Positions 1-64,000 of a DNA stretch of 64,000 bases are shown here, piece after piece. Each line of letters begins with the position of its first letter. The stretch's first letter is position 1. Below the pieces are notes generated by a model. That model was given only the letters and a program-made list of their open reading frames with translations. It was not told the DNA's origin and did not search any database. Source of the stretch: Schmidtea polychroa (Eukaryota); the NCBI GenBank assembly GCA_044892525.1, contig CM097887.1:1240001-1304000 (forward strand), read 5' to 3'. The translations under genes and the position numbers were made by a program.

Positions 1-13500: not shown

Positions 13501-16500
13501 ATTGGTTGGTTTATCTGTTGATTGGTTGGTTTATCTGTTGATTGGTTGGTTTATCTGTTGATTGGTTGGTACATCTGTTGATTGGTTGGTTTATCTGTTG
13601 ATTTGTTGATTTATCTGTTGATTGGTTGGTTTATCTGTTGATTGGTTGGTTTATCTGTTGATTGGTTGGTTTATCTGTTGATTGGTTGGTTTATCTGTTG
13701 ATTGATTGGTTTATCTGTTGATTGATTTATTGGTTGGTTGATTTGCTTATTGGATGATTGATTGACTGATTGACTGATTGATGATTGACTGATTAATTGA
13801 TTGATTTAGCTGCAAGCAGTGCTGAGAGAGGTGAAATATTTGAAAATTCTTGACCAAGAAGATATTCCTCAATCAGCAACAGATATCCATTCAAAAAATG
13901 ACACGTTACGCAAGTACATCAATAATCTGGACCTGATGGTGGAATGGTACAATTACCTGCGCAAGAATACTCTCACTGTTGAACAGCCGTTGATCGAGAA
14001 TGAATTGAAAGAAATTGATGATCAATTGGAGAAGGCGATTACAAATTTGTGCTGGAATAGTGATGGTAAGCATTACTAAATGGTGATTATGATATTTGGC
14101 AATGATTTGGTGGTGGTATGGTGCGGTGCGGTGCGGGGGGGGGCAAATGGAGGCCAGGAGGGTTATTATCAGGTATACTGCAAGGTTCCCCGTGTCCATG
14201 TGTCTTTGTGCCCATGTGAGTGTGCATTCACCCCTCAGCTGTCCTCTCCCGGTTATCTGTGACCCATGAGGTGTAAATATCCCCTCTCCCGGTTACCAGA
14301 TAGTTAAACCTTTATGCAATTGGTCATGATACAGTTAAACCTTTATGCAATTAGTCATCATACAGTTAAACCTTTATGCACTTAGTCATCATACAGTTAA
14401 ACCTTTCTGCAATTAGTCATCATACAGTTAAACCTTTATGCAATTAGTCATCATACAGTTAAACCTTTATGCAATTAGTCATCATACAGTTAAACCTTTA
14501 TGCAATTGGTCATCATATAGTTAAACCTTTATGCAATTGGTCATGATACAGTTAAACCTTTATGCAATTAGTCATCATATAGTTAAACCTTTATGCAATT
14601 GGTCATGATACAGTTAAACCTTTCTGCAATTAGTCATCATACAGTTAAACCTTTATGCAATTAGTCATCATACAGTTAAACCTTTATGCAATTAGTCATC
14701 ATACAGTTAAACCTTTATGCAATTGGTCATCATATAGTTAAACCTTTATGCAATTGGTCATGATACAGTTAAACCTTTATGCAATTAGTCATCATATAGT
14801 TAAACCTTTATGCAATTGGTCATGATACAGTTAAACCTTTATGCAATTAGTCATCATATAGTTAAACCTTTATGCAATTGGTCATGATACAGTTAAACCT
14901 TTATGCAATTGGTCATCATACAGTTAAACCTTTATGCAATTGGTCATCATACAGTTAAACCTTTATGCAATTAGTCATCATACAGTTAAACCTTTATGCA
15001 ATTAGTCATCATACAGTTAAACCTTTATGCAATTGGTCATCATACAGTTAAACCTTTATGCAATTGTTCATGATACAGTTAAACCTTTATGCAATTAGTC
15101 ATCATATAGTTAAACCTTTATGCAATTGGTCATCATACAGTTAAACCTTTATGCAATTGGTCATGATACAGTTAAACTTTTATGCAATTGGTCATCATAC
15201 AGTTAAACCTTTATGCAATTAGTCATCATACAGTTAAACCTTTATGCAATTGGTCATCATACAGTTAAACTTTTATGCAATTGGTCATCATACAGTTAAA
15301 CCTTTATGCAATTGGTCATGATACAGTTAAACCTTTATGCAATTGGTCATCATACAGTTAAACCTTTATGCAATTAATCATGATACAGTTAAACCTTTAT
15401 GCAATTAGTCATCATACAGTTAAAATCGCTAACACGTGTAAACTCAGAAAAGTGAAAGAACACCTGTTATATTATTTCTTAAGCGTTATACTGTTGGCAA
15501 TTTTATTATCTCCCGGGTCCGAGGTGGTGGGAGTTGGCAACCGTACCACAGGCTTACCCAAGCACATCTGAGGCAGATCGCATACAGCATATACAGAGCA
15601 TATACAGCATATACAGCATATACATAAAACTGGTACATGATGTGCCAGGATCGCTGGGAGATTGTGGCCATATATTATCTATTTAACATGATTATAAATG
15701 CAATTTCTATCTCAATATCTTTATTATCATGTCTCATTTCATTCAGCTCTTGATAATGGTAAGTTTCTGTTGCATGAGCTCCCTTATAATATATTTATTA
15801 CCAATTTTATCCCTGTTGCATTACCTCATCAGCTAATAAATGATTATAAGAAATATGTTGTTATTAAGGAGCCTGGGAGTACATTGAACAAGTTAGAGAT
15901 TTAGTCCACAATCTCCAATCGAGAGTCGTCAAATCAAAGGAGAATATCGATGCGATCCGATTAATTATGTCGACCTGGCAGAAATCGCCATTGTTTGAAC
16001 GGAAAGAAGGCAAACATGAAACATTATTAAATTTGGATGACAGAGACGACAGGTGTAACAAGCGTTACAAGGAAATCACAGATGCTGGAGAAAAGGTTCA
16101 TGGTTTAGTGAAGGTAAATGTTTGGACTGCTGCCACCAATATTTCCTAATATAATTATATTATGTAAATATGCTTGAATTTCATTGGATAAATGTCTGAG
16201 CATAATTGCTATCGATTGATTGTTATCAGATTAACTGATTCAGGTATGACATTCACTTTGTTCACCTTCATTATCCACCAGCTTGAGAGATATTTAAAGT
16301 TCCGCTTGGTAGGTCAAATGAGAGAAAACTTGAAGTTGTAATTTAATGATATATTTATGGCGATTGTAATTGGTTCGAGATTGACAATTAGCAGATGGCA
16401 GCACCTTATTGATTCTGTGAATAAACCTTCATGGTATACATATCCATTAAATGCACCAATCCGATTGATTCTTTCATGTCTAATCATTTTTATGGAATTT

Positions 16501-19500
16501 ATTAAGAACTTTATAAGAACTCAGATATAATATAGATTGAAAGTTTTGGTACAGCCTTTAACAAGTGTTAATTAGGAACTCGTTGGCACTATTGTTACTT
16601 AATCACTTGCCGGAAGTGTTGTCATTAGACCCTAGAGAAACTTGTCCTTATCCTACAATTTGATTGTCATTTATTCACTTATTTCTATGATAAAGTTGAA
16701 TAGATAGAATTTCATTTATTAATAATCAAAAATAACGAAGGCAAAGTTTTCATAATAGAAATTCGCTAACTAAGTATAATAGTAATATTCAAACAAATTA
16801 ACAAATAATAATCATAATCAAACAAAAAGATATTTTTAATTATATAATTATTTTTATTTTTAAAAACGCACAAATTTGTTAACATTCTCATATAATAGAT
16901 TTCTTTTAAAGTTAATATAAAATATAAATTTAATTTAAATTTAAAAATTAAAACACACATTGGAGAGATTACCTGTCATCTGTGCACCCGAGTTCTTAAG
17001 CATTACTGACGGAATGGATTCGCCAACATTAGTGATCATTTTAGGAAGTGGACCAGTAAAAAAAGACTTAATATTATTGGTAAACCAAAATAAATTGAAA
17101 TCTGAACCAAAATAAATGAAATATGCACCAAATTCAATTGAACTTAATCAAATATAATACCACTTCATCCAAATTATGGCTACATCTTTCTCCTGTGCTT
17201 CATGATGCATGCCAGATTTATCTGTTATTGTCATAACAGGCACATCTTCTATCACTTCTTCTGTAATCATTGTTATTTGTAAAACTTTCTGTTAGGGCTT
17301 CTTGCGTCTTGTAAAACCTTCTGTAAGGGTTTCTTGCGTCTTGCAAAACTTTCCTGTAAGGGCTTCTTGCGTCTTGCAAAACTTTCCTGTAAGGGCTTCT
17401 TGCGTCTTGCAAAACTTTCCTGTAAGGGCTTCTTGCGTCTTGCAAAACTTTCCTGTAAGGGCTTCTTGCGTCTTGCAAAACTTTCCTGTAAGGGCTTCAC
17501 TGCGTCTTGTAAAACCTTTGAACTAAATAAACGGTTCCGTTGAAATATTTAAAAAGATTTTAATTTTTTTCAAATTAAATTGATTTGGTTCATTATGTAT
17601 TTATTTAATTGGTCAATAATAATAAAAAATTGGTTCAAATTCAATTAATTTGCTGCGTCATTAAATGGTAGCGGTAAAAAAATTAGTAATTGTGATTTTA
17701 ATATCTTGTGGAAGCGTTTGAGTAATTATTGGGAACGAGTGCAACTTGCGAGGTGTTGCTAATTAGATTTGTAAATCCTATATTTAATATTCAAAGTGCC
17801 CAGGCTATAGGGATTTTCAATGTGATATAAATAATTTATTATTTGGGATGATGTTGTTGTTTGTTTAAGTTTTGGTATGAAAACTTTTTTAATTTTTAAA
17901 TTAAATTAAATTTTTTATTAACTTTAAAAAAATGTTTTGTATGATAATGTTAACAATTAATTTCCTTTATTATTGCGATCCCATTTATATGATTCAAATG
18001 TGCTTTGCATGGTTTAACGTTTATAGGAGAACTCGGAACTTCTGAAAGTTGATGCAGCTAGCGAGCACTGGAAACAATACGTGGACAACATTGACGATAT
18101 GATTGTGGAAAACTTTCAAGAGACCATCAATTATAGTTTACAATATTTGATTGATCAAATCGAGGGTTCCAAGCACCCTTTATTTGAGGTCAGCATGGAT
18201 TTACAAGTGAAATTTTGGTTAGGTTTCCAATCAAATTGATAGGCAATTAATATAGGGCAACGAAATTGTATTCCAACCTTCATTGGATAGAGATTACGCG
18301 GACAACTTTTCTGAAATTGTTGATTCTCTTGTTACAGATATCTTTAAACAAGCGTCAAAGGTGAAAAGGTTAGCCATAGGAAGCAGCATGGAAGATTACA
18401 GGACGGACTTGGAGGAAAACGAAGAGTTGCAGAAGAAACGAAATGAAATCAGTGAAAGGACAGAAGTGGCAACAGAGAAAGCTAAATTGTATCAAGGGAA
18501 ATTCGATGAGTATTCCAATCTGTGGACAGATAATAGAGAGGAGTTTATGAGCCAGTTTTTGCGGTATGGCCAGGCAATGTCTGCTGAGGAATTGGAAGCG
18601 CACGGAGAACAAGATATATCAGCGTTTGAGGAGCACCCGCCAACGCTTGATCAGTTCAAGCAGCAAATCGATAAATATGAGAAGCAATTTGAGGAGGTGA
18701 GGATATTTCTCTTTCTCTCTGGAGATTCCCATTCATTCATTCATTTATATGCATTCATTTATATGCATATTCATTCATTTATATTCATATTCATTCATTT
18801 GCATATTCATTCATTTATATTCATATTCATTCATTTATATTCATATTCATTCATTTGCATATTCATTCATTTATATTCATATTCATTCATTTGCATATTC
18901 ATTCATTTATATTCATATTCATTCATTTATATTCATATTCATTCATTTATATTCATATTCATTCATTTATATTCATATTCATTCATTTATATGCATATTC
19001 ATTCATTTGCATATTCATTCATTTATATTCATTCATTTATATTCATATTCATTCATTTGCATATTCATTCATTTATATTCATTCATTTATATGCATATTC
19101 ATTCATTTATATTCATATTCATTCATTTATATTCATATTCATTCATTTGCATATTCATTCATTTATATTAATTCATTTATATGCATATTCATTCATTTAT
19201 ATTCATATTCATTCATTTATATGCATATTCATTCATTTGCATATTCATTCATTTATATTAATTCATTTATATGCATATTCATTCATTTATATTCATATTC
19301 ATTCATTTATATGCATATTCATTCATTTATATTCATATTCATTCATTTATATGCATATTCATTCATTTGCATATTCATTCATTTATATTCATTCATTTAT
19401 ATTCATATTCATTCATTTGCATATTCATTCATTTATATTCATTCATTTATATGCATATTCATTCATTTGCATATTCATTCATTTATATTCATATTCATTC

Positions 19501-22500
19501 ATTTATATGCATATTCATTCATTTGCATATTCATTCATTTATATTCATATTCATTCATTTATATGCATATTCATTCATTTATATTCATATTCATTCATTT
19601 ATATGCATATTCATTCATTTGCATATTCATTCATTTATATTCATTCATTTATATTCATATTCATTCATTTGCATATTCATTCATTTATATTCATTCATTT
19701 ATATGCATATTCATTCATTTGCATATTCATTCATTCATATTCATTCATTTATATTCATATTCATTCATTTATATGCATATTCATTCATTTGCATATTCAT
19801 TCATTTATATTCATTCATTTATATTCATATTCATTCATTTGCATATTCATTCATTTATATTCATTCATTTATATGCATATTCATTCATTTATATTCATTC
19901 ATTTATATTCATTCATTTATATTCATATTCATTCATTTATATTCATATTCATTCATTTGCATATTCATTCATTTATATTAATTCATTTATATGCATATTC
20001 ATTCATTTATATTCATATTCATTCATTTATATGCATATTCATTCATTTGCATATTCATTCATTTATATTAATTCATTTATATGCATATTCATTCATTTAT
20101 ATTCATATTCATTCATTTATATGCATATTCATTCATTTGCATATTCATTCATTTATATTCATATTCATTCATTTGCATATTCATTCATTTATATTCATAT
20201 TCATTCATTTATATTCATATTCATTCATTTATATGCATATTCATTCATTTGCATATTCATTCATTTATATTCATTCATTTATATTCATATTCATTCATTT
20301 GCATATTCATTCATTTATATTCATATTCATTCATTTATATGCATATTCATTCATTTATATTCATATTCATTCATTTATATGCATATTCATTCATTTGCAT
20401 ATTCATTCATTTATATTCATTCATTTATATTCATATTCATTCATTTGCATATTCATTCATTTATATTCATTCATTTATATGCATATTCATTCATTTGCAT
20501 ATTCATTCATTTATATTCATTCATTTATATGCATATTCATTCATTTGCATATTCATTCATTTATATTCATTCATTTATATTCATTCATTTATATTCATAT
20601 TCATTCATTTATATTCATATTCATTCATTTATATTCATATTCATTCATTTATATTCATATTCATTCATTTATATTCATATTCATTCATTTATATTCATAT
20701 TCATTCATTTATATTCATTCATTTATATGCATATTCATTCATTTGCATATTCATTCATTTATATTCATTCATTTATATTCATTCATTTATATTCATATTC
20801 ATTCATTTATATTCATATTCATTCATTTATATTCATATTCATTCATTTATATTCATATTCATTCATTTATATTCATATTCATTCATTTATATTCATATTC
20901 ATTCATTTATATGCATATTCATTCATTTATATTCATTCATTTATATTCATATTCATTCATTTGCATATTCATTCATTTGCATATTCATTCATTTATATTC
21001 ATTCATTTATATTCATTCATTTATATGCATATTCATTAATTTATATTCATATTCATTCATTTATATTCATATTCATTCATTTATATGCATATTCATTCAT
21101 TTATATTCATTCATTTATATGCATATTCATTCATTTGCATATTCATTCATTTATATTCATTCATTTATATTCATTCATTTATATGCATATTCATTCATTT
21201 ATATTCATATTCATTCATTTATATTCATATTCATTCATTTATATGCATATTCATTCATTTATATTCATATTCATTCATTTATATTCATATTCATTCATTT
21301 ATATGCATATTCATTCATTTATATTCATTCATTTATATGCATATTCATTCATTTGCATATTCATTCATTTATATTCATTCATTTATATTCATATTCATTC
21401 ATTTATATGCATATTCATTCATTTATATTCATATTCATTCATTTATATGCATATTCATTCATTTATATTCATATTCATTCATTTATATGCATATTCATTC
21501 ATTTGCATATTCATTCATTTATATTCATTCATTTATATGCATATTCAGATTGAGAAAATGAACGGATTCAACATTATTGACAAATGGTTCCGGATCGACT
21601 GCCGCAAATTCAAGCAGGCCTTTCTCAACACCATCAAAAGGTGGAGCCTGATGTTCAAGCAGCACCTGATCGATCATGTGACCAATAGCCTGAAGGAGCT
21701 GGCAGAATTCATAAAGCTCACCAATGCAGGTCTCAATAAGGAAGCAGCAGAGGGAGATTTCGAGGGCCTCGTGGAAATGATGGGCCATCTGGGGAATGTA
21801 AAGGAGCGCCAGCAAGCAACTGATGAAATGTTCGAGCCATTGAAGCAGACAATCGATCTGCTGAAGACCTACAACCAGGAGATGCCAGATGAGGTTCACA
21901 TGCAATTGGAGGTAAGTTAATGGATGCTATATAATGTGCCCTAATGTGCTCCTAATGTGCTCCTTGTATCCAGGAACTACCGGAGAAGTGGAACAACACC
22001 AAAAAGGTCGCGGTAACAGTCAAGCAGACAGTGGCACCATTACAGAACCAGGAGGTAGCCAATATCAGGAGGAAATGTGCTACATTTGATGTGAATCAGC
22101 ACACATTCCGGGAACAGTTCAGGAAGATTGATCCGTTCAATTTCTGTTGCCTTGAGCATTATGAGGATCTAGATAAGGTAAGATTTGTCATCTGAGTGTT
22201 GCCATGTTACCGAGTAACCTGGATATTTCCCATTCAGAAGCACGTGGCGATATCGAGCATGGAGAAGGCGATGGAGGAGCTGAATGAATCGGCTGCCCTA
22301 TTCGAGGTGAATGTTCCAGAATTCAAGCAGTTAAAGCAATGCCGTAAGGAGCTGAGATTACTGAAGGTGTTATGGGATCACATCAATGTTGTCAACTCGA
22401 GCATCGACGTGTGGAAGAGGACGTTGTGGAAGGATATAAATGTCGAGCAAATGGACCAGGATTGCAAGAGCTTTGCTAAGAGTATTCGAGGCCTGGACAA

Positions 22501-25500
22501 GGAGATGCGATCATGGGATGCATACACTGGCGTTGAGGATCAGATCAAGAATATGATGACATCGCTGCGGGCTGTGAATGAGCTGCAGAACCCAGCAATA
22601 CGCGACAGGCACTGGGCACAACTCATGGCTGCTACCAAGGTGAAATTCGAAATGAATGAGAGCACAACTTTGGAGGATCTGTTGAAGCTGAATCTGCACA
22701 ACTTTGAGGATGAGGTGAGGAGCATTGTGGAGAAGGCGGTGAAGGAGATGAGCATGGAGAAGGTGCTGAAGGAGCTGTATAGCACCTGGAGCCAGATGGC
22801 GTTTGAGCATGAGAAGCATTCACGGACGGCAATCACATTACTCAAGGCCAGCGAGGAATTGATCGAGACGCTGGAGGAGGACCAAGTCAAGCTCCAGAAC
22901 ATGATGACATCGAAATACATTTCTCATTTCTACGATGAGGTATTCAGCTGGCAGAAGACGCTCTCGACAGCAGATCAAGTGATTCAGATCTGGTTTGAGG
23001 TGCAGCGGACTTGGTCGCATTTGGAGTCGATTTTCATAGGATCCGATGATATCAGGAAGCAGCTGCCGGAGGACTCGGAGCGATTCGATCGGATAGATAC
23101 AGATTTCAAGGCCTTGGTGTCAGAGGTGGAGGAGACAACCAATGTGGTGAAGGCTACTGGCAAGCCGAGGCTCTATGAGCGGTTGGAGGTGGTACAGGCA
23201 CAATTGGTACTCTGTGAGAAGGCGCTCGCTGAATATCTGGAAACGAAACGGTTGGCTTTCCCGCGGTTCTATTTCGTGTCGTCCGCCGATTTGCTGGATA
23301 TATTATCGAATGGGAATTGCCCAGAGATCGTTATGAAGCATCTGACAAAGCTGTTCGACAGCCTGGCCAAGCTGAAATTCCTCAAGGAGGGAGAGGAGGA
23401 GAACACGAAGCTCGGAGTAGCAATGTATGCGAAGGATGGAGAAATGGTGGAGTTCACAAATAATTGCGACCTGGGGGGACAGGTGGAGACGTGGCTCAAT
23501 AGGCTGTTGGAGGAAATGAGGAACACCATGAGGACAGTTCTCTCGGAATCTGTGAGTTGTGTCGAGGAGAAATCTCGGGATCAGTGGATATTTGAATTCC
23601 CAGCACAAGTGGCGTTGTCATCCTCTCAGATTGCATGGGGCACAGAGGTCTACTTGAGCTTTGCCAGATTGGAGGAGGGCTATGAGAATGCTCTCAAGGA
23701 TTTCAATAAGAAGCAGATAACCCAGCTGAACGCCCTGATCACGCTATTGATCGGTGAGCTATCAAAGGACGACCGCCAGAAGGTGATGACAATTTGCACA
23801 ATTGACGTGCACAATCGGGACGTGGTGCAGAAACTCATCACCCAGAAAATCGATAACTCTCAATCCTTCACGTGGCTCTGTCAGTTGCGGCACAGATGGG
23901 CTGACACAGATAAGGATTGCTACATCAACATATGCGATGCCCAGTTCCGATACGCCCATGAATACCTTGGCAACACCCCTCGGCTGGTGATCACCCCACT
24001 GACCGACCGATGCTACATCACCTTGACCCAGTCGCTGCATCTGACTATGAGTGGCGCCCCAGCCGGTCCTGCTGGAACTGGGAAAACTGAAACGACAAAA
24101 GATCTCGGAAGGGCATTGGGAATAATGGTTTACGTATTCAATTGCTCGGAACAAATGGATTACAAATCAATCGGCAATATCTACAAAGGCTTAGCTCAAT
24201 CTGGCAGTTGGGGTTGCTTTGATGAGTTCAACCGGATCTCTGTGGAGGTGCTCAGTGTGGTCGCCGTTCAGGTCAAATGCATTCAAGATGCCATCAAAAA
24301 CAAACGGAAGAGATTTGATTTCCTGGGAGAGGAAATATCGCTAGATTCAGCAATTGGGATCTTCATAACGATGAATCCAGGTTATGCTGGCAGGACTGAA
24401 CTGCCGGAGAATTTGAAGGCGCTTTTCAGGCCTTGTGCTATGGTGGTTCCTGATTTTGAGCTGATCTGTGAGATCATGCTGGTAGCTGAGGGCTTCCTGC
24501 AAGCAAGGATATTGGCCAGGAAATTCATCACTCTCTATCAGCTCTGCAAGGAACTGCTATCGAAACAGGATCATTATGATTGGGGGTTGAGGGCCATCAA
24601 ATCGGTCCTTGTTGTGGCAGGCGCACTCAAGCGAAGCGATCCAGAGAGACCGGAAGATCAGGTATTGATGAGAGCCTTGCGGGATTTCAATATTCCTAAA
24701 ATCGTTACCGACGACACTCCAGTGTTCATGGGGTTGATCGGGGACCTATTTCCAGCTCTCGATGTGCCCAGGAAGCGAGATCCAGAATTCGAGAAACACG
24801 TTAGACAAGCAACTCTCGATTTGAAGCTACAAGCTGAGGAGAATTTCGTATTGAAAGTGGTTCAATTGCAGGAGCTATTTGCGGTCCGGCATTCTGTGTT
24901 CGTGCTGGGGAACGCGGGAACCGGCAAATCCATGGTCTGGAAAACCTTGATCAAGACCTACTCAAACTTGAAAAAGAAACCTCTGGCAGTTGATCTGAAT
25001 CCGAAGGCGGTGACAAACGATGAGCTATTTGGAATAATCAATCCATCAACAAGGGAATGGAAGGACGGCCTGTTCTCTGTGATCATGCGTGACCTTGCCA
25101 ACCTGACGTCGGACGGGCCTAAATGGATAGTATTGGATGGAGACATAGATCCCATGTGGATAGAGTCACTGAATACTGTGATGGATGACAACAAGGTGCT
25201 CACTCTGGCCAGCAATGAAAGGATCCCTCTCACCCCCACCATGAGATTGCTCTTTGAAATCAGCCATTTGAAAACGGCGACACCAGCAACAGTTTCCCGC
25301 GCTGGGATTCTCTATATCAACCCGCAAGATCTCGGTTGGCAGCCGTTCGTTAACAGCTGGATCAGCACCAGGGAGATCCAATCAGAACAGGCCAATCTGA
25401 CCATATTATTTGATAAATATGTGCCCGTATGTCTGGAGGCGCTCAAACTCAGGTTCAAAAAGATTACACCGATAGTGGAGATTTCTCACGTGCAAATGTT

Positions 25501-28500
25501 GTGCCATCTGCTGGAGGTGCTGCTGGTAGCAGAGAATACGCCGGCAGATTGCCCTAAGGAATGGTATGAGCTATATTTCGTGTTCTGTGCTATCTGGGCC
25601 TTCGGAAGCTGCATGTTTCAAGATCAACTGGTGGATCATCGGGTCGAATTCACCAAGTGGTGGGTGACAGAATTCAAAACCATCAAATTACCTGCACAAG
25701 GAACAGTTTTTGATTACTACATCGACGCGGAGACAAAGAAATTTGAGCCGTGGACAAAGCGAATGACAAAGTTTGAAATGGACCTGGAACAGCCGTTGCA
25801 AGTGAGTTAGCTGTGTTGATTGTATGATTGGTTGAATGCATATATGCGTGTGCACGCGCGCATTGTTTCTGATTGGGTGAATGCGTATATGAGTGTGTGC
25901 GCGCGCATTGTTCTGATTGGTTGCTCATGATTCAGCTGCAGGAGGAACTGCCTATCAATGGCCTTGACACAAAGCCAGCTGACACAGGTCATCGCGACCA
26001 TAAATCCGCTCCAATGAGAGTCATTGTAAACAATCTCATTCCTGAGGCTAGTGACAATTCCAAATTCACTTATTTGCGTTTCTTTATATATTTCACTACG
26101 CATTGATGTTGCTGTTGTCGTTGCTGTTGTTGCTGTTGCTGTTGTTGCTGTTGCTGTCACCATAGTTATGTGGATATAGATTCGCTCGATCCATGCTTGT
26201 CACCTGTCACCACCTCACTCTACCTTCATTATTCCTGGCACCAAACACTTGGCTGCGTCCTCAGTATCGCATCCATTGAGAGACATATATGTTCCCTCCA
26301 CCTTTCCTCTCTAGTAAGATCCGTATGTGGAATGTCATATTCATCATCAAATTCGTTAACATGTGAATGCCAAATGCACTAAGCTAGTTGACTTATCGTT
26401 ATTTGGTGGTAAATGCTAATGCTGGTCCTCTCAATGCATGTTTCATAATGGTATCCGCCATTAACTGTTCCATTAGCAGCCAATTAATACCAAGCAAACT
26501 TGCGATTGGACTCTATCTCTACAATTATGAAGGTCCCAATGACGTCCTCTAAACCCATTTCCAATCTGACTAACAATATTTTGATGAACTTGAATCACTG
26601 TTTGTCCTATAACCCTAACCCTCTGCCACCGTGACAGTATGCCGCCCCATCTGCAATTGCCCGATAATTCACCCACTGCCAGCACTGATATTTCACCATA
26701 ATACAAATTATTGTCAATCAAATGCTTACCGACAAGGACAAGCGGTTATTTGTGTGTGTGTGTGTGTGTGTGGAGAGGGGGGTCTAATTGGCGCTGAGAT
26801 ATGATGAGCATTCTCATGATTAGCTGCCACAGTCACATATGGCTAGGATTCACTAGGGGAATAATATAAATGACAGATCATCAACCATATCAGAGATTCT
26901 GCATGATCTTCATAATCCTAATGGGAAATATATCAGCAGTTATGCGTACAATTCAACCCTACCCTCCAAAGGCATTAGCATAAATGCATACAATAAAAAA
27001 GTAAAGAGAATGGCCATTCCTGAGAGTTTCATAGGTTTCAGCATATTAAACAAAATTTCGTATAATAATTGTATTTAAGCCTGATTAATAATAATTATTT
27101 ATTTAATAATTATTTGAATGGCCAGAACTGATTTTGCAGTCTTACCAATCAGGATAATTGCTCATCGTGAAATTCCCATATTGCTACTAATCCACCAATC
27201 ACTTTCAACCAATCACTTTCAACCAATCACTTTCAACCAATCACATTATTTATCGAGTATTAGCATAATGGCTTACAATTTTGATATGTCATTTGATTGG
27301 TCAATAATTGGCCAATAGTTCTATTTCATTGTTTAAATGCATCACTTTTGATTAGTAACTTTTACATGCATAAAATCTGTGCAATTTGCTGATGTTTATT
27401 TATTCAAATTGATTATAGGCAGTTTTGGTTCCTACATCGGAAACAACAAGATTCAGATACTTCCTTGATTTGTTGATTGAGAAGCGCCGGCCAGTAATGT
27501 TGGTAGGGGGAGCTGGAACTGGCAAAACTGTCCTATTGCAGGACAAATTGAATAGTATCGGGGATAATTATGTAGTGGCTAATGTTCCCTTTAATTTCTA
27601 TACGACCAGTGAAATGCTGCAAAGGGTGCTGGAGAAACCATTGGAAAAGAAAGCTGGAAGAAATTATGGACCATCAGGATCGAAAAAATTGATATATTTC
27701 ATTGATGACATGAATATGCCTGAGGTTAGTTGTAATAATAATAATAATACTTAAATAAACACGGTAAAGATTTTATTAATAAAAATCGCCATTCGTACAT
27801 CTTTTTCACTATATATCTCGATAGCATCACTATCATCATCATCAGGTTACCTACATTCATGACGGATGAATATATATATATATATATATATACTATATTG
27901 ATAATGTATAAACAAATTATAAAATCTATAAATTTTTAAATTATAAATAAAATTAATATAGGAACTTTTATTTCTTCCAATTTCACCACTGATTATTTTA
28001 TCCATTGAATTGAAAAGAGAGTTTGAAGACTATAAATCATTGAAATTGATTAAATCAATATAAATCAATATAAATCAATATTACTGATTTATAGTTTTTT
28101 TCAATCAATTACAATCAATTATTTAAACTTTTAAAATTATTTAAAAATATTATTTTAATTATTTAACACAACTATTATTCAATATACATCGACATACAAA
28201 AATTTAATTAAAAACATTCAACACACACACGCATTCACTGCATTCTGCACATTGATTTTAGGATTAAAAGTTCTTATCAATAATGCTTCACATATCACAC
28301 GCTCAAAACAATTATCAAAATTTTTTGATAAGATTTTAAAATCAGACATTCCTAATTCTCTCATACAGACTTTATTGTGATCCTTAATATTGGACACTCC
28401 CTTCGGTCGACAGTGATCTTGACCTCGAGTACAGAGATGACGGCAAGCCTCTCCAATGTATGTGGCATTACACCCATTATATGTGAATTGATAAGCGAGA

Positions 28501-31500
28501 TCCGAACACAATCTAACCGGCGTTTGAGATTTACTAACAAATATACAACGTACTTTGCACGATTTTGAAACAATTCTATAATTCAATTTACCCAACTGTT
28601 TACCTATCTTTCTTTTGAAATCTTTATATCCTTCAGAATACGGCAATACCATCGTATATTTTGGTTCATCTTGTTTGTTAGTATCAATACTCATATTCAC
28701 TCATCATTCGACATATCAGTCAATTTACATTCATTCATACTATGATCCTTAGCATTATTCATACATTTATCAACAGTCTCTTTCAACGTTAACAATAAAA
28801 ACCGTTTTGAGTAGCTTTTCACCAGCAATTCAACTAATTTATCTACTCTTTTTACTGAATTTTTAAAAGTGAATGATAAGCACCATGATTGATAAACCAA
28901 TCCTTTCACCATATTTCTTTTATATTTAAATTCACAAAAACTCTCTGGGGTGGTATAGAGGCCGGTATCTGTTGGATTTCTGTAAATTTCTGTCTCATAT
29001 TGTTCATCTTTGCGTTTAATTAACAAGTCAAGAAATGCTATGGATGAATCCTTCTCAGTTTCACATGTGAATTTAATGTTCTAATGCAATCCATTCATGT
29101 AATGCAAAAAAGGTTTCACATGTTCCTGAATTTTAAATATTAGAAAAATATCATCAACATACCTTTTATACACAATTGGTTTTTCATATTGTAAAGATGC
29201 AATTTTCTTTTCTAAACAAGTCAAAAATATTGACGCCATTGTTGGTGCTAAGGGTGAAGCCATAGCCACTCCATCAATTTGTTCATACCATTCATTATTA
29301 AAAAGAAAATTAACTTTGGAAGTTGCAAACTCTAAAAGCTTCCTAAATGCATTTTCATCACACATATTATGCGCATTAATATTTTCATTCCATAATTCAC
29401 AACATAAATCGATTGTTTCTTTCAACGGGACATTTGTAAATAAACTACATACATAAAATGAAACCATATACTCATTAACATTATTTTTATTCAATTGTCC
29501 TTTTATTCAAATTTTATTCAATTTTTTGTATTAAATGAATGGATTACATAAGAACATTATAATTAATAAANNNNNNNNNNNNNNNNNNNNNNNNNNNNNN
29601 NNNNNNNNNNNNNNNNNNNNNNNNNNNNNNNNNNNNNNNNNNNNNNNNNNNNNNNNNNNNNNNNNNNNNNNNNNNNNNNNNNNNNNNNNNNNNNNNNNNN
29701 NNNNNNNNNNNNNNNNNNNNNNNNNNNNNNNNNNNNNNNNNNNNNNNNNNNNNNNNNNNNNNNNNNNNNNNNNNNNNNNNNNNNNNNNNNNNNNNNNNNN
29801 NNNNNNNNNNNNNNNNNNNNNNNNNNNNNNNNNNNNNNNNNNNNNNNNNNNNNNNNNNNNNNNNNNNNNNNNNNNNNNNNNNNNNNNNNNNNNNNNNNNN
29901 NNNNNNNNNNNNNNNNNNNNNNNNNNNNNNNNNNNNNNNNNNNNNNNNNNNNNNNNNNNNNNNNNNNNNNNNGGTCGACAAGTATTTCACGGTGCAGCCT
30001 CATACTCTCATCCGACAACACATAGATTATTCCCATTGGTATGATAGGGCAAAGCTCACCTTGAAGGAGATCCACAACACTCAATACTTGGCTTGCATGA
30101 ATCCTACTGCCGGCAGCTTCACAATCAGTCCGAGATTGCAGGTAATGAATGTGCCAGTGCTCACGTTATCATTGATGATATTATCATTTCAGCGCCATTT
30201 CTGCGTGTTTGCCCTCAGCTTCCCTGGCCAGGAATCCCTCAAAGCTATCTACTCCACAATCCTCACAGAAAAGCTCGGAACGAATTTCTCTGCCTCGCTA
30301 TTGAAAACCGTTTCCAATTTAGTGGAGTTAGCGCTGAATTTCCACAACAAAATCAATGCGACATTCCTGCCGACGGCCATTAAGTTCCATTACGTGTTCA
30401 ATCTGCGCGATCTGTCGAATATATTCCAAGGCATTCTATTTGCCGGTGCGGATTGTATCAAGCAGCCGCTTGATCTGGTGCGCCTCTGGATGCACGAGGG
30501 CGAGCGCGTATACAATGACAAATTGATCGATGATGCTGATATCGAGGCGTACCAGCGGTTGCAGCGGGAGCTGACAAAGAAGGCATTTGAGGAGATGGAT
30601 GAAGCGCTGCTGTTCAAGAAGCCCCTTCTGTATTGCCATTTCGCGCAGGGAATCGGTGAGCCGCGCTACATGCCTGTGGAGCGGTCCGAGGATCTGTCCA
30701 AGATCCTCAAGGAGGCACTCGAGAGCTACAATGAGGTGAACGCAGCAATGAACTTGGTGCTATTTGAGGATGCAGTCGCTCACATCCTGCGCATCAATCG
30801 GATCCTGGAATCACCAAGGGGCTATGCGCTATTGGTCGGTGTCGGGGGCAGTGGCAAGCAATCTCTATCCCGATTGGCTGCCTTCATTAGCTCCTTGGAT
30901 GTGTTCCAGATCACCCTGAGGAAGGGCTATGGCATCAATGACCTCAAGCTCGATCTAGCTGCATTGTACATGAAGGCGGGCGTCAAGAATGTGGGCGTTG
31001 TATTCCTATTGACTGACGCACAAATTGCTGACGAGAAGTTCCTCGTATTGGTCAATGACTTGCTGGCATCGGGGGAAATATTGGACTTGTTCCCGGATGA
31101 TGAAATGGAGAACATCATCGCCAGCGTCAGGAACGAGGTGAAAAGCACCGGATTGATTGATAGCAGAGAGAACTGCTGGGCATTCTTTATCAATAAGGTC
31201 AGATCAACTTTGAGGCTGGTACTGTGCTTCTCTCCTGTGGGCTCGACACTCAGAGTCAGGGCCAGGAAGTTCCCTGCGGTTGTCAACTGCACCTCGATTG
31301 ATTGGTTCCATGAGTGGCCAGAGGACGCGCTGATCTCTGTGTCGCATAGATTTCTCCAGGAGGTTGAATTGCTGCCGGAGGATTACAAGGACTCGACTGC
31401 CAGATTCATGTCATTCGTTCACAAGGCGGTCAACAAGGTCAGCATCTCGTACCTGCAGAACGAGCGCCGCTACAACTACACCACGCCCAAATCATTCCTG

Positions 31501-34500
31501 GAGCAAATCACCCTCTACAGCAACATGTTGAAGAAGAAGCACACGGAGCTGCAGGGCAAAATGAGCCGTCTGGAAAATGGATTGCAGAAACTGGAGAGTA
31601 CCGCACAGCAAGTCGATGATTTGAAAGCGAAACTCGCGGCTCAAGAAGTGGAGCTGGAGCAGAAAAATGTCAGCGCCAATGAGCTGCTGGAGAAAGTAGC
31701 GACAGATACGAAAAAGGTGAGCTCAGAAAAGAGCATCGCTGATGTAGAGGAAGAAAAGGTATCGAAAATCAAAGCAGAGGTGTCCAAGAAGCAGCAGGAT
31801 TGCGAAAGGGACTTGGCGAAGGCTGAACCGGCTCTGCAGGCTGCCCAAGAGGCCTTGAATACCCTGAATAAGAATAATCTTACCGAGATGAAATCATTCG
31901 GCACTCCCCCGCCAGCTGTTATCGACGTGTCGGCGGCCTGCATGTGCTTGATGGCGACCAATGGGAAGGTGCCCAAGGATCGGTCATGGAAAGCTGCCAA
32001 GGCGGGCATCATGGGCAAGATCGACTCGTTCCTAGACAACCTGATCAACTACAACAAAGACAACATCCCGGAACCTTGCTTGAAGGCTGCCAAGGAGTAT
32101 TGCAAGGATCCCAATTTCAACCCGGAGGAGATCAAGAGCAAATCATTGGCTGCCGCTGGGCTGTGCTCATGGGTTATAAATATCATTACCTACTACGAGA
32201 TCTTCTGTGATGTCAAACCGAAACGAGATGCGTTGGAAGCTGCAAATGAAGAGCTGAGAGAAGCCACAGAGAAATTGAGCGGCATTCAGAATAAGATCAA
32301 GCAACTGGAGGATCAATTGCAAAAGCTGCAGGACGAGTTCGAGAAAGCTCGAAGCGATAAACAGAGATGTCAGGATGAAGCTGATTTGACGTATAAGACA
32401 ATCGAATTAGCCAATCGGCTGGTGGGAGGTCTTGCAAGCGAGAATGTGAGATGGGGCAAGCAAGTAGAGCAATACAAGATAGAAGAGAAAACTCTGCCTG
32501 GTGATGTCCTAGTAACTGTGGCATTCCTATCCTATGTGGGATGTTTCACCAAGCCCTACAGGTTGACACTGATGGACACCCATTGGCTGCCTTTCCTGGT
32601 CAATCTGACACCGGCTATACCAATTACTCAGAACTTGGATCCATTGAAAATGTTAGTTGATGATGCGATAATTGCTTCCTGGAACAACGAGGGCTTGCCT
32701 AGTGACCGAATGTCGATTGAGAATGCCACCATATTGACCAATGCAGAACGCTGGCCGTTAATTATTGATCCGCAGCTCCAAGGAATCAAGTGGATCAAGA
32801 CCCGATACGGAGCGGATCTCAAGGTTGTGCGATTGGGCCAGAAGGGATATTTGGATGTGATCGAGCAGGCAGTGTCCGCCGGTGACGTGGTATTGATCGA
32901 GAACATAGAGGAGTCAATGGACCCGGTATTGGACCATCTCCTTGGCAGGAACACCATCAAGAAGGGAAGGGCAATAAAGCTCGGGGACAAGGAATGCGAA
33001 TATAATCCTGAATTCAAGCTCATCCTACAAACCAAGCTCGCCAATCCCCACTACAAGCCAGAAATGCAGGCACAGACCACCATCATAAATTTCACCGTCA
33101 CCAGAGATGGGCTCGAGGATCAGCTGTTAGCTACCGTTGTCAATAAGGAACGCTCGGATTTGGAAACTCTGAAATTGGACTTGACCAAGCAGCAGAATCA
33201 GTTCAAAATCACCTTGAAAGAGTTGGAGGATTCATTGTTGCACCGATTGTCAGCGGCAGAGGGGAACTTCCTGGGTGATTATGCGTTGGTGGAGAACCTG
33301 GAGAATAACAAGCGCACAGCCATCGAGATCGAGGAAAAGGTGGAACAAGCCAAAATCACCGAGGTGACCATCAACGAAACGAGAGAGCTCTATCGACCGG
33401 CAGCAGCCAGAGCATCAATGTTATATTTCATATTGAATGACCTGAATAAGATCAATCCCATGTACCAATTCTCGTTGAAAGCGTTCCGAGTCGTGTTTGA
33501 GAAGGCCATTGACAGAGCGGAACCGAGTGAGGAGCTCAAGGGACGGGTTGAGAACTTGATTGACAGCATTACGTTCTCTGTATATCTCTACACGTCGAGA
33601 GGACTGTTTGAGAAGGACAAATTGATCTTCACCGCACAAATGTCCTTCCAGATCTTGCTGGGGACAAAGGAGATAAATCCCTTTGAATTGGATTTCCTGT
33701 TGCGGTTCCCGATCGTTCCCAATCTCACCTCACCGATTGATTTCCTCTCCAACAACAGCTGGGGCGGCATAAAGGCTCTGTCGGCATTGGAGGAGTTCAA
33801 GAATCTCGACAGAGATATCGAAGGCTCAGCGAAACGATGGAAAAAGTTTGTTGAAAGCGAAACGCCAGAAAAGGAGAAATTCCCTCAGGAATGGAAGAAT
33901 AAAACCTCATTGCAACGGTTGTGCATGATGAGAGCATTGAGGCCAGATCGGATGACGTATGCGGTTGCGGACTTTGTCGATGAGAAGCTCGGGCACAAAT
34001 TTGTCGAGGGAGGCGGAGTAGAGTTCTCGCAATCGTTTGAGGAATCCGGGCCTGCCACTCCGATATTCTTCATTCTCTCGCCGGGTGTCGATCCCCTCAA
34101 GGATGTAGAAACTTTGGGCAGGAAGCTCGGATTCTCAGGAGATGACAAGAACTTCAGGAACATTTCTCTGGGGCAGGGCCAGGAAATCGTGGCAGAAAAG
34201 GCGATGGATCTGGGCGCCAAGGAAGGCCATTGGGTGGTGCTGCAGAACATCCATCTCGTGTCCAAATGGCTGAGCGCCCTGGAGAAGAAGCTTGAGGAAT
34301 ATGCAGAGGAGAGCCACGAGAGCTATCGGGTGTTCATCAGTGCGGAGCCAGCAGGAACCCCGGAATCTCATATCATTCCCCAGGGAATACTCGAGAACGC
34401 CATAAAGATCACCAATGAACCTCCGACAGGAATGCTGGCAAACCTTCACAAGTCGCTCAACAATTTCAATCAGGAAACCATGGAGATGTGTGCCAAAGAG

Positions 34501-35835
34501 AACGAGTTCAAAACGATCCTATTCGCGCTCTGCTATTTCCATGCGGTCGTATCAGAAAGGAGAAAGTTCGGGCCGCAAGGCTGGAATCGATCGTATCCGT
34601 TCAACACGGGGGATCTGGCGATCAGTGTGAATGTGCTCTACAATTATTTGGAGGCAAACAGCAAGGTTCCGTGGGAGGATCTGCGATACCTGTTCGGTGA
34701 GATCATGTACGGGGGCCATATCACTGATGACTGGGATAGGAAGCTCTGCAAGACATATCTCGAGGAATACCTCCAGCCAGAAATGCTCGATGGGGAACTC
34801 TACATCGCCCCAGGGTTCAAGGTGCCCCCCAACACGGATTACAAGGGCTACCACAATTACATTGATGAGTGCCTCCCGGCAGAGAGCCCCTATCTCTATG
34901 GGTTACACCCGAACGCAGAGATCGAGTTCCTCACGTCAATCAGTGACAAATTATTCAAGACAGTATTTGAGATGCAGCCAAGGGACTCCTCGGGTGCAGG
35001 CGCGACTGGCGTCAGTCGAGAGGAACGCATCAAGCAAATCCTTGATGATATCATGGAGAAGTTGCCCGATGATTTCAACATGGTTGAAATACAAGCCAAG
35101 GTTCCTCCAGAGGAAAGGAATCCCTATGTGGTGGTTGCGTTCCAGGAGTGCGAGCGCATGAATATGCTGACATCTGAGATCAGGAGATCACTGAAGGAAT
35201 TAGATCTCGGGTTGAAAGGAGAGCTGACAATCACAGCCGACATGGAGGCCTTATCTAATTCCCTCTATATGGATGCAATCCCAGAATCATGGAGCAAGAG
35301 GGCATATCCCAGCCTTTATGGATTGGCTATTTGGTATGCCGACTTGTTGTTACGCATCAAGGAGCTCGAGATATGGACCACAGATTTCCAATTGCCCAGT
35401 GTCATTTGGTTGGGTGGCTTGTTCAATCCCCAATCGTTCCTAACAGCAATCATGCAGCAAATGGCCAGAAAGAACGAGTGGCCACTCGATAGAATGGCAT
35501 TACAATGCGACGTGACAAAGAAGAACAAAGAGGATATGGGAGGTCCTCCAAGGGACGGAGCATATGTTCACGGGCTATTTATGGAAGGTGCTAGATGGGA
35601 CACTCAGAGTGGCATGATTGCAGAGGCTAAATTGAAGGAATTAGGCCCATCCATGCCAGTTATCTTTATCAAGGCGATTCCAGTTGACAGGCAAGATCTG
35701 AGGAATGTTTACGCTTGTCCGGTTTACAAGACAAAAGAAAGAGGCCCCACGTTTGTATGGACATTTAATTTGAAAACTAAAGAAAAGCCCGCAAAATGGG
35801 TTTTAGGAGGGGTCGCTCTGCTTTTACAAGTTTGA
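4584..35835 (+). CDS. DNAH9: Axonemal dynein heavy chain, outer-arm beta type (DNAH9/11/17 family), 19 exons, 4464 aa
   Basis: GT-AG exons: 4584-4943, 5031-5224, 7949-8232, 8283-8494, 8557-8790, 9635-9919, 11217-11476, 11531-11599, 11643-11769, 13810-14065, 15869-16113, 18027-18206, 18256-18696, 21549-21911, 21974-22177, 22238-25801, 27419-27724, 29974-30141, 30193-35835. Total 13395 nt, in frame. P-loops [32 protein letters not shown]; Walker B CFDEFNR; stalk coiled coil; C-terminal domain. The exact paralog name within DNAH9/11/17 is uncertain. Confidence 0.95.
6942..7587 (+). mobile_element. Internally deleted pogo/Tigger-like DNA transposon remnant in dynein intron 2
   Basis: Inverted ends CTTGTCTATAAGCCG (6942; left end runs into N) and CGGCTTATAGACAAGAACTTAGGGTA (to 7587), with repeated ATAAGCCG motifs. 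ORF 7162-7404 ([23 protein letters not shown] + acidic tail) resembles the C-terminus of pogo-type DDE transposases. Confidence 0.65.
8804..9592 (+). repeat. 8-bp minisatellite (TATGATCC/TATGATTC/AATGATCC/TTTGATTC) filling dynein intron 5
   Basis: Tandem array read directly from the sequence. Confidence 0.95.
9929..11180 (+). repeat. ~10-12-bp minisatellite (TATTGATGCAC/TATTGATGCCC variants) filling dynein intron 6
   Basis: Tandem array read directly from the sequence. Confidence 0.95.
11810..13740 (+). repeat. 20-bp minisatellite (GATTGGTTGGTTTATCTGTT) filling dynein intron 9
   Basis: Tandem array read directly from the sequence. Confidence 0.95.
14302..15423 (+). repeat. 31-bp minisatellite (CAGTTAAACCTTTATGCAATTRGTCATSATA) in dynein intron 10
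   Basis: Roughly 36 tandem copies read directly. Confidence 0.95.
17290..17517 (+). repeat. 33-bp tandem repeat (CTTGCGTCTTGCAAAACTTTCCTGTAAGGGCTT) in dynein intron 11
   Basis: About 6-7 copies; explains the repetitive spurious ORFs at 17218-17543. Confidence 0.9.
18728..21548 (+). repeat. Modular ATTC/ATTTAT/ATGC/ATTTGC satellite filling dynein intron 13
   Basis: 2.8-kb array read directly; explains the spurious HIHSFIFI ORFs. Confidence 0.95.
22238..25801 (+). CDS. DNAH9: Dynein heavy chain exon 16 (linker, AAA1, AAA2)
   Basis: Contains [63 protein letters not shown]; flanked by CAG| and |GTGAGT. Confidence 0.95.
26107..26160 (+). repeat. (GTT/GCT)n microsatellite
   Basis: Read directly. 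Confidence 0.85.
28218..29494 (-). mobile_element. 5'-truncated, degenerate Penelope-like retroelement (RT + GIY-YIG endonuclease) in dynein intron 17
   Basis: RT motifs [29 protein letters not shown] and FLDLLI, followed by a GIY-YIG domain ([16 protein letters not shown]...[13 protein letters not shown]). Split by stop codons across ORFs 29081-29494, 28697-29026 and 28218-28700. Confidence 0.85.
30193..35835 (+). CDS. DNAH9: Dynein heavy chain exon 19 (AAA3 end, AAA4, stalk/MTBD, AAA5, AAA6, C-terminal domain)
   Basis: [15 protein letters not shown], long coiled coil, [18 protein letters not shown]; ends [12 protein letters not shown]-stop. Confidence 0.95.
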
Positions 35836-36240
35836 ATTTTGTCTTTCCTTTGTTGGTTGTTTCCTAACTGTGATAAATCTAGACCTACCTATTTATGTTG
35901 ATGTTTGTGTAATTAGATAAATATTATTATTATTATCATTTTAATTATTTATTTATTTATTTTTATTATTGAGTTCTCACGCCGCACCGCAATATTATAA
36001 TCTTAGTAGCGTCCAATAAATATAAAGGTAAACGTTCCAACCTGATTGACCAATGACAATTTATGATTTGTTGTCATGCGGCTCAAGCTGAAATCTGATT
36101 GGCTGAAATTAATTAAGTGAAATAAATTGAAAATAAATTTGTTTGCTAGCTATGTTTTCTCCTTTGAAATATTTTTGGCACAATTTCAAATTCGTAAAAC
36201 AGCTCAAGGGCTTTGAAGGCCACCGTTCATTTCATGTTTA

Positions 36241-36614
36241 GGGGTCATTGCGTAATTACATCACGCCAAAAATAACCATTTTTGACCCACTCATCCTGTC
36301 ATTTTTGGTCACATTTCTGTTGATCCACCCCCCAATAGTGACGTCATTTTATTGTTCGCGAAATGAGATTAGCTTAGTGGTACCATACGGTCATGTAGAC
36401 TGATTGGGAGCTTGCTGTAGCAGCAATAATTGTTAGTCATCGTTGTCTAGTCAAAGTATCCGCATGACTGTAACATAGTAGCAGAGGAATATTGTTGCAA
36501 TAATAATTCTTGTGGTCCATAAAATACAACTAGCGTAACGTCAGCTCAACTCTTCCACCAACCCACGTCACGTTTTCAAAGAAATCGAGCGTGACGCAAT
36601 TATGCAATGACTCC
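36241..36614. mobile_element. PIF/Harbinger (Tourist-like) MITE, 374 bp
   Basis: Imperfect 26-bp TIRs GGGGTCATTGCGTAATTACATCACGC / GCGTGACGCAATTATGCAATGACTCC, flanked by TTA on both sides. Confidence 0.7.
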
Positions 36615-39600
36615 TTATCAACTTTCACGGTCAATTTCATTTTTTATTTAAAAATAATCTAAGGAATTTGTCATCAGTCGTCAAGTGTTATTTGCAAATT
36701 AGAAGTTTTTTGTATTAAATTGAATGGGGTTTGAAGGTGAGAATTATTATATTGATGCATTCAAACAAATATTGTTAGGGTATAGTTAATGATTATTTAC
36801 TAGCTCTTTATAAATATTTGTGACTCGATATGTAAGGAAAATATGTTGAACCCGACAGCGTCTCCAGTAAAAATATGTGCCGCAACAGTCGGGGGGTCTG
36901 TAGGTAATGCGTGCTACTATTCAAACAATAATAGAGTTAAAATACAAAATTGAACAAATCTAACAAACGATTTACAATTCTAACTTTTGTTAAACAAAGG
37001 AACAAACAACCTCAGTTAGCCTCCTCCGTAGTACTTTGGGTTGGTGTGAATGACTGGATCGGATAAAATAAATAATTCAGAATGAATAGTTCGTGGATTG
37101 AATTGAAATATCACCGGAATAGAAGAAAATTGAATGAGAATTTATGATGAATCGATAAATTTAGAAATACTTGAGTAATGTTCACGATATAAATTATTTC
37201 CTTTTGATTTTAATATTTCTAGTTTTTCTTACTTTTTGGATTGATTTTTTTTTGCGATTTTTTTTCTATAATGATAATTTACTATAGTAAATTATCGCTA
37301 TATAGTGTTGGGCTAGAACTGATTCCTAGACCCAAACTTCTAATTATGACTGAAACGTGTAGGTACACAACATGCACAAAGCAAAAAGTATAGCCAAATA
37401 TTAAAAACTACACCAATTAAACAAAAATAATTAAGGGAGAAAACAACAAAAAATAAAAACAGAAAGTAAATAAAATTATACAAAAGCAAGAAGTTTTGTA
37501 AAATCAAACTCAAAAATATCCAAATAAACATAGAATTACAAAAACAGACTCGAATAACTTAAAAGACGACAAAAACAGTAAAAAATTCCAGAAAAACTCA
37601 GAACATTCCATTAAAAATGGCGATGACCATCACAAAAGCCAGCTAGAACAATAAAAGTTAGAGAAAATAAATAAATTAGTATTAAAAATAATAAATCTTA
37701 AAAAGAAATTCATAAAACATCAGTTAAAATAAAAATAAAATAGAATTAAAATGGAATGTTCTGGAACCGTTCCAAATCCATCATGGACGGCAAATTAACG
37801 AAAAATAATTAAAAAATAAAAATATAAAAATAAAAACAAAAATTATGGCACAAAAATCGCCATCAAAAATAGCAAAATCGTAAAATAGAAAATTCTGGAA
37901 TAAAAAGAATTCGAGTTTGTTTTAATGCATCAATACATACACATGTACTAAATTGGTATATATACTGACACGTTTCAGTCAGACTTTCACTTTTTTATGC
38001 CAATATTTTATTGTTGAAAATCTTAAGGAAACTTATAGTGAGTAATTTTTCATTATTATATGTTTTATGAAATCATTTTAATGTTAATATATGTTTCATG
38101 TAATCATTTCGATATAATCTACCTTTAATTAACATATTTAAAGACCTATGATTTTTCTCATTATTTTTTTTTACGACTGATCAGCGACGTCTTAGTGCGT
38201 CTCTATTCAGTCCTGCATTCGATAGTGATGCAGCCTTCTAAAANNNNNNNNNNNNNNNNNNNNNNNNNNNNNNNNNNNNNNNNNNNNNNNNNNNNNNNNN
38301 NNNNNNNNNNNNNNNNNNNNNNNNNNNNNNNNNNNNNNNNNNNNNNNNNNNNNNNNNNNNNNNNNNNNNNNNNNNNNNNNGGTCGTCCACTTCATGGTTC
38401 TACCATGGAGTTGTGTCGATAAAACCCCTCCGCTATGGCTCCATATACTTTATTTATCGGTCGACAGTGATGTTTCGACTCAACACAACAGTAGGGCTTG
38501 TCGTAGCGGTCACAGTGGGGCCGTGTAAGCAAGCATTCTTCCCGAGTTCGAATGCATTACATATTTAAACTCAACATTAAAAATCTCGCACAATAGGTTT
38601 ACACTAAGGTCATAATCGAGTAGCATCTCAGACCCAAATTGAACACATATAGTCGGTTGAACCTCATTAAAAACTCAGTTATACCGGTACGTTTGTCGGA
38701 CCTCATTGATATATATAATTCTTAAGGTTGCTATAAAAGTTTTTCAAAAGTAAACGCAATAATCCACGTAAGGAAGTTTCGACAAGCGTACATAGTAAAA
38801 TGAAAATGCTCAATTATTTTAAACGAAATTCATTACTTCTGAATAACTACAGTTCTGAAAATAACGTACATTACCCTGATATAAAATTGTTAATATGTAT
38901 GATCTCTGAATTCCGAAGTACAATCAAGAATTCAAAACTATAATTGTAGATACGTATTGTCATTAAATTATAGAATATGTCTTAACATTATTTTTATAAT
39001 TGTGAACTATTAATGAATCATTAACTTAAAATTTTTCCCTTTTTGAAAAGTATTCTATAAATATTAAATTATTATCTTATTTTAAGATGTAATGTATAAA
39101 GGTATTATAATACTCAAGGACAAATATAATTTCATATTACCCTTAAATTCTCATCTATGAATATTAAATTATAAAATACACCTCGGTGCCACCCTTAAAA
39201 TACAAGGTGTTATGGTGTAGTAGTATTGAATGATGACTTTATTAAAATATGGAATACATCCTCAGAAGTATAATGTACAAATGTACCATCGTTCGGAATT
39301 ATAGGGGAATTATTATAATTTACATAAATGCCCGAATTAGAAATTATAAATTATAATGTATAGTTCATTTCGCATACGTAAATGTCTGAATTAGAAAGTT
39401 ATATATTAAAAATACAGACTGTAAATTATAAGGTATAATACCTTCAGCATACATAAATGCCTAAATTGGAAATTAAAAGTTTTATATTAAAAATACAAAT
39501 TATAAATTATAATTTTATACTACCTCAATGTATAACTTATTTATAATACCTAAATGCCTAAATTAGGAATTAACAATTTCATATCAGGGATATAAAATGT

Positions 39601-39717
39601 AAACTATAACTAATTATATGAAATGTGGGGTTATAAAATATAAAGCGTAAATGATTAAAAATAAATTATATATCTTGATCTTAGAAATATAGGCTATATA
39701 TGATTACAATATTATAT

Positions 39718-40330
39718 AACTATAAAGTATAAATAGTTATATCTAAATCACATAAGTATAATACTCTTAAAATTGCAAACTATAAATAATTATGGACAAA
39801 ATTTTAATTATCAGAATATAAATTATAATTAATTATATATAACTATAAGATATAACTAATTATATCTGAATCACATAAGTATAATATTCTTAAAATTGCA
39901 AACTATAAATAGTTATGGATAAAATTTTAATTATCAGAATATAAATCATAATTAATTATATATAACTATAAAGTATAAATAGTTATATCTGAATCATACA
40001 AGTATATTATTCTTAAAATTGCAAACTATAAATAGTTATGGATAAAATTTTAATTATCAGAATATAAATTATAATTAATTATATATAACTAGAAAGTATA
40101 AATAATTATATCTGAATCATATAAGTATATTATTCTTAGAATTGCAAACCATAAATAATTATTTTAATTATCAGAATATAAATTATAAGTAATTATATAT
40201 AACTATAAAGTATAAATAATTATATCTGAATCATATAAGTATATTATTCTTAAAATTGCAAACCATAAATAATTATAGACAAAATTTTAATTATCAGAAC
40301 ATAAATTATAATTAATTATATAAAATGTTG
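39718..40330 (+). repeat. AT-rich ~123-bp tandem repeat (about 5 copies, dimer of ~60-bp subunits)
   Basis: Unit starts AACTATAAAGTATAAATAGTTATATCTGAATC at 39718, 39841, 39964, 40087, 40201. Confidence 0.85.
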
Positions 40331-40869
40331 AGCATAAAATATAAAGTGTGATTCGTTAGATATGAAGCCTATAGGTATGTTATTCTTAAAAAGGTAAACT
40401 ATAAATAATTATGGATACAATTTTAGTTACAAGAATATAAATTATCAATAATTATATTTTGATTATAAAATAGAGAGTATAAATAAGTATATAGATCATG
40501 TAGGTATCTTGTTCTTAAAAGTATAAACTATAAATGGTGCAAAATATAAATCATAATTAATTATATATAACATTCGAAATATTAAGTATAAATAATTATA
40601 TATTTCAAAAAAAAAAAGAGATAATTATAGATAAAGGTTAGCTACAAAAATGAATGGTTCACCTGAGTGCCGATCTTAAAAACCTCAATTATAGGTAGTT
40701 GGGTGTTAAACAATTATATATAAATTACGAGCGGTCGTAGGTTATCGAAGTATTAATGGTAAATAACCCTACAAAACTATAAAGTATAGTAATGCAAATC
40801 ATAAACCCGGAAAATGGCAGGTACCTCATAAAATGTCGTCGAATTTTATTCTACCCCTAAAATATGTAT

Positions 40870-41730
40870 TGTTGGGTTTTTAATGCAAGTCGGTACTACG
40901 GTCTGACTCCTTTGTGTTCTTTTCCAAATAAATAAATAAATAAATAACCCAACACAAAATCTTTATTGACACTGATGCAGTTACACTTTTACACTTGTAT
41001 TAGTTTACTCACACTTGATACAATCAGGTTTTGTCTGCACTTTTCAATTTATTAACAAATCTCACGCAGGGGTAGATCTTCCAACGGGATATGTCCCTTT
41101 CTGGTACGTTCGATTTTTAAATGGTTTAATTTCTACTAACTTTAATATTTCCCTTTTCGCTCTCTTCAAACTTCTATTTTCTTTTCTTCGACCAACTGGC
41201 ATTTTGTTTTCTTGCCAGTTGCTTTTATACTCGTTTAATAATTGACTTTATTTTTGCCAATTATCTTTGGTCCTATTTCCCCCCGGGCTTCCTCTTGGAG
41301 ATCTAATTTAATTGAATGGAATTTGTTTGACGGCGCTTTTTACTTTTTATCCGGCTAAATTAATTGCCTTCCCGAAATTGGATTTCTCAATTCGCTCGGG
41401 TTTTCCATTGTATCGGGTTTCCCATTAGCTCGGGTTCTCCATTAGCTCGGGTTTCCCATTAGCTCGGGTTTTCCATTAGTTAATTAATTTTTAATTAATT
41501 TTTGTTTTTTGTAATTTATTCCTTTTAGGGACCCCCCATTGATTTTATTTTATTATAGCTGAACTCGTCTCATTATTTCGCATCCGCCCATACCAGTTTC
41601 CCCAGAAAATATTCATTTTTTAAAATTTTTGATTTTTAATTAATATTTTGTACTTTAAATTTTTATTCTGAATTTGGTGTTTTTGTCAATTTTCACCTCA
41701 TTTTTGTGCCTCCCTTGTTGAACCCCAACA
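40870..41730 (-). repeat. 3' LTR (861 bp)
   Basis: Direct repeat of 52250-53284; 5 copies of an internal 17-mer. Confidence 0.95.
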
Positions 41731-41746
41731 TATCTCCCCCCTTTAA
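41731..41746 (-). other. Polypurine tract
   Basis: Minus strand AAAGGGGGGAGATA immediately before the 3' LTR TGTTGGGG. Confidence 0.85.
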
Positions 41747-43174
41747 TTTAGATTCGACCTCGAATCTGCATATAATAAGTCTAATTTACCATACAGTAAT
41801 AACAATAATAATAATAGTAATAAAAATGGATTGCTATCTACCTATTTTAGCTATTGCCTTTGCCAATGATTTTAAATCTGAGATATTTTATTTTAAAATT
41901 TCCTTATTCGACTCCCCCCCATCATCCTCACACTACTTAATATAAATAATACTGTTAATACTAATAACAATAATAACGACGATAATAATACTACCGATAA
42001 TAATAATAACAATAATAATTCCTACCGATAACAATAGTAAAGATAATAACAATAATAACAATAATAATAATAACAATAACAATAATAACAATAATAACAA
42101 TAATTATTATACTTAATTATTATATATAATTATTATATTATGATTTTTTTTTTGAATAATAATGATAATAATAATACTGCTAATAATTCCTAATGNNNNN
42201 NNNNNNNNNNNNNNNNNNNNNNNNNNNNNNNNNNNNNNNNNNNNNNNNNNNNNNNNNNNNNNNNNNNNNNNNNNNNNNNNNNNNNNNNNNNNNNNNNNNN
42301 NNNNNNNNNNNNNNNNNNNNNNNNNNNNNNNNNNNNNNNNNNNNNNNNNNNNNNNNNNNNNNNNNNNNNNNNNNNNNNNNNNNNNNNNNNNNNNNNNNNN
42401 NNNNNNNNNNNNNNNNNNTCCTAGATTGGAAAACTAATTTAATTTTCCTGATAATAATAATAATACTAATAATAATTAATAATGATGATGATAATAATTG
42501 TAATCGATAATATTACTTTATTGATTTTTTTAGATTATAGAAACTTTTATTTATTGAAAACAGGTGTATTGTTTTTCAAAAAACTATTTAATGCATAGTA
42601 AAGTTATTTGAAATTAATTACAATTTTACTCATTCCCTTACCTAAGCATATTCAAAAGTCAATAAAACAGTTAAAATTAAATTCTTGTAATATCAGTAAA
42701 TTTGTTTTTATATTTTTCCAACAAGAATAAAGTTGTAAATAAATTTTTTGAAAATAATATTTCGTTTTAATCTTTCATCTATTTATTTATCTTCAAATCA
42801 TTTACAAGAGATGAGTATTACCTCGAGCAATTTCAATTGAAATTTCTTGAAAAAATAAACTTATTTTTAGAATCGATTGTTAAATTTTATTATTATTTAC
42901 AAAATATATAAATTAAAAATATGAATTTTACAATAAATCTAATTTTCAAAAATTTTTTTTTTCCAATCCACATTCTCAGAGAAATTTCAATAACCGACAT
43001 AATTGAATTCTCTTTTAGAACAAGGATAATTGACGGCGAAACTTCAATGAGTTTCCCCAAATTGCCTCTCAGATAGCCAATGATTTTAATGCATTAAATG
43101 GCTTCTGATTGGCTGCTTTTTCTTCCATTAATAGGTAAGAAATTTTATTTTTTCTTCATATTTTTTTAATTCAG

Positions 43175-43747
43175 GAACAAAATGAGAAAAAGATTATTAC
43201 TGGAAATCAATGTTCTGGGGGTGCATTCAATTCTAATACGTTTAACAAATTATGCTACTTCTCTGAGAAGCACCCAAAAATTACTTTGGAATCAACTAAG
43301 AAAACACGGCGAATTATGTGACGTAGCCTTGATTGTTGGTCAAAAAAAATCTTAGCCCATAGAATTGTGTTATCTGCATGTAGTCCTTATTTTAAAGCTA
43401 TGTTTACTGGCGAATTATCTGAATCACTACAAAATGAAGTAATTAAATATTTGGTTATCTTTATCAAACGATATTAGGTAACATTAAGGGATATCGATGA
43501 AAGTGCTGTTGAAACATTGGTAGAATTTTGTTATACATCTCAAATTGTTATTGAAGAGTGGAATGTACAGTGTTTACTACCAGCTGCTTGTTTATTACAA
43601 TTATCAGAAATTCAAGATGTTTGTTGTGAATTTTTAAAACAGCAGCTTGGTCCATCTAATTGCTTAGGTATCCGAGCTTTTGCTGATACTCATGCTTGTA
43701 ATGACTTATTAACGATTGCTGATAAATTTACACACCATAATTTTCAA
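43175..43747 (+). pseudogene. KLHL20: KLHL20/Diablo-like BTB-BACK 5' fragment, frameshifted and truncated, introns retained, inside the LTR element
   Basis: YFSEKHPKITLE / [20 protein letters not shown] / [26 protein letters not shown]-[38-nt intron 43439-43477 region]-VTLRDIDE...[42 protein letters not shown]...HHNFQ. Two frameshifts; no kelch repeats follow. Confidence 0.85.
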
Positions 43748-45093
43748 GTACACTTTATTTATTATTACCTCAAGATCGTCCTCTTATGCAGGTGGATAAA
43801 TTTTGTGTTAATATAAACTTATATTGATTATTTATTATATTGTGTAAAATAACTTTCAGATTCTTTGATGATTTAACACAATAAATTGAAACATTAATTA
43901 TCGCAATTGTCACTGTATTAACTGGAAATCGAAAATCTATTTCCAACTTAAAATGGTACGCAGAGACATGAATATTGTTGATTTCGAAGCGAATATGAAA
44001 CCATGAAGTATGTAGATATTAGCCCCATAGACCACTATGAGTTATATAGATTCCATTTCTGAATTAGGATGAATTTTGTAGATTTTTAATTGATTTGCAC
44101 TCGAAAATTTGGTGTTTAAATGGTCACAATGAACTCAAAGATCTATTCTCACCACTTCTATGATACAAGATGCTTTCAAGTCATTAACGTATAAATCAAT
44201 CCTAAAAATTATTATATATTTGTATTTAAAATTTCATTGAGATTTTCCAATTTTTTTTTTCACTGTAACTGCAAACTCAGCCTTCAATAAATCAGGGTAA
44301 AATAAGTTGAAAACGAATGCGCATTAAGGAACAAATTAGTGATTGCCTTCTGTTATCGTGGGAAAAGAAGTAAGCGCATTCCAATCTGTAAGAGAAGACT
44401 ACGAAAAATGTGGAAAGATCTCGAATAATAATGATTCCAGATAATGAAAAATTTTTGTTGAGTTTTCTGTTCTGGTTATTGCAAATTTTTCTGCAGACAA
44501 ATTAATTTGACAGAGTTTTTATTTGTTATTAAAAATTTATTATGAAATCCTCTTTCTGGCAGCAGGGATTATAAGAGTTTCCTTTTCAAACTCCAGGAGA
44601 AAGAAAATTTGAATTTATATATTTCTATTTGGATTTTAGGGAGTAAGTTATTTAATCTTTATTAATTTCTATTTTTAATCATTTGAATAAATATTTTTAT
44701 CCAATAAATTAATAATTTTCGTCTATACTCAAATTTTATGCATAGATATAGATAAATAGTTTTGGATAAATATCGATATAGAGACACCGAGATACATAGA
44801 GAAACTTATAAACAAATATAGATTTAGATAAAAATATAGTTCCATTTATTCATAAACGGTTTCAATGGAAAAATCAATGACTACTGACAACTACACACTT
44901 CCAATTGTCGTCCAGGGTAGCCAAACTCCGACAATTGGGAATGTGTATGTTGTTATTGAAAGTTTTATTTATTATTTATACATTTTCCCTTTAATTATTT
45001 GGGATTTAACTGATGAGCTACCAATTAATAAATGAGACAACGCGAGTTCAACATTATTTATTTTTTATAAATATTATATATATATATATTAAT

Positions 45094-46563
45094 TTAGTTC
45101 ATTTTTATTTCCAATTGTTTGGTTCCATACCGATACCGTATTATTGTTTCTTCCCGTTCATAGATTACCCCATCGATGGTTACAGTCTCCCCAACATCAA
45201 TATTTGAAGGGTTTTTTCTTTTTCTCGCTTGTCGACATTCGGGCATTGGACCATACTCAAGTGTTGGGTGTATTCTTACCATCGAGACACTTATCATTAC
45301 TGAAACACATTTTTGTGAAATTTCCAAAAACGATTCGGTGGCCCACTTTAATGGAATTAATGGATTTTCAGTCTCCATCTCCACATTCTCCTCGCTTGTC
45401 AAGTCAATTTGTTCTGCTTCCATTACATCGTCAACCAGAATTTGTGCCACTTTCTCCGCTATTGTAGTTGATGCTGATGGTACCTCTCGAAGTTTTTTAT
45501 ATTCCTCCAACGAATATTTCTTTGATGGTAGGTTTTTGGGCACTGGTATATCATCAATCCATTGATTTTCCACTCGTTGATATACCTTGCGAATGCTCTT
45601 CACATCCTCTAGAGCCGAATGCACACCGATTTGTGTTTCTTCTCCACATATTTCTCTCACTACCGTTTGTAATTTGAACCATTCTCCTTTCCTGGTTACT
45701 CCCATGTTCTGAAGTATTGGTGCTGCTGCTAGATCTCGAATGCCGTACAATTGTTCAATCCATATCCCCAAGTATTGTAATTCTGCATGCAAATCATGGC
45801 CGATCAATATTTTGCCTACTGTCAAGCGTTGTATCTCTTTCATTGCCACATATTGATCACATTGGTTCCTGCTGGCCACTTCTGTAATTCCATGGATCCT
45901 TGAATTAAAATGTCGGATTTTTCCTCTTGGAGTGAGGTACACATCTTTTACTACTTTCCCATAATAATTCATAATTGCTATTGCTAAAGGGACCATTTTC
46001 CCTTGCTCTGATGTGCCATATTCAGCATCAATGAATAATATTCTACTGCGGATTTCTTCTAGATCCATTTCTTTTCTGAGAAACGACATTTTCTTTTTCA
46101 ACATTTCCTTTGAAATTTTCAATAACATTGGGTCTTCTCCTTCAATTAAATGCATCTGTGGTACCTCATCCGCTTCATTCTCAGTTCTGATTTCCACCAC
46201 CAACGTTGTCTCCTCATTCGCTGCTCGTAGTGTTCTCCACATGAAGTCCTTCTGCAGCTTCCACGATGTGAATTTTCGAAGTTACCACCATATTGTATTA
46301 TCGTTCTTCAGCACTTCCACTGTACCTATGATCACGTGTATGTGATATACTTCCTTCCGAGACAACTCAATTTCATCTGTCAATTTCAATTCGGAATTTC
46401 TCCTTATTGTAAGCATTCGTATCTTCATTCTTCTGTCATCTATCCGCAAATAATTTGGAATTTGTAAATTTTCATTGATTTCGTATAATTGTTGGCTGGC
46501 ATGATTTTTTTGCATCTTGAAGTAACTGTCGTAGGTGGATCTTGTCCATTGTACTTGTTCCAT
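45094..46563 (-). CDS. DEDDh 3'-5' exonuclease (ISG20/REX4-like), with one in-frame TAA at 46282-46284
   Basis: ExoI FIDAEY, ExoII LIGHDLHAEL, ExoIII HSALED. ORFs 46282-46563 and 45094-46242 are in the same frame, separated only by TAA plus 13 open codons. Confidence 0.8.
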
Positions 46564-46999
46564 TTTTGCTAAAATAGTTATAATTTAACGTTTGAATTTA
46601 ATTTACTTTTAAAACTAGGGCTGAGATGAAGTATCCAAAGGATACTGTCCCAGCTACTAGCTGTATAAATAATAATAATAATAATAATAATTACCGTTTA
46701 GTTAATTGTTGATATATTTTTTTTTTTGAAAGTTAATGGAGTTTAATGGATTTTACCCTCTTTTAATACCCTTATGAAAATTCCCTTAACCCCGTTTTTC
46801 TCTCCCCCTTAACACAGCGCTAACCAATCAAATTGATTCTTTCCGTTGACATTGAAAAGTGCAGATTCACAAGTAAAATAAAATGAAATATTGATCATAT
46901 CCATAATGAAATAAAATATTAATAATATCCATAAAATATTTATACTATATTACTACTACTACTTTATCAATTTTTTGCATGCAAAGTATTTATGTCTTA

Positions 47000-49900
47000 C
47001 TACACAAATGTTTCTTCATAAACGATCCAAGGTCTCGCAATCTCGGATCGATTCGTAGAAGGTTTGGGTATTGCTCGAAATTCAATTAGCACAATGATAA
47101 TGAGAATAATGAGAGAGATTGTTATAATGAGAGTAGTTATTAATAATGTTACACACACAATTTCACTGTCAGTTTTTAATGACGATATGGTTTCGTTATT
47201 AGTCATTGACTCATTGATGCTAGAAAAGATGATTACGTTGGCAGAGCTAGGGGTTTGGTTGGACTGATTTGATTTGTTTCGATTTCCATACTGCGAGTTA
47301 ATAGATGGAATTTGCACAATTTTATTTTCCACTAAAGTTAATTGCCATAGATTTGAAAATAGATAACGTCTATAGTATTTTATTTTAATGAACACAAATT
47401 TTGACGTCGATATTGGTGAACGTTGACGAAAAGTTAATATTTGAGATTTATTTTTTTCATTTAATATCGATTGAATTTTTCCATAATAATATAAAATAGC
47501 TTTTTGATTGGGCTCCGCTTGTCGGGTAACATTCACTAATTGATTGAGAATATGAAAAGTAACCCGATTTGTTTCATTAACTAATCGTATCATATGTTGA
47601 CTAGAGTGTATTCTGATCCATTGACTATCAATTTCAGTTCCGTTTTCGTATAAAGATTTTTCATAATAGTGAATCAGAATATTATAGTTATGATGTAATT
47701 TTAAATTTGCATACTTTATAAAGGGTTTTCTGCTATTCAATGTATCTATCGCATAATTTTGAAAAACTGCTTTTACTTGTTGGGATTCCTGGGGTTCCCA
47801 ATATATGTCAATTCCATTTACCAGTGGTTCAATTGATACTCGATTATGTAATCTCTTTGTCCATACTGGGGTTGATTTAATGGTATTATTTGGTCTATAA
47901 TTCATATTGAAATTATCTGGTTTCTCTCTAAACTGTTCTCCTACTAGCTCTTTAAAGTTCATAGTTTTTAAGTGCGCTAAATTACACTTATTTGTTTCTA
48001 CATTATAAACAAGAATCGATTCCCCTGTTTGACAATGTGTTTGTTTCATATTACAGAATGGATGAGTTTGTAATTTTCCCGTATCATCATCGAAAGCTCC
48101 TTCGAACTCTCTCAACTCCGTGAGATATTCTTCTAGCACCACTGTTTGCTGAATAATTTTACCGTTCATTTTATATGGTTCACCTTCACAGTCGCCATTT
48201 GCTTTCATAACTCCCTTTACAATTATTGTTTCTCGTATTCTATGGTTCAATTTTGCCTTTAAACGAATTTCTGGACTTATTTTTAATTCTCCTGTTTGAA
48301 ATGCTGCTAGACAGTTTTCTGGAAGCACCTCGACTGGCCTAGGTATCGCATGCATTTTTATGAGTGACGTATGGCTCCATTTACCACAATAAAATACAAA
48401 TGTTGTATGTTTGACAATACACTCTCTCACTTGAGTTCTTCGCAGATCAGACTCCTGATACACATAATATTTTACGTCATTTTCTATTTTTAAACTGCTC
48501 GGATACGCACCTGGGCATTCCGACATATCTACTACCGAATAAACTTTTCCCATTTCAGTTTGGGAACAATCGTACGCAACTAAAGATGATGTCTGTGTAA
48601 TTATTGCACAAAACGTAATCACCATAAACATCGCCCATGGAAATATCATAGTTTTTCTTAGTTCTGGCTTAACTCTTTCATTTACTCGTCTTTGGGGTGG
48701 ACTCATTTCTTGCTTCTCATTTTTCTTTTCTGTTAGAGATGAACACAGTGTTTTCCAACCACCTTTTTCGTTTACCCAGCTCATTAAATATTCGTTTACT
48801 AGCCGGGCAGCGATGTCTATCAAATTTTCTAACTTATCTGACCTTGCGAACGTATGCGTTCCAATTTCTAAAACAACATAAGTTAAAGCTATTATTATAA
48901 CTTCTTTATTAATTTCATTTTTTGCCAAATTTTCAATTACTGATCTCTCGCAAAATGTATTCTCTTCGCCAAATTTCTGCATCACTTCAGGAAGCCTATT
49001 CTTCATCTCTTTAACTATTTCTTTCAGTTCATCATCTACCTCTACTTCTATGTCGAACATTGGATATACTGCTTTAACGAGATGTTTCAACATTTTCTTA
49101 GTTTCGTCGACGTCTTGTTCTAGCCTCACTAAATATTTCTTTATTTCATATAAAGTTCTAACTTTCTTATTTTTGATTTCACCATTTATTTCGCCTTCAG
49201 GTACAAGTGGCTCTCCTTGTACGTCTGGTTCTGTGGACTGATCTTTGTTATCAGGATCTTTTTGCTCATTATCACTAACGATTTCATCAATTTCTTTATT
49301 TCCCTTAACTTTTTCATCTTGTTCCTCTGTGTCAGGCTTGTTAGACTCAATATTTGCTTCTAAACTCACTCCTTTTACTACGACTATATGGTTCACTAAA
49401 TATCCCACTCGTCCATCTCGGATCAAATATCCGTTTTCATCCAGCTCTTGTGGTACACACCCACAATCAAATAGGTATTCATCATCGTCAAGTTCTTCAC
49501 CTTTGTACATTACTATAATAATTCCATCTTTTCCCAGCGTTTCAGCCGCTCTCTTCCGCAATTTTCGGACCTTTGCACACCAATGCTCGTCTACATATTC
49601 CGTTTTGCCATATCCCTCATAATCTAATGCTATCAAAAATGGCTTTAACTCTACTCTTGCCTTTCTGAGCTCCTTGCCCAATCTTTGCAATAAACTTCTT
49701 AATAACTTGGCATATCTGGTTTTCACATGTAAATATGGTCGTATTGCATTCACTATTTTTAGTTTATCGTTTTCCTCCATTTCTAATTTCTCAATAATCT
49801 GTAACTTCTCATTGATTTCATCTTCATCTCCAATATATAACGCATCATTCAATTCCTCTAATATCTCCCTTGAATTCCTTTTGTCTATTATTTTACTGCT

Positions 49901-50371
49901 CATTATTTCATCACTAGTAATTACATTTTCCATTTTTAATTCATTTGTACTCCCTGGTATAAATCCACAATCTACCAAAAATTCGTCATTTTCAAACAAT
50001 CTCTCATTAAATCTCAACTCTATCATGCATCCTTCCTTTTTTTCTTTTAATTTATTCTTTAAATCATTTACACAATCATTTGCCTCACAACGACAACATA
50101 ATACACTTTTATCAATCTCGTTTACTACTTCCACCAAGATGGAATCTAACCCGGTTTTCTCTCTCAAAGCTTTTCCAAATATTTTCATTAATTCTTTAAT
50201 TTCTTCTTTATACTTTGGATTCATATTATAGTAGTTAACGCACAAGCTAATTACACTTTTTATCTTTCTCATACTCAAAGATATTTGACTTAATTCTCTC
50301 AACGATTTGATCACTTTAGCCGACTCTATTTCATTATTTCCAATTAGTTTTTCGATTCTGGTCATTATCAT
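47000..50371 (-). CDS. 1123-aa polyprotein: 2x(helical + ubiquitin-like), Bcl-2-like domain, internal signal/anchor, chuvirus/gB-like env ectodomain, TM, short tail
   Basis: Ubl-like NDCVNDLKNKLKEK..LRFNERLFENDEFLVDCG and KVRKLRKRAAETLG..MYKGEELDDDEYLFDCG; BH2-like LMSWVNEKGGWKTL; hydrophobic IFPWAMFMVITFCAIITQ; env motifs VAYDC, YQE, YCGKWSHTS, GDCEG; TM aa 1071-1096. The ORF is well supported; domain labels are by-eye. Confidence 0.8.
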   Translation of the reverse strand: MIMTRIEKLIGNNEIESAKVIKSLRELSQISLSMRKIKSVISLCVNYYNMNPKYKEEIKELMKIFGKALREKTGLDSILVEVVNEIDKSVLCCRCEANDCVNDLKNKLKEKKEGCMIELRFNERLFENDEFLVDCGFIPGSTNELKMENVITSDEIMSSKIIDKRNSREILEELNDALYIGDEDEINEKLQIIEKLEMEENDKLKIVNAIRPYLHVKTRYAKLLRSLLQRLGKELRKARVELKPFLIALDYEGYGKTEYVDEHWCAKVRKLRKRAAETLGKDGIIIVMYKGEELDDDEYLFDCGCVPQELDENGYLIRDGRVGYLVNHIVVVKGVSLEANIESNKPDTEEQDEKVKGNKEIDEIVSDNEQKDPDNKDQSTEPDVQGEPLVPEGEINGEIKNKKVRTLYEIKKYLVRLEQDVDETKKMLKHLVKAVYPMFDIEVEVDDELKEIVKEMKNRLPEVMQKFGEENTFCERSVIENLAKNEINKEVIIIALTYVVLEIGTHTFARSDKLENLIDIAARLVNEYLMSWVNEKGGWKTLCSSLTEKKNEKQEMSPPQRRVNERVKPELRKTMIFPWAMFMVITFCAIITQTSSLVAYDCSQTEMGKVYSVVDMSECPGAYPSSLKIENDVKYYVYQESDLRRTQVRECIVKHTTFVFYCGKWSHTSLIKMHAIPRPVEVLPENCLAAFQTGELKISPEIRLKAKLNHRIRETIIVKGVMKANGDCEGEPYKMNGKIIQQTVVLEEYLTELREFEGAFDDDTGKLQTHPFCNMKQTHCQTGESILVYNVETNKCNLAHLKTMNFKELVGEQFREKPDNFNMNYRPNNTIKSTPVWTKRLHNRVSIEPLVNGIDIYWEPQESQQVKAVFQNYAIDTLNSRKPFIKYANLKLHHNYNILIHYYEKSLYENGTEIDSQWIRIHSSQHMIRLVNETNRVTFHILNQLVNVTRQAEPNQKAILYYYGKIQSILNEKNKSQILTFRQRSPISTSKFVFIKIKYYRRYLFSNLWQLTLVENKIVQIPSINSQYGNRNKSNQSNQTPSSANVIIFSSINESMTNNETISSLKTDSEIVCVTLLITTLIITISLIILIIIVLIEFRAIPKPSTNRSEIARPWIVYEETFV

Positions 50372-51855
50372 TGTTGTTTTTCACTTTCTAAATCATCTTT
50401 TATAACTCTCCTTTTCGACTCTTTTTCATTCAATTCCTCTTGCGACTCATACATCATGTGATTATTGTAGTCCTCTTCTGATTCAAACTTTGACATCAAT
50501 CGATCCAAACGTCGACCCATTTCTCTCACTTCGCTTTCAATTCTTTCATTAAAATTATCTGGCTGAATAAAAGCTACATTATCCATCTGCGGTTTGTCAC
50601 TCTGAAACCTAATCGATTTCTTTAATATGGGCCTTTGGAATTTATCCATATTTCTTGGACATGATCTAGCCATGTGTCCATAACTTCTGCATGAATGACA
50701 TTGAATTTGTCCTTGTAGATTTACTTTATCTCTCTGCGGTGATGGTGATGTTGATGTTGATCTTGACCTGGCAAAACAATTTCGTGACACATGCCCTTTT
50801 CTTCCGCAATTAAAGCATTGCAAGTTATCATTAGTTCTCTGCTCATTAATGTTCGCTTTAGTGAAACTTTTCGCACCATTTCCTTTTAACCAATCAGGCC
50901 ACATTTGCCTTGGACTCCGTTGTACATTATTTTTGGACCAGCATTGATTGCTGTCATGTCCCATTCTTTGGCAATTATCACACTGAATCGGAATTGGGCT
51001 TCTCTGTATTCTATTTTTAAACCAGCATTGGTTAACATGGTGTCCAATCCTTTGGCAATGACTACATTGGATGGGACCTTCCTTTCCATCTATTTGAATA
51101 TCTGTTGACTTGTTCGACTCAAATTTGGATCTAAATTTTGGTGATGGACTACTTGTTTGTTGAAAACGATTGTTTCTTATTGGGGTTACTGATCTTTCGC
51201 TTGCGCCTGAGATGACTGCAAACGACTGTGATTTTGACTGTGTGCTTTTTAAATTTAGCTCAATTTTCATTGCCTTTTTGATCAATTCATCAAAGTCATT
51301 AAAATCAACATAACACAAAGCCTTTTTAATTTCTTTCTTTACTCCTGACAAGAATTGATCCTGCAATAATTCTCTTACCTGCTTTGCCATCTCGGCCTGT
51401 TCTGGTTTCACTTCGAACGCTTTCTCTGCAAGAGTTGATAAATGATAAGCAAACTCACTTACCGATTCCTCTGGCTTTTGTACGCGGTTATAGAATTTCT
51501 GTCGCATTATCCGTTTGATATCCTCTCCGATTAATTTCGTGGCTAACGCGTCTTTCAACTTGGTCCAGTCATTTGCTACTATTCTTTTATCAATTTGTTG
51601 CCACGCTTCTCTGGCTGCTCCTTTTAGGTATAGCGGTAATCTTTGCACCATTATCGATTGGCTCCATCCATAGGCCGTCGCATACATATAGTAATCTGCC
51701 ATAAAATCGACAAATTCCAGCGGATCACCACCGTACTGATCCACAGGTAGTTTTTGACAACTCGCATAATCATTGCCTTCCTTGCCGTTGCCCACCGTGG
51801 ACACAGGTGTTTCATCATTGTTATTTGTATTATTGGTTAGTCTTTGGGTACTCAT
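50368..51855 (-). CDS. gag: Gag (retrotransposon capsid + four CCHC zinc knuckles)
   Basis: YGGDPLEF..F..Y..Y..AYGWS...RLPLYLKGAAREAW, RVQKPEESVSEFAYHL, LLQDQFLSG; four CX2CX4HX4C motifs. First ATG at 51855 (the ORF track starts at an upstream TTG). Confidence 0.9.
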   Translation of the reverse strand: MSTQRLTNNTNNNDETPVSTVGNGKEGNDYASCQKLPVDQYGGDPLEFVDFMADYYMYATAYGWSQSIMVQRLPLYLKGAAREAWQQIDKRIVANDWTKLKDALATKLIGEDIKRIMRQKFYNRVQKPEESVSEFAYHLSTLAEKAFEVKPEQAEMAKQVRELLQDQFLSGVKKEIKKALCYVDFNDFDELIKKAMKIELNLKSTQSKSQSFAVISGASERSVTPIRNNRFQQTSSPSPKFRSKFESNKSTDIQIDGKEGPIQCSHCQRIGHHVNQCWFKNRIQRSPIPIQCDNCQRMGHDSNQCWSKNNVQRSPRQMWPDWLKGNGAKSFTKANINEQRTNDNLQCFNCGRKGHVSRNCFARSRSTSTSPSPQRDKVNLQGQIQCHSCRSYGHMARSCPRNMDKFQRPILKKSIRFQSDKPQMDNVAFIQPDNFNERIESEVREMGRRLDRLMSKFESEEDYNNHMMYESQEELNEKESKRRVIKDDLESEKQQ

Positions 51856-52227
51856 TAAATTCTCTATTAGTGTTTGGCTTCTCAATTTATAAAATGATCA
51901 GGTCAACACAGGCTTTACTCGTCTAAGATTCAAAGTGTTACAATTACAAAATTTACCTTTCGTTTTAATTTTGACTTTTCAACAATCAATCGTTACAAAT
52001 TTTTCCACTTTGCTTCAATTATAAAATCACCACTTTAATAATTCTCAAATAAATGTTCACCACTTTCAAATAAACGTTTCACTTCAATATTTATTTATTT
52101 AATTATTATTATCTTTTTCCAAATTTTTCCGATACTTTACTAATCTCAACAAATTTTCACCGATCTTTTTATTCTTCGGTATCACTCAAATATTATCACA
52201 ATTTCAACAAATCTTCACCGACTTTTG

Positions 52228-52245
52228 ATCACGCCGGGCTCACCA
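52228..52245 (-). other. Primer-binding site, tRNA-Trp-like
   Basis: Minus strand TGGTGAGCCCGGCGTGAT, 4 nt after the 5' LTR. Its complement ATCACGCCGGGCTCACCA resembles the metazoan tRNA-Trp 3' end (ATCACGTCGGGGTCACCA). Confidence 0.7.
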
Positions 52246-52249
52246 AATA

Positions 52250-53284
52250 TGTTGGGTTTTTAATGCAAGTCGGTACTACGGTCTGACTCCTTTGTGTTCT
52301 TTTCCAAATAAATAAATAAATAAATAACCCAACACAAAATCTTTATTGACACTGATGCAGTTACACTTTTACACTTGTATTAGTTTACTCACACTTGATA
52401 CAATCAGGTTTTGTCTGCACTTTTCAATTTATTAACAAATCTCACGCAGGGGTAGATCTTCCAACGGGATATGTCCCTTTCTGGTACGTTCGATTTTTAA
52501 ATGGTTTAATTTCTACTAACTTTAATATTTCCCTTTTCGCTCTCTTCAAACTTCTATTTTCTTTTCTTCGACCAACTGGCATTTTGTTTTCTTGCCAGTT
52601 GCTTTTATACTCGTTTAATAATTGACTTTATTTTTGCCAATTATCTTTGGTCCTATTTCCCCCCGGGCTTCCTCTTGGAGATCTAATTTAATTGAATGGA
52701 ATTTGTTTGACGGCGCTTTTTACTTTTTATCCGGCTAAATTAATTGCCTTCCCAAAATTAGATTTCTCCGGCTAAATTAATTGCCTTCCCGAAATTGGAT
52801 TTCTCAATTCGCTCGGGTTTTCCATTGTATCGGGTTTCCCATTAGCTCGGGTTCTCCATTAGCTCGGGTTTCCCATTAGCTCGGGTTCTCCATTAGCTCG
52901 GGTTTCCCATTAGCTCGGGTTCTCCATTAGCTCGGGTTTCCCATTAGCTCGGGTTCTCCATTAGCTCGGGTTTCCCATTAGCTCGGGTTCTCCATTAGCT
53001 CGGGTTTCCCATTAGCTCGGGTTTTCCATTAGTTAATTAATTTTTAATTAATTTTTGTTTTTTGTAATTTATTCCTTTTAGGGACCCCCCCATTGATTTT
53101 ATTTTATTATAGCTGAACTCGTCTCATTATTTCGCATCCGCCCATACCAGTTTCCCCAGAAAATATTCATTTTTTAAAATTTTTGATTTTTAATTAATAT
53201 TTTGTACTTTAAATTTTTATTCTGAATTTGGTGTTTTTGTCAATTTTCACCTCATTTTTGTGCCTCCCTTGTTGAACCCCAACA
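52250..53284 (-). repeat. 5' LTR (1035 bp)
   Basis: Direct repeat of 40870-41730 plus an extra 37-bp unit, 8 extra 17-mers and 1 extra C. Confidence 0.95.
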
Positions 53285-54457
53285 GTATTATAAAATAAAA
53301 ATGTAAATTATAAGTGTGAAGATTTTAATGTTTTAGATATTTATATCACTATTGAACGATCAAAAATGATTATAGAAATTAAAGTCGGTCGTTAAATTAA
53401 TTCGCAGACAACTCTATCAGAGGAAGTAGTATTTGACCTGCAAGGACCCAGTAGTGGCCTGTTTTTAAAGTTACTTGAGACTCTGATTCTCTGAAAACCT
53501 CAGTAGGAGTAGGAATCCCAAAACCAATGTCGTTCAGGCATAAATTAGAAAGTCACATTAAAGAGGTAACGACAAATGATAACCTAAGCTCCTTATAGAA
53601 TTAACGGGGACGATACAACACATGAATGGATATAGTTTATAAATTAATAAATGACTTACCAAATGCCCATGAAGCAAATTACCATAAATACCGACAAGCA
53701 TTAGAAGCAGGTTGGCGTCGGAAAATAAAAAAAATTTTTTTCATAAGAGACAGGTTGGAATTATGGCCAATTTTTATTTCGAAATTAGATTAAAAGGCCA
53801 TACACCTGAAATGCTGAAAAGGTTGTTATGAATATAATAGCAGCATACACCCCTTGAACGACTTCACCGACGAAGGGTATTGGAACACAGTTCGACAATA
53901 AGACCGTTCGCCAGCGAAATCTTTCTCTAGGGCTAATTATGGTAAATAATATAAGCTGAATTAAATAATTCAGCTTAAATACAAATGTAAATAAATGATG
54001 CCCATGATGTAAATAATTACATAATAAGGTTAGCTTAACAAAACAACTAAATGCATGTTTTAATTTTTCATTAAAAGTTAAACTAATGGATCTAAGCGAT
54101 TCAGATAAGACGACTACGAGCAAAAAAATAAATTTCAGAGTCAAAGAAAATTTTTGTCTCTGGTTGAATTAGTAATAAAGCATTTATAAGGAAGATCCCT
54201 TTCGATGTTTCTAGGTTGAGGCTATAGGGTGATGATAAGTAACGATTACCCCATTTTTTGGCTATAAATTTGTCATCTAACTTACGACAAGGCACACTAT
54301 CATCATCAGAGGGTAACTATTCGCTCGAACCACTGTTTTACGTTTTAGTAGACTGATAAGAAAGATGAAATTTTAAAAGGAAAATTACCATTAACCATTC
54401 TCATTTAACCACAGAATGTCGCAAGCATGTGATCCCGACGAAGCCGAATAGAGGCAA

Positions 54458-54778
54458 ATGATAACGCGGCTCCGGACCCGGTACATCTGGTATCGGATAC
54501 ACGACTGGAACCGGGGGTTGGACCTCGATAATTATGGTCCGGTCATTCGAAGCGGCCCAGAGCCCGATGCCCCGGCGTGTGTGAAAACCGAACCCTTCAA
54601 CAACGTGTTAAGAGAAGCCCGCGATCGAGCGGCCATCGAGGTAGAAGTGGCCCAGATGCGGCTGAGGAGACTCGAACTCCAGATCAAAGCCGAAATGATG
54701 GGAGTAACTCCTGAAGAGCTGGAGGAGACAGATGCTCCTCCAAGAAAGCGAGGGAGACCCCGTAAGAATCCTGCTTAA
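54458..54778 (+). CDS. Orphan 106-aa protein with short coiled coil and C-terminal AT-hook
   Basis: GC-rich ORF in an AT-rich background, ending PPRKRGRPRKNPA. An upstream in-frame ATG (54416) is separated from it by a TAG. Confidence 0.5.
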   Translation: MITRLRTRYIWYRIHDWNRGLDLDNYGPVIRSGPEPDAPACVKTEPFNNVLREARDRAAIEVEVAQMRLRRLELQIKAEMMGVTPEELEETDAPPRKRGRPRKNPA

Positions 54779-54984
54779 TCCGCCGGCAGTGGCAACTGGG
54801 ACAAGACTATTTAACTAATTTGATCCAGTGATGTTGTGTTTGCGTTGGACCTTTTTAGCCGCTAATATAACAAATGATAATTTTTTTTTATTGTTGACAA
54901 TATATTTCATTATATATCTTCGTAGTATAATAAATTATTTGCCTGCTATTACATTTTGGACTTTACGGCTTGCGGGGTGGATTC

Positions 54985-55536
54985 ATGATGAAGGTGACCC
55001 TCCTCATCCTTTATCTATTAATTTTATGAAATTAGTTGAGTCGCCTTTATGCATACGGAAACGAGCGACGAAATTTTTATTATCGTTTTCCTTCAGTGTA
55101 CAAGCTACTTGAAAACCTACGCAAGGACCGCGAACAGGCCCAACACCAATCCGAGGACCTTCGAAGTCGAGTTGAGAGGCTCAAAATCAAGTGCCGAGAA
55201 CTCGAAGGCACTTGGTTCAGTCCGGCTGAGATGAAGAAACGGACAACGCACATCTCACGGCTCCAGATCCAGGCGGAGCAAGACCAGCTCCAAATCCGAG
55301 CGTTGAAGCTACAAGTACGCTCGCTCGAGAGCAAACTGAATGAAAGATTCATCCAGGACGCCCTCCAAGAGCAGATTCGCCCACATCCGGTGGAGCTGGC
55401 CCAGATGTACCCACCAGCCCAGGCAAGCAAGCCGAAACGTAAACGGCTAGGGCGGAACACCCGAGACAAATTGAAAAGGGCCTGGCTGGCCGAGCAGGAG
55501 AAATTGAAAGAGGCTGAATCCAACCCACGAGCCTGA
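54985..55536 (+). CDS. Orphan coiled-coil protein with basic C-terminus (probably ATG ATG AAG + 42-nt intron + 55036-55536)
   Basis: GC-rich 166-codon frame preceded by a TTAG acceptor and a GTGACC donor at 54994; heptad-rich region; KPKRKRLGR. Confidence 0.45.
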
Positions 55537-57409
55537 GGAACGTTTGAGGGTACAGCCCTACTGAGTAAAACTGGCTTTGTAATATAGTAGTGATTAAATA
55601 AAGGCTTCTTGTTGTCTAATGAGTATGGGATTAAACTTTGCGATTGTCTAGAACAAGATAGTCGACAGCAAGGCGTTTGGGAAAACAACCTCGATGCGGG
55701 ACCGAAATAAATCGGACACGTGCCTTCTATCGGCGTCCGTGAACCCATAGAGTACTCGACAATTATAGTGCTCTTAACGCGCTCACTTTTTGCGAGTACT
55801 CAACCCCTTGGTACAGTACCAACGTTGATTGCTCAACGGGTACCAAGAGGAAAACAATGTTGTATGCCGGGTTACGCTGGTAACAGCACTTAAACATTCA
55901 ACCACCAGTAACCCACCAATAGTCTTTTTCAGGGCCGTAACAAGGGTGGTGCGAGCAGTGCAGTCGCACCGGGCGCACATCTGAATGGGGCGCAAAACTG
56001 GGATGTAACATTTTTTTAATGTTAATAAAAATTAAAAAAATTATCAAATTACATGCACGAAAAAAGGGCACCCTAGCTAGCCTATTTTTAACATTACTGG
56101 TTGGACTGGTCCATTAACATGCCCTCGTAGGTGTGTATTTTGTAAAATGTTAGTCCACAAAATGGGTTCCTGTCATTTTGTAAATTAGCACCAGAATTTT
56201 AATGGCATTACCACCTATTTTAATAGCTGGAGATGAAATACATAGTTAACAATCTCAACATGAATATTATAATTATTATAGCAGGCTGTTTTGAATTCGG
56301 GTTTTAGGGGCGCCAGATATATGAACCGCACATTTCATTTCTTCGATCCTTCGTGTCAGAACTCAATAATAACTAAAAGGCTAATTGGGATTTTACGATC
56401 CTTAATAAAAACAATAAAAATATAATAATTTACTACAAATATGAATAATTTATTCTAATATTCAAACAGCATTAATGTTATTTTTGTTGTTGAAAATCAA
56501 AACTGGGGGCCATGAAAATCATTGCATGAGTTAAAATAATATATACGATAGCAGCAGGTTACTAAATTCCATATATTCATTGGTAATGTATTTCTACGGA
56601 CGTAGCAGTTAAGTATTAATAAAAAATTAATAAATTAAAATTGGTAATGATGATAAAATAATTATAATAATAAATAGNNNNNNNNNNNNNNNNNNNNNNN
56701 NNNNNNNNNNNNNNNNNNNNNNNNNNNNNNNNNNNNNNNNNNNNNNNNNNNNNNNNNNNNNNNNNNNNNNNNNNNNNNNNNNNNNNNNNNNNNNNNNNNN
56801 NNNNNNNNNNNNNNNNNNNNNNNNNNNNNNNNNNCTTGGTAGCAACATTTATTATTTGAAACAATAAAGTGATAATTTAAGCCTTTGACAAGGACTATCT
56901 TGTAGTCGAAAATTTTTTCATTAAATACATTATTTGCAGCAAAAGGCTTAAATTATNNNNNNNNNNNNNNNNNNNNNNNNNNNNNNNNNNNNNNNNNNNN
57001 NNNNNNNNNNNNNNNNNNNNNNNNNNNNNNNNNNNNNNNNNNNNNNNNNNNNNNNNNNNNNNNNNNNNNNNNNNNNNNNNNNNNNNNNNNNNNNNNNNNN
57101 NNNNNNNNNNNNNNNNNNNNNNNNNNNNNNNNNNNNNNNNTAAAGTAATCACATCCATATTTTAAAAACAAAACAAAAATCTCTATTATTAAAGCAATCA
57201 CTGTTTTTAGCTTAGAGGATATTTTCGCAAGCATGAGTTAATATTTGAATAAGGAATATTCGTAAATATTTTATATTTTAATCTTCAATCATTCTTAAAT
57301 ATATTTAATTTATTATTTTAATTTATAATTTTATTATTTACTTTAATTATATTATTTAAATCTATTTAAATCTGGAATTTAAATACTTCTTCAATTTAAT
57401 TACTTTCAC

Positions 57410-57410
<1 letters not shown>

Positions 57411-57480
<70 letters not shown>
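57411..57480 (+). repeat. (AAT)n microsatellite
   Basis: Read directly. Confidence 0.95.
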
Positions 57481-57481
<1 letters not shown>

Positions 57482-57948
57482 TGGCATGTGGGAGGGCCGT
57501 GCTGAATCAGTATAATGGTTATGGGCCCCCTTGAGGTCTGTATGAATGAGATTCAACAGAATGGACAATAATATTATCAACCCCCACAATTCCCATATCA
57601 GAACATGAAAATTACAAATAAAATTATATTTGTCTATTATAACTAAATGGGCATTGTTCTCTTACAGATAACCTACGGTAGATAACAGAATATTATCCAT
57701 AATGCGAGTACGTCATTACGGAATCGTGGCACATATCAAAACCATTTGAAGCAGTCGGCATTATGTACAAATCGAAAGTAATAAAAAATAAAAAATATAA
57801 CATAATATTATAATGATAATAATATAAATTATTATCCATTGGAAGATGCTGGGAGAAATGATCGAGGTCTCCTGGACAGTAAGCGGACAATGTAGAATTG
57901 AACCAATCAAATCAATTGTTGCAATCTAACATAATGAAATATGATCAT

Positions 57949-60900
57949 TTATCGTCCACAATCTGGACAAATGATCTTGTCATCATTGGTGAGGAATCCT
58001 TTACCGACCAAGCTGATGTTACATTTGTAGCAAGTAAAGCATTCCGAATGCCAATGCCGATCTTCGAATGAAATGAACTTGCAGCCTCCGAATCCTGAAA
58101 GATTTTAATGTTATCAGTACTATCAGTATCCCCTTAACTGATTCTCAAAGGATAAGTAAACCAACCAATAATGGCCATCGCAAAGCTTATAATACAACTT
58201 ATAAGGCCTTTTGTATGTTTTAATCACTGAGTTTAATTTTTGCTATTCCCATCATCAAATATACGCCTACTGCAATGTTTTTGTGTTTGCAATTTCAAAT
58301 TTCCTTCACTCGCACATTTTTAAGGGTTATTATCTCTGTTAGGCCCCTAGAATCAGGGCCTAGGTCATCAGCATTACCGGTCTAGCTACCCCAATATATC
58401 ATATCACCCTTGGGCCCCCAGATCATCAGCATTACCGGTCCAGCTACCCCAATATATCATATCACCCTTGGGCCCCCAGATCATCAGCATTACCGGTCTA
58501 GCTACCCCAATATATCATATCACCCTTGGGCCCCCAGATCATCAGCATTACCGGTCCAGCTACCCCAATATATCATATCACCCTTGGGCCCCCAGATCAT
58601 CAGCATTACCGGGCCAGCTACCCCAATATATCATATCACCCTTGGGCCTCCAGATCATCAGCATTACCGGTCTAGCTACCCCAATATATCATATCACCCT
58701 TGGGCCCCCAGATCATCAGCATTACCGGTCCAGCTACCCCAATATATCATATCACCCTTGGGCCCCCAGATCATCAGCATTACCGGTCCAGCTACCCCAA
58801 TATATCATATCACCCTTGGGCCCCCAGATCATCAGCATTACCGGTCCAGCTACCCCAATATATCATATCACCCTTGGGCCCCCAGATCATCAGCATTACC
58901 GGGCCAGCTACCCCAATATATCATATCACCCTTGGGCCCCCAGATCATCAGCATTACCGGTCCAGCTACCCCAATATATCATATCACCCTTGGGCCCCCA
59001 GATCATCAGCATTACCGGGCCAGCTACCCCAATATATCATATCACCCTTGGGCCCCCAGATCATCAGCATTACCGGGCCAGCTACCCCAATATATCATAT
59101 CACACTTGGGCCCATCCATTCCAAAGACAAATTTGATTGGCAGAATATATTCCATGATATTGGAGTGTCATTGTCATTCAATGATGTTAGAGAGCTTCAA
59201 CCATTTAATTGTCCATCATGTCTCATTTCCACCAATTAATTCTATGAACATGTGGAAATATGGTGTAATACCTCTGACTGTGACCCCTTACAAAGTTTGT
59301 GAACCGCATAAGTGCTATGATTAACATTAAAAGGATCCCTGCGTTTGGGAGGCAACCAATGGCCAGCCAGATTCACCTAAAGCTGATAAAGGAGACAAAT
59401 AATCCAGATCTCTATGTCAAACGCGGTCCAAAACAGAAAAGTCTCCTAGAAATTGCAGGAGGAAATATATGAAACATATGAAACATATGAAGATCTCATC
59501 AGGCTCTCCTAAATCAACCGAGGAATAAAATGAAATCTGTTTACCAGTGATCGGTTTTGTACATTTTGAACACTTCTTGGCAAACAGTTCTCCGTAACAT
59601 TCAGCACAATAAGGCTTTTCCTCCTTTGATGTGAATTTGATTCCTGCTAATTGTTTGCTACAGTGAGTACATGTGAAACACTCTTTATGCCACGGAGAAC
59701 CCTTGTAGGTCACCCCGCCCCGCCGGATCACCTAAATATGGATCAATTATTATCATGATGCCCATTTCAATAATGCTTACTCCTACACATTTGGTACACT
59801 TTTGAGCATACTTTTCTTCGTAGCACGGAACGCAGACGATATCCTGCTCTCGAGGGATAAAGCTTTTCGTGCCTATTGGCTGCCGACAGTCAACACACAA
59901 GAAGCATTCTTCATGCCATTGCTTGCCTCGATACTCATATTTCCTCATTCCAGCCTTGAATACTTTATGGCACCCATCGCAACGAGTGGCGAATTTGTTA
60001 TCGTAGCAATCGGAACAATACAAATTGTTGTCTTTCGTGGCAAACGGCTGGTCAACTAAAGACGAAGAACATTCAAAGCATTTAAAGCATTTCTCATGCC
60101 AATGCCTGTCCTTAAATGAAAGGTCCTAGAATCGAATATATCAACGGTTTCACACCAATTTCGTTACTAACCTTTGAGTCGCATCCGATTCTACCGTTGC
60201 ACTGTTGACAGATGTTGGCATATTGGCTTTCATAGCATCCAATGCACAATGGCTGGTCATCTTTGAGGATGTATCGGTGACCTGTCAAGGAATTGTCACA
60301 GCTCTTGCAAGCAAAATGAGCTGGGTGATGTTCTTGTTCCATAGCACGAGTGTATTCCTCCGTGAAGATCAACTCATCACAAGTAGCGCATCTTGGTCTG
60401 ATTAATTGGGCATAATGTCTCACACAGTAGGGTTTATTGGAATACCAGCAATATATGTAATCAACAAGCACCTCGTCACACTCTGTACATTTGAAACATC
60501 GAGGATGCCAACTCATTTGGGTATTGGCTGCATGTTCAACTCTGACCGCCAATTGTCCGGCTTGTATGGATGACTGACATTGAGTACAGGGCTAAACAAA
60601 TTTAATTTCCTATTATTATAGGTGACTTATTACTGCTGTCCCCCTCAATGTCCCCCTCCCTTTTATCTGTAGCATAAGTTCCACAAGTACCAATGCATCA
60701 GAAGAAAGGTAAACCGGAAAACAATTGTAAACACCAAATGACATAAGCTTACTAATGCTGCCATATCAAGGCGATAAACATGACCAACTCCGAGATCTTG
60801 ATTGTTGCGAAATTGTAAAAACTTTTCCGCTTCTTGTCGTTCGGTCGGAGTTTCCAAATGGGAGAACTTTTCAACGCATCTATCATGAACTGGGATTTGG

Positions 60901-61290
60901 CGGCGCAGCTTTTGTTTGCGCAATTTCTCTCCGGCCCGTGAAGCAATGTTGCCGCCAACAATCGATGTAAACTGTTCAACTTCTGATGCTTGCAACCCAA
61001 TTGGTAGCCAGCTCAATCCATACTTTCTCGCCATTTTCAAGGATTCCATAAACAGACTATAATACGGCTTGTCAACCAATTTCATTTCCTCAAGGATTGG
61101 CAAGGGCGATTCATCGGTGATGTCATGTCTGTCCACACTACAATCGCAGCCCAAACAGGTCTTCCTAACACCAATCAATGACATCTATGTTAATGAAATC
61201 CTTCTCATACCTCCATCCGTGAATTTTGAAGCCTCGGCATTTGTCAACGCAGTCCAGGCAAGGTGTTCCGATATCTTGTTTCAGTGCCAT
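57949..61290 (-). CDS. Lmpt: PET + six-LIM protein (Limpet / LIM-9 / FHL2-like), 6 exons, 529 aa
   Basis: Exons 61290-61211, 61164-60753, 60591-60172, 60125-59781, 59731-59545, 58094-57949 (1590 nt, in frame). N-terminal PCLDCVDKCRGFKIHGWRKTC, PET region, LIM repeats (WHPRCFKC, WHEKCFKC, WHEECFLC, WHKECFTC, WHSECFTC). Confidence 0.9.
58361..59113 (+). repeat. 58-bp minisatellite (~13 copies) in the last intron of the LIM gene
   Basis: Unit GGGCCCCCAGATCATCAGCATTACCGGTCCAGCTACCCCAATATATCATATCACCCTT. Confidence 0.95.
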
Positions 61291-61943
61291 TCAATAGCTA
61301 GGTCTAGAAAGCAAAGTATTTCCTAAGCTGTCAAGCTAGCAGTAGCAATATGCAAATTCCAATCAACAAGAAATTTTTTAATTTATTACGAGGCCCCCCT
61401 TCGGAATTCACAAATTCAGTGATGCGTATCCCATAATTTATAAGTATGAATATAATCAAAATATAATAAATTACTTTATATATTCTATATGAGATTCTGA
61501 GAGATTTGAATAGATCCAAAATCAATATCTTTTCTGTTGCTATTATTAATTGAATGATTTAAACAAATTCCTTCTTTCATAAATAATATAATAATAATTT
61601 ATAATAAATTATATAATAATATTTTCATTTGTTGTAAATGCGGTCCAATTGAAATTCGACTCTTGACTTTTGCATAATTGTCCACAAAAACTTACAGTAA
61701 ACATCAACAAATAAATGCGCGTATGTTGGGCCATAAATAGATAAAATACAATTCTAATAGTGATAATTTTGTGGAAATAGGTCGCTAACAGAACACCATA
61801 AAACATATCACTAAGTTGAGTTAAACTTCAGACATGATAAAAACACCAAGTAACAACTATATATGGAGAAAACATACACAAAAAATCATAAACATAAGAA
61901 TAATATTAAAACAATAACATGTGCAAGAAATTTTACAAGATAA

Positions 61944-62737
61944 TGTTGGGGTTCAACAAGAGAGGTACAAAAATGAGTAGAAAAATCAATAAAAACAATA
62001 AATTCACAACAAAGTAATTAAAGTGCAAAAATATTAATTAAAAATCAAAAAATTTTAAAAACGAATATTTCCCAAGGGATGCCGAAACAATAAGACGAGT
62101 TCAAATATAATAAAATAAAATCAGTGGGGGGGGCTCTAGAGGACTTAATTACAAAAAACTAAAATTAATTAAAAATTAATTAGCTAATGGAGAACCCGAG
62201 CAATGTGAGAGAACCTGTATGGTCAATCAAATTAGTAGGGGCAATTAAATCAGCGGACTAATAATTAAATTGGAAGAAACCATCATAAGAGACGAGCAAA
62301 TTCTTCAAACTAGTTAGAGCGACAAGAGGAAGTTCGAGGGAAATGGATCCGAAATAATTTGACAATGTAAAATCAAATTACGAGATGTATACAAAAGCAA
62401 CCGGCAAGTAAACAGAATTGCCAGTAGGTCGAAGAAACGTAAACGAATAATTTAGCGAAAGTAAATAAAGAAAACTTTGAACTTAGTGATAACTGAATAT
62501 TTTCGAATCGAGCGTACCAGAAATGGACATCTCCCATTGGAAGATTAGGTTTACATTGGTATTGAAAAGTGCAGAGCAAAAAGAGTTGTTTAAAGTGTGG
62601 TTGTGTCAATAAAGAGTGTAATCAAAGTGTAATTGTATTAGTCTCGAATAAATATTCTGTGTTGGGTTGTTTAACTTAATTTCAAAAGGACACCAAGGAG
62701 TCAGGCCATGATACCGTCTTGCACCAAATATCCAACA
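61944..62737 (+). mobile_element. Solo LTR of a sister family of the 40870-53284 element
   Basis: Starts TGTTGGGGTTCAACAAGAGAGGTACAAAAATGAG and ends GCACCAAATATCCAACA. Co-linear with the reverse complement of LTR 40870-41730 but clearly diverged; 4-bp TSD ATAA. Confidence 0.85.
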
Positions 62738-62964
62738 ATAATAATATGAACATAACAAAAAATAAATTACAAGATTGAAACAAAATCAAATGGATTGCGA
62801 TAAGAAGGAATAAAAGATAAAAATAAAATTTCGCAAAAATAATTTTAAAAAAGAAATAAGAAAAAAAACATTTGTAATAGGTTAAATTATCAAAAAAGGA
62901 ATCAAAATGAATGAAAGTCTTGAAATATTTGAATTTGTTTAAATGAACTAATGTACGCACATCA

Positions 62965-63366
62965 ATTCGAATGGTAATACTTAAGTTTTGGGGGGGGCTG
63001 AATTCAAAAATGAGTTAATTAATATATACTCTGAGTTTATCCGACAAGATATTCTGTCCCCCTATGGGTATTGCTCACAAGGTACTACTCACATTCAACA
63101 TGTCGTAAGGGTATTAGTCGTAAAGGTATTTAATGCTTTTATTTGAATGATTATTTAGGCAAATTTGTTGTTTAAGGCATTCATTGATAATTTTACCAAA
63201 AATTCACAAAAATGATAAAAATTACGACATGTTGAATGTGAGTAGTACCCTTGTCTTGAAGTACCCCATAGGGGGACAGAATATTTTGTCGGATAAACTC
63301 AGAGTATATATTAATTAACTCATTTTTGAATTCAGCCCCCCAAAACTTAAGTATTACCATTCGAAT
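62965..63366. mobile_element. Long-TIR MITE (Merlin-like termini)
   Basis: ~140-bp near-perfect inverted arms; GGTAATAC...GTATTACC termini (62973-63358) flanked by ATTCGAAT on both sides. Confidence 0.75.
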
Positions 63367-64000
63367 ATTAAAAAACTTGTGACACTTCTAACAAAAAATA
63401 TTAAATGTCCTCATTAATCGCTGTTATTTATATAAATTATTTTTGATCAGACATTTAGGCCATTCTTTCAACATGGGTTATCTTGATCTCTAGATCTTGA
63501 AAAAGAAGAGTCGTGAATGGCTTCAGTGTTCTAGCAAAATCAATGAAGCCGACTTGCCGAGTCTAAATAGAAAAGCAATCATCCCAATCATCGCATCTCA
63601 TGTTCACGATTTCATTACTAGTGCCTTCATCACCCAGGCTCCAGTACTCTTTGTTCTGTCAGTTTCCAATCAATATATATGGCCCTTTCTTAAATTGAAA
63701 AATCTTTTGAATGATAGCTTCACCAAATGGAGATTCAAATCACGTTTTCTGATAAAATTCAACGTCTTAATAACTTGATCCATAACATGTTTCATTATGA
63801 TACATTAGGGACAAGTGCTAACACAATGATACAATTTGTTCCTTCAACTTCTCTTTCAGAAAATAGATAAGCCCCAGCTTGTAACCCACCATAGCTGGAA
63901 CGCCACCTATAATTACTCCTACTAGGTTGTTCCAATCAAGTGCATTAAATATATCATATTCTGAGAACGATTTTCAATTGATAATAATTCTTGGAAAACG

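Follow-up and report, generated by a model that had tools for sequence, protein, structure and literature searches.

We found that a stretch of 64,000 nucleotides from Schmidtea polychroa (assembly GCA_044892525.1, contig CM097887.1, positions 1,240,001 to 1,304,000; the window, in whose coordinates all positions are given) holds an LTR element in which the segment at 48734-49129, which precedes a class III (gB-type) env (PF24664), is almost certainly a real Bcl-2-fold domain. A Bcl-2-like domain in front of the env had been proposed in a first-pass annotation made from the letters alone, and it was borne out by Pfam, HHalign, an AlphaFold2 model, Foldseek and VIA-align. The element lies on the minus strand at 40870-53284 and has TG...CA ends. 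Its features are as follows.

52250-53284, minus strand: 5' LTR of 1035 nt, TG...CA (LTR comparison)
40870-41730, minus strand: 3' LTR of 861 nt (LTR comparison)
40866-40869 and 53285-53288: 4-bp target duplication in the flanks of the element
52228-52245, minus strand: primer-binding site (sequence), which we take to resemble the 3' end of tRNA-Trp
41731-41745, minus strand: polypurine tract (sequence)
50368-51897, minus strand: gag with Retrotrans_gag and CCHC knuckles (Pfam; frames)
49952-50368, minus strand: helical and ubiquitin-like repeat 1 (alignment; match to the ISG15 C-terminal domain profile, E 7e-5)
49445-49879, minus strand: helical and ubiquitin-like repeat 2 (Pfam ubiquitin, E 0.0042; alignment; profile)
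48734-49129, minus strand: Bcl-2-fold domain, almost certainly real, alpha1 to alpha8, aa ~418-549 (profiles and model)
48899-48910, minus strand: BH1-equivalent position, with NKEV replacing NWGR (HHalign register; coordinates by arithmetic)
48755-48778, minus strand: BH2 motif with terminal GGW (alignment)
48584-48658, minus strand: internal signal-like segment, predicted anchor of the upstream piece (rule applied by hand)
47864-48583, minus strand: N-terminal part of the gB-type env (Monjiviricetes_fusion, PF24664; Pfam E 3.7e-25)
47855-47863: junction of a 5.3-kb deletion, with 9-nt microhomology (comparison with a longer copy)
47000-47854, minus strand: remnant of a second membrane protein that ends the polyprotein, including a C-terminal hydrophobic helix
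45094-46584, minus strand: accessory frames, a 100-aa piece and a 395-aa DEDD-type exonuclease-like frame (RNase_T, E 0.0074, under the cut-off)
43127-43833, plus strand: captured piece of a BTB-BACK (Kelch-like) host gene, antisense to the element (Pfam)

The two LTRs are identical in 861/861 aligned columns and differ in length only by the number of internal repeats, which marks a very recent insertion. In its LTRs, primer-binding site, polypurine tract and target duplication the window copy is a GAG-ENV-POL errantivirus of the Ty3/gypsy type, and the order of gag, then gB-type env, then PR-RT-RH-IN is found at the family level, the window copy itself being without pol. The 5.3-kb deletion has taken the rest (half) of its env together with PR, RT, RH and IN. 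Furthermore, its gag is out of frame with the downstream ORF, with the break at about 50368-50380, and a 1126-aa stop-to-stop frame at 47000-50380 on the minus strand carries the domain and the env part. We rejected the idea that ORF2 is a natural separate env gene, as it is a frameshift product, and also that the window copy represents a non-autonomous type lacking pol, as it is a simple deletion with microhomology. Contigs from four runs guessed to be RNA span parts of the element, with one contig lacking the Kelch intron, and poly-T loose ends occur in one of these four runs.

To place the window copy among its relatives, the genome was searched (781 Mb, four large contigs), which yielded 1515 candidates, 150 of which were scored for the domain region. 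At least 150 genomic matches to this region are 98-100% identical, the region is stop-free in 147 of the 150 scored matches, and a 3437-aa frame houses 17 of the 150. Comparison with one of these long-frame copies revealed an element of about 17.4 kb and a single frame in the order Gag, two helical and ubiquitin-like (Ubl) repeats, Bcl-2-like domain, signal-like helix, gB-type env and membrane helix, followed by PR, RT, RH and IN; past IN come another signal-like helix, a lumenal stretch and a final membrane helix. Among six further stretches, which were chosen for long frames, the knuckles, domain, env, PR and RT share one frame in five, and in the sixth the frame meets the edge of the stretch before the knuckles.

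Several of these parts merit separate mention. The helical and Ubl module (49445-50368) is the most widespread pre-env part, with 11 matches, and its best PDB profile matches are ISG15. The post-integrase part (47000-47854; aa 2719-3123 of P0001) has a second signal-like helix, a part rich in glycosylation sequons and a last membrane helix; it has no Pfam match and is likely a second surface protein. The DEDD exonuclease-like frame is also present in the longer copy, and the 100-aa piece that precedes it extends to at least 278 aa in locus L135. The BTB-BACK piece has a 39-nt GT-AG intron, and the longer copy has this piece too, at 92%.

Next, we investigated the sequence evidence for the domain. 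A check against PF00452 had been suggested, and aa 452-542 of the window frame do match profile positions 1-100, but the 22.1 bits fall below the cut-off of 31.4 (E 0.0059 with the whole frame as query and 2.3e-4 with a piece of 145 aa). Three family-B copies exceed this cut-off, with 32.2-33.3 bits, and the Pfam Bcl-2 search gave no match in 14 control genomes. In the genome studied here, the Pfam search retrieved host genes, Polinton-borne genes and the sister family B; family E is without a Pfam Bcl-2 match. Families C, D and E were retrieved by env motifs, with Bcl-2 ignored, and all have an alignable domain ending in GGW, as does P0003, from another source, in having an alignable domain; the distance from GGW to the env start is 47-75 residues across families A-E. 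An element-only profile of 15 rows found Bcl-xL/Bcl-2 in all of the 60 rows listed (best E 2.1e-5), and when family B and P0003 were left out, Bcl-xL appeared only at E 0.06, with three unrelated rows ranking above it. When HHalign compared four element families, family B excluded, with seven Bcl-2-like ORFs from this genome, of which one is Polinton-borne and six are host-context or unplaced, it gave P 94.6% and E 7e-8 over 71 columns, and P 94.9% with family B added; homology at the profile level spans BH1-alpha5-alpha6-BH2. Single-sequence searches were less productive: phmmer against the PDB gave no significant match (best E 0.33), and a homologous-protein search was weak, with no match for the single piece and one for the alignment (P0013, among longer proteins; none at near lengths). 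ESM Atlas gave best features of 0.87 and Bcl-2-clan names with recognition below its mark, which we treat as a lead only. Pattern searches for more families returned no match, decayed copies only, or three matches that included one of family C.

The structural evidence points the same way. The AlphaFold2 domain model, built from 17 element-borne rows with no host Bcl-2 in the input, had pLDDT 79.2 and pTM 0.76; a single-sequence fold (pLDDT 38.7) was discarded. When 48,161 chains were searched with VIA-align, whose tool note states that helical bundles may reach Z ~13 by common arrangement, rows 1-34 were all of the Bcl-2 family or fold, with Z from 13.1 to 5.8, and the first unrelated row came at Z 5.3. 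The best match reached Z 13.1 with an rmsd of 3.3 over 130 residues. BH3-binding members lie at Z 10-13, the viral Bcl-2 proteins ASFV A179L, canarypox CNP058, KSHV Bcl-2 and EBV BHRF1 at 11.8-12.9, and the poxvirus proteins N1L, A52, B14 and A46 at 5.8-8.0. The match covers model residues 14-145, hence the domain includes alpha1; the range given at first, 48743-49054, is in frame on the minus strand (aa 443-546 by arithmetic) and the segments quoted for it are present, but it misses this beginning, at aa ~418. Foldseek on the AlphaFold model, another check that had been proposed, returned the Bcl-2 family in all 38 PDB rows listed (TM 0.49-0.62), the best being BAX, BOK and BAK, and viral Bcl-2 proteins top the BFVD list, with no row at E < 0.001 in either database and all E-values weak. 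A lancelet adintovirus protein named Bcl2 is among the BFVD matches. In the model, VIA-align and Foldseek alike, the domain is a helical bundle, alpha1-alpha8, around a central hydrophobic alpha5.

Upon examining the BH motifs, we observed that BH2, recognized at the outset, is kept in all families, and that GGW is invariant in 15/15 rows, these rows having been cut by GGW, with two family-E loci lacking it. The alignment and the HHalign register confirm that NKEV replaces NWGR in the window, and NWGR is substituted differently in each of the five families A-E; the glycine preceding BH1 persists in family B, P0003 and two decayed copies. Canonical BH3 binding needs the Gly and Arg of NWGR, and both are absent in family A. 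The helix first described as BH3-like is alpha2 by position and has no BH3 core (Leu, two residues, hydrophobic, small, Asp); a scan of the pre-env parts in families A, B, C and E did not reveal one either, and alpha2 as a killer BH3 was rejected. The alpha5-alpha6 pattern and BH2 persist across families with only ~50% RT identity. This motif pattern is closer to that expected of a divergent viral-type mimic than to that of a killer, and it leaves canonical BH3 binding in doubt. Directly before the domain, a motif that we take to be AT-hook-like is present in families B, D and E and in outside relatives (L064, L079, L100, P0003, P0012), and absent from families A and C.

The five families hold the domain at the same place before the env. 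In an unrooted domain tree, seven element rows form one group (support 92/94, not starred), which adjoins a host-context gene (L045) and a Polinton-borne gene through a weak join (66/83); given that weak join, a Polinton donor was rejected as a finding. In the RT, env and domain trees alike, A groups with C and D groups with E, and these unrooted trees would fit a single capture before the split of families with ~50% RT identity. Identity between families is 19-38% for the domain, compared with 32-63% for env and 48-88% for RT, so the domain diverges faster. Across 16 pairs, dN/dS of the domain was lowest in family D (0.02-0.04, in the pairs where it was defined) and stayed low in families A (0.05-0.12) and E (0.08-0.09) and in one family-B pair (0.13); family B as a whole spans 0.13-0.43, and family C gave 0.22-0.43 on few changes. 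The upstream linker is about as constrained, with the same values in family D, thus dN/dS indicates a translated and selected frame and no special role of the domain. Among the 30 loci retained after the Pfam search of the genome, 14 are dispersed multi-copy Bcl-2-like genes (L049-L054, L056-L063), and the surroundings of three such loci (context L070-L075) hold frames that by eye resemble the polymerase, packaging ATPase, capsid and integrase of Polintons. Seven near-identical Bcl-2-like genes with intact NWGR (L034-L040) cluster near the end of contig 4, at 89.9-90.8 Mb. A Bak/Bax-like BH3 stretch was found in the same genome.

We then examined the hydrophobic segment between the domain and the env. 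It is present as first noted, at aa ~575-599 before the env start, and comprises basic residues, ~17 hydrophobic residues and small residues at -3 and -1 of a predicted cleavage site that was placed by hand with the small-residue rule. A hydrophobic run precedes the env start in 8/8 loci (mean hydropathy 1.5-2.9), with a small residue at -1 in all eight and at both -3 and -1 in seven. The earlier proposal was that signal-peptidase cleavage here would release a cytosolic, tail-anchored Bcl-2-like protein. After a cut before the env, the helix would stay with the upstream piece, and to that extent the proposal is reasonable; a lone Bcl-2 protein is not what would result, because the frame of longer copies starts with Gag, giving a Gag-Ubl-Bcl-2 precursor; unless trimmed by the protease, the piece left of the signal site would be ~1,100 residues long. 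The domain is probably anchored by the env signal. In P0012 the Ubl, signal and env are present and the Bcl-2-like domain is absent, which indicates that the domain is dispensable in that lineage and that the role of env signal accounts for the helix with or without the domain; anchoring of the Bcl-2-like domain would likely be a by-product of the env signal. P0012 also has four aspartic-protease-like stretches after the env. Mitochondrial tail anchors have basic residues behind the helix. The signal helix here is short and has none behind it; the domain may therefore be unable to get to mitochondrial Bak, and signal peptide peptidase may also cut the helix.

When comparing the element to known systems, we find that the domain and layout have already been published for the planarian Burro elements, and what the present analysis adds is the confirmation of the fold, the spread across the clade and a testable topology. 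The first-pass remark that none was known in LTR retrotransposons does not stand: PMC6431247 reports a BCL2-like motif in Burro, noted by Grohme 2018 (as cited there) for Burro-2, -3 and -4, with a Ubi2/SUMO-like motif before it and the env in frame between it and PR, proposes that Burro meddles with host apoptosis, and relates the Burro env to mononegavirus fusion proteins. Burro/GYPSM1 in that paper shares with our families one polyprotein, Gag CCHC knuckles, ubiquitin/SUMO-like and BCL2-like parts, an in-frame env and PR-RT-RH-IN. Family E carries MATH, ankyrin, TRAF and BIR+RING cargo, the same layout as in Burro1, and its domain aligns with that of the window, making the window domain homologous to the published motif. 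In contrast to Burro (>30 kb, ORF of ~4,900 aa), the window family is compact (~17.4 kb, 3437-aa frame), has two helical and Ubl repeats, shows no MATH, ankyrin or BIR match in the 3123 aa scanned, and has 50% RT-RH identity to family E. The window element is therefore a compact relative of Burro and not a Burro.

Additionally, of the six S. mediterranea errantiviruses with GAG-ENV-POL order in PMC13524379, Smed_errantivirus_1 and _2 resemble the window family in that order, in their gB-type env and in having many young copies, and the Smed_errantivirus env rows of the supplement look, by eye, very close to families A and C. The term 'bcl' has no match in its main text and seven supplementary files, in which the pre-env cargo is undescribed, and it is absent from the passages searched in PMC8532177. 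The Burro section of PMC6431247 makes no mention of a signal anchor. The literature searched, which did not extend to the texts of Grohme 2018 and Lee 2026, contains no functional test of the domain and mentions no signal anchor; the signal-as-anchor topology, the structural confirmation and the clade-wide spread were not found in it. Among viral mimics, A179L, CNP058, KSHV Bcl-2 and BHRF1 share the fold, a divergent BH1 and a C-terminal membrane anchor, the last being predicted in the window domain. Those four are encoded by DNA viruses as free proteins, and their function has been tested, whereas the window domain sits in a polyprotein, is known from sequence and model, and has a predicted anchor that would double as the env signal. 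Vaccinia F1L is reported as a motif-less viral Bcl-2 mimic (PMC2836074). In the same retroelement clade, the Burro1 IAP (B-IAP; Lee et al. 2026, Dev Cell, second hand via PMC13465017) is an anti-apoptotic cargo that is reported to protect stem cells from apoptosis; it differs from the Bcl-2-fold window domain in being a BIR+RING protein in a separate frame that acts on caspases.

Taken as a whole, we give an even chance to the reading that the Bcl-2-fold domain, which probably goes back to a single capture of a host bcl-2 gene, acts as a pro-survival mimic in the viral style, with the env signal tethering it to the cytosolic side of the ER. The ribosome would make Gag-Ubl-Bcl-2, the internal signal would enter the ER, and signal peptidase would cut before the env, leaving the helix as a tail anchor on the left piece; this resembles the capsid-envelope junction of flaviviruses and hepaciviruses. 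The element protease may then trim the domain from Gag, and the domain would dampen Bak/Bax-type killing by the host or ER-stress death in the cells that build particles. The pro-survival function itself is, on this model, about evenly poised: the anti-apoptotic Burro1-type cargo of family E provides context in its favor, and the loss of NWGR, the fast divergence, the unspecific dN/dS and the short helix count against it. The window copy alone could not do most of this, as it has a frameshift after gag and has lost half of its env and all of pol. If the domain works, a Bcl-2 mimic in hundreds of young copies would be a second retroelement route that tunes planarian cell death and regeneration, beside the Burro1 IAP. 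To our knowledge, no Bcl-2 mimic from a reverse-transcribing element has been tested before, and this one would be the first. A broader idea, that a clade extending beyond Burro uses one helix both as env signal and as anchor of a Bcl-2 mimic, pairing the env one-to-one with a death blocker across the ER, with the related Polinton Bcl-2 hinting at a shared host source or exchange, is tentative, and we lean against it.

The strongest competitor, though unlikely, is that the fold works as a protein-binding scaffold that counters innate-immune or autophagy signalling and not as a BH3 trap for Bak/Bax; poxvirus A52, B14, A46 and N1L, and herpesvirus M11 with Beclin 1, are examples. The loss of NWGR in all five families, the fast divergence and the signalling modules among clade neighbours (ISG15-like Ubl, MATH, TRAF, ankyrin) would agree with it, and binding of Beclin 1 or the IP3 receptor goes with an ER anchor; the model, however, scores higher against BH3-binding members (Z 10-13) than against those four poxvirus proteins (Z 5.8-8.0), and BH2 is kept throughout. 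It is less probable still that the domain is a folded spacer for assembly, tying Gag to the membrane beside the env, with any host-directed function lost or secondary. Its fusion behind Gag in one frame, the short fixed distance to the signal in all families and a constraint equal to that of the remaining frame are as such a spacer would predict, but P0012 manages the same signal and env without it, and the retention of BH2 and the alpha5-alpha6 pattern at only ~50% RT identity is harder to reconcile with that role.

We consider it very unlikely that the domain promotes death or membrane permeabilisation in a Bok/Bak-like manner for particle release. BAX, BOK and BAK are the best Foldseek rows and an ER location suits Bok; against this, none of the Foldseek E-values is strong, pro-survival and viral members do at least as well in VIA-align, within ties, and no BH3 core turned up in the pre-env parts scanned from families A, B, C and E. 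Lastly, the Bcl-2 likeness could have arisen by chance in a helical spacer with a GGW, as the weak single-sequence searches and the Z values that helical bundles attain by common arrangement might suggest. This is largely refuted already and has a negligible probability: 34 Bcl-2-fold rows outrank the first unrelated one, HHalign gives E 7e-8, sister copies exceed the Pfam cut-off and the published annotation is independent.

Beyond the element, the window holds a solo LTR of a related, ~70% identical family at 61944-62737, in the opposite orientation and with a 4-bp target duplication, and a long satellite with a 20-bp period that starts at ~11650.
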